A stretch of 64,000 nt of DNA, from positions 864,001-928,000 of the forward strand of contig CAVPIW010000006.1 of assembly GCA_963705105.1 (NCBI GenBank), given 5' to 3'. This document shows, piece by piece, positions 1 through 64,000 of this stretch (position 1 is the stretch's first letter; each line of letters begins with the position of its first letter). The position numbers and the translations under genes were made by a program. Below the pieces are notes generated by a model. The model saw nothing but the letters and a program-made list of their open reading frames with translations. It made no database searches and was not told the DNA's origin. This DNA comes from an uncultured Nitrospiraceae bacterium. GTDB taxonomy: Bacteria > Nitrospirota > Thermodesulfovibrionia > Thermodesulfovibrionales > Dissulfurispiraceae.

Positions 1-295
1 GATCTAAAGGCGTATCCGCCAATCCTTCATCGTGAATTGCCGGATCGTCACCATTATCTGCAGGATCCTTCCACGTGTGAGGATGGGCAAGACAAAAGTG
101 ATGGCCGAGCTCATGCGCAATAACTGCACCGATCGGGAAAAATCTTGCAAAAACTCCGTAGTAATCACTCTCATAGGCACGATTATTATATGACGCCGCT
201 TGTGAAAAGCCACCGACAGGCGGTGGACCCTATTGTTTGGACAGCCTGATGGGTGGGATAAGCTCTGAGTTCATTGTTAAATTCTTTATGAAGCA

Positions 296-1153
296 TCAGG
301 CAGCCTCGGCGAATGGGTGAGGCAGTCCATAGTAAACCTCATCCGGGGTACGGTCGTCAAGAGAAGAGTGCCCGCGCTGTTCGTTGTAAAAGCGTATCCA
401 GTTGGTTAACCCCTGACGCAGCTCAGAGCCGCCGCCGAACGAATGCAGGTAAAGGTAGTGATGTTTGATGGTCCACCATAGCCGTTCAACAAAGATGTTG
501 TCCTGGCACCTACCGCGGCCGTCCATACTGATGGCGACTCCGTGGTCCTTGAGGATTTGAGTGAACCCTTTGCTGGTAAACTGTGCTCCTTGATCCGTGT
601 TGAAAATCTCCGGTGCCCCATAGCGGCTCAGGGCTTCCTGGAGGGCCTGATTGCAGAAGTCCGAGTCCAAGGTATTGGAAAGACGCCAGGACAGGATTTT
701 GCGGCTGTGCCAGTCCATGACCGCCACCAGGTACATAAAGCCACGTGCCATGGGAACGTAGGTGATATCGGTAGCCCACACCTGGTTGGCATGATCGATC
801 CTCAGGTCTCTGAGCAGATAGGGATAAATTATGTGCTCCGGATGGGGCCGGCTGGTGTGCGGCTTGGGGTAGATCGCCTCGATGCCCATCAGTCGCATCA
901 GCCGCTGGATGCGTTTGCGGTTGACCTTACGGCCCTGTCGGCGGAAATGCCGCGCCATCGACCGGCTGCCGTAGGTCGGGGTCTTCAGGTACTGCTCGTC
1001 GATCAGGCGCATGAGGTCCAGGTCCTCGGGATTAATCGGGCACGGCTCATAGTAGAACGAGGACCGGCTCAATCCCAGCAACTGGCATTGGCGGGAGATG
1101 CTCGGCTCGCGAAGTTCAGGTTCGATCATCTGCTTTCGCTGCTGGCTGCTCAA
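296..1153 (-). CDS. IS3 transposase OrfB (rve/DDE)
   Basis: WATDITY, FNTDQGAQF and DNIFVERLW motifs; ATGA overlap with orfA. Confidence 0.95.
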   Translation of the reverse strand: MSSQQRKQMIEPELREPSISRQCQLLGLSRSSFYYEPCPINPEDLDLMRLIDEQYLKTPTYGSRSMARHFRRQGRKVNRKRIQRLMRLMGIEAIYPKPHTSRPHPEHIIYPYLLRDLRIDHANQVWATDITYVPMARGFMYLVAVMDWHSRKILSWRLSNTLDSDFCNQALQEALSRYGAPEIFNTDQGAQFTSKGFTQILKDHGVAISMDGRGRCQDNIFVERLWWTIKHHYLYLHSFGGGSELRQGLTNWIRFYNEQRGHSSLDDRTPDEVYYGLPHPFAEAA

Positions 1154-1431
1154 GAGCCGAGCTTTCGTGCTAAAAAATCGTTTTCTACCTTGAGCCGGCC
1201 AATCTGCCGGTAGAGCTCATCGAACTGGCCCTCGACCTGCTTGCGGGACTTGTGGTTCTTGTCGAAAAGCTCAGCGGCGCTGTCGAGCAGCTGCCGCTTC
1301 CAGGTGGAGATCATGGTCGGGTGGATGTCGAAGCGACTGGCCAGTTGAGCGGTGGTCTCTTCGTTCTGTAATGCGGCCAGCGCGACCTTCGCCTTGAATT
1401 GGGAACTGTGTTGCTTTCGTTTCTTGCTCAT
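1150..1431 (-). CDS. IS3 transposase OrfA (HTH)
   Basis: FKAKVAL...LASRFDIHPTMISTWK HTH; ends ENDFL. Confidence 0.93.
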   Translation of the reverse strand: MSKKRKQHSSQFKAKVALAALQNEETTAQLASRFDIHPTMISTWKRQLLDSAAELFDKNHKSRKQVEGQFDELYRQIGRLKVENDFLARKLGS

Positions 1432-2046
1432 CTCAGATCCTCCATGAGTGGTCTGAATCAGAGCTTAGCACACTGTCCAGTTTTTGGGGTCCACCGCCAC
1501 ACTGAGATTCTGCAAGACAAACAATGTGATTTTTTCCCTGTTATTAGCCATTGCCCAATCCTTGAGGGCTTTGATTTTAATCTTTGCGTCCTCTGTATCC
1601 GGATCCGTAATTGTTGAATAGGTGGTTTCATAATGCACGTTTATATCGCTGATGCGAAAGGAGATGCCGACAGGCTTGAATATCTCATTGACATAATACA
1701 TTTCAAGCTGGGAATGCTCCTGGAGAAAGTCATGCAGGTCATTTTCAAACAGGAAACCGCAGGGGTCCTGACCTGAACTGTCACAGTATACTTCCATATC
1801 GATGTCGTAGGTCACATCGGCAGATCCCCATGCACCGGAGTTGCAAAATATTGACGGAATAACCAAAGCACACAAAACTGCAGCCACGAAGAGGTGTTTA
1901 CGTTTCCTGAATTGTCTCGACCGGTTGCCATGTCTCTCCATTGCCCTGTCCTCCTTTTGCGATGAAGTTACTCCTCCAAGCCTCTCAGCGCATGCCGGAA
2001 GCCCCGCAGGCCGTCATGAATGTCAGGATGATGACCGATGTCTCTT

Positions 2047-2120
2047 CCCGGTATCCGGCCAAACAAAGACCCGCCCGGTTCCATCCCGCCTTCACCGCGC
2101 CTTGGCTTGGACTTTCCCTG
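2047..2120 (-). promoter_or_regulatory. Degenerate or variant c-di-GMP-I (GEMM)-like motif upstream of the metalloprotease
   Basis: Minus strand AAAGTCCAAGCC...GGCGGGATGGAACCGGGCGGGTCT...GGCCGGATACCG aligns by eye with the riboswitch at 31007-31080. Confidence 0.35.
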
Positions 2121-2434
2121 CTTCGTTTTTATCACATTATTCGGTGGTATGCAAATCAGTAATATTAATATTCGGATAACTGTTGTTAATGGATATCTCG
2201 TGCTCATTTCTTCCATCGTATCAACCCCTCCCGACCTTCTCCAAAGTGAGGCAGCGCGGAAGCTGGCGGAGGCGAACAAAGAGTGATCGCGCGTGTGGAG
2301 ACGTAGATCAAAACAAAGCTGGCGGAAGCCGAATCACCCCTTTTTGTGGTAAAGTGATTGAAATTGGGTGATCACGATGAAGATTGGATTATCCCTCCAT
2401 GCTAAAAGAGGAAGAAAGAAATGAAAGTACAGTT

Positions 2435-3628
2435 ATGACGCCGAGGGGTCCTGAGGCTTTCGAATCACATATTCAAAGAGTCGTCGACATTATGCTTGAG
2501 TTTGCCCGGCTGAGCGGGCTCTCTCCGGCTGTCGTCCCCCCGCAGCGCTACCTGTGGACGGACGCCTTTGCCGTCTGCAACTTCCTCGAACTTTATCGTC
2601 AGACAGGGGATGGCCGGTTCAGGCAACTGGCGACGCTCCTGGTCGATCAGGTCCACGCCGTTCTGGGCCGGCGGCGGAGAGATGACGAAAGGGGCGGCTG
2701 GATCAGCGGTCTTGACGAGCGGGAGGGCGCCCTGCACCCCACAATCGGCGGGCTGAGGATCGGGAAGGAGATGAACGAGCGGGCGCCCGGGGAACCTTTT
2801 GATGAGCGCCTGGAATGGGAGAGAGACGGTCAGTACTACCATTACCTGACGCAATGGATGCACGCCCTTGATCGCGTCGGAAGGGTCACGGACGATCCGG
2901 TCTACAACCGGTGGGCGATAGAGCTTGCCAAAAGGGCCCACGCGGGGTTCGTCCACACACATCCCCCGGGCGGCCCGAAACGTATGTACTGGAAAATGAG
3001 CATAGACCTCTCCTATCCGCTCGTCCCGTCCATGGGCCTTCATGATCCTCTTGATGGATTGGTCGCCTACAGCGAGATTCAGGCGTCCGCACAGAGATAC
3101 GCCGGGGAGACCGGGCGGCCCGACCTCAAGGCCGAGATCGTCGACATGGCACAGATATGTGAAGGAAGAAACTGGACCACCGATGACCCCCTCGGCATCG
3201 GCGGCCTTTTAATCGACGCCTTTAAGATGGGACAATTGATCGTGACGACGGACTTCACCCGCCGCATCCTGCTCGAAGACGTGCTGGGCGCTTCCCTGGA
3301 TGGTTTGAACTCCTTCGAAAGGATGTCACCCCTGGAGTCCCCTGCCCGGCACCGTCTCGCATTCCGTGAGCTTGGGCTGTCCATAGGGCTGCAGGCGCTG
3401 GAGAGACTTTGGGGATTATCCGTTCAGCATCCCGAGACCTTCGAGAGGCGACGTCTACCCTCGCTCTTTCGTGGCCTGATGCGGTACATGCCGCTGCGAG
3501 ACGTGATTCACACCTTTTGGCTCGAGCAGAAGAACAGAGAATCGGGAAGTTGGAATGCCCACCGCAACATTAACATGGTGATGCTCGCGACGAGCCTTGC
3601 GCCTGAGGGGTATCTCTCGCTTCTCTGA
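2435..3628 (+). CDS. Hypothetical protein, possibly six-hairpin glycosidase-like; start uncertain (ORF open from 2384)
   Basis: Long ORF with RYLWTDAF, DGQYYHYLTQWMHAL and RLAFRELGL motifs. Confidence 0.65.
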   Translation: MTPRGPEAFESHIQRVVDIMLEFARLSGLSPAVVPPQRYLWTDAFAVCNFLELYRQTGDGRFRQLATLLVDQVHAVLGRRRRDDERGGWISGLDEREGALHPTIGGLRIGKEMNERAPGEPFDERLEWERDGQYYHYLTQWMHALDRVGRVTDDPVYNRWAIELAKRAHAGFVHTHPPGGPKRMYWKMSIDLSYPLVPSMGLHDPLDGLVAYSEIQASAQRYAGETGRPDLKAEIVDMAQICEGRNWTTDDPLGIGGLLIDAFKMGQLIVTTDFTRRILLEDVLGASLDGLNSFERMSPLESPARHRLAFRELGLSIGLQALERLWGLSVQHPETFERRRLPSLFRGLMRYMPLRDVIHTFWLEQKNRESGSWNAHRNINMVMLATSLAPEGYLSLL

Positions 3629-4281
3629 AAGGAATGATGCCGTGAAACGGGGTGTGAAGTCAGTACTTGAATCTCAACAATAATCTGAATAGTCAGGCCA
3701 GGAAATCATGAAAAAAGAATACATCCACGGCTACGATCATCGTGAAAACATACGGTTACAGGATCAGGCCTCCACATTGGTCGAGTTGCTGCACTCCGAT
3801 ACCGCCTATCCGTCGGGAAGCCGCGTCCTTGAGGCCGGTTGCGGCGTGGGGGCGCAGACCGTCACGCTGGCGCGGAGCAGCCCGGATGCCATGATTACTT
3901 CCATCGATGTTTCCGGGGCTTCGCTCATCGAAGCAGAGAGAAGAGTGACGGCGGAAGGCTTGACCAATGTGAGATTCGAGCGGGGGGACATCTTTGATCT
4001 GCCCTATGGGCCGGACTCCTTCGACCATATCTTCGTCTGTTTCGTCCTGGAGCATCTCACAAATCCGGCAGCGGCGCTCCTTGCACTGAAAAACCGTCTC
4101 CGCCCGGGCGGCACGATCACGGTCATCGAGGGGGACCACGGCTCGGCCTTTTTTCATCCCGTCAGTGAGGCGGCGCACCGCGCGATTCAGTGCCAGGTTG
4201 AATTGCAGCGCCGCGCAGGCGGCAACGCCATGATCGGGAGAGAACTTTATCCGCTGCTGCTCGGCGCAGGATATAATTCTG

Positions 4282-5593
4282 GGTTCATCCGACAAGAGCG
4301 TACTTTGACTGATGAAGAGCCATGATCTTAAGTTTGAAGAACTCGATATCTCTGAAGCCGTATGCCTGTCTTTTCATTGTCACAATCTTGTTGTTTGTGC
4401 CCTCCAGAGGGCCAGTTGAAATGGGATGATCATACCATGCCAGAATCCCCCAGCGATGGGCATGGAGCGTCTCCGCAAATGACTGCAGCATCCGTATTCC
4501 TGATGCCTTGGCCCGCGCAATCCAGTCATCCAGAAAGCGCTCTGCCGATCCTTTGCCCGGGTAGTTCCAAAGCGTTCGCAAGTCTTCTTTCATGTAATAG
4601 ACCGTTGCCAGAGGGGCGTTCATCTGCAATGCTTCCTGAAGCCTTTGCTGTTCGTTCTTTTCTGCGTCGAGGTTTTCGGGGTTCTTCAGCAGGAGCCAGC
4701 GGGTCCCCTTCAGCACAATCCTGTCTGACTGGCTGGTGAGCTTATGGTACAGGTCACGACGATAATCGGAGAGCTTGTCGTTGAACAACTTGACGATATG
4801 AAAACGGTCAAAGACAATGGCTGCCTCCGGCACGTTGTCAGACACAGCAGCGATGTATGCAGGGGACATGTCGATCGCCACGGCCTGTATTGTGGCGCCC
4901 GAGCGCAACAGCCTTCTCCAGAAAGGCTTCAACGCATCAGTCCCCTTGCCGTCGCCAACATGGACCACAGCTCCACTATCAAGATCCAAGACGACCGTCA
5001 CATACCTGTGCCCTTTGCCGATGGAAATCTCGTCGATGGCGAGGCGCCTCAGATGACCCAGTTTCGGCCGGGAGAACTTCCTGTGGAGGGACCGCTTCTG
5101 GATGTCTTTGATCACGTCCCAGCTGACGCCCACATGTCGCGCAACGTCCTGGATCGTCATGCGCCGGGAAAGCTCCAATGCATACCGTTCAAAGGCCCTC
5201 GTATAGCGGACTCGGTCCTCGGCAAACTTCAGTCTCACCTGACGCACCACAGCGCACACCAGGCACCATACCCTCTGCACGGCAATACGCACAAACGCTC
5301 TCTTGCCACCGATCGGCACCGTCCGCAGCTCTCGCACAGTGACTCCCTTACAGACGATATCCCGCCCATTGCACTCAGGGCACCGCAGGGTCAATCGATC
5401 TTGTGTGATCGTGAAAATAACCGCCCCTTCCTGATAGCTGGTCGATTGATACCGGTATCCTCGTATACCAAATGCGTGATACAATAAGCTTGTCGACATG
5501 TTGTTGCCTCCTTCTGAGAATCCTTGGTCGGAATCTCTTAGAGTAACAACATGTCGCATTTTTTTAGTCAAGTACGCTTAAACCGGAAGAACC
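4282..5593 (-). mobile_element. ISL3-family insertion sequence
   Basis: Imperfect inverted repeats GGTTCATCCG.. / ..CGGAAGAACC; 8-bp duplication TAATTCTG at 4274-4281 and 5594-5601. Confidence 0.95.
4285..5499 (-). CDS. ISL3 transposase
   Basis: CPEC zinc finger; LAIDE, AIDMSPAY, VFDRFH and EGTNNKI..KRQAYGFR motifs; likely start MSTSLL with an RBS. Confidence 0.95.
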   Translation of the reverse strand: MSTSLLYHAFGIRGYRYQSTSYQEGAVIFTITQDRLTLRCPECNGRDIVCKGVTVRELRTVPIGGKRAFVRIAVQRVWCLVCAVVRQVRLKFAEDRVRYTRAFERYALELSRRMTIQDVARHVGVSWDVIKDIQKRSLHRKFSRPKLGHLRRLAIDEISIGKGHRYVTVVLDLDSGAVVHVGDGKGTDALKPFWRRLLRSGATIQAVAIDMSPAYIAAVSDNVPEAAIVFDRFHIVKLFNDKLSDYRRDLYHKLTSQSDRIVLKGTRWLLLKNPENLDAEKNEQQRLQEALQMNAPLATVYYMKEDLRTLWNYPGKGSAERFLDDWIARAKASGIRMLQSFAETLHAHRWGILAWYDHPISTGPLEGTNNKIVTMKRQAYGFRDIEFFKLKIMALHQSKYALVG

Positions 5594-5859
5594 TAATTCT
5601 GTCCGCGTCTCTCCCCGCATGGTCTACGTCGACTCCAGCAAGCCCGGGCTTGTCGAAGGGTTTACGAAAAAAACGTTCACGGCAATGATCGAGGGGGTTC
5701 GTGAATCGGCGATCGAGGCGGGAATCATTGAACCGGAAGTTTTTGACATAGGGATACGGGACCTGTACCGGACGACGGAGCCTGACGGGGTGTTCTGTTA
5801 CACTTTTTTCAAGGCCTTCGGCATGAAATGACTGATGCAACAGTGCAAAGGAGACATCC

Positions 5860-6648
5860 ATGAATAAAGAGTTTTCAGGATTTACAGCCCCCTTTACCGC
5901 GAGCGGCCGGTCGGCCATTGTGCCCCCGCCTCCGTGGCATTACGCCGGTTGGCTGATGAACGTGTCCATACGCTGCGATACATCGAACAGCGCCGCACTG
6001 GTGCCCCCGCTGCTCGGGCGTTTGACAGGCAACGGCTGTATCCACTTTGCCGACTGGCAGGCGACAACCGACGGCGGAGAACTTGTCGATCCGGTGTATG
6101 CACAGTATCGCGAGACCATTGTCATCGTGGAGATCGAACGTCCGGGCGGGACGTTGTACAACTTCTGTCCTTTTATCTGGGTCGATCAGGACATTTCCCT
6201 CATCCGCGGTCTACTCCAGGGATGGCCGAAGAAATTCGGTACGACCCATCTTACACGTTCGCTGCCGATTGACCACGTGGCGGCTGCGCCGCTCAGGGCC
6301 GGAAGCCGCATGGGGGCGACGCTGAGCGTGAAAGACAGGCGACTGATCGAGGCCGCCCTGGAGCTTACGGGGAAAGCGGGGCGCCCTTATGGATTTCTCG
6401 CGAACAGGACCATCGGCACAGTCGGGTGGCCCGACCTGACAAGGCCTGAACAAAGCGTCGAGTTGAAGTGGCTGCTGCCGGACATTCAGAATAAAGTCTC
6501 ATCGGACTGGCATGATGCAGAGGCAACAATCAACGTGCTGCCGCATCCTGTGGAAGAGCTGTCATTGCTTGGCGAGCTGAAGGCCGGCGGGGCGAGTGTC
6601 GGATGGATAGGCATAACAATAACGGGGGCAAAGCCGCTCCCCCTGTGA
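5860..6648 (+). CDS. Acetoacetate decarboxylase-superfamily protein (MppR-like)
   Basis: PPPPWHY, QYRE and RG..QGWPKK (Schiff-base Lys) motifs. Confidence 0.75.
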   Translation: MNKEFSGFTAPFTASGRSAIVPPPPWHYAGWLMNVSIRCDTSNSAALVPPLLGRLTGNGCIHFADWQATTDGGELVDPVYAQYRETIVIVEIERPGGTLYNFCPFIWVDQDISLIRGLLQGWPKKFGTTHLTRSLPIDHVAAAPLRAGSRMGATLSVKDRRLIEAALELTGKAGRPYGFLANRTIGTVGWPDLTRPEQSVELKWLLPDIQNKVSSDWHDAEATINVLPHPVEELSLLGELKAGGASVGWIGITITGAKPLPL

Positions 6649-6654
6649 GGACGG

Positions 6655-6756
6655 AAATGGCCGATCGCGCAAATAGCGGAAGCCTGAAAGACGAACCTGA
6701 CGATGCTCATCGTCGCCTTCAGCAAGGCTTTGAAGCTCTTCACCCCGCCTTTTTCA
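6655..6756 (+). repeat. Right half of the MITE family, fused into the 5' end of the alkD-like gene
   Basis: AATGGCCGATCGCGCAAATAGCGGAAGCCTGAAAGACGAACCTGACGATGCTCATCGTCGCCTTCAGCAAGGCTTTG...CCCCGCCTTTT matches 36800-36897. Confidence 0.85.
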
Positions 6757-7463
6757 CTCGACTGGAAGGTTATCTTGCCGAGTTCAGGCAAGCCCTGAGC
6801 GCCGCCCATAACCCCGAGCGGGCCGCAAACGAGAAGCGCTACCTGAAGAGCCCCTTTAAATTCTTCGGGGTGACGGTTCCCTTCACAGACAGGCTCGCCC
6901 GGGACTTCAGGAAGACACATAAGGATGCGTCAAGGGAAGAGATTTTCGCCCTTGCCGAAGCGCTCTGGTCCTCCGAATATCACCAGGAAAAGACGCTGGC
7001 CATCAAGCTCCTCGAAAAGTATCCCCATCATCTCGATATCCGGTCCATGCCCCTGATCGAGAGGATGCTTTCGGAATGCACCGGGTGGGACCACGTCGAC
7101 GGCATCGCCATCCATCTCGTCGACGCAGTATTGCGGAAAGATGACGGGGCCTTTGCCTATCTCGACAGGTGGAGTAAATCCGGAAACTTCTGGATGCGGA
7201 GGGCGGCCCTCATCTCGCAGATCCTGCTTTTCAGGGAAGGCGGGGGGGACAGACAGCTCTTTTTCGGCTTCGCCGAGGCCATGATCGGGGAAAAGGAGTT
7301 CTTCATCCGCAAGGCTATCGGCTGGACGGTTAGGGAGCTGTCGAAGGCCGATCCGCAGGCAGCCTGCGATTTCCTGCTCAGGGTGAAACACCGTGCCTCC
7401 GGTCTAACGCTCAGGGAAGGGGCAAAGAGGCTGCCCGGGGAGATGAAGAAAAAAGTGATGTAA
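6657..7463 (+). CDS. DNA alkylation repair protein (AlkD-like HEAT-repeat glycosylase)
   Basis: GWDHVD, NFWMRR and EFFIRKAIGWTVRE motifs. Confidence 0.85.
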   Translation: MADRANSGSLKDEPDDAHRRLQQGFEALHPAFFTRLEGYLAEFRQALSAAHNPERAANEKRYLKSPFKFFGVTVPFTDRLARDFRKTHKDASREEIFALAEALWSSEYHQEKTLAIKLLEKYPHHLDIRSMPLIERMLSECTGWDHVDGIAIHLVDAVLRKDDGAFAYLDRWSKSGNFWMRRAALISQILLFREGGGDRQLFFGFAEAMIGEKEFFIRKAIGWTVRELSKADPQAACDFLLRVKHRASGLTLREGAKRLPGEMKKKVM

Positions 7464-7508
7464 GCTCCCCGGCTCCCGATCGGTTCATCCGGCGGAGAAG
7501 TCCTCTGA

Positions 7509-8765
7509 TCACAGTATCCGCTTGATCTTATCGAATGCTTCTTCTATGATCCGGGGCGAAGGCAGGAATGTGGTCCTGAAATAGACCCCGTCCTCCTGCC
7601 GGCCGAATCCCGATCCGGGCACGAAGACAACTCCTTCCTTGAGAGCGGCGCGGACGAACTGTAAATCCTTCCTCCACTTTTCCGTCTCTATCTTCATGAA
7701 GGCGTAAAAGGCCCCCTGGGGTTTCGGGAATGAGAGAGGCAGGTGCTCCGCCATCTTGACGAAGGTGTCCCGGCGGTCCGTCAGTTTTTTCTTCATGTCG
7801 GCGAGATACGCCGGAAAGGAGGGGTCGACCAGCGCGGCGGCGGCGGCCCTCTGGAATTCCCAGTTGACGGAAAGGCGCTGGTTGCACAGGAGGAAAAAGG
7901 CGTTTTTCACCTCTTCCCACCGGTCACCGTGAAAGGCAACCCAGCCGATCCGGGCGCCGGGATAGCTGAAGTCCTTGGACAATGAACTCCCGTAGATGAA
8001 CGGCACCCTTCCCCTGGCCACCTTCCGGAAATCAACGGGCTTGCCGTCGAACACGAGCTGGTCATAGGAGCCGTCGTAGAATATCGGGACATCATACTCG
8101 TTGCAGAGGCTGACGACATCGGAGAGGTTCTCTTCCGTATAGACGGAGCCGAGGGGGTTGTTCGGGTTGATGATCACCATCGCCTTTGCGCCCTCGATCT
8201 TTCGTGAGAGATGCTCCACGTCAATCTGACCGTCGGCGTCATGGCGGTAGAAAATGGTATCGCCTTCGAACTGCTTCGCCTTGCTGAGATAGAGCGGATA
8301 GGCGGGGTTCGGCAGCAACAGCTTTTCGCCGAAGCCGATAAATGAATGGAAAAAGAAGTCGATACCCTCGGTGAGGCCGGCGACGGCGAATACGTCCTCA
8401 GGCCCGCACTTTTCGATCTTCGCCACTGTCTTTCTCAGTTTTTCATCGCCGTCCGACGGGGCGTAGCCCTTGCAGTTCTCAGCGAGGGCCTTCTTCACAT
8501 GCTCGACGATGGCTCCGAAAGGCTTGAACCCGTACTGGGGAGGGTCACCGATGTTCAGGTAGATCATCTTCTTGCCCCGCGCTTCCTCGCGCTTCGCTTC
8601 CATCACTATATCCCGTATGGGGTAACTGACGACGTTCATGCGTTCCGTCGGCCTGTACGGCAGCTGCCGCTTCAGCGTTTTCAATGGCTTCATAGTCTTT
8701 GTCCTCTGCAGTCGGTCTACGGCAAGTTCCACGTCCTCACGGGAAAAATGCCGCCGCTCCATCAT
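7509..8765 (-). CDS. PLP-dependent aminotransferase class I/II (AlaA-like)
   Basis: LNIGDP, INPNNPLG, SLSKDFSYPGARIGW and VFVPGSGFG motifs; start uncertain. Confidence 0.9.
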   Translation of the reverse strand: MMERRHFSREDVELAVDRLQRTKTMKPLKTLKRQLPYRPTERMNVVSYPIRDIVMEAKREEARGKKMIYLNIGDPPQYGFKPFGAIVEHVKKALAENCKGYAPSDGDEKLRKTVAKIEKCGPEDVFAVAGLTEGIDFFFHSFIGFGEKLLLPNPAYPLYLSKAKQFEGDTIFYRHDADGQIDVEHLSRKIEGAKAMVIINPNNPLGSVYTEENLSDVVSLCNEYDVPIFYDGSYDQLVFDGKPVDFRKVARGRVPFIYGSSLSKDFSYPGARIGWVAFHGDRWEEVKNAFFLLCNQRLSVNWEFQRAAAAALVDPSFPAYLADMKKKLTDRRDTFVKMAEHLPLSFPKPQGAFYAFMKIETEKWRKDLQFVRAALKEGVVFVPGSGFGRQEDGVYFRTTFLPSPRIIEEAFDKIKRIL

Positions 8766-8895
8766 GTTCCCAAAGCCGGAGTGACCGGTTAAGGGGATGA
8801 TACGGCGACGATCGACCGCTCTCTTTCTTTCGTCACATCAGGATGCGCGCGCCAACCGGCGCGCCGTAAATTATAATTATATCAGTTCCCATCAG

Positions 8896-9120
8896 TGGTG
8901 TCCAAGATGCGAGATGATAGTGTCAGCGGGAGTGTAAGTGGCAGTAATGGGTCGGGCCGTTCGGGGAACGGCCCCTACACAATCAGTTACATAAAAGGCG
9001 GGGCAGCGATAAGGCTATTCTCTGGTGCGGTTGACTACCAGAAGAGGGATGCCGGACAACGCGGATCTTTCAATGATGTCGATGCCGTCAGTGACACCCG
9101 CACTCACAGTCACACTTTCT
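8896..9120. repeat. Degenerate palindromic element with AGTGTC/CACTCA-type inverted arms
   Basis: GATAGTGTCAGCGGGAGTGTAAGTGGCAG and GTGACACCCGCACTCACAGTCACACTTTC are imperfect inverted arms; internal hairpin GGGCCGTTC-GGG-GAACGGCCC. Confidence 0.45.
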
Positions 9121-9121
9121 T

Positions 9122-9931
9122 TTATTGCGGCTTGACATCCGCAGAGGAGATGTTCTTGACGGGTTGATTCATCCCTTTGTTCGGATAGAGCAGGATGATG
9201 CTTATCCTCCTGTTCCTGGGGTCCCGGGGATTGTCCTTGACGAGCAACTCCTGGTCGGCATATCCAACGACCCTGGCGATTCTGGCCGGATCGATGCCGT
9301 TGATCTCGAGCTCCCGGCGAGCCGCCGATGCCCTGTCCGTCGAGAGCTCCCAGTTCGTGATCTGGGCGCCCTTGAAGGGCGCCGAGTCCGTGTGACCTTC
9401 AATGGCAATCCTGTTCGGCGTATCCTTGATGTTGTCCGTGACGAGCCGCAGGATGTCCCGTGCCCTCTCGTTGGGCTGAGCGCTTCCAAGGGGGAACATG
9501 GAGCTCCCTTCCGTGTCGATGATCTGGATCCGTATGCCGCCCTCGAAGAAGTCCACGAGCACCTGGTCCTTTACGCCCCTCATCTTCTCTTCCACCGCCT
9601 TCTGGAGCCGGTCTTTGAGCTCTTCTGCAGAGATACCGCCTTTGCCCGACTTCATGGACTGTTCCGTATCGGGCATCTTCGCGCTGAAGATCTCCGTGGA
9701 GTTCTGCATGAAGGACTGTCCCGATTTCTCGAAGACGCTGAAATGCTTGAAATACTGTGCGAGGACCGCCCTCTTTTCCGGCGACGACATGGTGATGAGC
9801 CACAGGAGAAGGAAGAAAGCCATCATGGCCGTCACAAAGTCCGCGTAGGCGACCTTCCAGCTTCCCCCGTGGCTGCCCTCGTGGTTTTTCTTGACCTTCT
9901 TGATGATGATGATCTTGGACTTGTCGGCCAT
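9122..9931 (-). CDS. motB: Flagellar stator MotB
   Basis: WKVAYADFVTAMMAFF; OmpA-like EGHTD, NWELS and RNRRI motifs. Confidence 0.95.
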   Translation of the reverse strand: MADKSKIIIIKKVKKNHEGSHGGSWKVAYADFVTAMMAFFLLLWLITMSSPEKRAVLAQYFKHFSVFEKSGQSFMQNSTEIFSAKMPDTEQSMKSGKGGISAEELKDRLQKAVEEKMRGVKDQVLVDFFEGGIRIQIIDTEGSSMFPLGSAQPNERARDILRLVTDNIKDTPNRIAIEGHTDSAPFKGAQITNWELSTDRASAARRELEINGIDPARIARVVGYADQELLVKDNPRDPRNRRISIILLYPNKGMNQPVKNISSADVKPQ

Positions 9932-10788
9932 CAGCGCTTCACTTTCCTGATCGCTTCTTCAACCTCCACAAAGGAAGGCTTGGCATTGGCGGGGGCGACC
10001 CGGCGCCCGAACTCGACGGCGATCTGCGGCGCCGCTCCTCCCACGAAGGCGATGAGGGAGACCTTGAGCACGTTCAGATAGTCCCTGTCTTCATTGGCGA
10101 TGTGTTCGAGGTTTTTCGCCATGGGACCCACGAAGCCGTAGCACATCAAAACGCCGAGGAACGTGCCGACGAGGGCGGCGCCGATACTGTGGCCCAGGAC
10201 CTCCGGCGGTTCGCTGATCTTCTGCATCGTGATGACGACGCCGAGAACGGCTGCGACGATGCCGAGACCGGGCAGGGCGTCTGCCACATGGGCAACGCTC
10301 TTCGAGGGCTGGAGCGACTCCTCATGATGGGCTTCCAATTCCGTGTCGAGCAGTGACTCGAGCTCATGGGGTGAGATGCCCGTTGTCATGATCGTTCTCA
10401 GCGTGTCCGTTACGAGGGAGACGGCATGGTGGTTCTTCAGGAACTTCTCATATTTCTTGAAGATCCCGCTCTTGTCCGGCGCATCGACGTCCGCCTCGAT
10501 CGAGACGAGGCCCTCCTTCCTGATCTTCGAAAAGACCTCGCTCATCATGATGAGCATCTCGAGATAGTCCGACTTGCTGTAGGACTTTCCGCTGACGATC
10601 TTGCCGAGGCTCGCGGCGACGGCCTTCATCACCTTCATCGGCGATGCGATAACGAATCCTCCGAAGGCGGCGCCGAAGATGATCACGAGCTCGGCAGGCT
10701 GCCACAGGAGAGCGAGGTTACCGTGTTCGAGCAGGTATCCGGCGATGATGGACACAAGAACGATAACAGCCCCGATAATGGCGAACAT
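9931..10788 (-). CDS. motA: Flagellar stator MotA
   Basis: LPGLGIVAAVLGVV, ALVGTFLG and AVEFGRR motifs. Confidence 0.95.
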   Translation of the reverse strand: MFAIIGAVIVLVSIIAGYLLEHGNLALLWQPAELVIIFGAAFGGFVIASPMKVMKAVAASLGKIVSGKSYSKSDYLEMLIMMSEVFSKIRKEGLVSIEADVDAPDKSGIFKKYEKFLKNHHAVSLVTDTLRTIMTTGISPHELESLLDTELEAHHEESLQPSKSVAHVADALPGLGIVAAVLGVVITMQKISEPPEVLGHSIGAALVGTFLGVLMCYGFVGPMAKNLEHIANEDRDYLNVLKVSLIAFVGGAAPQIAVEFGRRVAPANAKPSFVEVEEAIRKVKR

Positions 10789-10797
10789 GGCGGTTGC

Positions 10798-11346
10798 CTA
10801 CCTCCGTTTTTCCCGCAGGATTTCCCGCTGTCGTTTGAAGACGAACTTGACGATCTCGTCCCTGATCTCTTCGTCCATGGCAACAAACTTGACACCGATC
10901 AGGGTCCCCTCGGCGACCGGCTCGGACTTGACAACCTCTCCGTACATGTGGATCGCCACAGGCGGCAGCAGGGGAAACATCGTCTTGATCTCGATGATGT
11001 CTCCGATCGCGAACGGATCGGTCCAGGTGAAACTCATTCCGCCGCCGCTGATGTTTATCGTCCGGTAGGAAAGCGCGCAAAAGCCCTCGCGCTGGAGTGA
11101 CAGCAGGTTGATGATGGCGTCGAGCTTGGCATTGATGACGCGCAGCCAGTCGGCCAGCACCGTGTCTTCGATGTCCGGCAGACGGTCCATGACAGGAATG
11201 ACCGTTTCGCCCGAGATCTTGGACCGTATCGTGGACCGTTCCTCGGGAGGCACAAGCCGGACCTCCAGCGGGACCTGCGCGTCCACTCTCGAGAACTCCC
11301 TTAATTTCAGATACCTTTCTTCAGCGCTATCCTGTTCGTTTGTCAT
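10798..11346 (-). CDS. PilZ-domain protein
   Basis: REFSR and NISGGGM PilZ-type motifs. Confidence 0.85.
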   Translation of the reverse strand: MTNEQDSAEERYLKLREFSRVDAQVPLEVRLVPPEERSTIRSKISGETVIPVMDRLPDIEDTVLADWLRVINAKLDAIINLLSLQREGFCALSYRTINISGGGMSFTWTDPFAIGDIIEIKTMFPLLPPVAIHMYGEVVKSEPVAEGTLIGVKFVAMDEEIRDEIVKFVFKRQREILREKRR

Positions 11347-11394
11347 CTGTCTATCCTCTGCTCCATCAGCATTTTCAGCGGTTACGTGCGCCCG

Positions 11395-12048
11395 TCAGCG
11401 GTTCGTGATCACTACTTCGACCCTCCTGTTGCGGGCCCTGCCCTCATCGGAATCGTTCTTGCCGACGGGCCTGAATTCACCGTAGCCCGCCAGGGAGAAG
11501 CGGTTGGGATCGAGTCCATGGGACATGAAGACGTGCAGGACACTGGCGGCCCGTGCCGTCGAGAGCTCCCAGTTCGATGCGTACCTGGCCCCGGTGATGG
11601 GCCTATCGTCCGTATGCCCCTCGATGATGATACGGCTCCGGACCGTCCCGAGCACCTTCGACACCCTCTGGAGAACGGCATCCGCCTCCTGTCTTACCTC
11701 TGCAGAACCCGACGGGAAGAGGGTCTTTTCGGAGAAGGTGATGACCGTCCCCCGGGGATCCTTTCTTACCGTTATCCCTTCGTTTGTCGCGATGATCTCC
11801 CTGATCTCCTCAGTAAACGTATCTTTTGCCGTATCTTTGACGGCGATCGGCTTTTCAATTACCCTGAAGGCTTCCCTGAGCGATCCCGAGAGCTGTTCGA
11901 CCTTTCCCTTGTCGACGGTCGACATGGCATACAGTGCCGCGAAGAAGGTAAACATCAGGGTAATGAAATCCGCATAGGAGATAAGCCACCTGTCACGGTT
12001 TTCCGTGTCCGCCTCATGAGGGATCCTTTTTTGTCTTCTTCTTATCAT
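11395..12048 (-). CDS. motB: Second stator B subunit (MotB/MotD)
   Basis: RWLISYADFITL; EGHTD, NWELS and RNRRVE motifs. Confidence 0.9.
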   Translation of the reverse strand: MIRRRQKRIPHEADTENRDRWLISYADFITLMFTFFAALYAMSTVDKGKVEQLSGSLREAFRVIEKPIAVKDTAKDTFTEEIREIIATNEGITVRKDPRGTVITFSEKTLFPSGSAEVRQEADAVLQRVSKVLGTVRSRIIIEGHTDDRPITGARYASNWELSTARAASVLHVFMSHGLDPNRFSLAGYGEFRPVGKNDSDEGRARNRRVEVVITNR

Positions 12049-12050
12049 AT

Positions 12051-12803
12051 TCAGCGCTCCGGCTTGTTCAGAAAAGCGGAAAGGTATGTCCGCAGGAAGT
12101 GCGGGTTCACTCCGCTCTCGATCCCCATGACCCCCTCGATGATCAGCTCCCGGAGGAAGACCTCCTCTTTGAGACGGTTATGTATTTTCTTCGCCAGGGG
12201 GATGAAAAGGAGGTTCGCCGACCCGACGCCGTATATCGTGGCGATGAAAGCGACGGCGATGCCGCCGCCGATCTTCGACGGATCGGTGACGTTGCTCATG
12301 ACCTGGATAAGGCCGAGCACGGCGCCGAGGATCCCGATCGTCGGCGCATAGCCTCCTGCCGACTCGAAAACCCGTGACGACTTCCTGTACATTTCCTCCA
12401 TCGTTTCGACCTCCCTGTACATCACGTCCCTGATCATCGCCGGCGGCATCCCGTCGATGAGAAGGGTGAGCCCGCTCCGGAGAAAGGCGTTGTCCAGTTT
12501 GCCGATTTCGGGCTCGAGCATGAGGAGGCCCGCTTTCCGTGCCTCCGTCAGGATGCGTATGATGTCGTCGATGACACTGCCCGGCCGGTCGTCGCTTTTC
12601 ATGAGGACGGCCCTGACTGTCCGCAATGCAACGGAGAGGTCGGAAAAGGAATAGCTCAGGATCGTCGCTCCCAGAGTGCCGCCGAAGACGATACAGGCCG
12701 CTGCAGCCTGCACGAGGTGAAGGGTGCTGCCCCCCTCGATCAGGTTCCCCCCCACGATCGCCGCAGCGCCGATCAGGAGCCCCGCTATGGCCGATCTATC
12801 CAT
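12051..12803 (-). CDS. motA: Second stator A subunit (MotA/MotC)
   Basis: AGGYAPTIGILGAVLGLI and GIAVAFIATIYG motifs. Confidence 0.9.
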   Translation of the reverse strand: MDRSAIAGLLIGAAAIVGGNLIEGGSTLHLVQAAAACIVFGGTLGATILSYSFSDLSVALRTVRAVLMKSDDRPGSVIDDIIRILTEARKAGLLMLEPEIGKLDNAFLRSGLTLLIDGMPPAMIRDVMYREVETMEEMYRKSSRVFESAGGYAPTIGILGAVLGLIQVMSNVTDPSKIGGGIAVAFIATIYGVGSANLLFIPLAKKIHNRLKEEVFLRELIIEGVMGIESGVNPHFLRTYLSAFLNKPER

Positions 12804-12902
12804 CCCTCTCCGCTGTTTAAAGTTATTTCTGGCACCGAGCCTGGTGTTATTATCTTATCGTCCGGCGAATCCTTTTCATTAATCGTGCCAGGCGTGGTTG
12901 CA

Positions 12903-13101
12903 CCTTATCGTTGCATACGCTTTCCGGAAAGGCGGGGTGTATGCGCCGAAAACCTTGCTGCGGCGACACCTGTATCACAACGAAAGGCGAACTTTACGCC
13001 AATGTCAGGAGAATTGGACATCTCTTCCGACACTGACACTGACACTCACACTGACACTGTTTTCAGAGTGCTTTGCCCTGCCTTTTCATGCAACTGCCAG
13101 A
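12903..13101 (+). mobile_element. MITE-family copy
   Basis: Starts CCTTATCGTTGCA and ends CCTTTTCATGCAACTGCCAGA; TGCA on both sides; CACTGA-type hexamer run. Confidence 0.85.
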
Positions 13102-13141
13102 TGCATTTCCCAATTTTTGTCACCCTGTGGTGTAATAAGAC

Positions 13142-14344
13142 ATGGCGATCTTCGCACAATCCCTGAAGGCCGTCAGGGCCTTCAAGCTGAGGACGATCTT
13201 CAGCCTCGTCAGCGTCGCCCTCGGCATCGCATCGATCACGGTCATCGTCGCGGCCACGGAGGGGGCATACAAGAAGGCCCTCGAGATCGTCGACCGCTTC
13301 GGCCCCGACTCACTCATGATCTTCAGCGGCGGCGAAGAAGCGAGGGCCATCGGCCAGCGTGACAAGACCATCACCCTCGATGACGTGGAGTCTGCCCGGC
13401 AGTCGTTCTCCAGCGCGTACATCGTCGTCCCCATGACATCGGTATCGGGGATCACCGTTTCATACCTTGACAGGAAATACCAGACCCGCGTCATAGGCTC
13501 GACAAATGATTACAGCCGGGCCTGGACATGGCCCGTCGTGACGGGCTCCGACTTTACGGAAGACGACGTCAAGGGGTTGAGAAACGTGGCACTCATCGGG
13601 CAGTTCCTGCAGCAGGAGCTCTTCGGCGGCGGTGATCCCATCGGCAAATACATGCTCGTCAAAGGCATCCCCGTCCAGATCGTCGGCGTCCTCCAGGAGA
13701 GGGGGACGAGTCCCAGCGGTGACAATCTCGACGACCGCATCGTCATGCCCCTGACGACGGTGATGAGAAAGCTCCAGAACGAATCGACCTATGTTTCGGC
13801 CTTCAGGATGAGGTTCGCCGACCAGGAGAACCTCTACAACCGCATCGAGGAGCTGAGAAAATTTCTCAGGGAACGCCACAGGCTCGGGCAGGGACAGCCT
13901 GACGACTTCCGGATCGTCTCGCCGAGGGAGATCATCACGTTCCTGGTGGCTCTCACGGGCTCTCTGGTCATCTTCCTCGGCATCGCCGGCATCATTTCCC
14001 TTGTCGTCGCGGGATTCGTCCTGGCGAACCTCTTCCTGCTCTCCGTGCGGGAAAGGACGAACGAAATCGGCATCCGCAGGGCGACGGGCGCAAAGAAGCG
14101 GGATATCCTCTATCAGTTCCTCAGTGAGTCCGTCATCATCACGACCTGCGGGGGGGTACTCGGTTTTGTGATGGCCCTTGCGGCGTCGAAGCTCCTCATG
14201 GCCGTTGCCGATTTCCCGATTTACTTCTCCTGGAAGGCTTTCGTCGTCGGCCTCCTCCTGTCCTGGGCCGTCGGGATCGGCTTCGGGCTGCAGCCCGCCT
14301 CCAGGGCGGCAAACCTGAAACCGATCGAGGCGATCAGGGGATGA
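13142..14344 (+). CDS. MacB/FtsX-type ABC permease
   Basis: SVRERTNEIGIRRATGA and PASRAANLKPIEAIR motifs. Confidence 0.9.
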   Translation: MAIFAQSLKAVRAFKLRTIFSLVSVALGIASITVIVAATEGAYKKALEIVDRFGPDSLMIFSGGEEARAIGQRDKTITLDDVESARQSFSSAYIVVPMTSVSGITVSYLDRKYQTRVIGSTNDYSRAWTWPVVTGSDFTEDDVKGLRNVALIGQFLQQELFGGGDPIGKYMLVKGIPVQIVGVLQERGTSPSGDNLDDRIVMPLTTVMRKLQNESTYVSAFRMRFADQENLYNRIEELRKFLRERHRLGQGQPDDFRIVSPREIITFLVALTGSLVIFLGIAGIISLVVAGFVLANLFLLSVRERTNEIGIRRATGAKKRDILYQFLSESVIITTCGGVLGFVMALAASKLLMAVADFPIYFSWKAFVVGLLLSWAVGIGFGLQPASRAANLKPIEAIRG

Positions 14345-15567
14345 AGAGCAGGACTTTCCTCAACCTCGCGATAGCGGTCAGGTCCCTCTACAATTTCAAG
14401 ATGAGGACCGCCCTCGCCGTCCTCGGCGTTTTTCTCGGCACCTTTTCCCTCGTCGTCGTCTCGAACGTATCGGAGTCCCTGTCGGTCAAAACCAAACAGG
14501 AAATCGCCAACCTGGGCGAAAACCTTCTGATCGTCCGGAGCGGCATCGTCAGGAGGTTCGGCTCGGGCACGAGGCTCCTGAGCGAGGCGACGACACTCAC
14601 CATCGCCGACGCCCGGGCTATGATGGAGGGAACGGGTCTCATACGGGACATCTCACCCTCGGGAAACAAGCCCTTTCCGGTGCGCTACGGCAGTGTCGTC
14701 CTCAGGTCCGTCCTGGTGACGGGCGTCACGCCGAACTATTCGGCTATCAGGAATTTCCACGTCCAGGAGGGCTCCTTCATCACGGACCGCGACAATGAGA
14801 ACGTCGCAAAGGTCGCCGTCATCGGCAGGCGCGTCGCCGAAAAGCTCTTCGGCGACGACAATCCCATCGGCAGGCATATCCTCATCTTCCGCGTCCCCTG
14901 CCAGGTCATCGGGATCATGGAGGAGAAGGGTGTCGATGTATCCGGCGTGGACCAGGACAACCAGATCTTCATTCCGCTGAACACCTACCTGAGGCGTTTC
15001 GTGAACAAGGACTTCATCAGCGGCATCGCCGTGCAGGTCGTCGATGAGCAGTCGATCCCGGCGGCCAAGCGGGCCATCGAGGAGATACTCCGCAAGAGGC
15101 ACAAGATCCGGTCGGACCAGAAGGACGATTTCACCGTCATCGACCTCAAGGACGTCATGGTGCTCAAGACACAGGCGACGGCGACCATCACCGTCCTGGG
15201 GAAAATCGCCGCTGCCGTCTCCTTCCTCATCGGCGGTCTCGGCATCCTGTCGATCATGATCCTCATCGTCAATGAAAGGAGGGTCGAAATCGGCATCCGG
15301 AGGGCCGTGGGATCGAGGAAGAGGGACATCATCACCCAGTTCCTCCTCGAATCATCCTTCATCTCTCTCTGCGGCGGCATCGTCGGCGTCATCGTCAGCT
15401 TTATTACGACCGTCCTCATCTTCGTCCTTTCCGACCTGCCCATGACGATCTCTCCCACGGGGCTCTTCCTGTCTTTTCTCTCCTCCGTCACGGTGGGGAT
15501 CCTCGCGGGCATCTACCCTTCGAAAAAGGCGACGATGATCCAGCCCGTCAATATCATCAGGTCATGA
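14341..15567 (+). CDS. MacB/FtsX-type ABC permease
   Basis: VNERRVEIGIRRAVG and QFLLES motifs; ATGA overlap with the previous gene. Confidence 0.9.
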   Translation: MKSRTFLNLAIAVRSLYNFKMRTALAVLGVFLGTFSLVVVSNVSESLSVKTKQEIANLGENLLIVRSGIVRRFGSGTRLLSEATTLTIADARAMMEGTGLIRDISPSGNKPFPVRYGSVVLRSVLVTGVTPNYSAIRNFHVQEGSFITDRDNENVAKVAVIGRRVAEKLFGDDNPIGRHILIFRVPCQVIGIMEEKGVDVSGVDQDNQIFIPLNTYLRRFVNKDFISGIAVQVVDEQSIPAAKRAIEEILRKRHKIRSDQKDDFTVIDLKDVMVLKTQATATITVLGKIAAAVSFLIGGLGILSIMILIVNERRVEIGIRRAVGSRKRDIITQFLLESSFISLCGGIVGVIVSFITTVLIFVLSDLPMTISPTGLFLSFLSSVTVGILAGIYPSKKATMIQPVNIIRS

Positions 15568-16404
15568 CCGGACGGTCAGGTAGCCTGAAAAGAGGATCAG
15601 CAAACCTCCGGCGACTGTTTCCGCGTTCACCTGCTCCTGCAGAAAGATGAAACCGAGGATGATGGCGCAGACGGGCTCGAGATAGCCCAGGATCGCCGCC
15701 GTGTTCGCCTGCACCTCCTTCATTCCCCTGAGATAGAGAACGGGGGCGACGGTGTAATGAATGACGCCCATGACAAAGAGCACCCAGAGAGATGAAGCAA
15801 GGTGCGGAGGATTGGGGATGAAAGGCAGGAGAAAGGCGGCGATCATGGTGTTCTGAACAAAGGTGATGAAGAGCGGATCGAAGGTGACTGAAAAAGCCCG
15901 GATGATGATGATGAGCATCGCGTAGGCGAAACCGGAGAGAATGCCGGCGAGAATCCCGGCGCTGTTGCTGTCCCCGGAGAGGATCTGGCTGATGAAAAGG
16001 CCGACGGGCATGTCGAGCATGATGAGAAGACCTGCCGTGCTGAGGGCGACGGCGGCGGCAATCCGCAGGGTCAGCTTCTCTTTGAGGAAGAAGGGGGCGA
16101 GGAAGGCGACGAAAATCGGCGCTGTATAGTGTGTCAGTACGGCGAGGGCGATCGTCGTGTTCCGGTAGGCATAATAGAAGGAAAAGGTGTTGACCAGGCT
16201 GACAGGGCCGAGAAGCAGGAGAAACAGAGAGGTTTTTCCCTTGCCGGTCCCTTTCCAGGAACCTTTCAGTATGATGAGTGGTCCCATGATAACCGCTGAT
16301 ATGAGGCAGGACGAAAAAATGAGCACGTGTATCGGCAACCCCGAGAAACGTATGACGAGTCCCAGGGTGCTCCACAGCACAATGGCGGCGACGATGAACA
16401 GCAT
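15562..16404 (-). CDS. DMT/EamA-family transporter
   Basis: About 10 hydrophobic segments; YTAPIF and YLEPV motifs. Confidence 0.88.
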   Translation of the reverse strand: MLFIVAAIVLWSTLGLVIRFSGLPIHVLIFSSCLISAVIMGPLIILKGSWKGTGKGKTSLFLLLLGPVSLVNTFSFYYAYRNTTIALAVLTHYTAPIFVAFLAPFFLKEKLTLRIAAAVALSTAGLLIMLDMPVGLFISQILSGDSNSAGILAGILSGFAYAMLIIIIRAFSVTFDPLFITFVQNTMIAAFLLPFIPNPPHLASSLWVLFVMGVIHYTVAPVLYLRGMKEVQANTAAILGYLEPVCAIILGFIFLQEQVNAETVAGGLLILFSGYLTVRS

Positions 16405-16407
16405 GCC

Positions 16408-17565
16408 TCAGAGGGAAAGCCTGCCGGTCTGGCTGAGCACGAAGGTCCGTATGTCCTGCGGGCGGTGCTGATCGATGAGGAATGTCCCGTTGTCGACAAC
16501 GGGGACAAGGATGTCTTCCGGCGTCCCCCCGCATTCGCAGGCGGCATCCTTAACGGTGAACGGAACGATTTTCCCTTTCAGGCAGGCGGGACAGCGGAGG
16601 ACCCGCTTTCTGCCGGACCACTTCCCTCTCTTTGCGACGGGCCTGTCATCCACATCCATGATGTCCATGGCGTAATCGACGACGGGCGCACTGCTGATGG
16701 ACGTGCCGATGCCGTAGCCGTCGACGAGGGGATTGAGCACAGGGACGTCCTCTTCCTTGATACCTCCGCTCGCGTAGAATTTCACATGACCGAAGCCGCG
16801 CATGTCGAGCTCCCAGCGGCATTCCTCGAGGATACGGAAAAAGTTCCCCCGCCGCGATCCCGGCGTATCGAACCTGACCGCGTAGAGGCGCTCCCCGAGT
16901 GCCTCTGCGACGTTGAGGACCTCGAATTTCTCGTCGAGGAAGGTGTCGATGAGGGCGACGCGCCGCAGCTTTGGGTCAAGCACCTCGTCATAGGCCCGGA
17001 TGGCCTCGACGGTCGATCCGATGCAGATGATAAGCGCGTGGGGCATGGTACCCATGGGGTCCTCGCCGATGACCTCTCCCGATTTGACGACGGACACGCC
17101 GTCGCAGCCGCCGATGTAGGCGTTCCTCTCGATCATCGGGGCCAGGAGCGGGTGCATCCGCCGGGTGCCGAAGCTGATCACCGGCCTCTCGCCGGCGAGT
17201 TTCTTGAACCGGGCAGCCTTCGTCGCTACGCCCGAGGCCTGGCAGATGAGCCCCAGAAGCGCCGTCTCGTAGACGCAGAAGTCCTGGTATCTCCCTTCGA
17301 TCTCCATGACCGGCTCATAGGGATAAAAGACGGTCCCTTCACGCAGCGCCCTCACCCGGACGGGAAGCTTCTCCAGCACGTAGAGGGCCTCGTCGATCCC
17401 GGCGAAAACAGCCCAGGGCCAGTTGCCGGGAAGACTCTTCGCGATGAACTCGGCCCTCACAAAGGGGTTGATCCCCTTTGCCGTGAGGATCTTCATGGTG
17501 CGGTCGAAATAGACATCGGTGATCCTGCCGTTCAGAACGTCATCGGGGCTCGCGGTGTGAAACAT
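16408..17565 (-). CDS. pncB: Nicotinate phosphoribosyltransferase
   Basis: TDVYF, FGTRRMHP, GTMPHA, LIDTF, VRFDTP and ASGG motifs. Confidence 0.88.
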   Translation of the reverse strand: MFHTASPDDVLNGRITDVYFDRTMKILTAKGINPFVRAEFIAKSLPGNWPWAVFAGIDEALYVLEKLPVRVRALREGTVFYPYEPVMEIEGRYQDFCVYETALLGLICQASGVATKAARFKKLAGERPVISFGTRRMHPLLAPMIERNAYIGGCDGVSVVKSGEVIGEDPMGTMPHALIICIGSTVEAIRAYDEVLDPKLRRVALIDTFLDEKFEVLNVAEALGERLYAVRFDTPGSRRGNFFRILEECRWELDMRGFGHVKFYASGGIKEEDVPVLNPLVDGYGIGTSISSAPVVDYAMDIMDVDDRPVAKRGKWSGRKRVLRCPACLKGKIVPFTVKDAACECGGTPEDILVPVVDNGTFLIDQHRPQDIRTFVLSQTGRLSL

Positions 17566-17748
17566 GGCCGTCTCCTTTCAGGTGCTCCGTTCATTGCATT
17601 TTGCCGGACCCTCTTATCATAATAAAAAGTATATCACAGGGAAACAACTTGAAGATTCAGCGGAAAAAGACAATGAACGGACTGAACTCCCTTTCGCCAA
17701 AGTGCGCAGGGGATTGGGCAGCGGCCTGATGACCGCCAAAATACGGTG

Positions 17749-18999
17749 ATGGACCTCTTCCCCGACGAACAGGCGCCCGCGGCCGTTCCCGCCAACGCCC
17801 CCCTCCCCTTCCGCTTCTGCCCGCGGACACTCGGTGAATACCGGGGTCAGCGCCACATACTCGCCGAGGGAAAGCTCCTGAGACGCGCCATCGAGGCTGA
17901 CAGGATCACGTCGCTCATCCTCTACGGTCCGCCAGGCACGGGGAAGACAGCTCTTGCCCGGATCATCGCCGCCAGGACACAATCCCGTTTCGAGTGGCTC
18001 AACGCCGCCACGGCGGGGCTGGACGACCTCAGGAAGGTGATCCAGGGGGCGAGGACGAGGAGGAAGCAGGGGGTGAGGACGATTCTCTTTCTCGACGAGA
18101 TCCACCGTTTCAACAAGCTCCAGCAGGACGCGCTCCTGCCCGATGTGGAAGAGGGCAACGTCACCCTTATCGCGGCGACCGTCGAAAACCCCTTCTTCAC
18201 CGTCAACGCAGCCCTCCTTTCACGGAGCCATGTTTTTGAGTTGAAGCCGCTGGATGAGCAGGACATCCTGGCGGTCCTCCGGGACGCCCTGGCGGACCGG
18301 GAGCGGGGACTGGGTCATCTTCCCGTCGAAGCGACGGACGAGGCGTTGAGACATATGGCAGTGAAGGCCGACGGGGACGCGAGGAAGGCCCTCTCGGCGC
18401 TCGAGGTGGCGGCGCTCACGACGCCTCCCGGCGGAGACGGAAAAATCGTGATTACCGTGGAAATCGCTGCGGAGTCGATCCAGAAAAAGGTCATCGTCTA
18501 TGACCGGAAGGGAGACCAGCACTACGACACGATTTCCGCATTCATCAAAAGCATGCGGGGGTCCGATCCCGATGCCGCCGTCTATTACCTGGCGAAGATG
18601 CTGTACGCCGGCGAAGACCCTCGTTTCATCGCCCGGCGGATCGTCATCTGCGCGTCCGAGGACGTGGGAAACGCCGACCCCATGGCGCTCGTCGTCGCAA
18701 CGTCGGCGTTACGGGCAGTGGAATTCATCGGCATGCCCGAGGCGCGCATCCCCCTTGCGCAGGCCACGATCTACATTGCAGTGGCGCCCAAGAGCAATGC
18801 CTGCTACCGCGCCATCGAGGCTGCCACGGAAGATGTTGAAACGGAGCAGACTATGGAAGTGCCTGATCACCTCAAGGACAGCCACTACCCGGGTGCAAAG
18901 AAGCTCGGCCACGGGAAGGGCTACAAGTATCCCCACGATTTCGGCGGCCATGTCGAACAGGAATACCTGCCGGCGAAGAAGAAGTACTATACGCCCTGA
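17749..18999 (+). CDS. rarA: Replication-associated recombination protein A
   Basis: GPPGTGKT, LDEIHRFNK and SAFIKSMRGSDPDA motifs. Confidence 0.95.
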   Translation: MDLFPDEQAPAAVPANAPLPFRFCPRTLGEYRGQRHILAEGKLLRRAIEADRITSLILYGPPGTGKTALARIIAARTQSRFEWLNAATAGLDDLRKVIQGARTRRKQGVRTILFLDEIHRFNKLQQDALLPDVEEGNVTLIAATVENPFFTVNAALLSRSHVFELKPLDEQDILAVLRDALADRERGLGHLPVEATDEALRHMAVKADGDARKALSALEVAALTTPPGGDGKIVITVEIAAESIQKKVIVYDRKGDQHYDTISAFIKSMRGSDPDAAVYYLAKMLYAGEDPRFIARRIVICASEDVGNADPMALVVATSALRAVEFIGMPEARIPLAQATIYIAVAPKSNACYRAIEAATEDVETEQTMEVPDHLKDSHYPGAKKLGHGKGYKYPHDFGGHVEQEYLPAKKKYYTP

Positions 19000-19025
19000 A
19001 AAACTGACGACAGTCCCAAGTCTAT

Positions 19026-19976
19026 TCAGACATGGTTTCGCAGCATGAGCTCGAGGGGATGGGGGTTCAGGTAATACTGCCGTTTGAGGTAGGGTTCGTC
19101 GTACTTCCGCACGTAGTGCTTGAGGAGTGTCACAGGGACGATGAGGGGCACCAGGCCCTTTGCATATGTGTCGAGCACCCCGAGGATCTCCTGCTTCTCG
19201 TCGGCCGTGAGGTTTTCCTTGAAATAGCCCACCATGTGCTGAAGCACGTTCGCATGCTTCTTCACCGTCGCCCTCATCCGGAGCCCTTCCATAAGGAGTT
19301 CCACGTATGCACTGTTCAGATCATGCGTTTTATATTGTTTTGACGCGGCCACGAGCCGTCCGAGGGCTGTGTAGTGCTTCGGACTGTGCGAGAGGATAAG
19401 GAGTTTGTGCTCCGTGTGAAAGGTGACGAGATCCCTGATTTTCCCGCCTGACCGCAGGTACTCCTGCCATCTCCTGAAAATAAAGATGCGCTCGATGAAG
19501 TTCTCCCGCAGGACGGGATCGTGCAGTCTGCCCTCATCCTCAACGGGCAGGAGGGGATAGCGATCGATGAACATCTTCGCGAAGAGGCCGACACCTTTAT
19601 TGCTCGGCATGCCCTCGGGGGTGTAGACCTTCACGCCCTGCATGCCCGAACTGGGCGACCGGCTTTTGAAGACGAAACCGCAGAGGTGCTCGTCGCCCAA
19701 CGCCTCGACCCTCGCTGCCGCCCACCGGACCATGCGCTCCGTCTGATCGATGCCGGAGTGCGTCGTCACGAGGCGCGGGTTGTCAGGGTCTCCGACGAGG
19801 CGCATCGCCTCCCGTGGGATGGGAAGGCCGCATTCCACCTCGGGGCAGACGGGGACCCACTCGACATACCGTCCGAGGGTGTCCGTCAGAAAGCGGTCGT
19901 GCTTGTGCTGGCCGTCGTAGCGGACCTTGTTACCGAGGAGGCAGGAGCTGATGCCGAGCCTTATTATTTCATCCAT
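19026..19976 (-). CDS. DUF523/DUF1722 (YbgA, 2-thiouracil desulfidase-like) protein
   Basis: GISSCLLG..VRYDG, VCPEVE, SPSSG and EDEGRL motifs; ends LRNHV. Confidence 0.9.
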   Translation of the reverse strand: MDEIIRLGISSCLLGNKVRYDGQHKHDRFLTDTLGRYVEWVPVCPEVECGLPIPREAMRLVGDPDNPRLVTTHSGIDQTERMVRWAAARVEALGDEHLCGFVFKSRSPSSGMQGVKVYTPEGMPSNKGVGLFAKMFIDRYPLLPVEDEGRLHDPVLRENFIERIFIFRRWQEYLRSGGKIRDLVTFHTEHKLLILSHSPKHYTALGRLVAASKQYKTHDLNSAYVELLMEGLRMRATVKKHANVLQHMVGYFKENLTADEKQEILGVLDTYAKGLVPLIVPVTLLKHYVRKYDEPYLKRQYYLNPHPLELMLRNHV

Positions 19977-20037
19977 GTACCATTATACCCTAAATAACGG
20001 GGGTTCGTAATAATGCATCGCGCGACGGTCATCTTAA

Positions 20038-20249
20038 CCTTTCTGTTGCATGAAAAGGCGGGACAAAGTGCCTCAAAGCCTTGCTGATAGCGAGCATGAT
20101 CATTTGAAATGGGACATTCGGGATCTCATCTTTTATGCGATCAACCATACGCTTGAAATAATCCGTATGGGACGGCATAGGTTTCTCAGCACCAAGGCTT
20201 TTCGGCATCTTCGCCCCGCCTTTCCGGACGTCCTATTGCAACGATAAGG
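20038..20249 (-). mobile_element. MITE-family copy
   Basis: CCTTTCTGTTGCATG...TTGCAACGATAAGG; TTAA on both sides. Confidence 0.88.
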
Positions 20250-20279
20250 TTAACAGAGCACCATTTACTTGGCACCCCG

Positions 20280-20609
20280 CTAATCAGGAATATCCAAGGC
20301 AATCCGCAGAGCCCTGTTCAGGGCTTCCATCTTTTTGGGTGAAAGGGTTCCGATGAAATTGGTTAAGGCAGTTTTTTGGAGACTGATCAATTCATCGCAA
20401 TGTATGCTGCTCTCATGCTTCAAGCCCTCATCAAGCCCTACGGGCACTTGGGTGGCCAATCCGTCATAGGCCGTGAAGATGGGGGCACAGATGACCGTTG
20501 AAAATCGCGAGTCGATTAAGATCTGCCGGCTGACGATGACGAAGACCCGGAACTTCTTCGGGTCGAGTGCTGACGGATGCGCGACCCGATACAGTTCGCC
20601 GCGTTTCAC
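20280..20609 (-). CDS. PemK/MazF-family toxin
   Basis: Starts [14 protein letters not shown] and STVICAP motifs. Confidence 0.9.
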
Positions 20610-20839
20610 AACTGCACCTGGTACTCCAGCACATCCAATGCCTCTTTATTGAGAATGTCCGCCCGCCGGTTGATAATCTCAAGGTCTCTGGCATTCTGCT
20701 CATCACGGATCAGTTGCCCGATAAACGCCCAGACCGCCGCCTCGATGAAATCGGACCGATTCTTCTTGAACTGCCTGGCTCGTTTATCGATGACTTTCAG
20801 GAGTTCTTCAGACAGTGTGATAGATGTCTTTACTTTCAT
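20606..20839 (-). CDS. Ribbon-helix-helix antitoxin
   Basis: KTSITLS...NRSDFIE; overlaps the toxin start. Confidence 0.85.
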
Positions 20840-20951
20840 ACTACTAATATACTTCTGAGATGGGGGTTGCCGTCAAGCCCGCAGCTTTCCCGCATCCTCT
20901 CCGTCATTGTCCAATGCCCTGAGTTGAGCGGTCATGTAAAGGCAGGGTAAA

Positions 20952-21151
20952 CCTTATCGTTGCAATACACTCCACGAAAGTCGGGGTGTATGCTCCGAAA
21001 AACTTGCTGCGGCGACACCTATATCACAACGAAAGGCGAACTTTACGCCAATGTCAGGAGAATTTGACATCTCTTCCGACACTGACACTGACACTCACAC
21101 TGACACTGTCTTTCAGAGCGCTTCACCCCGACTTTTTATGCAACTATAGGG
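20952..21151 (+). mobile_element. MITE-family copy
   Basis: CCTTATCGTTGCA...TGCAACTATAGG; TAAA on both sides; close match to 12903-13101. Confidence 0.9.
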
Positions 21152-21160
21152 TAAACTAAA

Positions 21161-21372
21161 CCTTATCGTTGCAATACACTTCCGGGAAAGGCGGGGCGTA
21201 TGCGCCGAAAACCTTGCTGCGGCGACACCTGTATCAAAACGAGAGATGAACTATACGCCAATGGTCGATGACACAAAGAGTGGAATCCTGAAACACGAAG
21301 CTGACGAGGCGTATCGTCGCCTTCAGCAAGGCTTTGAGGCGTTTCGCCCCGCCTTTTCATGCAACAGAAAGA
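21161..21372 (+). mobile_element. MITE-family copy, in tandem with the previous one
   Basis: CCTTATCGTTGCA...TGCAACAGAAAGA; TAAA on both sides. Confidence 0.9.
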
Positions 21373-21409
21373 TAAAATCATAGGATATCAACCAAGGAGA
21401 GGACCCTTT

Positions 21410-22201
21410 ATGGATGAAAAGAGAATCGGTTTGATAAATCTTGTGCGGAGGGATTACGGGGAGATCGCGAAGGGTAGCGGAGGATGCATGCCGTCAAGCT
21501 GCTGCGGGACTGACGCAACGATGCCCAGCCTGCTTGAAACGGGCAGACTCCTCGGGTACAGCGAGGAAGACCTGCGCGTCGGCCTCGGCGAGGCGAACCT
21601 GGGGCTCGGCTGCGGCAACCCCCGGGCCGTTGCGGAGTTGAAGGAAGGGGAGGTCGTGCTCGACCTCGGAAGCGGCGCCGGTTTCGACGCCTTTCTTGCG
21701 GCGATGAAGGTCGGTCCGGAGGGAAAGGTCATCGGCGTGGACATGACACCCGAGATGGTGGCCAGGGCGCGGCAGAACGCCATCGCCCTGCAGACGCGAA
21801 ACGTCGAATTCCGGCTGGGCGAGATCGAGCACCTGCCCGTTGCGGACGCATCCGTCGATGTGATCATATCGAACTGCGTGATCAACCTCTCCACGGACAA
21901 GCAGGCCGTTTTCCACGATTGTTTCCGCGTGCTCAGACGGGGCGGCAGGATCGCCATCTCGGACATACTCAGGTGTGGCGACGTGCCCGCGGAGGTCAGG
22001 GACAACCCCTCGGCTTACAGCGGTTGAATCACCGGCGCGGTCCCGGTCGGGACAATGAAACAGATCCTGGAAAATGCGGGCTTCACGGACATCCGTTTCA
22101 TCGACAAGGAAAACAGCGAAGAGATCATCAGGGGCTGGAACATCGCACAGGGAGCCGAGAAGGCCGTCGTGTCGACCTATATCAAAGCGTCGAAACCCTG
22201 A
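21410..22201 (+). CDS. arsM: Arsenite S-adenosylmethyltransferase, probably containing selenocysteine (UGA at 22025-22027)
   Basis: SSCC, GLGCGNP, LDLGSGAG and ISNCVINL motifs. The in-frame TGA in AYSG*ITGA sits at the conserved GC(I/V)xGA Cys; the frame continues 57 codons to TGA at 22199. Confidence 0.88.
22028..22053 (+). promoter_or_regulatory. Putative bacterial SECIS hairpin
   Basis: Immediately after the UGA: ATC ACCGG CGCGGTC CCGGT, with a G-containing apical region. Confidence 0.6.
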
Positions 22202-22221
22202 AGCTGCAGGGCGCCTCGGCA

Positions 22222-23472
22222 ATGGAAAGAATCCTCCTCATCAATCCGAACCAATACAGGCACCCCCCCGTCATTCCCATCGGGCTGGAGTATCTCTCCC
22301 ATGCCCTGAAGCAGAGCGGATTCGAAGTCGATGTGCTTGATCTCACCTTTAAGAACGATGTTTTCCCCGTCATCGGGCAGAGCATCGCCGCCTTGAATCC
22401 TGACTGTGTCGGCGTCACGGTGCGCAATATCGACTCGGCCCTTTACAAGAACAGCGAATTCTTTTTGCCCTTCATCCGTGACATCATCAGTCATGTCAGG
22501 ACACTGACTGATGCGCCTGTCATCGCCGGTGGGGCCGCCTTTGTCGCCGATCCTTACGGCATCGTGGATTTCATCGGCGCCGATCTCGCCATCTCGGGTC
22601 CTGCGGAGAAGACGATGCCGCTCCTGCTCAGAAACAATCTGGACCTGATCGGTACTGCCAGGGTCGTGCGGGGGGCATTGCCCGACAGCGCCTGCCCGGA
22701 GAGGATGCGGACCGTCTCCTACGGGCCGTACATCGAAAACGGCGGCATCGCCGGGTTCGAGACCCACAAGGGCTGCACGACCCACTGCGCCTATTGCATC
22801 GAAGCGGGCACACCGGTGCGGTTCAGGGACCCCCGCGACATTACCCGTGAAATCAGGCAGCTCGTCGAGGGCGGCTATGACCACTTCCATCTCTGCGATA
22901 CCGAATTCAACGAAGACCTCGATTTCTCCGTTGCCGTCCTCGACAGCATCGTCAGGGAGAAGCTCCCCTTCCGCTGGGCACTGTACATGAAGCCGGGGAA
23001 TTTCAACAAGAGGCTTTTTTCCCTCCTCGCCGAATCGGGCGCCTACCTTGTTACCCTCACTGTCGACACCTTCCAGAAGTGCCCCGAGTATTGGGAGTGG
23101 GTCGAAAAGATGGTCTTCCTCGGCAGGAGGGCCGGCATCCGGATCTGCATCGACCTGCTGACGGGGTTCCCTTACGAGGGGGAGGATGTCCTGACGGAAA
23201 CCTTCGACTTCTTCCGGCGCGTCGATCCCCATGAGGTGGTGGTGAATACGCACATACGCCTCTATGCGAACACGAGGATCACCACGCTCGTGAGGAGGGA
23301 TGACAGCCTCCGGAAACACCTGCGCGGGTCGACGGATATTGACAGGGGGTTGATCGAACCCGTCTTTTACGGGCATGTCGATGAAGAGAGGCTGAAGGAG
23401 CTGTTGGCAGGGGACCCTCTCTTCAGGATCGCCGGGGAGGAACAGGTGGTGAATTATCAGACGGCAGGTTGA
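22222..23472 (+). CDS. Cobalamin-dependent radical SAM protein (class B, TsrM-like)
   Basis: N-terminal B12 domain LINPN..PP..P.GL and GVTVRNID; CTTHCAYC; DTEFN. ATG is 20 nt after the arsM stop. Confidence 0.85.
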   Translation: MERILLINPNQYRHPPVIPIGLEYLSHALKQSGFEVDVLDLTFKNDVFPVIGQSIAALNPDCVGVTVRNIDSALYKNSEFFLPFIRDIISHVRTLTDAPVIAGGAAFVADPYGIVDFIGADLAISGPAEKTMPLLLRNNLDLIGTARVVRGALPDSACPERMRTVSYGPYIENGGIAGFETHKGCTTHCAYCIEAGTPVRFRDPRDITREIRQLVEGGYDHFHLCDTEFNEDLDFSVAVLDSIVREKLPFRWALYMKPGNFNKRLFSLLAESGAYLVTLTVDTFQKCPEYWEWVEKMVFLGRRAGIRICIDLLTGFPYEGEDVLTETFDFFRRVDPHEVVVNTHIRLYANTRITTLVRRDDSLRKHLRGSTDIDRGLIEPVFYGHVDEERLKELLAGDPLFRIAGEEQVVNYQTAG

Positions 23473-23502
23473 GAATACAGTCTGACCATCATAGGCCCTG
23501 CG

Positions 23503-23675
23503 GGCGGGCGGGGCGAGGCGCCGATAAGCCCCGGTGCTGCGAAACCTTTGCCTTCCCGTTCAGAGATCTACTCAAGCCTGCGATCGATGGCTCAAAGGAT
23601 GACGTCCCTATCCCCAATAATAGACGATCATGCTCGCTATCAGCGGGTCTTTGAGGCGCCTCGCCCCGCTTGCCC
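23503..23675 (+). mobile_element. Degenerate MITE-family copy
   Basis: GGCGGGGCGAGGCGCCG...ATCATGCTCGCTATCAGC...TTTGAGGCGCCTCGCCCCGC; outer ends eroded. Confidence 0.7.
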
Positions 23676-23749
23676 GTGACGTGCGTAATATGCGGATTTG
23701 TCAGGATGGATGAACGGGGAGGGACGGTTGATCGCCCTCCCCGTTTGCT

Positions 23750-24496
23750 TTATGCGACGCTCTTCGCCCGCTGCAGGATCTCGCCCTGGGTGCTGATGGT
23801 GACGTTTTCCATGGGGATGTCTTTTCCGGCCATCTCCATCCCTTTCTTGACGATGATCGGGAGGGCGGAGCAGCAGGGCACCTCCATGTCGAGGACGGTG
23901 ACGCTTCTGACATCGGCGACGCTGAAGATCTCGGCGAACTTTCTCATGTATTCCTGGGCATTGTCCAGCTTCGGGCATCCGACGAGCAGGGACCGGCCCT
24001 TGAGGAAATCCTCGTGGAAGTTCGCGTATGCGAAGGCCGTGCAGTCTGCTGCAACGAGGAGGTCGGCGCCTCTCAGGAACGGGGCTGTCGGCGGCACAAG
24101 CTTTATCTGCACCGGCCAATGGCAGAGGGCTGATGCGCTCCTCTCCGTGGAGACGGGACGGTTCGCATCTTCGCAGCGTACCGTGAAGGTCTGGAGCCTT
24201 GCCGACGGGCAGAGGGGGACTGCGATTTCAGCCGCTTTTTCAGCCTTTTCCTTCTCCTGCAGGTAATGCTCGACCGCTTCGGGATCGAAATCCTCCGCAT
24301 CCCGCTCGATGACGCGGAGCGCGTTCTGCGGGCATTCGCCGAGACAGGCCCCGAGCCCGTCACAGTAAATCTCCGAGACCAGTTTCGCCTTCCCGTCGAC
24401 GATCTGGATCGCCCCCTCGGCGCAGGATGGGACGCACTGTCCGCAGCCGTCACAGAGATGCTCGTCTATTTCTATGATTTTTCTTCTCACTTTCAT
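23750..24496 (-). CDS. 4Fe-4S dicluster protein (hcp-associated)
   Basis: CDGCGQCVPSC, CDGLGACLGECP, HWPVQ, GCPKLD and EVPCC motifs. Confidence 0.88.
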   Translation of the reverse strand: MKVRRKIIEIDEHLCDGCGQCVPSCAEGAIQIVDGKAKLVSEIYCDGLGACLGECPQNALRVIERDAEDFDPEAVEHYLQEKEKAEKAAEIAVPLCPSARLQTFTVRCEDANRPVSTERSASALCHWPVQIKLVPPTAPFLRGADLLVAADCTAFAYANFHEDFLKGRSLLVGCPKLDNAQEYMRKFAEIFSVADVRSVTVLDMEVPCCSALPIIVKKGMEMAGKDIPMENVTISTQGEILQRAKSVA

Positions 24497-24530
24497 GGTT
24501 GTCCTCCTCTGTTTCTTATCCTGAACCGTT

Positions 24531-25265
24531 TTATTGCATCAATGCCTTGCGGGCGAGTTCTTTTCCCGTTTCGGTAAATATGTTCTGCTCGATGATCCTG
24601 GCCACCTCGCTGCGGTCCAGGGGTTCCTTCTTCTGCCTCTCCTCGAGATTCGCCAGGAGATCGGCGTCACAGACGATCCTGAAGTTAAGTGTTTCTTCCT
24701 CGCCCGGGTGGTGATGACGGCTGATGATGTCACAGACCTCTTCGACCATCTCCTCCTTGGCCCCGATGATGGCGAGGATCGCCCGCGCGACAGGAGGACC
24801 TTCCTTTTCATGCAACTCCGGCTCCGAGCTGTTGTATTTCCTCTCCGCCTCGGGGATGCCGATGTCGTGGAGATAGGCAGAGGCAAGGACGACGGCAGGA
24901 TTCCCCCGTTCCTGCTTCACGATCTTCTCGGCATAGGACGCCACTTTCCCCGTGTGGTTTATGAGTTTAAAGTCGCGCCTGAAATACTTCTTCATCTCGA
25001 CGGCCACGCGGTCCTTGAGGAGATCGTCGCGCTCCGCCAGCAGTTCCGGCGGCAGGTTCCCGATGCATTGCTCCGCGTACTTGCAATAGGCGGCGCAGCC
25101 GAAGTTCATCCGCGGGTTCACGAACTCGTGGCCGCAGTTCTTGCAGGTCTGGGTGGGCTCATCCTTGAAGAACTCGACGTTGTACTCGCACTTCGGGCAT
25201 TTCGCGTCGAAGATGTCCCGTATTTCCCAGAACCTCGTATCCTGTCCCGGACATTTGATGTTCAT
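24531..25265 (-). CDS. HD-domain protein with N-terminal Cys-rich domain
   Basis: CPGQD, CPKC and CKNC; LHDIG, HHH and DAD motifs. Confidence 0.85.
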   Translation of the reverse strand: MNIKCPGQDTRFWEIRDIFDAKCPKCEYNVEFFKDEPTQTCKNCGHEFVNPRMNFGCAAYCKYAEQCIGNLPPELLAERDDLLKDRVAVEMKKYFRRDFKLINHTGKVASYAEKIVKQERGNPAVVLASAYLHDIGIPEAERKYNSSEPELHEKEGPPVARAILAIIGAKEEMVEEVCDIISRHHHPGEEETLNFRIVCDADLLANLEERQKKEPLDRSEVARIIEQNIFTETGKELARKALMQ

Positions 25266-25303
25266 TGCTGATCCTCCCTCACCCTCTCATCGTGTATAGT
25301 GCG

Positions 25304-25332
25304 GACGGGGCGGGCAGCGCGCCCGCCCCGTC
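25304..25332. terminator. GC-rich hairpin after the hcp stop (terminator or mRNA stabiliser)
   Basis: GACGGGGCGGGC-AGCGC-GCCCGCCCCGTC, a 12-bp stem without a U-tract. Confidence 0.55.
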
Positions 25333-25339
25333 ATGATCC

Positions 25340-26986
25340 TTAACCCAGAATCGCCTTGAGATCCTCGTCAGGCGTCCCAATCGGCTTGATGTCGAAGTTC
25401 TTGACGAGCACCCCGAGGACGTTCGCCGAAGTGAATGCCGGGAGCGACGGCCCGAGCCTGATGTTCTTGATGCCCAGGTACAGAAGCGTGAGCAGGATCG
25501 CGACGGCCTTCTGCTCGTACCAGGAGCAGATGATCGACAGGGGCAGGTCGTTCACGCCCACATTAAAGGCCTTCGACAGGGCCACGGCGATCTGTATCGC
25601 CGAGTAGGCATCGTTGCACTGTCCCACATCGAGGAGGCGCGGGATGCCGCCGATGTCGCCGAGCTCCTTGTCGAAGAAGCGGAACTTGCCGCAGGCCAGG
25701 GTGAGGACCATGCAGTCCTTCGGGACCTTCTCGACGAACTCGGTGTAGTAGTTCCTTCCGGGCTTCGCGCCGTCGCATCCCGCAACGAGGAAGAAGTGCC
25801 GGATATTCTTGTTCTTGACGGCCTCGATCACCTTGTCGGCGACGCCGAGGACGGTGTTCCTGCCGAAGCCGACCATCACGGACTTGCCGTTTGTATCCTC
25901 GGTGAAGCCGGGCATGGACAGGGCCTTTTCAATGACAGGGGCGAAATTCCGGTCCGGGATGTGCGTCACGCCGGGCCACCCGACGAGCCCGAGGGTAAAG
26001 ATGCGGTCCTTGTATGATTCCTGAGGCTTCTGGATGCAGTTCGTCGTCATGACGATGGGCCCGGGGAAGTTCGGGAACTCCTTATGCTGATTCTGCCATG
26101 CCGTCCCGTAGTGGCCGTAGAAGTGGGCATACTTCTTCAGTCCCGGATAGGCATGGGTCGGGAGCATCTCGCCATGGGAGTAAACGTAGATGCCCTTCCC
26201 CTCGGACTGCTTGAGGATCTCCTCCATGTCCTTCAGGTCATGGCCGGAGACGAGGATCGCCTTGCCCTTCTTTGTGCCCAGGGGTACCTTTGTGGGGACG
26301 GGATGACCGTACGTGCCCGTATTGCCCGCATCGAGGAGCTCCATCGTCCTGAAGTTGATCTCGCCGCACTTGAGCGCCATGCCCAGGGCCTCGTCCACAG
26401 TGAGGTCAGCCCTCGGCATAACTGCCATCGCCTCGTGGCAGAAGGCGTAGACCTTGTCGTCTTCCTGGCCGAGGATCTGTGCATGATCTGCGTAGGCGGC
26501 GACACCCTTGACGCCGAAGAGGAGCGTGTGCTTGAGCGACCGGATGTCGGGGTCCGTTGCCGGGTCGGCCTTGAGTCCCACGGCCTCACCCTGTTTGACC
26601 ATCCCTTCCGTCGTCGCCGCCGGTGTAAACGTCGCTGCGGCATAGGGGAAATCGACCTTGCCGCCGGCGGCCTTGACCTTCGCCTTGAGTTTTTCCCGCA
26701 GTTCGACACACTTGTTGATGAGTCCGACAAAACGGGACGGGTCGAAGTCCACGTTCGTCAGAGTGGAGAAGAGCGCCTTGAGGGTGAACACGTTCACGTC
26801 ATGATCGACGACACCCACCTTCCTCCCCTCGACGGCAAACAGGGAAAGACCCTCGACGGCATGGACGAGCAGATCCTGGAGGGCCGCCACATCGGGCTGC
26901 TTCCCGCACACACCGATCTGGGTGCATCCCTCCCCCTTCGCCGTCTGCTCACACTGATAACAAAACATCTTCTCTTCCTGAGCCAT
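25340..26986 (-). CDS. hcp: Hybrid cluster protein (hydroxylamine/NO reductase)
   Basis: MFCYQCEQT..GC..GVCGK, SGHDL, TTNC, GQCND and SWYEQKAV motifs. Confidence 0.97.
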   Translation of the reverse strand: MAQEEKMFCYQCEQTAKGEGCTQIGVCGKQPDVAALQDLLVHAVEGLSLFAVEGRKVGVVDHDVNVFTLKALFSTLTNVDFDPSRFVGLINKCVELREKLKAKVKAAGGKVDFPYAAATFTPAATTEGMVKQGEAVGLKADPATDPDIRSLKHTLLFGVKGVAAYADHAQILGQEDDKVYAFCHEAMAVMPRADLTVDEALGMALKCGEINFRTMELLDAGNTGTYGHPVPTKVPLGTKKGKAILVSGHDLKDMEEILKQSEGKGIYVYSHGEMLPTHAYPGLKKYAHFYGHYGTAWQNQHKEFPNFPGPIVMTTNCIQKPQESYKDRIFTLGLVGWPGVTHIPDRNFAPVIEKALSMPGFTEDTNGKSVMVGFGRNTVLGVADKVIEAVKNKNIRHFFLVAGCDGAKPGRNYYTEFVEKVPKDCMVLTLACGKFRFFDKELGDIGGIPRLLDVGQCNDAYSAIQIAVALSKAFNVGVNDLPLSIICSWYEQKAVAILLTLLYLGIKNIRLGPSLPAFTSANVLGVLVKNFDIKPIGTPDEDLKAILG

Positions 26987-27059
26987 GATAACCTCCTTGT
27001 GGTATGAATGTTTTTTTCTTCCGGCCCGGGGCCGGTTCATCAGCGATTCTGTTTTAAGT

Positions 27060-27893
27060 TTACTTCATGTTTGGACGTTCGTCCTTGACTTGCATCAAGA
27101 AATCGTATTTTTTCTCTTCTTCCATGCCGATACGGTTGAGGACCTCGCCGAACCTCTCGCCGTGGAGACATTTTCCCCTATAAAGATCAATGCATTGCTT
27201 CACGATGCGGACAACATCCTCCGCCGGATGGACGCCTCCGATTTCCCAGCCGAGCTGGGGATGACGGCCGAGCTTTCCGCCGAGCAGTATCCGGAACCCC
27301 CTGGCATCCTCCCTGAGCGTGCCCGTCGGGCAGACGGCGATGCACTGGCCACAGGCGAGACATTTATCGACGTCGATGACCGGCGTCTCGCTCTCGTCGG
27401 GCAGGGTGAGCGCCTCTTCCTTGCATGCCTCGGTGCAGGCCCCGCACATGGTGCAGGGTTCGCCGCTAAGACCGGGAAGGGAGGCGCCGATGATCCCGAT
27501 ATCGGCGATCTGCGGGCGCGAGCAGGCGTTCGGGCAATCGGCGACGGTGATTCGGAACTCGTGGTGCACCTTGAGCGGACCGCCGACGCGCTCTTTAAGG
27601 AAGGCCCTCAGGTTCTCGCCGCCGAGCAGTGTCTCCAGTGATTGAAGGAGTTCTCCGGAATCCGCGGCCCTGTTCGGGCAGCCGCCCGGACCGAAGCAGC
27701 TCTCGATCTGGTAGCCCCTGACTTCGTCGTCCATGCTGTTGAGAAAGCGCTTCTTGCAGATCGTCACATGCTCCAGGCGGACTTCACGGGCGCCGGAGCG
27801 CAGGGCCTCCTCCTCGACGCGCTTCCTCACCCGCTTGCGCACGAAGAACGGCACACGGGAAAGGGCATCCTCGGCGTCAGGAGACCATTTCAT
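27060..27893 (-). CDS. Nitrite/sulfite-reductase-like 4Fe-4S protein
   Basis: PFFVRKR N-terminal domain; CPNACSRPQ; two CxxCxxCxxxC motifs; GGKLGRHP. Confidence 0.8.
   Translation of the reverse strand: MKWSPDAEDALSRVPFFVRKRVRKRVEEEALRSGAREVRLEHVTICKKRFLNSMDDEVRGYQIESCFGPGGCPNRAADSGELLQSLETLLGGENLRAFLKERVGGPLKVHHEFRITVADCPNACSRPQIADIGIIGASLPGLSGEPCTMCGACTEACKEEALTLPDESETPVIDVDKCLACGQCIAVCPTGTLREDARGFRILLGGKLGRHPQLGWEIGGVHPAEDVVRIVKQCIDLYRGKCLHGERFGEVLNRIGMEEEKKYDFLMQVKDERPNMK
27085..27098. promoter_or_regulatory. Fnr/HcpR-type box upstream of hcp
   Basis: TTGACTTGCATCAA (TTGA-N6-TCAA). Confidence 0.6.
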
Positions 27894-27957
27894 TGCATCA
27901 TCCTCCCGTTTTCTTGTCCATGCTGTCAATTGTACGGAGTTGTGATCCGAAACGGCA

Positions 27958-27971
27958 TTGACCTAAGTCAA
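27958..27971. promoter_or_regulatory. Fnr/HcpR-type box upstream of the operon
   Basis: TTGACCTAAGTCAA (TTGAC-N4-GTCAA). Confidence 0.65.
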
Positions 27972-28061
27972 CCATGAAAAGATGGTGTCAGTGACAGTGG
28001 AAGTGTGAGTGAGAGGAACAGGTCAACCATGAAGGGAAAGTGTCTGTGCTGTGACAGTAGA

Positions 28062-28254
28062 CCCTATCGTTGCATGCGCCCTCTGGAAAGGCGGGGCGAA
28101 GGCGCCGAAAAGCCTCGGTGCTGCGAAACCTTTGCCTTCCCCTGAAGACTATTTCAGGCTGACGGTTAAAGAAGTGAACCTTATACTGACACTCACACTG
28201 TCACTGACACTTTTTCCAGAGCGCTTTGTCCAGCCTTTCCATGTGACTGCGGGG
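28062..28254 (+). mobile_element. MITE-family copy
   Basis: CCCTATCGTTGCA...CACTGACAC...CCATGTGACTGCGGGG; flanks TAGA and TAAA. Confidence 0.8.
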
Positions 28255-28313
28255 TAAATGCCGAATATCTGCCGTGAAATGCCTCATCATGAACAAAACG
28301 CGTCGGGTTACGC

Positions 28314-28350
28314 TTGACAGTCCGCCCATTATTCCTTACTATAAAGTAAG
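28314..28350 (+). promoter_or_regulatory. Sigma70 promoter of the abrB-vapC pair with an overlapping palindromic operator
   Basis: TTGACA-N17-TACTAT; palindrome CTTACT-ATAA-AGTAAG at 28335-28350. Confidence 0.7.
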
Positions 28351-28376
28351 ATAAAAAGATATTTGAAAGGAATAAT

Positions 28377-28628
28377 ATGGCGACCGCATTGATCACATCG
28401 AAGGGACAGACGACGATCCCAAAGAAGGTCAGAGAGTACCTCAAGCTTCAACCTGGCGACAAGGTGGACTTCGTGATCAAAGACGACGGTACCGTCGTTA
28501 TGTCTCCCGCAACTCTTGATATAAGAGAGATTGAGGGCATTCTCCACCGGCCCTATATGGAGGCCGTCTCGACGGAGGACATGAAAACAGCTATCAAAAA
28601 GCGCTTCCGGGGCATGAAGACCAGATGA
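28377..28628 (+). CDS. AbrB/MazE-type antitoxin
   Basis: ITSKGQTTIPKKVR motif. Confidence 0.9.
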   Translation: MATALITSKGQTTIPKKVREYLKLQPGDKVDFVIKDDGTVVMSPATLDIREIEGILHRPYMEAVSTEDMKTAIKKRFRGMKTR

Positions 28629-29020
28629 AGGGTCTCGACACAAACCTTCTGGTGCGCTATCTCGTGAAGGATGACAGGAGACAGGCTGAGAGGGCTTCAC
28701 GATTCATGTCGGAAATGGCGGAATCCGGGACAAACTGTTTCATCAACCAGATCGTTCTGTGCGAACTCGTATGGGTATTGGAGTCTGCTTACGGGTACCC
28801 GAAAAAGGAAATCGCCGACGTGCTCGACAAGATCATGGCGATCCGACAGTTCGTCATAGAGTCGAAAGACCTGGTGAGGCAGGCGATATCCGACTACCGG
28901 GAGGGCAAAGCCGATCTTGCAGACTACCTTGTGGGAAGAACCAACCATGCACAGGGATGCGACAGGACTTTCACCTTTGACCGCGCATTGAAAGGACAAC
29001 CCCTTCTTCTCTGTCCTTGA
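28625..29020 (+). CDS. vapC: VapC/PIN toxin
   Basis: LDTNLLVR, ELVWVL, ADYL and TFD motifs. Confidence 0.9.
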   Translation: MKGLDTNLLVRYLVKDDRRQAERASRFMSEMAESGTNCFINQIVLCELVWVLESAYGYPKKEIADVLDKIMAIRQFVIESKDLVRQAISDYREGKADLADYLVGRTNHAQGCDRTFTFDRALKGQPLLLCP

Positions 29021-29196
29021 GTGACGGAAAGAGGTTGTGCTATGCCCCGTGGCTTTAGCCTTAGATTAGCCCATCTTCTCCAGGTGGTCCCGAAAATCTC
29101 CCAACATATACGATGGGGTTGAGCTATCATCTCGCGATGAAGACTTCCAGCTCTAATCTTATGGGGATAGGATGGCAACAACATCAGGTTGCACCT

Positions 29197-29460
29197 TTAT
29201 CTGTATGCCTCGCGCCTGTGGCGGATGATGGACACATCAATGGTTTGGTTCTTGTCGTCGATCTGGTAAATAACGCGGTACTCTCCAACACGGATACGCC
29301 ACAATGATGCTGTACCGACAAGCTGTTTGCTGCCCGGCGGGCGAGGCTCTGAAGCGAGTCCTTCGATCTTGTCGAGGATTCGTACGGCGACGTTGGTGGA
29401 AAGGGCTTGCAATTCCTTCCTTGCGGACCGAGCGAAGGTGACCGTATAAGGTGGTGTCAA
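29197..29460 (-). CDS. RelE/ParE-family toxin
   Basis: PRPPGSKQL, WRIRVGEYRVIY and HRREAY motifs. Confidence 0.9.
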   Translation of the reverse strand: MTPPYTVTFARSARKELQALSTNVAVRILDKIEGLASEPRPPGSKQLVGTASLWRIRVGEYRVIYQIDDKNQTIDVSIIRHRREAYR

Positions 29461-29636
29461 GACTTTTGCAAGACCTTCTTTCGGACGTCGGATAGTGATT
29501 CTCGGGGTTCCTTGCGTCTTTTGATGGCCTTAAGAGTGTCGTAGAAATCTTCCCATAAATCTTTGTGGATGCGTAGATCAATGAGGACCGCTTTCTTTAC
29601 ACCCTTTTCGTCAAAAAGAAACTCAACGCCTTTCAT
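29457..29636 (-). CDS. Putative antitoxin
   Basis: MKGVEFLFDEKGVKKAVLIDL...WEDFYD; overlaps the toxin start. Confidence 0.75.
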   Translation of the reverse strand: MKGVEFLFDEKGVKKAVLIDLRIHKDLWEDFYDTLKAIKRRKEPRESLSDVRKKVLQKS

Positions 29637-29993
29637 CCTCTTCCTCCCGGCGCGGAAATCCCGTCCTTGAGGGCGGGGTATGTGACCAATCGTTGTTCTT
29701 CCGGCTTTGGTGCAATATTTCGTTATATTACCATGACATGATCTCTTCAGAGAAGAACACAACGGACACGGGGCGCGAATCAATACTCCGCTGCACTCAG
29801 GCAAAACTTCGCACGGTCGGGGTTTCAACGAGCCGCGTGACTGCAGCCAGGGAACATGGAGGTCCATCCTGTCAACACAGTGAACTCGGCGGCTGACGAG
29901 ATCATGCCGCTGTATTGCACAGCGCTTTAGGAGCCCGCTTTGGAGGCGCGGAAACGCCCCAAGACGGGCCCCTGGAGACAGGCTCTGCGACGC

Positions 29994-30800
29994 TTATTGA
30001 GTCGACGGCGCAACTGTGAACTGATAGGTCACGTCGACCAAAAAAATCGGGGAGCCGCCGTCAGCAATGTCTTGCGGGCTCTGGTTGAAGTGGCAGAGCC
30101 CGCCCGTAAACTTGATGATGTGTTTACCCTTCTCCAGTGGCGGTATCGCGACATAATAGCCATCGTCGATGGTCTCCGGGTCGTTGGCCTGGAGCACCGG
30201 ACCGTCCGGATACGTTAGCGGAAACACCGGAGATTGCGTCCGCACGATGGGATAACCTATGCTCTGAACGGGAACGCCGTCCACGGTTGCGTTTAATTGG
30301 CAGGCATAACTCGGCGTGTTCCCGAACAAGTTGCCGGGGATCTGATCACTGAAGAAGCCGTTCGCATTCTCGCGCTTTTGCGCGACCGTGCAATTGAAGT
30401 CGGGAGCGGGACAGCTACCGTCCGGATTCCAGAAACCGTAGTTCACGAGTGGGAAGAACAGAATCGTTCCCTGCGGGATACTGTGGAGACAAGTCCTCGA
30501 GGATGGGCCGGCAGTTATGGATCCCGCCAGAAACCATACGTTTCCCATCTGTCCCGCCGAGCAGTCAACCTTAACCTTGCCATTTCCGAACTGGACAAAC
30601 TCAGTGTCGAATGCCCACTGCCACCATTTTGCCGCCCACTCTCCGTACGTCTTGCCTGCCACCTTCGCGATGCTTACATTAAGGTCGTAATTGTCAGCTA
30701 ACGCATTTGATATCGGCGTTACCACGAGCACCAAGAGCAAGACAGCTATTGACATGGCTTGCGGCGCGTGAGCCTTTTTAGTCACTGATCTACTAAACAT
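29994..30800 (-). CDS. Secreted hypothetical protein
   Basis: Signal peptide; GEWAAKWWQWA, VWFLAG and DGYY motifs; RBS GGAGG. Confidence 0.8.
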   Translation of the reverse strand: MFSRSVTKKAHAPQAMSIAVLLLVLVVTPISNALADNYDLNVSIAKVAGKTYGEWAAKWWQWAFDTEFVQFGNGKVKVDCSAGQMGNVWFLAGSITAGPSSRTCLHSIPQGTILFFPLVNYGFWNPDGSCPAPDFNCTVAQKRENANGFFSDQIPGNLFGNTPSYACQLNATVDGVPVQSIGYPIVRTQSPVFPLTYPDGPVLQANDPETIDDGYYVAIPPLEKGKHIIKFTGGLCHFNQSPQDIADGGSPIFLVDVTYQFTVAPSTQ

Positions 30801-31006
30801 TTCTTACCTCCTGAGTTCAGTTTAATCAATGAGCAACTTGTTGTTGAACATAAAGACGTCATTCACTGACTCCATACATCAACTCCTCATCCAATGTGAT
30901 CCTTCATGATCCTCCTACTTCATAGGCGCTGCCTCCTTCCCTCCGCATCAACGGTTGGCCGTCGATGAGAAAGGCTGAACATCCCCACATTATAGACAGA
31001 TTTCCT

Positions 31007-31080
31007 TCGGCAGCCCGGCCGTCTCCTGCGAGACCCGTCGCTTTCCGTCCCACCCTTGCGGATGGTTTGGCTTTATCGTG
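31007..31080 (-). promoter_or_regulatory. c-di-GMP-I (GEMM-I) riboswitch
   Basis: CGATAAAGCCAAACCATCC-GCAA-GGGTGGGACGGAAAGCGACGGGTCTC..GAGACGGCCGGGCTGCCG. Confidence 0.92.
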
Positions 31081-31253
31081 TATTCCTATCTGTTAAATAC
31101 CAGAGAATCGGAGAAAAGTTAGTCGGGGGAATCATGTATTTTTGTACAGCTTTGTCTGTAGAGGCTTTTTTGTAGACGGCAGGCAGGGAAGATAAAAGTC
31201 CTTGTGGGGAATAGGGATTCTTTGTCGTGCTGCTGCTGCAGGCGGGTACGCCG

Positions 31254-32450
31254 TTAGGGCGCAAGTCCCGCGGCCAAGGCGAATCTCACGAGGTCGGCAA
31301 GGCGGTGGATGTCGAGTTTCTGCATCATCCTGCTGCGGTGGGTCTCAACGGTCTTTTCGCTGATCCGCAGCTTCTCAGCGATCGCACGGTTGGTATCCCC
31401 GCAGGCGATCAGCCCGAGGATCTCCCGCTCTCGCCGGGTGATCCTCTTGAGAAGCTTCTCCCTCTGAAGGGCTCCCTCCCTGGTCACTCCGGGGAATGCC
31501 GGTTTGTCCTTGTCCGCCTCCTTCAGGCAGATCGAGACAAGCCTCGTGCCCGCCACCTCTATGGCAGCGGCTCTCACTGAGACGGGCACCCTGCTGCCGC
31601 TTCCGCGCTGCACCTGGAGGTCTCCGGCTGAAAGAATGTCCTTGCTGGCGTGTCCTTCAAGGACGGCACGGGCCCGGTCCCGTCCCTCCGGCGAAAACAG
31701 CTCGGTGAAATGTCTTCCCACAACCTCGCTGTTCGCCAGGCCAAGGAGTCTCCCCGCACCTTCGTTCACCTCCACGATGAACCCCGAATCGCAATCCGCG
31801 ATCATCATCGGGGTGTGGGCGGAAGCGAAGACCTTCCGGTACTTGTCCGCTGCCGCCCTGAGGCTCTGTATGCCTTCCTTGATGTTGGTGACGTCAGTGA
31901 TGGCCACGTACACCCTCGACCAGCTTTCTTCAAAGCCGGCAGGAATCGCAACCCGAATGAGAATGTCTTTGTTTTCTCCGCTGAGCGTCCGGTTGGTCGC
32001 CTCGCTGCAGAAGAGGTGTTTGCCCTTCCAGAAGGCGATCAGCTCCTCCTTGAAGACGTCGTAGGATTCCTTGCTGAAGATGACGCTCAGTCCCTCGCGG
32101 AACTCCTCTACCCCCTTTGCTTCAAAGAGATCAAGGGTCGCCCTGTTGACCCTCACGACTTTGACCATGCGGGCAAGGGAAAGGACCTCCCCGGGGTGCT
32201 TCCTGAAGTGCCTTCTGAGATCCTCAACTCCGCTCCTTCTGAGACTGTCAAAGCGCCGCTTGATTTCGGAGAAATCCTCATCCCAGAGAGAGACGGGTGC
32301 CTGCTCAAACACGTCTGTACGATGATTGTCTTCGAGGCAGTTCTCATCGTGCCTCGCCCGTGAGTCAGCTCCCGTGCCCGGAGGCCGGACGGCAGATGCC
32401 CCTCCCGGCGGGAGGGAACCCTCAGAGTCTACCTTTGGATCCTTTCTCAT
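31254..32450 (-). CDS. PAS-PAS-LuxR transcriptional regulator
   Basis: PVSLWDEDFS PAS region; TRREREIL...SEKTVETHRSRMMQKL HTH. Confidence 0.88.
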   Translation of the reverse strand: MRKDPKVDSEGSLPPGGASAVRPPGTGADSRARHDENCLEDNHRTDVFEQAPVSLWDEDFSEIKRRFDSLRRSGVEDLRRHFRKHPGEVLSLARMVKVVRVNRATLDLFEAKGVEEFREGLSVIFSKESYDVFKEELIAFWKGKHLFCSEATNRTLSGENKDILIRVAIPAGFEESWSRVYVAITDVTNIKEGIQSLRAAADKYRKVFASAHTPMMIADCDSGFIVEVNEGAGRLLGLANSEVVGRHFTELFSPEGRDRARAVLEGHASKDILSAGDLQVQRGSGSRVPVSVRAAAIEVAGTRLVSICLKEADKDKPAFPGVTREGALQREKLLKRITRREREILGLIACGDTNRAIAEKLRISEKTVETHRSRMMQKLDIHRLADLVRFALAAGLAP

Positions 32451-32784
32451 ATTGTCGTGCCCCAACGTTTGTGCTGTTCGGTAAATCGTTTGCAGCGTCT
32501 TATTGAAAAGGTACCATAAAATGCGGCTGCTGTCTATGCGTCCTGGCTGCTTCGGATTTCCAAGAGATACCTTCGCAGTTGTCAAACTGATCGATGATGA
32601 GGACTTCGGGAAGAACGTGGGAAAGGCCTTCAATTCCCCAAATCGCGGCGTTGTAGAGAAATTTTCATGTCGGCGTACAACCGCGTTGCATACTTTCTCG
32701 AGTCACCTCGTCACAACCATACGTGATTTTTTTACTCCCAATTGTGGTACTTTATCTTTAACATTTTTCTCTCGGGAGCTGTCT

Positions 32785-33468
32785 ATGGCAATGATTGAAC
32801 TGATTGCAGGGATTCCGCTGTTCCGGGGCCTCACAAAGGATCAGCTGAGCGAGCTCGCCGACATCGTGATCGACCAGACCTTCCAGCGCGGCCAGACGAT
32901 CTTCAATGAAGGAGAGGATGCGACGGGGCTGTACATAGTCGTCTCGGGGCGGATCAAGGTCTTCAAGCTCTCCGCCGACGGCAAGGAGCAGATCCTGCAC
33001 ATCTTCGGTGCGGGAGAGCCTTTCGGCGAGGTCCCCATGTTCATGGGCGGGCGGTTCCCGGCCAATTCCGAGACGCTCGAAAAAAGCCGCATCTTCTTCT
33101 TTCCACGGAAAGCCTTCGTCGATCTCATCAGGCGGGAGCCTTCACTCGCAATGAACATGCTTGCGGCCCTCTCGCGGCTCCTGCGTCAGCTCACCCGCCT
33201 GATCGAAGACCTGTCGCTGAAAGAGGTGCCGGGCAGGCTTGCCGCGTATCTCCTGTTATTAAGCGAAAGGGAAGGCGGATCGACGGATGTCGAACTCGAC
33301 ATCTCGAAGGGTCAGCTGGCAAGTCTCATCGGCACCATCCCCGAGACATTGTCGCGCATGCTCGCGAAGATGAGCGGTCAGGGTCTGATCAGGGTGCAGG
33401 GCCGGCAAATCTCCATCCTCGACAGGGAGGCGATTGAGGACCTTGCCGCCGGGGGAAAGCTTATCTGA
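32785..33468 (+). CDS. Crp/Fnr-family regulator (HcpR-like)
   Basis: IPLF, DGKEQIL, FGE and GTIPETLSR HTH motifs; divergent from the hcp operon. Confidence 0.88.
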   Translation: MAMIELIAGIPLFRGLTKDQLSELADIVIDQTFQRGQTIFNEGEDATGLYIVVSGRIKVFKLSADGKEQILHIFGAGEPFGEVPMFMGGRFPANSETLEKSRIFFFPRKAFVDLIRREPSLAMNMLAALSRLLRQLTRLIEDLSLKEVPGRLAAYLLLLSEREGGSTDVELDISKGQLASLIGTIPETLSRMLAKMSGQGLIRVQGRQISILDREAIEDLAAGGKLI

Positions 33469-33632
33469 CCTCCCGATTGTCCGCTTTCACGGTGACGTAT
33501 TCGGGTCAGATGCCCCAGGTGCCGGTTTGTTCGCTCTTTCTTTTCCCATTCCTTCAGTGCCCTGGCGGACGATACGGGAAAGCCCAGACCTCTTTGAACT
33601 CGAAATTCCGAGCGACGTTCAGGCGAATTGAT

Positions 33633-34139
33633 TTAGAATTGTCTCTGCCACCCGTCGAAGGCGAACAGATCAGCGACGATGACACCATAGGACAGCATGT
33701 TCCCCAAAATGAAGACGGGAAATGTTTTCCGTAACGGGTACTTCCAGACACCCCGTGCAACCAGCATTTCAAGGCATGTGCTTCCGATCAGCATAAGGCA
33801 GATTGTCGCTATTTTATTGAATGACGCGAAGGTCCCCTTTACAAAAATGTCGGCGATGAGATGCCATCCCAGCATGCCGAATGCCAACAGATATATGCCC
33901 ACTGTCGCGGAAAAAGCATTGACGATAAAAGAGACGAGCAATGCTTTCTTGGTATCGGAAATGAGACGCCACCGGAGGACGCCGGCCTCAAGCAGAAGGC
34001 CTATAACGACGACGTACCAGTAACGGAAATGAGAGTCGGTGACATACAGTGCCGGCCAAATGACATCCGCATGAGCCACTGACGGCATGAGAGCGGCAGT
34101 GACAGCGAAAAAGACCCGTCTCGTTCTCTGTCTTGTCAT
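33633..34139 (-). CDS. Hypothetical membrane protein
   Basis: Signal-like N-terminus and several hydrophobic segments. Confidence 0.65.
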   Translation of the reverse strand: MTRQRTRRVFFAVTAALMPSVAHADVIWPALYVTDSHFRYWYVVVIGLLLEAGVLRWRLISDTKKALLVSFIVNAFSATVGIYLLAFGMLGWHLIADIFVKGTFASFNKIATICLMLIGSTCLEMLVARGVWKYPLRKTFPVFILGNMLSYGVIVADLFAFDGWQRQF

Positions 34140-34215
34140 GTATCCATTTGCCTTGCTCTATCGCCGCACGCTCGGGAGCAGGCGCGGCGGAGCGTCATGA
34201 TGCGCAGAATTAAGC

Positions 34216-35028
34216 TCACAGAAAATATACCGGCTCCTTTCGCGTTTGACATGCCTGGCTTAAATGCAGGGCGATATTCTTGATCATGTCATTGTTAATC
34301 TTTCGCGCATGCTGGGGACACACCTTGATGCAGGCGTTGCACACGATACATTTCCCTCTGTCGATCGATGAGCTCTCTTCCGGATCAATCGCGCCGACGG
34401 GACAATGCTGCGCACAGGCTCCGCACTGCACACAACTGTCATCAACGGCAATGAACTCAATACCGGACAGCCTCTTTCTGCTCTCTGCCATATCTTTGTA
34501 CGGGTAAGTGCCGGGTACGGTTATAGCGGCAATGTGATTGACCGACTGAAGGGCTGATATTTTCTCTTTTATTTTCCGGCCGAATGACATCGCGCAGCTC
34601 AGATCGTTCGCATCGGGCCGGCCCGGGGCAATGGGCGTTTCGACACCGGAAAAGGAATGCTCCCCTATGAATGCGGCACAGGCAACAGGCAGGCAGCCGG
34701 CTTTCACCGCGGTGTCCCTGAGTTCGAGCAACGCGTCGTCATATTCCCGGTTGCCATACATGACCACACAAACGGCAGGGGTATTATGAGCTTTGATCGT
34801 CCGGAACCATTCGATTGCGTCGGTCTGCACCCTGCCGAAATACACGGGCGCCCCGATGAGAAGCAGTTCATCTCCCGATGCCTGCAGTTGCCGGTTTCTT
34901 CCCTCGGGTGTCGTTATATCCACCATCTCCGCGGCGATGTGATCCATCCCCTGAGCAATCGCCTCAATGATCCTTTTCGTCGTGCCTGTCGGGGAAAAAT
35001 AAACGAGTTTCAGAGATCGAATTTTCAT
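34216..35028 (-). CDS. Flavodoxin-like/4Fe-4S protein (EFR1 family)
   Basis: YFSPTGTT, YGNREYDDAL and GEHSF motifs; two CxxCxxCxxxCP. Confidence 0.88.
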   Translation of the reverse strand: MKIRSLKLVYFSPTGTTKRIIEAIAQGMDHIAAEMVDITTPEGRNRQLQASGDELLLIGAPVYFGRVQTDAIEWFRTIKAHNTPAVCVVMYGNREYDDALLELRDTAVKAGCLPVACAAFIGEHSFSGVETPIAPGRPDANDLSCAMSFGRKIKEKISALQSVNHIAAITVPGTYPYKDMAESRKRLSGIEFIAVDDSCVQCGACAQHCPVGAIDPEESSSIDRGKCIVCNACIKVCPQHARKINNDMIKNIALHLSQACQTRKEPVYFL

Positions 35029-35077
35029 TTGGTTTCAACTCCGTAACGGAAAGCTTCCATTATGACGGACGAACATT

Positions 35078-35240
35078 GACAGCCTTGTAAAAAAAAGTCC
35101 TGTAAAGGGCTTATCCGTCATTCCCGTGCAGACGCGAATCCAGTCCTATCAAGTAGTTATTTGTACTCTGGATACCCGCTCCCCGCTTACTATCCGCGGG
35201 GACAAGCTTCGCGGGTATGACGACTTTTTACGAGATGGTC
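35078..35240. repeat. Small inverted-repeat-bounded element carrying a GTCATTCCCG-type palindrome
   Basis: Ends GACAGCCTTGTAAAAA / TTTTTACGAGATGGTC; internal GTCATTCCCG..GAATCCAG...CTGGATAC..CGGGTATGAC. Confidence 0.6.
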
Positions 35241-35320
35241 AACACTGGGAACGATGAAATCCCCCGTCGGATTAAGCCACGATATTCTTTCATGCCAAGG
35301 GAGCGCCTTGGACGCCGGTT

Positions 35321-35794
35321 TTATTTATCAGCCGGCTCTACCACTCGGGCGGCAACGCTTCCGCACTTCTTGCAAGTTCCCCGCAGCACCAGGGAGCGTC
35401 CCGACATCTCTCCTTCCTGCAGTTGGAGCGAGGTCACTGCCCGGCATTTCGGACACCAGGCGTTGTCAAGAATGTCTTTTCTCATCTGTGCCGGTATTTG
35501 CTCCCACCGCTTCTTTGCCGGAGGCGTCAGTTTCGGAAAGGGTATCGTTTTTGTTTCCTTGACAAAATACCGTTCAAAGAGCTCTTTTGCCCTGAGAAAG
35601 CCCTCCTCAGTCATGATCACCGATTTCGTCTTGCCGACCGGATTCGATATGTACCCCTTCTCGTGAAGCCTGTTTAGCGTGTCCCAGTCGAACCCCTTCC
35701 AGGCCCTCGCTCCCAGTCCTTCCTGTCTGTCATGGGCAACGAGGTAAAGAAGCGCCAGAGTGTATTCGTCTATCTTGTCTTCGTCGTAGTCCAT
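35321..35794 (-). CDS. DUF6429-like protein with C-terminal zinc ribbon
   Basis: RAWKGFDWDTLNRLHEKGYI; CPKC and CKKC. Confidence 0.7.
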   Translation of the reverse strand: MDYDEDKIDEYTLALLYLVAHDRQEGLGARAWKGFDWDTLNRLHEKGYISNPVGKTKSVIMTEEGFLRAKELFERYFVKETKTIPFPKLTPPAKKRWEQIPAQMRKDILDNAWCPKCRAVTSLQLQEGEMSGRSLVLRGTCKKCGSVAARVVEPADK

Positions 35795-35824
35795 ATGTTC
35801 TCCTTGCGTCGAAGGGTTAACCAG

Positions 35825-35957
35825 GGTCTGTCCATAAAGTAAACTTCATCTGTCATTCCCGCAAGAGAAGCGCGTCGGGAATCCTTCTGAAAGAACGATT
35901 CCGGACAAGACGGAATGACAAACAAACTACAACTTCATGAGTTTATAAACAAACTCT
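35825..35957. repeat. Small inverted-repeat-bounded element with a TGTCATTCCCG...GGAATGACA palindrome
   Basis: Ends GGTCTGTCCATAAAGT / AGTTTATAAACAAACT; core shared with 46561-46643. Confidence 0.6.
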
Positions 35958-36139
35958 AATTATACGGCCGCCGCATCGGAAAATTGTGAGATACTCTCAA
36001 TCGCATGCTGTACTTCTCGATGAACACGATTCCAAGCCAGGACTTCGCCAGTCTATTTACTTTAGATTCTCCCGTTTTATTTCTCTCCGGCGTGATACTC
36101 AAAGCAGATTGAGCCATCCATTCGCACAATGCGCGGCGT

Positions 36140-36382
36140 TCATCGGGAAGCCCGCTTCCTGGGCAATTCTGCTGAACGTCTTGCTCTCCCTGCAACACGT
36201 CTTCTGAGCTCGTCAATCCCGACGGTCGGGGCGTTCTTTTCGTCCGCCTTTGCTTCTCTAAGACAGCGAAGGTCCTCATAGTCGTCCAGTTTTTCCTGAA
36301 TTCTCAGAAATTCTTCATAAGGGATGACGGCATATTCATTCTTCCCCTCCCTTTTTATGATTTGGGCATGTAGCTCAACCAT
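36140..36382 (-). CDS. Putative antitoxin downstream of its toxin
   Basis: QIIKREGKNEYAVIPYEEF...DYEDLRCLREAK. Confidence 0.75.
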   Translation of the reverse strand: MVELHAQIIKREGKNEYAVIPYEEFLRIQEKLDDYEDLRCLREAKADEKNAPTVGIDELRRRVAGRARRSAELPRKRASR

Positions 36383-36400
36383 CTTGTTACCCCCCATCTA

Positions 36401-36646
36401 TCAGTATGCCTCTCGGCGATGAGTAATACGATAAATAACGACTGCATCCTTTTCAATTTCAAAAAGTATTCTGTAATCACCTATGCGCAATCGATACTCA
36501 GGCGTCGAATCGGTAAGGCGTTTGACATCTCCGCTCAAATTATCACTCATCTTTTTAATCCCTGCAAGGATGCGCTGTTGATTTTTTATGGGAAACTCTT
36601 CAAGGTCTTTAACCGCCCGTGGTTTGAATTGAATACTGTATTTCAT
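36401..36646 (-). CDS. RelE/ParE-family toxin
   Basis: GDVKRL, YRLRIGDYRILF and HRREAY motifs. Confidence 0.9.
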   Translation of the reverse strand: MKYSIQFKPRAVKDLEEFPIKNQQRILAGIKKMSDNLSGDVKRLTDSTPEYRLRIGDYRILFEIEKDAVVIYRITHRREAY

Positions 36647-36699
36647 CTCTTATTCTGGACAAACGGATCAGGCGGGATGCTTCATCCCAGCCATCTTTT

Positions 36700-36909
36700 C
36701 CTTATCATTGCAATAGGGTCTCCGGGAAGGCGGGGTGTATGCGCCGAAAACCTTGCTGCTGCGACACCGTAACCCTCACAGAAGACAACCTTTCAAGCTA
36801 ATGGTCGATCACATAAAGAGTGGAATCCTGAAAGACAAACCTGGCGAGGCGTATGGTCGCCTTCAGCAAGGCTTTGAGGCGCTTCGCCCCGCCTTTCTAC
36901 GCAACAAGG
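36700..36909 (+). mobile_element. MITE-family copy
   Basis: CCTTATCATTGCA...CGCAACAAGG; TTTT on both sides. Confidence 0.88.
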
Positions 36910-37050
36910 TTTTCTCTGTTCCCTATGCACAGTATAGCACACCTTAAGGGTGAGCGAACAATGAGTCCTCATAAGAAACAAGGAGTTGACTATTTCGACA
37001 TTGTCGTGCAATGTGCCGGTGTAAAAAAGAAAATCCAAAAAGGAAGGATT

Positions 37051-37731
37051 TTACCGGTCGAAGGCGTCGAGGAGCTCGCTGAAGTCTTTGAGGACGGGGA
37101 ATTCGTCGGTGTGGCTCTCGGTCTTCTTCGAGTTCGCCCGCGTTTTGAGAAGGAGGTGCCCGATGCCGAAATCGCGGGCCGCCCTCAGAACATCAATCGT
37201 ATCGTCGATGAAGAGGGTCCGGCGCCGGTCGAAATCGAGCATCTTTTCCGTGAGCCGCCAGAATTCCTGCATCTCCTTGGGATAGCCCATCTCGAAGGAG
37301 GTGACGCAGCGGTCAAAGTAGCGGCCGATCTGCGTCTTCTTCAGCTTGATATCGAGGACCTTGTAGTGGGCGTTTGTCACCATGTAGACTTTCTTCCGGT
37401 GGTGTTTCAGCATGCGCAGGAAGTCCTCGACATGGGGATGGACTTCGATGAGGTGCTTGATCTGCTCCTTGAGGGCGGGGATATCGATGTCGAGTTCCTG
37501 CGACCAGAAGTCGATGTCCGTCCAGTTCAGGGTGCCTTCGTGGGCCTTGTACAGGGAGAAAAGCTCCTCACGGGCCTTCCCGAAGGTGATGCCGTGCTTC
37601 TCCGAGAACTTCTCGGGGACGAGGTGCTCCCAGAAATAATCATCGAAGTATTTGTCCAGGAGCGTCCCGTCCATGTCGAGCAGGACGCACCGGATTTCAC
37701 GCAGGGGAACGGTCAGTTTTCCCGGTACCAC
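37051..37731 (-). CDS. HAD hydrolase (YrfG-like nucleotidase)
   Basis: LLDMDGTLLD, VTNAH, GYPKE and FIDD motifs. Confidence 0.88.
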   Translation of the reverse strand: MVPGKLTVPLREIRCVLLDMDGTLLDKYFDDYFWEHLVPEKFSEKHGITFGKAREELFSLYKAHEGTLNWTDIDFWSQELDIDIPALKEQIKHLIEVHPHVEDFLRMLKHHRKKVYMVTNAHYKVLDIKLKKTQIGRYFDRCVTSFEMGYPKEMQEFWRLTEKMLDFDRRRTLFIDDTIDVLRAARDFGIGHLLLKTRANSKKTESHTDEFPVLKDFSELLDAFDR

Positions 37732-38270
37732 GAGAGATCGATGTAGTCTTTGATCCGCTTGTAGACAAGATCGAGGATACCCCGCAGTTCTTCGAATATC
37801 TCGTCGTAGAGCTCGCTGTCAGCCAGGTCGTCACCTTCGAGATCATAGGAGTAGGAGATCTCGTATTCCTTGGAGGCGCCGTTGCCGGGAAGGATTTCCT
37901 TGATGACCATGATCGCTTCCGTATCGGGATAGGTCTCCTCGACCTCTTCGAGAAGGGCCTCGATGTCCGGATACCCCTCGAGGATCGGGAATTTAACGGT
38001 CACCTCGAGTTCGATCGACGTGTCCATGTCGGTGCTCTCTTCTTCCGTCGAGGTGTCTTCGAAAAGGGCCATTCCGGTCTGGAAGGCGTCATAGATGAAA
38101 GAGACCGTCGCCGTCAGCGGATAGGGAAGCTCGAAACCCGGAAGGGTGAGGAAGAAGCGGTTTTCCCTCTCGAGGGTGAACTGCTCGATAAACACCTGCA
38201 TATTGAAAATCTCGAGGTACTTTTTTGCAGATTCGGCGATCTTCATCTGGATCTCTTCAAATCTCTTCAT
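37713..38270 (-). CDS. Acidic hypothetical protein
   Basis: Starts MKRFEEIQ with an RBS; typical codon bias. Confidence 0.7.
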   Translation of the reverse strand: MKRFEEIQMKIAESAKKYLEIFNMQVFIEQFTLERENRFFLTLPGFELPYPLTATVSFIYDAFQTGMALFEDTSTEEESTDMDTSIELEVTVKFPILEGYPDIEALLEEVEETYPDTEAIMVIKEILPGNGASKEYEISYSYDLEGDDLADSELYDEIFEELRGILDLVYKRIKDYIDLSWYREN

Positions 38271-38305
38271 GGTTGCCCCTTTCGGAAATAGTTTAAAATT
38301 ATAGC

Positions 38306-39031
38306 ATGAAGAGCAGCGGGAGCGCGAACAGGGTCGCCGTCGTGACGGGCGGCTCCGGAGGTCTCGGGAGGGAGATCGCCGCACAACTCTGCAGGGAGGC
38401 ATGGCATGTCGCCGCCGTGTATCATACGGCTGAATCCGTCGCTTCGGGGCTTCAGGAAGCCTTTGGTGACCTCATCCTGCCCTGCCGGGCCGACGTGACA
38501 GAGAAAGATGACATGGAGAGGGTCGCAACCGATGTGGTCAGTGCCTGGGGACACATTGATGCCCTCATCGCCTGCGCGGGCATAACCCGCGACGGCCTCA
38601 TCGTCAGACAGGGCGTCGGGGATTGGGAGAGTGTGATGGAGGTCAACCTGAAAGGCCTCTTTCACGCAGTCAGGGCCGTCGCCCCCAGGATGTCAGCGGG
38701 TGGTCATATTATCACTATATCCTCCTATTCCGGGCTGAAAGGAAGGGCCGGGCAGGCTGCGTACAGCGCCTCAAAGGCATCTCTCCTGGGCCTCACCGTG
38801 TCTCTCGCCGGAGAAATGGCGCCGCTCAACATCAGGGTAAACGGGGTGCTGCCCGGATACATGGAGACGCCAATGGGCGTCCGCTCTCCGTCTGCTATGG
38901 CTGCGGCGAAACGGGAGAGCCTGCTCGGATGCCTCTCCGATCCCGCTGAAGTCGCCCGGTTCATCGCCTGGCTTGTCGGGACGGAGCGCATAACCGGACA
39001 GGTCTTCACCCTCGACAGCAGGATTGTGTGA
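38306..39031 (+). CDS. Short-chain dehydrogenase (FabG-like)
   Basis: VTGGSGGLG, AGITRD and YSASK motifs. Confidence 0.9.
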   Translation: MKSSGSANRVAVVTGGSGGLGREIAAQLCREAWHVAAVYHTAESVASGLQEAFGDLILPCRADVTEKDDMERVATDVVSAWGHIDALIACAGITRDGLIVRQGVGDWESVMEVNLKGLFHAVRAVAPRMSAGGHIITISSYSGLKGRAGQAAYSASKASLLGLTVSLAGEMAPLNIRVNGVLPGYMETPMGVRSPSAMAAAKRESLLGCLSDPAEVARFIAWLVGTERITGQVFTLDSRIV

Positions 39032-39032
39032 A

Positions 39033-39431
39033 CTTTGCAGTTGCATGGAAAGGCGGGGCGAAGCACTCTGAAAAGCAGTGACAGTGTGAGTGTGAGTGTC
39101 AGTGAAAGGAATCGTTCTTATATCTACGCTGCCTCCGGGAAGGCTGATATGGGTCAAAGCCTTTCCAATGCGATGCTGAGACTTCTCCAGGTGTTTAGCG
39201 CCTGTTGCCTGACGGGCTCTCGTCATCGGTCGACACGGCAAAGGGTGGTCTGGTGATAGATAAGGTATCTTAGAGGAAAGGCTTTTCACCACATCAGCCT
39301 TCCCGTCCTGGTATTCATGACCTTGCTCCGACTGTCGATTGCCGACAATGACTTTAATGACTCAATGACTTAATGACTCTTACGGTGGCATCTTCGCTCC
39401 GCCTTTCCGGAGAGCGTATACAACGATAATG
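39033..39431 (-). mobile_element. MITE-family copy carrying an inner element
   Basis: CTTTGCAGTTGCATG...CAACGATAATG; TGAA on both sides; backbone matches 57201-57646. Confidence 0.85.
39137..39304. mobile_element. Second small inverted-repeat element (GGGAAGGCTGAT...ATCAGCCTTCCC)
   Basis: Perfect 12-bp inverted repeat; absent from the homologous site near 57300; second copy at 51863-52030. Confidence 0.75.
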
Positions 39432-39532
39432 TGAAAGCTCCAAAAATGTCTCGCCTTTTTATGCTGCCCTTCCCGTCCCGGTGTTCGCGGCCTTTTTCCG
39501 GCTGCCGATTGCCGATGGCAACTGACTTGGGG

Positions 39533-39561
39533 TTGACAGTCCGCTCCGCTTCTGGTAGGTT
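39533..39561 (+). promoter_or_regulatory. Sigma70 promoter of the HDOD gene
   Basis: TTGACA-N17-TAGGTT, with ATG 8 nt downstream. Confidence 0.55.
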
Positions 39562-39569
39562 TATTATCT

Positions 39570-40760
39570 ATGACACAAATCCCGGCTGAAGAGGTCCTCA
39601 GAAAGCTCGAGGCAGGCTATTTCCTGCCCTCCCTGTCCGCCGTCGCTCTCAGGCTCGTCGAACTGGCTTCCAATGACGCTGCCACGGTGCGCGACCTCGC
39701 AACGCTCATCGAAGCGGACCCGTCCCTGACGGTCCGTCTCCTGCGCCTGGCCAACAGCGCCATGTTCAGGCGAGGCGAGCCCGTCACGTCCATGGAGCAG
39801 GCCCTGTTCAGGGTGGGTTTTCATCGCCTCAGGATCATGGCTCTTTCCATATCTCTGAGGGATACCTTTCCCATGGGCAGGCACGGCCTGATGGATTATG
39901 AACAATTTTGGAGGCATTCCCTGTACAGGGCGACAATCGCCCGTTCTCTCGCCCATTTTCTGCGCAATTGCAATCCCGAAGAGGCCTTTGTCGCGGGACT
40001 CACCCAGGAAATCGGCCTTCTCATCCTCCATGACATCTTTGTCAAGGGCAAGGATGAGCATGTCCGTCTCGATATCTCTCCCCTCATGGAACTCCTCAAG
40101 ATGGAGAGGGAAAGGTTCGGCATCGATCACCGTCAGGTCGGGGAGGCCGCATTCCGGTACTGGCAATTTCCCGACGAGATCATTGCCTGCCAGAACATTG
40201 AAGCCGGCAGCGGGCCGGGTTCTCCCGCGCCGCTGTGCTGTGTCTGTAACGTGGCAAGAGAGCTTTCATCGGTCATCTGTCAGGACGACCGGAACCTGAG
40301 CCGTGTTTTTGCCCGGATGGACGCAGTCTACGGCTTATATCACGGTCTCATCAGTGACATCATCGTCAGGACTTTTCAGGAGGTGCAGGAAATCGCCGAG
40401 AGCCTCAACGTCGGAATCAACAGGGACAGGGATGTACTGGACATTATGGAAAAGGCGAATGCCGCCCTCGCCCGCCTGACGGAGCGCATCGATGCCGGCC
40501 AGGCTGAAGCGTCGTCACCGCAACACCCCTCTTTCCGGAATGTCAGCGACGGACAACCGCCGGGGAAGGTCGATCAGACCCTTCAGGCCGTCGCCCATGA
40601 GATACGAAATCCTCTCACCGCCGTCGGCGGATTCGTGAAAAGACTATCGAGGACGCTCGATCCCTCGTCTCAGGGCTGGGAATACGTCCAGGTCATCCTG
40701 GAAGAGACGAAAAGACTGGAAGACGTCCTGGCGCATATGGAAGGGAAGACGCCGCGCTGA
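39570..40760 (+). CDS. HDOD-domain protein with C-terminal HisKA helix
   Basis: LPSL, DPSLTVRLLRLANS, FWRHSL and GIDH motifs; AHEIRNPL. Confidence 0.88.
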   Translation: MTQIPAEEVLRKLEAGYFLPSLSAVALRLVELASNDAATVRDLATLIEADPSLTVRLLRLANSAMFRRGEPVTSMEQALFRVGFHRLRIMALSISLRDTFPMGRHGLMDYEQFWRHSLYRATIARSLAHFLRNCNPEEAFVAGLTQEIGLLILHDIFVKGKDEHVRLDISPLMELLKMERERFGIDHRQVGEAAFRYWQFPDEIIACQNIEAGSGPGSPAPLCCVCNVARELSSVICQDDRNLSRVFARMDAVYGLYHGLISDIIVRTFQEVQEIAESLNVGINRDRDVLDIMEKANAALARLTERIDAGQAEASSPQHPSFRNVSDGQPPGKVDQTLQAVAHEIRNPLTAVGGFVKRLSRTLDPSSQGWEYVQVILEETKRLEDVLAHMEGKTPR

Positions 40761-40767
40761 TAGGGCG

Positions 40768-41316
40768 CTAACGGTCCGGCGGATCGCAGATACTCTTCCC
40801 CTTCGTTTTCCTCATCGTCGCCCTCTCCATAGTCATCTTCACTTCCCCGTAGAGATCTTCGTAAGCCGCCTGCAGGGCGTCGTGAAACGTCACGATTTTG
40901 CCGCCGTGCAGCCGCGTGAACGCCTGCGCGTCCGCCTTGTCCGCAAAGGCCCATTTGGCCCTCTGCGTCATCACACCGGGTCTGTCGCCTCCGATCACCC
41001 AATGAGCCGACGCCGCTTCAATCAGCTTCCGTGTGGCATAATCACCCACCATGACGTCACAGGGCACGAGGCTCATGTTCACCGTCAACTCGATAGCCGT
41101 GCAATGAAGGCTGCAGGTCCCCACCATCGTCGTATCCGTGTACCGGAGAAACATCCTGCTGTAGGAGAAAGTCTCCCTGTCCATGCCACAGTATTTGCAG
41201 GACCGGTGCTCCCGGATGTCGTCACGGGCAAAACACGGTGCGGTGACAAGAAGAATGAGCAGTACCGCGGAAATCCACGCGAACATCGATGGGACTTCTC
41301 TCAAGCGCGGCTTCAC
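40768..41316 (-). CDS. NosL-family metal-binding protein
   Basis: CKYCGM, CSLHC, GVMT and AF...HGG motifs. Confidence 0.8.
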   Translation of the reverse strand: MKPRLREVPSMFAWISAVLLILLVTAPCFARDDIREHRSCKYCGMDRETFSYSRMFLRYTDTTMVGTCSLHCTAIELTVNMSLVPCDVMVGDYATRKLIEAASAHWVIGGDRPGVMTQRAKWAFADKADAQAFTRLHGGKIVTFHDALQAAYEDLYGEVKMTMERATMRKTKGKSICDPPDR

Positions 41317-41798
41317 AGGCTCAGCACCGAGTAGATGATGTCCTTGACGACACCGGCCGTTTCGAGCCGCTCCAGCACCGGGTCGAGGTCACTGGGGGAG
41401 GCCGCGAGGAAATAGACCCAGCCGCCCGGACTGCTCTTGATCAGTTCCGTCGTCAGGAACGTCTTTTTTCCGACCACATCGCGGGGCTTCAATTCACGGG
41501 ACGTCAGAATGAGCGTCGCTTTCCGCAGGCTCTGCGACTCATAGGGGTGTTCTTCGAGTTTCGTCACCTTGCTGAGCCGCTTGATCTTGCGGACCATCCT
41601 GTCCTTTTCCTCGTGGCTGCAGCAAAAGGTGAGCACGACGCTTCCGTCGGTGCCGGCTTTCGCTTCAGACCCGTGGCCTACGACCGTGTCGATGCTGACT
41701 CCTTCATTACTGAAAGCCGATGCAATGCTGGTCAGAGCCCCGGCGCGGTCAACGACATGGGCCCGGAAGACCCAATGACTCCTGGCAGTTTCGTTCAT
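41313..41798 (-). CDS. ACT-domain protein
   Basis: DRAGALTSIASAFSNEGVSID (IlvN-like ACT). Confidence 0.7.
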   Translation of the reverse strand: MNETARSHWVFRAHVVDRAGALTSIASAFSNEGVSIDTVVGHGSEAKAGTDGSVVLTFCCSHEEKDRMVRKIKRLSKVTKLEEHPYESQSLRKATLILTSRELKPRDVVGKKTFLTTELIKSSPGGWVYFLAASPSDLDPVLERLETAGVVKDIIYSVLSL

Positions 41799-41799
41799 G

Positions 41800-43959
41800 T
41801 CAGCGTCCTCTCCTGTTTTTTTGACGATCACGCCCCTTGTAGCGAAGGGGCTGAGCGCGGCCGGACAATACGTCCGTCACCCCTGCCGCCAGCGCCGCCA
41901 TCTCGAGTGAGCCTTCGTAGACGATGACGGGAGCCAGCCGGATGATGCGCCGCCGCAGTGCAGACCGCACCCAGGCACTGCGGGTCAGTCCGCCGGTCAG
42001 TACGATGGCATCGACGTCACAACCCGCCGCGACGAAGGCCTTGCCGATCTCTTTCGCTATCTGGTAGACCATCGCGTCGGCAGCGAGAAATGCCTGTTTG
42101 TCACCTGCTGCGATCCTCTGCTCGATCTCATCCATGCGGTCCGTACCGAGGTAGGAACGCAGCCCTCCCCTTTTTGTCAGCTCGGCGACCAGTTCGTCGC
42201 GGGTGAAACGGCCGGAATAGCACAGGTCGATCAATTCTCCCAGGGGAAGGTCTCCGGCCCGCTGGGGCGTAAAGGGGCCTCCGCCGAGGAGGGCGATGTT
42301 GTTGTCGACCATCTTGCCGCCCTGGATCGCCGCCACGGTGATGCCGCCCCCGAGATGGGCGACGACGAGGTTCACGTCTTCAGGCCGGCGGCCCGTGTCC
42401 CTTGCCGCCCGCCGTATCGCGGCCCGGACACTCAGGGCGTGGGACGTGCTTCGCCTGGTGATGGATGCATAGCCGGAGAGCTCCGCCTCGGGGACGAACT
42501 CATCGACGACTACAGGGTCGACGATCATCGCGGGCACGCGGAATTTTTCGGCCAGCGCGGCGGCGACAGGAGCGCCGAAGTTGCTGGCATGGGGCTTCTC
42601 CGGGTGGTCCAGCACGGCAGAAACGATCGTCTCGTCGATGACGATCCCCTCATCCCGCTTCTCGGCAACGAGATAGGCGCCGCCGGACAGTTTGCCTTCA
42701 GGCCGCGGAAGAAAGCCGCCCCGCGCCGCAATGGCGTCAATCCCGCCCTCACCCCACTGGTCTAGAAGGCCTCTGACAAGGCCGGTCAGTTCATCGACCT
42801 GTGCCTTTCGCCGTGCCGGCGGACCGCTGAGGGCGATGTCGCAGGAGACTTCCGATTCCTTCAGGCAACGGTCATTCTCATAAAGGGCGACTTTCATCGA
42901 CGTCGAGCCCGGATTGATAGCGAGGACACGATAAACTTCTGCAGCGGGTACAGCGGCGACGATCGTTTCGCGGGCCGCCTGCTTCTGCGGATTCCGGTAG
43001 GCATAGACGGCGGACAGGGCAATCGACACGATGCGCGTTTCGAGGCTGTCCGACCTTGAGAGAATGATGTACGGCACGGGAAAGCCGACGGTCATGCTTG
43101 CGAGGGACGCCTCGCCGTATTTGTTCATCGCCGATATCGCCTTATACAGCACATTGGCGGTGTCGATGCTCGGGCAGACGACCACATCGGCCTGCCCGGC
43201 CACTTCAGCGGCATTGGGGAGGTCCGGCAGTCCCTTGACGGAGACCGAATCGGGATCGGTGGCAAGGTCGAAGGACAGGGGGCCGCAGACGACGGCGTCG
43301 GGCCAGGAGCGCTTCGCCATTTCCAGGCCCATCCAGGTCGAGGGAAGAGAGGGGACCTGCTTCTCATTGGCCGACAGGATCGCCACCTTGGGTCGCTCGA
43401 TCCCCAGAACGGTCTTTGCCACGTCAACGGCGTTGCGCGTGAGATCCTGCAGCCTGCCGAAATTGCAGACCGTCGTGACACCTGCGTCAGTCATGACGAT
43501 CGGCCTGCCGTTGGCGATGCAGACGGCGTCGAAGACCGTGGCGAGGCTGACGGTGGAACGGATGGCAAGAGGGATCATATGTCTGTTGATGACGGGTGTC
43601 GAGATGCCTCCCTTCAGCACGATGTCGACGGCGCCGGACCTGATGATTTCCACCGCCGCCCGCGCCATGCTCTCGTCGTTGTCCGCGGGCACGATGTCGC
43701 CGGGGTCGACATCGATGCGGACTTCACCGACGGCCTTCTCGATGCGGTCCTTCGGCCCCACAAGGATGATCCTGTCAACGATTCCGTGGTCACGGGCCGA
43801 TTCGACGAGGCGGAGGTCGCCGACGCGGTGACCGCCGACGACGATGACCGATGTGGCCGGCAGCTTGCCGGCGACGTCGATCAGGTCAACGACCTTCTCT
43901 ATCCGATCCACCGTCGGGGGGGGCATCGGTCTGCAGATATCAGGGCACATACTGTTCAT
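41800..43959 (-). CDS. buk: Phosphate butyryltransferase-butyrate kinase fusion
   Basis: N-terminal PTA/PTB domain (GPLSFDLA, ILSRSD); C-terminal INPGSTS, ARGG, HASN, DPVVVDE and HLGGG motifs. Confidence 0.9.
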   Translation of the reverse strand: MNSMCPDICRPMPPPTVDRIEKVVDLIDVAGKLPATSVIVVGGHRVGDLRLVESARDHGIVDRIILVGPKDRIEKAVGEVRIDVDPGDIVPADNDESMARAAVEIIRSGAVDIVLKGGISTPVINRHMIPLAIRSTVSLATVFDAVCIANGRPIVMTDAGVTTVCNFGRLQDLTRNAVDVAKTVLGIERPKVAILSANEKQVPSLPSTWMGLEMAKRSWPDAVVCGPLSFDLATDPDSVSVKGLPDLPNAAEVAGQADVVVCPSIDTANVLYKAISAMNKYGEASLASMTVGFPVPYIILSRSDSLETRIVSIALSAVYAYRNPQKQAARETIVAAVPAAEVYRVLAINPGSTSMKVALYENDRCLKESEVSCDIALSGPPARRKAQVDELTGLVRGLLDQWGEGGIDAIAARGGFLPRPEGKLSGGAYLVAEKRDEGIVIDETIVSAVLDHPEKPHASNFGAPVAAALAEKFRVPAMIVDPVVVDEFVPEAELSGYASITRRSTSHALSVRAAIRRAARDTGRRPEDVNLVVAHLGGGITVAAIQGGKMVDNNIALLGGGPFTPQRAGDLPLGELIDLCYSGRFTRDELVAELTKRGGLRSYLGTDRMDEIEQRIAAGDKQAFLAADAMVYQIAKEIGKAFVAAGCDVDAIVLTGGLTRSAWVRSALRRRIIRLAPVIVYEGSLEMAALAAGVTDVLSGRAQPLRYKGRDRQKNRRGR

Positions 43960-44043
43960 CTCCTTCTTTCACCGCCCCATGCTGAAGTTGTCGTACGGGG
44001 CGAAATTCACGTAATCGGATCATTGGTGTCCAAAAGGCCCATC

Positions 44044-44157
44044 CTCGCGTCAAGACGCCAAGGTCGCCAAGAACGGCAAATGCACAAGTGCATAAAATCT
44101 TTTGTTAGGATGACGGTCTGTATCTTTACTTTGCGCTCTTTGCGGCTTTGCGTGAGA
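44044..44157. repeat. Palindromic CGCCAAG/CTTTGCG-type repeat
   Basis: CTCGCGTCAAGACGCCAAGGTCGCCAAG...CTTTGCGCTCTTTGCGGCTTTGCGTGAG. Confidence 0.55.
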
Positions 44158-44163
44158 ATAAAC

Positions 44164-44227
44164 AATCATGCTCGCTATCAGCAAGGCTTTGAGGCGCTTC
44201 GCCCCGCCTTCTTATGCAACGGCAAGG
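44164..44227 (+). mobile_element. Right-arm fragment of the MITE family
   Basis: ATCATGCTCGCTATCAGCAAGGCTTTGAGGCGCTTCGCCCCGCC..ATGCAACGGCAAGG. Confidence 0.75.
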
Positions 44228-44237
44228 TTCTCAATCC

Positions 44238-46157
44238 CTATCGACCGATAAGGCAAATGGAGATCTTGTCGAAATCGTCCGCCTTCGCCCAGACGTATTT
44301 CTCCCGGAAGAGACCGTCTATCTTGCTGGGCGAGTTTTTACTCTGCCGGGCCAGAAACTTTCTAAACTGTCCGGGACCGCCGTTATACATCGCATAGACC
44401 GACCTCGCAAGGATATCCTGGTCAAGACCTCGGGCCTCCGGGCGTTTCAGCGCGTATCTGCGCATATAAAGGCTTAATATTTCACAGCCCGCCGTTATAT
44501 TGTACCGGGTGTTCCAGCGCAGGTTATCGGGCCGGTAAATGCCCCTCCAGACGCGCTCGTTGATCTGCATCAGCCCGACGGAGGTCTGGTTGTACGACAC
44601 GATAGGCCGCACTCTGTTCTTTGCACCGATGAACTGTCGCCAGCAGCTCTCCTGCCATGCAGTCGCCAGGACAAGACGCTGATACAGGGGCTGATAGGCG
44701 GAACCGATGCCTGTCCTGGGGCCGACATCAGCAGACGACCGGTCGAGGGTCTGCCTCACCCTGTCGAGGTAGCTCCCCATTTCTCCGGTCGTCAGGATCC
44801 ACTGCTTCATCTCCTCTTTCGGCGCTGATGCCTTTGCCGTCGGGGCAGGCGCGAGGAGCGATTTCTGCATGGTCCAGCCGCCGCCGGGGGTCGCATCCTC
44901 CGGAAAGAATTCCGTGAGATCCATCTCCGTCACATCCGGGGGAAGCCCGGGTTCCTCGATGACGGCGCCGAGACCGAAAAACGAGCGCAGCCCCGTGTTG
45001 ACGCCGGACGTATATTCCAAAACCGGTTCCGTCCCCGGCCCCCGCAGCAGTCGCGAAAGATCGAGAAGCCCTTCGCGGTTGACGGCAAGACCCAGGCCGG
45101 GCCCGAGGCCCCCGAGTGAAGCGAGAGCATCGGAGACGGCAAGAAAGGACAGGTAACGCGAGGGATCCTGGGACAACTGCTTCATTGCATGACGCCGGAA
45201 CAGAGGCCCGAGCTTCCGCCAGTTCTCCGCGAACTGACGCACGATGAATCCGTGATCGGCCTTTCCCTCTTCAGCCGCCTCAATGAACCCGTAGCGGGCA
45301 TCGAGGAGCGTCTCCAGGACATCGTCCCTCTCCTGCTCGGTGACGGGCTGTCCGATGAGAGATTCAATCAGGGACACTGCAAAGGAATCCCAGTCCTCCC
45401 ATACTTTAGTCAGACCGTCGATGTCCGCCGGCGTCGCGGGTTCCGGCACCGGTCCTCCCGGCGGCTCCGGTGTCTCCACATCCATCAGCAGGTCCACAAG
45501 GATCCCTTCCTGCTTCACCTGTACCTGCCCCACCCTGAGTGTGTTGACCCATGAGCCGGCTTTCTCCCTGACCCCGGGCAGGGCGAATTTCGGAAGGATG
45601 TTCTGAATTCCCTTGATCGGCGTCGCCAGATCAAGGTTCACCTTGTTCAGGTAGGGATTCACGGAGGACGTTGTCAGGTCCGAGAGAATCCTGTCAATGC
45701 CGACCTGCTTCCGGTCGGGGCTGAAGGTCTGGAATCCCTTCGTCTCCATGCCAAGACGCCCTTTTGCCTGATCGAAGACGACCTGCTGCAGCACCTCTAT
45801 GGCGCCTTCCCATTCCCCCATTTTCAGGCACGTTCCCGCGAGGGGCAGGCCCGCCTGGATCCTGATGTTGCTCGCCAGCTTGATCAGCGATTCCGCCGGT
45901 CCCACCGTCGGGTTCCAGAGCTCGATGCGGGAACATCCTCCTGCCGTATCGAGAGGAACGGCCCTCTCTCCGGGCTGCGTGAACGCCTGCCGGACAAAGA
46001 CGGACTGCAGGAAGGGATAATCAATGGACAGGGGGATGCTGACGGTCTGCCTCGCGGCGTAAACAGCCGCCGGATGGAGGAAGCACGGGGCGAAGCACAG
46101 GATCAGAGACAGCAGTATCCTCCTGATTGTAAAAAAATGGAATGCACGAAATAACAT
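44238..46157 (-). CDS. Secreted protein with C-terminal lytic transglycosylase (SLT) domain
   Basis: Signal peptide; AWQESCW, GLMQIN and YAMYNGGP motifs. Confidence 0.85.
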   Translation of the reverse strand: MLFRAFHFFTIRRILLSLILCFAPCFLHPAAVYAARQTVSIPLSIDYPFLQSVFVRQAFTQPGERAVPLDTAGGCSRIELWNPTVGPAESLIKLASNIRIQAGLPLAGTCLKMGEWEGAIEVLQQVVFDQAKGRLGMETKGFQTFSPDRKQVGIDRILSDLTTSSVNPYLNKVNLDLATPIKGIQNILPKFALPGVREKAGSWVNTLRVGQVQVKQEGILVDLLMDVETPEPPGGPVPEPATPADIDGLTKVWEDWDSFAVSLIESLIGQPVTEQERDDVLETLLDARYGFIEAAEEGKADHGFIVRQFAENWRKLGPLFRRHAMKQLSQDPSRYLSFLAVSDALASLGGLGPGLGLAVNREGLLDLSRLLRGPGTEPVLEYTSGVNTGLRSFFGLGAVIEEPGLPPDVTEMDLTEFFPEDATPGGGWTMQKSLLAPAPTAKASAPKEEMKQWILTTGEMGSYLDRVRQTLDRSSADVGPRTGIGSAYQPLYQRLVLATAWQESCWRQFIGAKNRVRPIVSYNQTSVGLMQINERVWRGIYRPDNLRWNTRYNITAGCEILSLYMRRYALKRPEARGLDQDILARSVYAMYNGGPGQFRKFLARQSKNSPSKIDGLFREKYVWAKADDFDKISICLIGR

Positions 46158-46267
46158 GGCTCCCTCGCCTCAGGCTATTTTGGACACCAATGATGTCCCA
46201 TATTGTGAATGCTATCACAAGTAAGCGCTGAAGGCAAGGGACGGCGCGGCTGTTATGCACAGCGATA

Positions 46268-46458
46268 CCTTTCGGTTGCATCGAAAGTCGGGGCGAAGCG
46301 CTCTGGAAAAAAGTGTCAGTGACAGTGTGAGTGTCAGTATAAGGTTCACTTCTTTAACCGTCAGCCTGAAATGATCCTCCTGTGAGGGTTATGGTGTCGC
46401 CGCATCAAGGTTTTCGTCGCATACACCCGCCTTTCGATCGGGCGTATGCGACGATACG
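46268..46458 (-). mobile_element. MITE-family copy
   Basis: CCTTTCGGTTGCATCG...GTGTCAGTGACAGTGTGAGTGTCAG...GCGACGATACG; close match to 52049-52244. Confidence 0.8.
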
Positions 46459-46560
46459 TTAATACAGGCTACATCCCCAGCCTCCGAAGAGGGTGTATTG
46501 GACAGGTGAGGAAAGGGAAGTACAATTACTTAGGATGTCATGAGATGGGACCTCACAGGT

Positions 46561-46652
46561 TGTCATTCCCGCAACCCCGCACTTGATGCGGGGGCGTCGG
46601 GAATCCTTCTGAAAAAAGAAAAATTCAGGACGAGCCGGAATGACGGAATGAC
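46561..46652. repeat. TGTCATTCCCG...GGAATGAC palindromic repeat
   Basis: Shares GCGTCGGGAATCCTTCTGAAA with 35851-35920. Confidence 0.65.
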
Positions 46653-46758
46653 ATTTGGATTGAGGTTTTACGAAACGACTGCACGAATAGTCAAAATCGA
46701 GGAATCGCGGAGAACCGCTCCGGACAAGAGTGACATTGTGCGGAAAGGAGAAATTGTC

Positions 46759-47208
46759 ATGTCAGATCAGGAGAAGGAGGCCGTTGACCCCGGAGGAGAC
46801 AGCGTTGTCGAGAGCTCTGAAGAGCTCGTCGTCGTGCGGCCTCCCGCCGAGACGATGTCGAAGCAGAGGCTGCCTTACTTTATCGGCGTTTCCGAGGCTT
46901 CGGCCGGCGCAAAGGGCTTATCCATGAATCTCGTTATCATCCCGCCCGGCGGCGCCGCCGAGCCCCACCTGCACCGCGGCTTCGAATCGGCCATCTACGT
47001 TATAAGCGGACGTGTGGAAACCCATTATGGTCCGGGCCTGAAAAAAAAGACCATCACTGAGGCGGGCGATTTCCTGTTCATTCCGCCCGACGTCCCTCAC
47101 CAGCCCGTGAATCTCAGCATGACCGAACCGGCAAGGGCCATCGTGGCGCGCAATGATCCCAACGAGCAGGAGCATGTCTATTTGCTCAGCGAAAAAAAGA
47201 AGGGTTGA
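46759..47208 (+). CDS. Cupin-domain protein
   Basis: PHLHRGFES and GDFLFIPPDVPHQP motifs; RBS AGGAG. Confidence 0.88.
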   Translation: MSDQEKEAVDPGGDSVVESSEELVVVRPPAETMSKQRLPYFIGVSEASAGAKGLSMNLVIIPPGGAAEPHLHRGFESAIYVISGRVETHYGPGLKKKTITEAGDFLFIPPDVPHQPVNLSMTEPARAIVARNDPNEQEHVYLLSEKKKG

Positions 47209-47426
47209 CCTTATCGTTGCAATACACTCCCGGGAAAAGCGGGGTTGGGGTGAATGCGCCGAAAACCTTGCTGCGGCGACACCTGAATCAAAACGAGAGA
47301 TGACCTATAAGCCAATGGTCGATGACACAGAGAGTGGAATCCTGAAACACGAAGCTGACAATGCGTATCGTTGCCTTCAGCAAGGCTTTGATGCGTTTCG
47401 CCCCGCCTTTTCATGCAACTGAAAGG
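47209..47426 (+). mobile_element. MITE-family copy
   Basis: CCTTATCGTTGCA...TGCAACTGAAAGG; TTGA on both sides (the left copy includes the cupin stop). Confidence 0.9.
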
Positions 47427-47485
47427 TTGACCATGGCGGATGCCTCGGGGCGACCTGCATCTGCCCGGTGGTATAATGATGACGT

Positions 47486-48217
47486 ATGAGCATCATTACG
47501 GCGACAGACCTCGTCAAGACCTTCGGGAACCTTCGGGCCGTTGACGGCATCACCCTTACGATCGACAAGGGGGAGTGTTTCGGCTTTCTCGGCCCCAACG
47601 GAGCCGGCAAAACGACGGTCATGAGCATCATCTCCTGCTTTATTCCACCCACGTCCGGCACGGTGACCGTTTTCGGCATGGATGTCCGCGAGGCTCCCAG
47701 TAAGATCAAAGCGAGGCTCGGCGTCATGCCCCAGGATGACAATCTCGATCCCGACCTCACCGTGACGGAAAACCTCTTCGTCTATGCCCGCTATTTCGAC
47801 ATCCCGAAGAAGAACTCCCTGCCCTCCATCAGGGAGCTTCTCGGTTTTGTCGAACTGACCGAAAAGGCCGATGCGAACATCAAGAGCCTGTCCGGCGGGA
47901 TGAAGAGGCGCCTCCTCCTTGCGCGGGCACTCATCAACTGTCCCGAGATCCTCATTCTCGACGAGCCCACAACGGGGCTCGACCCGCACAGCAGGCGCTC
48001 GGTCTGGGAAAAGCTGAAACAGCTCAAGACCTTCGGCACGACCCTCCTGCTGACGACGCATTACATGGAGGAGGCTGAACACATCTGTGACCATGTGGCG
48101 ATCATGGATACGGGCAGGATTGTGACCATCAATTCGCCCCGGTCGCTCATGGAGATCCATGGAGGCAACCTCGAAGATGTCTACCTCAAACTGACGGGGA
48201 GGTCCCTTGCAGGTTAG
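47486..48217 (+). CDS. ABC exporter ATPase (NodI-like)
   Basis: GPNGAGKT, LSGGMKRR, LDEPTTGLD and TTHYMEEA motifs. Confidence 0.92.
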   Translation: MSIITATDLVKTFGNLRAVDGITLTIDKGECFGFLGPNGAGKTTVMSIISCFIPPTSGTVTVFGMDVREAPSKIKARLGVMPQDDNLDPDLTVTENLFVYARYFDIPKKNSLPSIRELLGFVELTEKADANIKSLSGGMKRRLLLARALINCPEILILDEPTTGLDPHSRRSVWEKLKQLKTFGTTLLLTTHYMEEAEHICDHVAIMDTGRIVTINSPRSLMEIHGGNLEDVYLKLTGRSLAG

Positions 48218-48962
48218 ACGGGCACTCAGGGTCTGGCAGCGCCATCTGACGGTCTACACAAAACTCTACCGGTCGAGCATCGCCCTCAACTTTGTCGAGC
48301 CCGTCCTCTATCTTTCCGCACTGGGACTGGGTCTTGGCGCTTTCATCCGCGAGATCGACGGCATGCCCTATGTCAATTTCATCGCCCCCGGCATCATCGC
48401 ATCGTCATCGATGTTCTCCGCCATCTACGAGTGCACCTACGGCACATACGTCAGGATGACCTACCAGAAGACATTCGACGCCATCCTCGCCACGCCGGTC
48501 AACCTCGACGACCTCATCGCGGGGGAGCTTCTCTGGGGCGCCACAAAGAGCGTCCTGTACGGCACAATCATCATCATCGTCATCTCCCTCTTCGGGCTCG
48601 TCAGCTCTCCCCTCGTCATCCTCATCATTCCCGTCCTCTTTTTCAGCGGCCTCATCTTCGCCGAAATATCCGTCATGGCCGCCGCCATCGTGCCGGGCAT
48701 CGAATCGTTCAACTACTTCTACACCCTGCTCATGACGCCCATGTTTCTCTTTTCGGGCATCTTCTTTCCCCTCAACACGCTGCCGCCCATGGTCGCCCAG
48801 ATCGCCTTCTTCACCCCCCTCTATCATCTCGTGAACATCTGCCGCGCCCTTGCAACGGGGAGACCCCTCGCCGCGGCGGCAGACGTGGTCTGGATCGTCG
48901 TTGTTGCCGCGCTCCTGTCGCCCTACCCTTTTCGTCTCATGAGGAGAAGGATCATAAAGTGA
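48207..48962 (+). CDS. ABC-2 permease (NodJ-like)
   Basis: EP.LYL, FIAPG and FSGIFFP motifs. Confidence 0.9.
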   Translation: MQVRRALRVWQRHLTVYTKLYRSSIALNFVEPVLYLSALGLGLGAFIREIDGMPYVNFIAPGIIASSSMFSAIYECTYGTYVRMTYQKTFDAILATPVNLDDLIAGELLWGATKSVLYGTIIIIVISLFGLVSSPLVILIIPVLFFSGLIFAEISVMAAAIVPGIESFNYFYTLLMTPMFLFSGIFFPLNTLPPMVAQIAFFTPLYHLVNICRALATGRPLAAAADVVWIVVVAALLSPYPFRLMRRRIIK

Positions 48963-48979
48963 CACGACAGTCATGAATC

Positions 48980-49030
48980 AGCCTTGCGTGAAAAGTCGGG
49001 GCAAAGTGCCTTAACGCCTTGCTGATAGCG
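48980..49030 (-). mobile_element. Degenerate right arm of the MITE family
   Basis: TTGCGTGAAAAGTCGGGGCAAAGTGCCTTAACGCCTTGCTGATAGCG matches 20046-20092. Confidence 0.65.
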
Positions 49031-49239
49031 ACATTGATCTTTGTAGGGTCTGCTCCCCGAGCAGACCGCTTCCTCGTCTTCATTACTATACGCTGTTCTG
49101 CCGGGAAGGCAGCGGCACATTCACTGACACTGAAACGGTCGTTGAATTTTTCCGGCAACCTGCGATAGGCTTAAAAAGGGCATCCCGCAATCTCTGCAAT
49201 AGTTCATGACCGGGACGGCTCACTAAAGAAGGGAGAATC

Positions 49240-50082
49240 GTGGACATCTACGAAGAGGTCCTGAGGCTGAAGAGAGCAGGCATCCCCTGCGCCCTCGCGA
49301 CGATCGTCCAGTGTGTCGGGTCGGCCCCTCAAAAGGAGGGAGCCAAAATGATCGTCAAAGCCGATGGCACCATTACGGGAACCCTCGGCGGTGGCTGCCT
49401 CGAGGCTGAGGTCATCGAGGCGGCCCGGTCAGCCCTTTCGGAAGGCACACCGCGGACGATACCCATTCAACTGACGGAAAAGCACGGGGGGCTCGTCTGC
49501 GGCGGCAAGATCCTCGTGTATATCGAACCGGTGGTGCCCGAGCCCCGTCTCGTCATACTGGGCGCCGGTCACGTGGGACAGAGACTTTCGACCCTCGCCC
49601 GCTTTGCAGGATTCCTCGTCACCGTCGCCGATGACCGCGCCGAGTACGCCAACAGCGATCTTCTTCCCGATGCGGACGAGATCGTCGTGAGCGATTTCGA
49701 TAAGGTCTTCTCTCATCTCGCAGCCGCCGGAGACACCTTTGTCGTCGTGGCGACGCGGGGACACACCCATGACCTCGAAGCGCTCAGGGCAGCCCTCGGC
49801 ACGGATGCCCGCTATATCGGGCTCCTGGGGAGCAGGAGAAAGAGGGCGCTCCTGTTCGGTATCCTCGAGCGCGAGGGGTTCAGCGCAGCCGACAGGGCGC
49901 GCATCATCACCCCCGTCGGACTTCCTATCGGCTCGGTGACACCCGAGGAGATCGCCGTAAGCATCATGGCGCAGATCATTCAGCAGAGGAGGGAAGGTGC
50001 CCCCGGCAATAGCGGCCATACTCCTTGCGGCGGGCTCATCGCGGAGGATGGGGCGGCTCAAGCAGCTTCTTCCCCTCGGTGA
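49240..50082 (+). CDS. XdhC/CoxI Moco chaperone
   Basis: GSAPQKEGAKM, GTLGGGCLE, CGG, GAGHVG and YIGLLGS motifs. Confidence 0.9.
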   Translation: MDIYEEVLRLKRAGIPCALATIVQCVGSAPQKEGAKMIVKADGTITGTLGGGCLEAEVIEAARSALSEGTPRTIPIQLTEKHGGLVCGGKILVYIEPVVPEPRLVILGAGHVGQRLSTLARFAGFLVTVADDRAEYANSDLLPDADEIVVSDFDKVFSHLAAAGDTFVVVATRGHTHDLEALRAALGTDARYIGLLGSRRKRALLFGILEREGFSAADRARIITPVGLPIGSVTPEEIAVSIMAQIIQQRREGAPGNSGHTPCGGLIAEDGAAQAASSPR

Positions 50083-50623
50083 CAGACCGGCCGTCAGACA
50101 TTGCCTCGAAAAAATCTTCGCCGCCGGAATCGATGAGGTCGTCATCGTTCTCGGCTCCGACGGAGAGAAGATCCTGCCGGTCTGCGAAGGACTGACAGTC
50201 AAAGTGGCCTGGAACAGGATTCCCGAAAGCGACATGGCGGCATCGCTCACGGCAGGACTGGCCTGTGTCAATGAGACTGCAGATGGTGTCCTCGTCAGCC
50301 TGTCGGACCTGCCCCTTGTGACGGCCGGGACCATTACGACGATCCGGGAGGAGTACCTGAATCATCCCGATTCCATCATTATCCCTGCCTTCCGCGGGAA
50401 ACGGGGACACCCGAACCTCTTTCCCCGCCGTTGCCTGACCGGCATCGGGCCCGGCATGACCCTGAAGGACGTGAAGCTGATATACGCCGGATCGGTCAGG
50501 ACGATCGACGTCCCCGACGAGGGGATCCTCCTTGACATGGACACGATGGACGACTACCGCGTGATCTGCGACAAATTCCGTGAGCGCCTGCAGGGGGGCG
50601 CCGCCGGAGGCCCCGCACTGTGA
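49997..50623 (+). CDS. Moco nucleotidyltransferase (MocA-like)
   Basis: LAAGSSRRMG..KQLL, GHP and DMDT motifs. Confidence 0.85.
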   Translation: MPPAIAAILLAAGSSRRMGRLKQLLPLGDRPAVRHCLEKIFAAGIDEVVIVLGSDGEKILPVCEGLTVKVAWNRIPESDMAASLTAGLACVNETADGVLVSLSDLPLVTAGTITTIREEYLNHPDSIIIPAFRGKRGHPNLFPRRCLTGIGPGMTLKDVKLIYAGSVRTIDVPDEGILLDMDTMDDYRVICDKFRERLQGGAAGGPAL

Positions 50624-51744
50624 GCCTCTTTCTCATCGCCTTCTTCCTCATCTACGGGTCCATGCATCTTTATGTCTTCGTCCGTGCGAAGCGGGCCATC
50701 GGCTTTTCCCGGTGGGCAGGCATCGCCGTCGCCCTTGTCATGGCAGTCATGATCCTCACCCCCCTTCTTATCCGGCTGTTTGAGCGGGCCGGTTTCGAGA
50801 CCCTGCCGCGCATCATGGCCTATGCCGGATATACCTGGACCGGCGTCATCTTCCTCCTCGTCTGCAGCCTTATGCTCACCGACATCTGCCGCGTTATCCT
50901 GTCCCTGGCTGGAAAAGTCACATGGACCCGTCAGAGCGGGTGGACCTTTTATCTCCCCCTCGTCATTTCACTGACGGCGTCACTGTACGGGTATTTCGAG
51001 GCCCTGAACATCCACAACGATCACATTACGATCGCCTCTCCCAAGATCCCGAAAGAGAGCGGCAGGATCAGGGTCGTGCAGATCTCCGATGTTCACCTCG
51101 GCCTGATTGTGCGGGAGGAAAGGCTGCGGCGCATCCTGAAGGTCGTCAAGAATGCAGACCCTGACATCCTCGTTGCGACAGGAGATATCGTCGACGGGCA
51201 GATGGACGGGCTGGACGGCCTGTCGACCCTCCTTGCCGACCTGCGTCCCCGCTACGGAAAGTACGCCATCACGGGGAATCACGAATTCTACGCGGGACTT
51301 GAGCAGGCCGTCACATTCATCGGAAAGGCGGGATTTACGATGCTCCGGGACGATCTCGCCATCGCAGACAGCCTCATCACCATCGCCGGTGTCGATGACC
51401 CGGCGGGAAAGTCATTCCCGGGTCACAGCGGCGTCCCCGAAAAGACCGTCCTCTCCCGTGCTCCCGACGGCATGTTTGTGCTCCTCCTCAAGCACCGGCC
51501 CCTTGTGGACGCAGACGCGGCGGGTCTCTTCGACCTGCAGCTCTCCGGCCACGTTCATAAAGGGCAGATCTTTCCCTTCAGCCTTCTCACGCGCGTCTAT
51601 TACCCCAATTACGCGGGCCTGCTCCGGCTGAACGAAGGATCCTTCCTCTACGTGAACCGGGGGACGGGGACATGGGGGCCTCCGATCCGTCTCTTTGCCC
51701 CACCGGAGGTGACGGTGATCGACCTCGTTCACGGCGAGTCATAG
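50620..51744 (+). CDS. Membrane metallophosphoesterase
   Basis: DVH, GDIVD, GNHE and GHVH motifs. Confidence 0.9.
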   Translation: MSLFLIAFFLIYGSMHLYVFVRAKRAIGFSRWAGIAVALVMAVMILTPLLIRLFERAGFETLPRIMAYAGYTWTGVIFLLVCSLMLTDICRVILSLAGKVTWTRQSGWTFYLPLVISLTASLYGYFEALNIHNDHITIASPKIPKESGRIRVVQISDVHLGLIVREERLRRILKVVKNADPDILVATGDIVDGQMDGLDGLSTLLADLRPRYGKYAITGNHEFYAGLEQAVTFIGKAGFTMLRDDLAIADSLITIAGVDDPAGKSFPGHSGVPEKTVLSRAPDGMFVLLLKHRPLVDADAAGLFDLQLSGHVHKGQIFPFSLLTRVYYPNYAGLLRLNEGSFLYVNRGTGTWGPPIRLFAPPEVTVIDLVHGES

Positions 51745-51769
51745 ATCCGGGGTGGACGGATTGAAACTT

Positions 51770-52048
51770 TCGTGAGAAGGCGGGGAGAAGGTGTCACCAT
51801 AACAGTCATTAAGTCACTCAGTCCTTGAGTCATTCGTGGATAGCCGAAACGAACATCCAGGAGGGAAGGCTGATGTGGTGAAAAGCCTTTCCGCTAAGAT
51901 ACCTTGTGTATCACCAGACCACACTTTGCCGTGTCTATTGATACCAGAAGCCCGTCAGGCAACAGGCGCTGAACACCTTGAGATGTCTCATCATCGCATT
52001 GGAGAGGCTTTGAACCATATCTGCCTTCCCGGCACAACAGCGTCTATA
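51770..52048 (+). mobile_element. Partial MITE-family copy containing the GGGAAGGC element (51863-52030)
   Basis: Reverse-complement similarity to 39121-39410. Confidence 0.7.
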
Positions 52049-52244
52049 CTGCAGTTGCATGAATAGGCGGGGCGAAGCGCTCTGGAAAAAGTGTCAGTGA
52101 CAGTGTGAGTGTCAGTATAAGGTTCACTTCTTTAACCGTCAGCCTGAAATGATCCTCAATGTAAGGGGTATGGTGTCGCCGCAGCAAGGTTTTCGGCGCA
52201 TTCACCCCAGCCCCGCCTTTCCGGAAAGCGTATCAACGACAAGG
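52049..52244 (-). mobile_element. MITE-family copy
   Basis: CTGCAGTTGCATG...CAACGACAAGG, abutting TTAA at the stop of the next gene. Confidence 0.82.
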
Positions 52245-53033
52245 TTAATCTGACGTCCAGAGATAGTTTCTCAGGTTCTCCACACTTCTGAGTGCGCGCT
52301 CGGCGGTGTGGGCCTCGACTGTGTAAATGCAGGCATGGTCCCTGATCAGCTCAAAGAGGGCCGGGAAATCGAAGCTGCCTTCGCCGACAGGCAGGTGTTT
52401 GTCGGCAGTCTTGTCATTGTCGTGGAGATGGAGTTCTATGATATAGGGCTTGAGCATGCCGATCCATTCGTCAAGGGGGATCCTCGAAAAGAGGTTGAAA
52501 TGCCCCGAGTCGAAACAGACGCCGAAGGAGTCCGATCGCATCTCCTCCATGAGGAGCCTGAGGTTCGTCGGCTCGTCCTCGAAGACGTTCTCGATGGCGA
52601 TCTTGATCCCCATGCCGACGGCCCGGTCAAGAACGGGTTTCCACGTCTCGACGCTCTTTTGCAGCCAGGGATCGATTTTCAGGGCGTATTTCCATTTCTC
52701 ATACCCCGAATGGAAGACGATGCTGACGGGATTGAGCTGCTCCGCCACGTCAAGGATTTCGTTGAACCGTTCGATGGTCACCTTCCTGATCCGTGCGTCG
52801 GCGGCGCCCGGTGACAGGTCCATGAAGGGCGCGTGGAACGAGACGGCCGGACCGTAATGAAGAGCGTCCTTCAGCGCCCTCACGTCGTCACCGGTCATCG
52901 CATCCATGGTATCGGCGTTGAAAAAGATCTCGAGATTGAAACGGTGCTCCCTGATCAGGTCGATGTGGTCCATCACCTTCTCAAAGGGCACGTGGACGTG
53001 AGGCGTGATAAGATTACTCTGAAGGGACGGCAT
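52245..53033 (-). CDS. Xylose isomerase-like TIM-barrel (AP endonuclease 2 family) protein
   Basis: HAPF, IENV, DSGH and HLHDN motifs. Confidence 0.85.
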
Positions 53034-53325
53034 CCTTTTTCGTTTCCGCCTTCTGCTCCTGCTTCGCCTCTTTTTTCTGCTCCGATGGAGTCGAATCCTT
53101 TGCCGCCTGCGACTCCTTCTCCGCCCCCTCCGATTTCTTGCGGTCCGGCGAGGCATAGTCGGTCTTGTACCAGCCGGTTCCCTTTAGGATAAAGGATGTA
53201 TTGGAAATGAGCTTCCTGAGGGAGCCGCCGCATACGGGGCAGACCGACAGCGGTTCGTCGCTGAACTTCTGCATCACCTCATGCTTCCTCAGGCAGTCCT
53301 GACACTGATACTCATAAATCGGCAT
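53014..53325 (-). CDS. FmdB-family zinc-ribbon protein
   Basis: [14 protein letters not shown] and [10 protein letters not shown] motifs. Confidence 0.92.
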
Positions 53326-53797
53326 TGAATCCTCCTGAATTTACAATAACTTTACTATAATAGACCGGCAGAGCTGCGGTCAATAGAGGTGGGTGCAACA
53401 GTGTCAGTATCGGTTCTATCTCCAGCCACTCGTGTCCAAAACAGCTGACATCGAGACCTTGAAAACGAGGATAGGGTTTGTTTTCTGAAGCAAAATTCAC
53501 GGGTAACGTGAACGGTGGCGGGAGTCGAAGGCGCAAGCCGCAGCGGAAGCCGCACAGTGTACCGGAGAAGGCAAAGGTTTTCATACCAAAGGCATACACA
53601 TGAGCATAGGGAGTTTATTTTGCGAAGAAAGCATGCCCTATCCTCGTGTCAGATTATTTTGGACACCGGTGATTTAATAGTTCAAATTAAAGAGTACCTA
53701 TAGACAACCGATAATAATCTAAGCGCCGGGTGTGGGAAGCGGGAGTTTCCTGCTGCCCGCCACATTCTGGATAGCGCACAAAACAGGAGGATCGTAC

Positions 53798-54883
53798 ATG
53801 GAGATTATTGATATCCTGAGTGCCTCCGTCGAGGCGAAGGCATCGGACATTCACATCGTCGTCGGCAAACCGCCGATGGTCCGGGTCTTCGGCCACATCA
53901 GGCCGCTGGCTTCATTTCCCGCAATCGATGCCGAAACGGCGAAAAGTCTCATTTACAGCATGCTCTACCAGGACCAGATCTCCCGTTTTGAGGAGCGCCT
54001 CGAACTCGATTTTTCCTACAACGTGCCCGGTGTAAGCAGGTTCCGCGTCAACGTGCTCTCCCAGATCAACGGTATCGAGGCCGTGATGCGTCTCATTTCG
54101 AGCAAGATCCCGACTCCCAAGGAAGTGCGCATTTCAGACGTCATCATATCCCTTACGAGGCTGGCCCGCGGTCTCATACTCGTGACGGGGCCGACGGGAA
54201 GCGGCAAAACGACCACTCTTGCTTGCCTCATCGATATCATCAACAACGAGCGTCGCGACAACATTATCACCATTGAGGACCCTATCGAATTCGTCTTCGA
54301 AAACAAAAACTGCGTCGTGCGGCAGCGGGAGGTGGGCATGAACACCCATTCCTTCACGGAAGCACTGAAGCACTCCCTCAGGCAGGACCCCGACGTGATC
54401 CTCGTCGGCGAAATGCGGGACCTCGAAACGATCTCCCTGGCCATCACGGCGGCTGAAACGGGCCACCTTGTCTTCGCGACCCTTCATACGCAGGACGCCC
54501 CCCAGACAGTCGACAGGGTGGTCGACGTCTTCCCGCCCCATCAGCAGCAACAGGTGCGGGTGCAGCTCGCCTCGACGCTGAAGGCCGTCGTCTGCCAGCA
54601 GCTCATCCCGCGGGCCGATAAACGGGGCAGGGTTGCGGCCCGTGAGACCATGATCGTCACTCATGCCATTGCGAACCTCATCAGGGAGGGAAAGACCCAC
54701 CAGATTTACAGCGCCATCGAAACGGGGGCGAAACTCGGCATGTGCACTCTCGAGACCTCACTGGCCGAACTCGTCAAGGAGAGGCTGATCTCCATCGAGG
54801 ATGCTTTCAGCAAGGCGAACAACCAGGATACCCTGAGGCTGAAACTATCGGCCCTGGGAGTGAACCTCGGAATAAGGAAATAG
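53798..54883 (+). CDS. pilT: Type IV pilus retraction ATPase PilT
   Basis: ASDIH, GPTGSGKT, LRQDPD..VGEMRD and NLIREGK motifs. Confidence 0.93.
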   Translation: MEIIDILSASVEAKASDIHIVVGKPPMVRVFGHIRPLASFPAIDAETAKSLIYSMLYQDQISRFEERLELDFSYNVPGVSRFRVNVLSQINGIEAVMRLISSKIPTPKEVRISDVIISLTRLARGLILVTGPTGSGKTTTLACLIDIINNERRDNIITIEDPIEFVFENKNCVVRQREVGMNTHSFTEALKHSLRQDPDVILVGEMRDLETISLAITAAETGHLVFATLHTQDAPQTVDRVVDVFPPHQQQQVRVQLASTLKAVVCQQLIPRADKRGRVAARETMIVTHAIANLIREGKTHQIYSAIETGAKLGMCTLETSLAELVKERLISIEDAFSKANNQDTLRLKLSALGVNLGIRK

Positions 54884-54894
54884 GAGTCTAAAGC

Positions 54895-56043
54895 ATGCAG
54901 ACAGTAAATCATTACCTGAAAATGCTCGTCGATCAGGGCGGCTCCGACCTTCACCTCAAAGTCGGCAGGCCGCCGCTCATTCGCATAAAAGGCGATCTCT
55001 TTCCGACAGAACTCCCGCCGATAAAAAGGGACGAGATGGAGCAACTCCTGTCGCCGGTCCTGACCGATGCCAGGAAAAAGAAGCTCCGTGACGACGGTGA
55101 ACTCGACTTTTCCTACCTGATCGAGGGACTTGCCCGTTTCAGGGGAAACATCTTCTACCAGCTCGGCAACATGGGCGCAGTGTTCAGGCTCATCCCGATC
55201 AAAATCGAGACGCTGGACGATCTCGGACTGCCCGATGTGCTGAGGGATATCATCATGAGGGAACAGGGCCTCGTCCTCATTACGGGACCGACGGGAAGCG
55301 GCAAGTCGACAACACTTGCGGCCCTCGTCGACTACATCAATGAGCGGATCCATAAGCATATCATTACCATCGAGGACCCGATCGAGTTCATCCATGCCGA
55401 CAAGAAATGCACGATCAACCAGCGTGAGGTGGGGACCGACACACAGTCCTTCTCGTCCGCCCTCAAGAGGGCGCTGAGGCAGGACCCGGACGTGATCCTC
55501 GTCGGTGAAATGCGCGACCCCGAGACGATCCACATAGCCCTCACCGCATCGGAGACGGGGCATCTCGTCCTCAGCACCCTCCACACGACATACGCGAAGC
55601 AGTCCATCAGCAGGATCGTCGATGCCTTCTCACCGGAGCAGCACCACCACGTCCGCGTCCGCACAGCCGCATCGCTTTACGCCACGATCGCTCAACGGCT
55701 CGTGAAAAAATCTGACGGTTCAGGACGCGTGGCCGTGATGGAGGTCATGATAAACACACCGACGATCCGGAAGCACATCTCAGAGGAGCACCTCGACCAG
55801 ATCGACAAGACCATTGCGGAATCGGCGCAGCTCTATAAAATGCAGACCATGAACCAGCACCTCTTCCAGCTCGCCCAGGACGGCGTGCTGACCAAGGAGG
55901 ACGCCCTCAGCGCGAGTTATAACCCGAACGACCTGAGGATCATGTTCCAGACCCTCGGAGGCAAGGCCCCTGCCGCGGATCCGAAAAAAGTGGCGGCCAT
56001 GCCTCAGAGACCGCCATGGATGAAGGACAAGGAGATCCGCTGA
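54895..56043 (+). CDS. PilT/PilU-family ATPase
   Basis: GSDLHL, GPTGSGKST and LRQDPD motifs; lacks the AIRNLIRE motif. Confidence 0.9.
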   Translation: MQTVNHYLKMLVDQGGSDLHLKVGRPPLIRIKGDLFPTELPPIKRDEMEQLLSPVLTDARKKKLRDDGELDFSYLIEGLARFRGNIFYQLGNMGAVFRLIPIKIETLDDLGLPDVLRDIIMREQGLVLITGPTGSGKSTTLAALVDYINERIHKHIITIEDPIEFIHADKKCTINQREVGTDTQSFSSALKRALRQDPDVILVGEMRDPETIHIALTASETGHLVLSTLHTTYAKQSISRIVDAFSPEQHHHVRVRTAASLYATIAQRLVKKSDGSGRVAVMEVMINTPTIRKHISEEHLDQIDKTIAESAQLYKMQTMNQHLFQLAQDGVLTKEDALSASYNPNDLRIMFQTLGGKAPAADPKKVAAMPQRPPWMKDKEIR

Positions 56044-56070
56044 CGGCTTTGCGGGAAACGCCTCGCGACT

Positions 56071-57183
56071 TCAGACTCCGGCCGCATCCATGAGCCTGTC
56101 GAGGCGTTCCGCCCCCTGTCCGCCCGTCGAGTCCTGAGTCATCACCCACTGCTTCAACTTTGCGAGACTGCGGCCCGAGTCGATGGCATCCCTGCTCATC
56201 TCCACACCCGTCCTGATGTCGTCACACCTGCCCGCGACGGTCAGTATGGCCGCGGCATTGAGGCAGGTGAAATCGATGCAGCCGTCGTGACCCCTGCCTC
56301 CGAGCACCTGGAGAAATCGAAGCGCTTCCTGCCGGAGGTCTCCCGTTGGAACGATCTCTTCAGAGCGGCTCCTCCTGAGACCGGCATCTTCCGGTCTCAG
56401 GGTGTATGTGATGCGTTCATCTCCCGAGAAAGTGCATACCATTGACTCACCCGTGACGGACAGCTCATCCATCCCGAGCCCCGACCGGTCATCGCGCCCA
56501 TACACGACCATTCCCCGTTCATATCCGATCATCGTCATGATATCTGCGGCCTTCCCGACGAGCCTCTCAGCATAAACACCCCTGACTCCCTGCGTCGGCT
56601 TGCAGGGGTTTGCAAGGGAGGCGGCGATATTGAGCGTCGAGCCGAACCGTATCTGACTCAGGATCCGCCCGAGCGCCCCCGGGTGCACACGGGGACTCAT
56701 CCCGTTCAGCAGGCCGATCCCGGCCCGCCTGATACTCTCCTCGACGGTACCGATGTCGCATTCGACATCGAGGCCGAGCGATTCCAGGATATCGACGGTC
56801 CCGCAGAATGAGGTGATGGCCCGTGCGCCGTGTCGCGCCATGGTGACGCCGCATGCGGACGCCACAATGGCCGCTGCGCTGCTGACGTTGAACGTCTTGA
56901 GGCCGTCCATGCCCGTGCCGGAATTTTCGAAAAGGGGCCGGGGGAGGTCATCGGAGACCTGCACCGTATCGAATTCCGAGATGGCCCGCCAGGCCCCGGC
57001 GATTTCCTCCGCCGTCTCGCCCTTGGCGACGAGGGCCGCCAGGAAAGCACCCTGCTGGAGATCAGGCTGCTCGTTGAGCAGCACCTCCCTGAACATCCCG
57101 TATGTCTCCTCCCCGGTCAGGTGCTTTCCGTCGATGAGACGCTGTATCTTCTGCCCGAAATCCTTCAGTTTTCGTGTGTCCAT
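56071..57183 (-). CDS. Anthranilate phosphoribosyltransferase-like protein (divergent TrpD)
   Basis: SGTGMDG..TFNVS, RHGAR, GMDE and LNAA motifs. Confidence 0.8.
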   Translation of the reverse strand: MDTRKLKDFGQKIQRLIDGKHLTGEETYGMFREVLLNEQPDLQQGAFLAALVAKGETAEEIAGAWRAISEFDTVQVSDDLPRPLFENSGTGMDGLKTFNVSSAAAIVASACGVTMARHGARAITSFCGTVDILESLGLDVECDIGTVEESIRRAGIGLLNGMSPRVHPGALGRILSQIRFGSTLNIAASLANPCKPTQGVRGVYAERLVGKAADIMTMIGYERGMVVYGRDDRSGLGMDELSVTGESMVCTFSGDERITYTLRPEDAGLRRSRSEEIVPTGDLRQEALRFLQVLGGRGHDGCIDFTCLNAAAILTVAGRCDDIRTGVEMSRDAIDSGRSLAKLKQWVMTQDSTGGQGAERLDRLMDAAGV

Positions 57184-57200
57184 CTGTGCCTCCCTATTAT

Positions 57201-57646
57201 CCTTTCTGTTGCATGAAGAGCCGGGGCGACGCGCTCTGAAACGCAGTGACAGTGCGAGTGTGAGTGTCAGTGAAAGGAATCGTTCTTATATCTACGCTGC
57301 CGTCCTGGTATTCATGACCTTGCTCCCACTGTCGATTGCCGACAATGACTTTAATGACTCAATGACTTAACCTTATCGTTGCAATACACTTCCGGGAAAG
57401 GCGGGGCGTATGCGCCGAAAACCTTGCTGCGGCGACACCATAACTCTCACAGAAGACAACCTTTCAAACCAATGGTCGACCACACAAAGAGTGGAATCCT
57501 GAAAGACAAACCTGACGAGGCTTATCGTCGCCTTCAGCAAGGCTTTGAGGCGCTTCGCCACGCCTTTCTATACAACTACAAGGTTAATGACTCTTACGGT
57601 GGCATCGTCGCTCCGCCTTTCCCGGGAGTGTATTGCAACGATAAGG
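57201..57646 (-). mobile_element. MITE-family copy hosting a nested copy
   Basis: CCTTTCTGTTGCATG...TTGCAACGATAAGG; TTAT on both sides. Confidence 0.9.
57371..57583 (+). mobile_element. Nested MITE-family copy
   Basis: CCTTATCGTTGCA...CAACTACAAGG; TTAA duplicated; the empty site is seen near 39370. Confidence 0.92.
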
Positions 57647-57661
57647 TTATGATCAGCCGGG

Positions 57662-58633
57662 TTAACGATCCGGATAAAGATGGATTTTCATGCATTCCCG
57701 TTGCTCCACGAGGCCGAGTGCTTCGTCGAGGTCCCGGAGGGGAAACCGGTGCGAGATGAGATCGCAAACCTGAACGGCGCCCGATGCGAGGAGCGACAGC
57801 GCGTCCTCACCATGGCGGTAGCTGCAGCCATAGGCGCCGACGACGGTCTGCTCGAAATAGTGCAGCCTGTTGAAGTCAACGGAAACGACTGCCCTGTCGG
57901 GGGAAAGACCCGAGAAGACGACAAGCCTTCCCCGCGGACTCAGACATGCAAGGGCCTCGTTATATGCTTCTGCGGAGCCGACGGCGACGACGGCGACATC
58001 ATAATGACGGCCCGTCGGCCTGGTGTTGCCCCCGATGAGAGCACAGCGGCGCGGGTCCGGGTCGATGACCGTCGGGACGCCCCCCATCGCGATGGCAGCC
58101 CTGTTCAACAACGTACCGGCCGGACCGGCGCCCCAGATGCAGATCGTCTCGCCCTCTTTCAGCCGGCTCAGTTCAAGGGCATTGAGACAGCATGAGAGGG
58201 GCTCGGCGAAGACGGCCTCCTCATCGGTAAGACTTTCCGGAATGGGGATGACGCTCTGTGCCGGTGTGCTGACATATTCGGTGAAGCCGCCGTCGCGGTG
58301 AAATCCCATTACTTGCATCTGCTCACAGAGGTTCCCGGCGCCGGCCCGGCAGGGCCGGCAGGTGCCGCAGGAGATCCCGGGATAAACATAGACGCGCTGA
58401 CCCGTCTGCAGCCCCCCGACTCCCTCACCGGTTTTGCAGACCGTCCCGACAACCTCCTCTCCGGGAATGCGGGGCAAAATGAGATCGCGGTGCCCGACGC
58501 GGATGAGCTTGAGGTCCGTCCGGCAGAGCCCTGTGACGGTCACCCTCAGAAGCGCCTCGCCCGGTCCCGGTTCCGGCACGGACCTGTCCGTGATGACGAA
58601 TGATCCGACCTGCTCGACGACAACTGCCTTCAC
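57662..58633 (-). CDS. Zinc-dependent MDR dehydrogenase with atypical GEE motif
   Basis: GLCRTD, PGEE, CGTCRPC..C and GAGPAG motifs; likely GTG start after GGAGG. Confidence 0.88.
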   Translation of the reverse strand: MKAVVVEQVGSFVITDRSVPEPGPGEALLRVTVTGLCRTDLKLIRVGHRDLILPRIPGEEVVGTVCKTGEGVGGLQTGQRVYVYPGISCGTCRPCRAGAGNLCEQMQVMGFHRDGGFTEYVSTPAQSVIPIPESLTDEEAVFAEPLSCCLNALELSRLKEGETICIWGAGPAGTLLNRAAIAMGGVPTVIDPDPRRCALIGGNTRPTGRHYDVAVVAVGSAEAYNEALACLSPRGRLVVFSGLSPDRAVVSVDFNRLHYFEQTVVGAYGCSYRHGEDALSLLASGAVQVCDLISHRFPLRDLDEALGLVEQRECMKIHLYPDR

Positions 58634-58660
58634 AGATCCCTCCATGGCCGCTGCTGTTAT

Positions 58661-58709
58661 AAAACAAAAAGGGTTCCTGCGGACGAACAGCATCCACAGG
58701 AACCCTTTG
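58661..58709 (-). terminator. Intrinsic terminator (riboswitch expression platform)
   Basis: Minus strand AAAGGGTTCCTGTGGA-loop-TCCGCAGGAACCCTTTTTGTTTT. Confidence 0.8.
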
Positions 58710-58737
58710 CCATCGGATTCCCAAAATCTTCATGTCC

Positions 58738-58890
58738 CAGCAGGTCTTCTGGCTCTCGGATCTACCGGGGGACCCGGCCTTCCCGGTCAGGGTATGCCCT
58801 GACAGTGGCTGTCGTGTCGACGTGAGTCCCCGTCCCCGATCACAGCGGCGGGACCGCCACGGATTTTCACCGTGTTCCGGATTGCTGGAA
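58738..58890 (-). promoter_or_regulatory. Cobalamin riboswitch
   Basis: GGAACACGGTGAAAATCCGTGGCGGTCCCGCCGCTGT...GCCACTG...CGGGAAGG...AGCCAGAAGACCTGC (B12 box); TATAAT at 58898-58903. Confidence 0.92.
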
Positions 58891-59309
58891 CGGCGTTATT
58901 ATACACCGGGAGAGTGCTCCGGTTTCAAGAGGTGCTTCTTATCCTGGCATCACGAAGCCCTCGGAGAAACGGATTTTCATTACCCTGCGATCCTCCCCTC
59001 CAAATCTTTCATATCACCGCCAGACGCGCAGTGGAATTTACACCCGCAAATCTTGTCCGGGGCCATTTCATCAAGAGCGCGGATTTCCGAAGAAGTCCAT
59101 CCTTATCGAAACGATGTCGCAACGAGCCTGTCCTTCCGAAGGTCCGCAGAGAACGCCAGTGCCGATAAAGGCCAGAGAGTCCTCTGAGAAATCAATGTGT
59201 CACCATGGGGTGTTGCAGAGGCTTTCCAGGCATAGGCCGGATAAGCAAAGAAACCCTTGACAGATGGTCTTTTCTCGGATATGATTGACTCAGGAATGAC
59301 GCAGCTTCC

Positions 59310-59406
59310 CGACAAAGCCACACCACCCGAGAGGTTGGGACGGAAAGTAGAGGGTTGTGCATCTGTCCCGTCTCAGGCGGAGGGACAGGAATGGTCGGGC
59401 TGCCGA
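59310..59406 (+). promoter_or_regulatory. c-di-GMP-I (GEMM-I) riboswitch
   Basis: CGACAAAGCCACACCACCC-GAGA-GGTTGGGACGGAAAG...GGTCGGGCTGCCGA. Confidence 0.82.
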
Positions 59407-59434
59407 CGGCAACGTGCCAACAGGGAGGGAAATC

Positions 59435-60778
59435 ATGAAACGAACGATACGTGTCGCCTCAGCATGCTTCGCAGCGATCTGCATTATATCTCTATCAGTA
59501 TGTATCGACTCAGCCCGGGCAGTGAAGTTTCCCATCACCTACGAAGGGACGGTCCAAGTCAAAGCTTCCTTTCCACACGGCAGCTGCCAGGGAGATGCGA
59601 AGATGAAAATCACCCTTTATGCTGACGGGAGATTGCAGGAAACCACCGATGCAATCATCATCGAAAACGCGACAGGCTGCGAGATTGCCTCAATCGACAG
59701 CATGCAGCAACCGTGGAGAGTGCACCAGGGTACACATGACAAAGCCGGCAGTTTCTCGCTCAAAATGGCCTATGTCACCGTCACCGGAACTTTTGGTGAT
59801 CAACAGATCAGCGGTACGGGAACGTTCTCCGACGCCTATATGACCGAGACCTATACCTTTACGCTCTTCGTGCAGGGCAGTGCCCAGAACCGGCAGCCCG
59901 AGATCGCCCTGTCGCCTGCCGACTATCCCTTTTTTCAGTTAAACGTGCTGATGAATAATGGATTCACCATCGCCATCCGCGACGAAGACGGCCTGCAAGA
60001 CAGCACGGGCAACTGGAAGATCGATTGGGGAACCCTTCGGCTGACGATGGACGGCATCGATATCACCGGCCACTTCCTGGACAAGATAACGAAGAATAAC
60101 ATCTTCTCCGTTGAGACGACGAGCAAGGAGCTGCGGCTACACATCACACCCGACCCGGTGAAGTTCATGGTGGAGCACGACGTCTTCTTCATCCTCAAGA
60201 ACGGCACCCACATCATCGAGCTCAGCATCTGCGATACGGGCAAGCTCTGCGGAAGATCGGCATACTCCATCTACTTCGGCCCCTTCATCCTGACAGGGCC
60301 GGTAGATCACCAGAACTGTGACGTGACACTGACGCCGGACCAGCCGTTGAGTTGGGGAAATTACTTCACCCCTGATTTCCTTGTTCTCGGGAACACCGGG
60401 CTCGACTACGGGAAAAACGCTCTATTCTTCGTTTTGATGAACACAGCTCAAGAACTGGAGGCAAGTTTCCAGTTTGACACACGCCGTGTTCCATTTCACG
60501 GCCTCACACCTAACCAGGAGGCCTTGGTGCGTCTGGGATTAAACGGTTGGAGAGATACGATAGTTCCTGTCTTTGACTCACAGAGTATCCCGACTGGTCA
60601 TCTTGAGTACATTCTCAAGACTGATCTTACCCAAGATTCTGCCCTGCGGGCAACGGGCCTTTTCGCCACCAATCCGCGGCTTCATGGACCTCTGAAACTC
60701 TACTCAACGGTCATTGACCAGGAAGACCAGGCGTACCAACTCGGCATCATCGATTTTACATTGTGCCCGGGGAACTAA
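59435..60778 (+). CDS. Secreted hypothetical beta-rich protein
   Basis: Signal peptide MKRTIR...ARA; RBS GGAGG. Confidence 0.75.
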   Translation: MKRTIRVASACFAAICIISLSVCIDSARAVKFPITYEGTVQVKASFPHGSCQGDAKMKITLYADGRLQETTDAIIIENATGCEIASIDSMQQPWRVHQGTHDKAGSFSLKMAYVTVTGTFGDQQISGTGTFSDAYMTETYTFTLFVQGSAQNRQPEIALSPADYPFFQLNVLMNNGFTIAIRDEDGLQDSTGNWKIDWGTLRLTMDGIDITGHFLDKITKNNIFSVETTSKELRLHITPDPVKFMVEHDVFFILKNGTHIIELSICDTGKLCGRSAYSIYFGPFILTGPVDHQNCDVTLTPDQPLSWGNYFTPDFLVLGNTGLDYGKNALFFVLMNTAQELEASFQFDTRRVPFHGLTPNQEALVRLGLNGWRDTIVPVFDSQSIPTGHLEYILKTDLTQDSALRATGLFATNPRLHGPLKLYSTVIDQEDQAYQLGIIDFTLCPGN

Positions 60779-60920
60779 GATGCATCGTCGGAGGAACGGG
60801 GAAAGGAACCCATAGCCCGCCGCACGCGGACTTCTGTGAGCATTAAAGGTTCAAAATGACGGAGAATGGATAACGAGAAAAACTTGGAAAGGAGACGGCC
60901 CGGCTATCAGGCTGCCGATC

Positions 60921-61604
60921 TTATTTCCTGAAAGTATAGGACTTCACTTTTATCCTCACGGCATGGTTGCGCAGCTCGATGTTCAGCCGCGACGGATACC
61001 ATTGGAGTATCGGCGACAGGTCGGCCGCCTCACCCTCCTCGACATCGATCCTTGCCGGCTCATTGTAGGTAATCCTGAGAGAGTCGCCGTTATTCAGTTC
61101 TATGACCTGTTCCACCGGCAGCAGGGTGTCCTTGCTGACCGTCACCTTCGTGCTCGAATTTCTCAGCATATAGAGCCCCGCCTCTTCCGTGACGGCGTAA
61201 TCGGGAACGTTCCACCAGAAAATGCCGCTCCTCAGGCCGTCGACGAGGAGGGTGCTCCTGTTCCGGTCAATCTTCGGCGTGCTCCTGATGGCACCTTCCT
61301 CCTCATGGATCTCCCCTGCAAGAAAACCGAGGTAATAAAGCCTGAGGGTCAATGCCTTCTCCGAGAGGGATAGGAAGGCGTCGCCGGTCATGACGGAGTC
61401 CTCCTTCCTGTATTCAACGGCGAGCACCGCCTCAATGGACTTGATACTCCTCAGGTCCGCAAGGGCCTGATCGAGGGTTATGCCTTCATGGCGGGGGACG
61501 TCGGCCCGTTTCACCGCGCAGGAAGCCATGAGAGAGAGGGCCACCAGCATGGCCGTCAGCACGACAACCGCACGCAACCGGGACATGCTCACCTTATTGT
61601 TCAT
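60921..61604 (-). CDS. Hypothetical lipoprotein, possibly LolB-like
   Basis: Lipobox-like MASC after a hydrophobic stretch. Confidence 0.65.
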   Translation of the reverse strand: MNNKVSMSRLRAVVVLTAMLVALSLMASCAVKRADVPRHEGITLDQALADLRSIKSIEAVLAVEYRKEDSVMTGDAFLSLSEKALTLRLYYLGFLAGEIHEEEGAIRSTPKIDRNRSTLLVDGLRSGIFWWNVPDYAVTEEAGLYMLRNSSTKVTVSKDTLLPVEQVIELNNGDSLRITYNEPARIDVEEGEAADLSPILQWYPSRLNIELRNHAVRIKVKSYTFRK

Positions 61605-61673
61605 GAGCCATACCTTTTTCCGGACCTCCGACTCTTAGAATCACCTGTTCCCGCCCCTTCTCATCGTCCCTCC

Positions 61674-63035
61674 TTATACCGATAACCGCTCCAGGGCATC
61701 CTCCACATTGTGAACGCCCTCCACGGCAAGTCCGAGGTCGTCCTTCAGCCTCTCGGCATTTCCCCTGGGAATGACGGCCCTGCGGAAGCCGATCTTCGCC
61801 GCCTCCCTGAGCCTCGCCTCGGCCTGCGCAACGGCACGCACCTCGCCCGACAGGCCGACCTCACCGACAACAACCGTCGCCGCGTCGATGATCCTCTCCC
61901 TGAACGAGGAGACGATGGAGGCGACGACTCCCAGGTCCGCCGCAGGCTCGGCGATCTTAAGGCCGCCCACGATGTTGACGAAAACGTCCATCGTCCCCAG
62001 GTGAAGGCCCGCCCTTTTTTCGAGGACGGCGATGAGGAGATTGACGCGGTTGAAATCGATGCCCATGCTCGTCCTGCGCGGCATGCCGAAGGTCGTCGGC
62101 GAGACGAGGGCCTGCACCTCCACGAGCAGGGGACGGGTCCCCTCCATACTCGCGATGACGGCCGAACCGGACACGCCGGCAGGCCGCTCCGACAGGAAGA
62201 GCTGCGACGGGTTGTCGATCTCGATGAGACCGCGGTCCGTCATCTCGAATATGCCGATTTCATTGGCCGCGCCGAAGCGGTTCTTGATGGCGCGGATGAC
62301 GCGGTAGCTGTATCCGCGGTCCCCCTCGAAGTAGAGGACCGTGTCGACAATGTGCTCCAGCACCTTCGGCCCCGCGATGGCGCCCTCCTTCGTGACGTGG
62401 CCGATCAGGAACAGGGGGATCTCTTCCTTTTTCGCGAAGACCATGAGCTTCGCCGCGGACTCCCTGATCTGGCTCACCGACCCGGGGGCGGAGGTAAGCT
62501 CTTCGGTGTAGACCGTCTGGATCGAGTCGATGACGATGACCCGTGGTTTGATCTCACGGGCGACGTCGATGATCCTCTCGATGACCGTTTCCGGGTAGAG
62601 GACGATGGACGGGTCGGCGACGGAAAGCCTGTCGGCCCTCAGCTTTATCTGGACAGGAGACTCTTCACCCGAGACATAGAGGACCTTCTTCCGCTGCGCT
62701 GCGATGCGTGAAACAGCCTGCAGAAGGAGTGTCGACTTCCCTATCCCCGGGTCTCCGCCGATGAGAACGACGGCGCCTTTGACGAGACCTCCCCCCAGCA
62801 CCCGGTCGAACTCCCTGATGCCGACGGCATCCCGTTCCTCGCCGCTGCTCGGGATCGAGTCAAGGGACTGAAGAACCGCCGCGCGTTCCTGCCCCCCCGA
62901 GGTTCTCAGTGATTTCGGCGGCTGCCGCTCCTCGGAGAAGCTGTTCCAGGCCCCGCAGTCGGGACACCTGCCGAGCCACTTGTGACTCACGTGGCCGCAC
63001 CCCTGGCACTGAAAGACGTTCCTGGCCTTAGACAT
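61674..63035 (-). CDS. radA: DNA repair protein RadA
   Basis: C4 zinc finger, GDPGIGKST and KNRFG motifs. Confidence 0.97.
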   Translation of the reverse strand: MSKARNVFQCQGCGHVSHKWLGRCPDCGAWNSFSEERQPPKSLRTSGGQERAAVLQSLDSIPSSGEERDAVGIREFDRVLGGGLVKGAVVLIGGDPGIGKSTLLLQAVSRIAAQRKKVLYVSGEESPVQIKLRADRLSVADPSIVLYPETVIERIIDVAREIKPRVIVIDSIQTVYTEELTSAPGSVSQIRESAAKLMVFAKKEEIPLFLIGHVTKEGAIAGPKVLEHIVDTVLYFEGDRGYSYRVIRAIKNRFGAANEIGIFEMTDRGLIEIDNPSQLFLSERPAGVSGSAVIASMEGTRPLLVEVQALVSPTTFGMPRRTSMGIDFNRVNLLIAVLEKRAGLHLGTMDVFVNIVGGLKIAEPAADLGVVASIVSSFRERIIDAATVVVGEVGLSGEVRAVAQAEARLREAAKIGFRRAVIPRGNAERLKDDLGLAVEGVHNVEDALERLSV

Positions 63036-63819
63036 GGAGAAGCCTCATCCCCGTGCCTAGACTGACGGAAAGACGGATGCATTCGTCGACATATTCCTTC
63101 GCTTTCCGGGCCGCCTCATGGACGGACGATCCCCTTGCGAGAAGGGCCGTTATAGCGGCGGAATAAGCGCAGCCCGTGCCGTGATAGACTCCCTTCGCAC
63201 GCCTGCCTGTGATGGGATGAAACCGGCTTCCGTCGAAAAGAAGATCAAGGGTCTGTCCCGCGCCGGGCCTTCGTCCTTGAAACTCGTCGGTATGGCCTCC
63301 TGTGATGATGACGTCCCCTGCTCCCCTGTCCCTGATGGCGACTGCGGCCCTCTCCATATCTTCCTCGCTCCTGATGGAGATGCCGGAAAGTACCGCCGCC
63401 TCGGAGATGTTCGGCGTGATCACCCTGGCCAATGGGAGGAGCTCGTCCCTGATCACATCGATGACGCCCGGTTCGGCGAGGTGCGTGCCCGTCGATGAGA
63501 CCGTGACGGGGTCGATGACGAGATTCTCCAGATCGAATCCCCTGACGACCTTCACGACGGTCCTGACGGCGCCCGCCGTATAGAGCATGCCCGTCTTGAG
63601 TGCATCGGGCCTGATATCGTTGATGAGCACCGTGAGCTGCTCATCGAGGAAAGCATCCGTGACGGGCACGACGGCGGCGACCTGAGACGTGTTCTGGGCT
63701 GTCAGGGACGACACCGCCGAGAGGCCCCAGACGCCGAAGTGCCTGAAGACCCTGATGTCCGACTGGAGACCAGCCCCTCCCGTGGGATCGGAACCTGCTA
63801 TGGTAAGGGCGACTTTCAT
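63028..63819 (-). CDS. thiD: HMP/phosphomethylpyrimidine kinase
   Basis: IAGSDPTGGAG, KTGML and HGTGC motifs. Confidence 0.93.
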   Translation of the reverse strand: MKVALTIAGSDPTGGAGLQSDIRVFRHFGVWGLSAVSSLTAQNTSQVAAVVPVTDAFLDEQLTVLINDIRPDALKTGMLYTAGAVRTVVKVVRGFDLENLVIDPVTVSSTGTHLAEPGVIDVIRDELLPLARVITPNISEAAVLSGISIRSEEDMERAAVAIRDRGAGDVIITGGHTDEFQGRRPGAGQTLDLLFDGSRFHPITGRRAKGVYHGTGCAYSAAITALLARGSSVHEAARKAKEYVDECIRLSVSLGTGMRLLHV

Positions 63820-63858
63820 GGTTATGCTTGATTTTATTATATCAGCCGGTGCAAACGA

Positions 63859-63888
63859 TTGACAAACGTGCGTCTCATAGAGTAAATT
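63859..63888 (+). promoter_or_regulatory. Sigma70 promoter of rplM
   Basis: TTGACA-N18-TAAATT. Confidence 0.6.
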
Positions 63889-63935
63889 ACATATCTATTT
63901 TGCGTTCCCGCGTAATTTTTAAGGAAGGTGCATAC

Positions 63936-64000
63936 ATGAAGACGGCATTTGCGAAGAAGGAAGACATCGAACGGAAATGGTATGTGGTCGATGCGAACAA
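63936..64000 (+). CDS. rplM: 50S ribosomal protein L13 (5' partial)
   Basis: MKTAFAKKEDIERKWYVVDA. Confidence 0.9.
   Translation, partial: MKTAFAKKEDIERKWYVVDAN

Follow-up and report, generated by a model that had tools for sequence, protein, structure and literature searches.

The window, that is, the whole stretch of 64,000 nucleotides analysed here from an uncultured Nitrospiraceae bacterium (genome G000), carries a cobalamin riboswitch followed by an MDR dehydrogenase gene and by a gene for a TrpD paralogue, TrpD2 (Table 1). The aptamer, located upstream of the MDR gene on the same strand, matched the complete Rfam covariance model (positions 1–189) at 78 bits (gathering score 31.5; E = 1.6e-17) and extends 35 nt beyond the end assigned to it in the preliminary description, which had correctly placed a riboswitch and a terminator ahead of the dehydrogenase. 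The 18-pair hairpin with a T tail is likely the expression platform of the riboswitch. The combination of aptamer and terminator suggests that the operon is off when B12 is plentiful, the riboswitch repressing it at high B12. Scanning of the whole 4.2 Mb genome yielded no further RF00174 match, so that the only B12 riboswitch of this genome appears to govern exactly the MDR–TrpD2 pair. The depth of two RNA runs (share 0.06–0.07; contigs only) fell mostly over repeats and was uninformative on operon expression.

Table 1. Features of the MDR–TrpD2 locus (positions within the window)
Feature	Position	Strand	Basis or remark
Cobalamin riboswitch aptamer	58722-58925	-	Rfam RF00174
Intrinsic terminator-like hairpin, 18 pairs + T tail	58668-58708	-	also forms in fold
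MDR (polyol/threonine dehydrogenase type), GEE clade, 327 aa	57662-58645	-	ADH_N + ADH_zinc_N
Outer multi-copy repeat nest, interrupted by inner element	57196-57655	.	multi-copy repeat matches
Inner repeat element, about 213 nt + 4-nt TTAA duplication	57367-57587	.	188 near-full-length genome matches, own copy counted
TrpD paralogue TrpD2, 370 aa	56071-57183	-	TIGR01245 244 bits

The 478-nt gap between the two genes is filled with nested multi-copy repeats, the inner element being inserted at a TTAA site of the outer repeat, with eight empty junctions found elsewhere in the genome; a 41-nt inverted repeat (57368–57408 and 57609–57649) also lies within the nest. Since the only gap segment without a repeat match is 57184–57188, the non-repeat spacer measures about 5–30 nt, depending on the choice of boundaries; the repeat fill described before was thus borne out, and the spacing of about 30 nt given for it becomes a range. 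In this genome the nest may place TrpD2 outside the control of the riboswitch. A GGGAGG ribosome site lies just 5' of TrpD2.

The MDR protein, read from an ATG at 58645 (a GTG at 58633 is a possible alternative start), has the features of its superfamily, including the ADH_N and ADH_zinc_N domains, structural zinc cysteines and a Rossmann motif. Among its closest relatives of known structure are threonine, ketose, galactitol-1-phosphate, idonate and sorbitol dehydrogenases, and it shares with the polyol/threonine dehydrogenase branch (PDB 4EJ6, 4ILK, 2DFV, 1E3J and 4A2C) a common fold (TMq ~0.9), the structural zinc cysteines, the catalytic Cys and Glu, and the Rossmann glycine motif. Identity to this branch is, however, only ~30%, the protein scores under every NCBIfam cut-off (141 versus 458 bits for L-threonine 3-dehydrogenase, TIGR00692), and its family has conserved Lys46, Arg53, FSGL, HY.E and GAYGC elements of its own. 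Across the family, Cys41, Asp44, Glu64, Glu148 and the four structural-zinc cysteines are invariant. The predicted catalytic zinc ligands are Cys-His-Glu, represented by the invariant Cys41 and Glu64 and by a His that becomes Glu63 in the clade to which this protein belongs and is kept in the others. The preliminary reading of RIPGEEV where MDRs carry GHE therefore stands, but the substitution marks one clade and is not unique to this gene; other orthologues, including CobT-fused ones, keep GHE.

TrpD2 exceeds the TIGR01245 cut-off of 199 bits and has the fold of anthranilate phosphoribosyltransferase TrpD (EC 2.4.2.18; TIGR01245; PF02885 + PF00591; PDB 9UCW, 1ZYK and 5NOF; TMq 0.80–0.86). The altered motifs SGTGMD and RHGAR were read in the 370-aa open reading frame as previously described, and correspond to the family motifs GTGMD and [RK]HGAR. 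In an alignment of 137 TrpD2 rows, which were chosen by the GTGMD motif and hence all carry GTGMD for GTGGD, the PRPP/Mg residues (Gly loop, Ser, DE) are retained, the GTG.D loop, Asn99/Ser101, HG.R and Asp239-Glu240 of TrpD being kept. The acceptor site differs from that of TrpD: the Asn of KHGN, present in 100% of 73 canonical sequences, is Ala (96%) or Ser (4%) in TrpD2, and the helix-8 Arg, likewise present in 100% of the 73, is Leu in 99% of the 137. Both residues have anthranilate-binding roles in TrpD (PMC9835598, PMC5537072), and an HMM alignment of TrpD2 to 9UCW gives the same register. Two residues ahead of the lost Arg, TrpD2 has a new invariant Arg173, which makes an anionic acceptor, for example a carboxylic acid, possible; an Asn160-Gly161 insertion is a further difference. 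In a quick tree, TrpD2 forms a separate branch (25 rows, SH-aLRT 99). The family is large: of 8000 candidates scored, 2569 clusters reached E 1e-110 or better. Their source names span Deltaproteobacteria, Nitrospirota, Chloroflexi, Dehalococcoidia, Kiritimatiellae and archaea, and family members are routinely annotated as anthranilate phosphoribosyltransferase; an ESM Atlas look-up returned generic family names only. Any answer on the TrpD2 substrate would represent a new acceptor specificity for the TrpD fold.

The pairing recurs widely: in 94 of 102 loci the MDR gene immediately precedes that of TrpD2, at a median distance of 39 nt, and a riboswitch lies directly upstream of the module in 38 of the 52 loci scanned; in one protein (P0272) MDR and TrpD2 are fused. 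The Dehalococcoides genes DET0125–DET0126 are reportedly B12-repressed. Prediction of a TrpD2–MDR complex scored 0.00, which speaks neither for nor against pairing. Inspection of the neighbourhoods for B12 genes and CobT fusions revealed both in other genomes. MDR is fused to CobT in three of them (G744, G758 and G803), the CobT domains passing the TIGR03160 or Pfam cut-off, and cobT is the gene right after TrpD2 in L088, G636 and G827. A TrpD2–CobT fusion was not found among 8000 long candidates, which is weak evidence. One protein joining TrpD2 to a clostripain domain (P0273) was taken as read-through or chance; clostripain is also a neighbour in L043. Genomes G758 and G803 each also have a separate unit of riboswitch, ThiC paralogue and cobT, matching the bzaF-cobT layout (PMC8123684), and a separate CobT per module is expected if the modules supply different bases. 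The fused and linked CobTs read GVSA[YF]P..VT..MV.N like the CobT of G000, and no base-pocket signature was found in them. Altogether, cob genes occur in only 15 of 102 loci and in 13 of the 53 loci of at least 7 kb, several of these being kin. A CbiZ-domain gene lies downstream of TrpD2 in L054 and in five loci that are its kin. In L035, cobD and cobQ flank the pair, and the same gene run encodes a GHMP (PduX-like) kinase. An NMT1/THI5-type ABC importer separates riboswitch and MDR in a single locus (L030).

A canonical trpD (426 bits) adjoins trpE on contig C16 of G000, and a canonical cobT is located on contig C5, so that TrpD2 is not the sole TrpD, nor does it substitute for a missing CobT. 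Both genes had been named as ones to seek elsewhere in the genome, and with B12-gene linkage found in other genomes, neither a sole TrpD nor an unlinked module is what the sequences reveal. The genome also has corrin and nucleotide-loop genes. Neither bluB over cut-off, nor cbiZ, nor bza-type ThiC-like BzaAB/BzaF was found in G000; its one ThiC lies below the TIGR04386 mark (560 versus 700 bits) and adjoins a thiG-like open reading frame recognised by eye.

These data make it likely that the module serves nucleotide-loop or lower-ligand supply beside CobT; MDR and TrpD2 probably make or repair the B12 lower base by an as yet undescribed route. That these are undescribed B12-regulated enzymes tied to the lower ligand, as first suggested, agrees with the conserved riboswitch, the cobT linkage and fusion, and the canonical trpD elsewhere. 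No description of the module was found in the literature open to searching, although supplements on riboswitch regulons may list these genes; the trpD described in PMC12452182 is a canonical T-box one.

The preliminary description had gone further and proposed a PRPP-dependent alternative to CobT, in which TrpD2 would activate the base directly from PRPP; MDR might then assist by inverting the anomer. The retained PRPP site, altered acceptor site and B12 regulation would suit this idea, but cobT is retained in all 23 genomes with a family match (including G630, whose locus L135, a GTGAD-motif sister branch with only 168 nt upstream, may not carry the module) against backgrounds of 72–87%, a difference in the expected direction but not significant (10/10 carriers versus 207/291, p = 0.07; 11/11 versus 121/140, p = 0.36), and MDR is fused to cut-off-passing CobT domains. 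Moreover, PRPP transfer onto a ring nitrogen yields a beta ribotide and cobamides require alpha. The cobamide form is alpha-ribazole phosphate (PMC8123684). Aryl-amine ribosides epimerise in solution (PMC9835598), which could allow the alpha form to be captured before the ring closes; even so, we regard replacement of CobT as highly improbable. Nearly as hard to sustain is a B12-independent bypass of a B12-dependent enzyme, or a second anthranilate phosphoribosyltransferase. Isozyme genes too can be under B12 riboswitch control, TrpD2 passes the TIGR01245 cut-off, and the pair mostly stands alone (87 of 102 loci without a cob match), but fusion or adjacency to cobT, cobU, cobD and cbiZ, the replaced anthranilate residues, the separate branch, and the canonical trpD, which in G827 lies within a full trp run adjoining the module, render this very improbable.

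Donor supply is unlikely too, though less so, with TrpD2 placing PRPP on nicotinate or another carrier to give a beta ribotide (NaMN or an analogue) for CobT, thereby recycling the CobT by-product, and MDR making or adjusting the carrier. The stereochemical course, from alpha-PRPP through a beta donor to an alpha product, is suitable, invariant Arg173, Lys96 and Arg201 of TrpD2 could hold a carboxylate, and such a role is compatible with bza, in line with the lack of exclusion between the two (bzaB over cut-off in 3/11 carriers versus 34/140 non-carriers, p = 0.73). A search for a PF04095 nicotinate phosphoribosyltransferase gave no match in G000 or in 10 of the 14 genomes examined, but the background is mostly matchless as well (17 of 151 genomes with a match) and the search is insensitive (G378 matched once and was missed once), so the absence of pncB carries no signal. 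Furthermore, a polyol-type dehydrogenase would have no clear job, and a general donor would need no second CobT of its own, unlike the situation in G758 and G803. Synthesis of the linker, with MDR as a threonine or aminoacetone dehydrogenase for the (R)-1-amino-2-propanol of the nucleotide loop and TrpD2 as an accessory, is improbable: threonine 3-dehydrogenases rank high among the MDR relatives, the pair lies between cobD and cobQ in L035, and G000 has CobD and no tblastn match to the L035 GHMP kinase, but the TIGR00692 score is far under its cut-off, the L035 gene run already has that kinase, the fusion partner of MDR is CobT rather than CobD or CbiB, and no chemistry is left for the phosphoribosyltransferase.

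Within the preferred reading, supply of a lower base beside CobT, a chemistry of aryl-amine ribosylation by TrpD2 and oxidation by MDR is plausible, if somewhat short of probable. At low B12, TrpD2 and then MDR would work upstream of CobT: TrpD2 with PRPP/Mg would ribosylate an aromatic amine other than anthranilate, MDR would oxidise the polyol chain derived from the ribose in an NAD-linked step, and CobT would convert the resulting base to the alpha-ribotide. A considerably more tentative version is an oxygen-independent third benzimidazole route beside BluB and Bza, in which an ortho-diamine of the phenylenediamine type (e.g. 4,5-dimethyl-1,2-phenylenediamine) and PRPP would give an N-ribosylamine; the ribose C1' would close the imidazole ring and so become C2 of the base. 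One two-electron oxidation would then free erythrose 4-phosphate and the benzimidazole, the latter for capture by the fused or adjacent CobT. Neither oxygen nor bza genes would be needed, and a small unannotated third protein may help in some lineages. No diamine source was found. If true, this route would allow anaerobic bacteria and archaea without known base genes to make or rescue lower ligands.

Among known lower-ligand systems, the bzaF-cobT and bzaAB-cobT-bzaC operons of anaerobic benzimidazole synthesis (PMC8123684, PMC6461909) resemble the MDR–TrpD2 module in having a cobalamin riboswitch and their own cobT, in anaerobes; the module, in contrast, has no ThiC-like radical SAM enzyme and consists of unrelated enzyme families, and the two coexist in some genomes. 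BluB, the DMB synthase, sets a precedent for fusing a base-making enzyme to CobT, as in the bluB/cobT fusions of Actinobacteria (PMC8123684), and has the same erythrose 4-phosphate co-product as the proposed diamine route, but it is a flavin- and oxygen-dependent enzyme of the nitroreductase fold. With CobT (NaMN:base phosphoribosyltransferase, TIGR03160), ArsAB and CblT/CblS, the module has in common the phosphoribosyl chemistry of the lower-ligand branch. Unlike CobT, TrpD2 has no PF02277 domain (a domain search found none in P0001 or P0002), and CobT itself is encoded by its own gene or fused to MDR. Compared with TrpD, whose fold it shares, TrpD2 is B12-regulated, paired with MDR, and coexists with a canonical trpD at 33% identity.

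All parts of the locus named in the preliminary description were recovered: a riboswitch with its putative terminator, a zinc-type dehydrogenase (MDR) with GEE as catalytic motif, a repeat-filled gap and a TrpD paralogue (TrpD2) carrying GTGMD and RHGAR for the canonical GTGGD and KHGNR. The 478-nt gap between the two genes is made up of repeats, the inner of which, inserted at a TTAA site of the outer element, has 188 near-full-length matches with 4-nt target duplications (TTAA 15, TAAA 11 and TTTA 9 among end-to-end copies) in the host genome (4.2 Mb, 99% complete), an unusually abundant family for a genome of this size; eight junctions without the inner element occur elsewhere in it. The end of TrpD2 lies 28 nt away from a pilT-family gene that converges on it, and the PilT/PilU-family ATPases are unrelated to the MDR-TrpD2 module. 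A near-consensus sigma-70 promoter (59257-59285) stands ahead of the 473-aa ORF, which has no match in Pfam or NCBIfam. A further c-di-GMP-I-GGC riboswitch was seen in another extracted locus (L012:6428-6511).

Features of the window and of related loci (L numbers)
Feature	Position	Strand	Source
c-di-GMP-I-GGC riboswitch, 71.4 bits	31005-31080	-	Rfam
Tandem PilT/PilU-family ATPases, convergent with TrpD2	53732-56043	+	
TrpD2, TrpD-like, 370 aa, GTGMD and RHGAR	57183-56071	-	
Nested MITE-like pair (two families) in gap	57196-57655		
MDR, 327 aa, GEE in place of GHE	58645-57662	-	
Hairpin, 18 pairs and T tail, 3' of riboswitch	58708-58668	-	
Cobalamin riboswitch aptamer, full	58722-58925	-	Rfam, 78 bits
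473-aa ORF, secreted-looking N terminus	59357-60778	+	
Small KASV[FY]-like proteins after TrpD2	L111:4738-5121, L131:8128-8400, L132:9086-9379		

The cobalamin riboswitch is the only one that Rfam detects in the whole host genome (G000), none being found at the corrin and nucleotide-loop cluster (G000:C5:425500-444000), and this sole B12 sensor is predicted to control the MDR-TrpD2 pair, not the cob cluster. The canonical genes that the preliminary description had left to be sought elsewhere are both present: trpD adjoins trpE on contig C16 (TIGR01245, 426 bits; product 33% identical to TrpD2), and cobT lies in the C5 cluster with matches to cobU, cobS, cobC, cobQ, cbiB, cobD, cbiA, cbiC, cbiE, cbiL and cbiF. 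The organism appears to build its cobamide without any known means of making benzimidazole, because its single ThiC scores under the BzaB cut-off and the genome holds no BluB over cut-off and no CbiZ.

Among 8000 candidates scored in a TrpD2 profile search, 2569 clusters reached E 1e-110 or better, with source names from Deltaproteobacteria, Nitrospirota, Chloroflexi, Dehalococcoidia, Kiritimatiellae and archaea. The distribution in genome samples is patchy: 2/301 from the window's phylum, 11/151 from the class of genome G301, and 1/151 and 10/301 from the class and phylum, respectively, of genome G302. MDR lies directly 5' of TrpD2 in 94 of 102 loci (22 genomic loci and the top 80 of 508 confirmed metagenomic ones), with a median gap of 39 nt, and a cobalamin riboswitch is directly upstream in 38 of the 52 loci scanned for RNA families (metagenomic ones picked for long flanks; batches 2/2, 9/14, 12/17, 5/9 and 10/10), neither count being one of independent cases because several loci are near-kin. 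Four of the eight loci without an upstream MDR have at most 168 nt of upstream sequence, two carry an MDR-CobT fusion downstream and one has such a fusion elsewhere in the genome, leaving a single locus (L060) explained by neither short flank nor fusion. In L030, where an NMT1/THI5-type ABC importer precedes the module, a cobalamin riboswitch heads a longer gene run.

Both proteins have known folds, yet fall outside TrpD proper, Tdh, CobT and Bza by membership tests. The predicted TrpD2 model (pLDDT 92.6) matches TrpD structures, and alignment of 239 sequences (73 canonical, with GTGGD and KHGN, and 137 with GTGMD; the 29 with neither were excluded from comparison) shows the glycine loop, Mg-binding Ser and DE pair and phosphate-binding loop to be retained. 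The anthranilate carboxylate is held by Asn138 and Arg193 in M. tuberculosis TrpD, according to PMC9835598 and PMC5537072. Whereas this Asn/Arg is invariant in canonical TrpD, TrpD2 has Ala/Ser and Leu; its new near-invariant residues are Trp65, Asn87, Met92, Lys96, Asn160-Gly161, Arg173 and Arg201. A quick tree of 76 rows places the TrpD2 rows together in a single branch of 25 (SH-aLRT 99), away from the host's canonical TrpD. A sister branch holds GTGAD paralogues (L135:6333-7448 in genome G630, with P0127 and P0131); the G630 gene is followed by a molybdopterin oxidoreductase and may belong to a different module. MDR (predicted model, pLDDT 95.7) is closest, at ~30% identity, to uncharacterised proteins and polyol or threonine dehydrogenases. 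GEE marks a clade 54-67% identical to the window protein, orthologues at 29-40% retaining GHE, and two conserved residues close to the catalytic Cys, Lys46 and Arg53, hint that the substrate is anionic or phosphorylated.

Orthologue neighbourhoods, which the preliminary description had proposed to inspect for cob genes and CobT fusions, yielded both cobT adjacency and fusions. MDR is fused to TrpD2 in one protein (P0272, 732 aa) and to CobT in three genomes (G744, 705 aa; G758, 716 aa; G803, 737 aa), the order in G744 and G758 being TrpD2, a small gene, then the fusion. In 8 of 22 genomes (carriers from the G301-class and G302-phylum samples, plus G274), the gene directly 3' of TrpD2 is small and encodes a KASV[FY]-like motif; its product has no Pfam match and was not found in the host genome. 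In L088, G636 and G827, the gene immediately 3' of TrpD2 is cobT; in L035 the pair sits between cobD and cobQ; and downstream lie cobU-cobT in one lineage and a CbiZ-domain gene with a B12 transporter in another. Weighing against the link, matches to cobT, cobS, cobQ, cobD or cbiA occur in only 15 of the 102 loci. All 23 genomes with a family match have cobT, against backgrounds of 132/151 and 217/301, neither test of enrichment being significant. G758 and G803 each have a second unit of riboswitch, ThiC paralogue and cobT, with an added O-methyltransferase in G758, a layout that PMC8123684 describes for bzaF. Module and bzaB do not exclude each other (bzaB in 3/11 carriers versus 34/140 non-carriers). 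In genome G403 (L110/L136), the riboswitch-MDR-TrpD2 unit is followed, ~11 kb further downstream, by a riboswitch-bzaA-bzaB unit; in L133 (G827:C235), riboswitch-MDR-TrpD2-cobT-cobS lies just 3' of a trp operon with its own canonical trpD. CobT domains in long open frames are possible further fusions (G876:C144:29656, 980 aa; G699:C12:10986, 613 aa; G762:C18:6681, 605 aa).

With TrpD2 joined to MDR in one fusion and MDR to CobT in others, the pair most probably works for CobT, not in its place. If PRPP were the donor to a benzimidazole nitrogen, the product would be the beta anomer, the wrong one for a PRPP-dependent CobT alternative, a role that had been suggested for TrpD2. The CobT product, in contrast, is alpha-ribazole phosphate (PMC8123684), and replacement of CobT is the least probable role, with a bypass or second TrpD barely ahead of it and linker synthesis also improbable. 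Of the earlier proposal of undescribed lower-ligand enzymes, the CobT substitution thus finds no support, while a tie to the lower ligand does: judged from sequence and gene context, the module is real and conserved, and is predicted to be B12-regulated and to belong to the lower-ligand branch, its enzymology being undescribed. No description of it was found in the literature searched, a scope outside which lay subscription papers and some supplements.

CobT requires a base and a donor, and the module is proposed to provide the base, a role we put tentatively at somewhat below an even chance. It is favoured because aryl-amine ribosylation is the native TrpD chemistry and the carboxylate site is remodelled, and because in two genomes the module comes with a CobT of its own in addition to a bzaF-type unit. 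In the sharpest version, an ortho-diamine and ribose 5-phosphate would give benzimidazole and erythrose 4-phosphate, which balances arithmetically with exactly one two-electron oxidation, to be supplied by MDR; Maggio-Hall, Begley and colleagues reportedly described a non-enzymatic model of this reaction in 2003. Passing the base directly to CobT would also keep free DMB low, DMB being a flavin antagonist according to PMC10468695. The weak points are the need for an amine source, the co-occurrence with bza, and Arg173, with which nicotinate, and hence supply of the donor to CobT, would still be compatible; donor supply is an unlikely reading overall, and chemistry outside all readings considered is a little less likely again. 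Base supply is further favoured by the precedent of bluB/cobT fusions, in which a base-making enzyme is joined to CobT, as MDR is in G744, G758 and G803.
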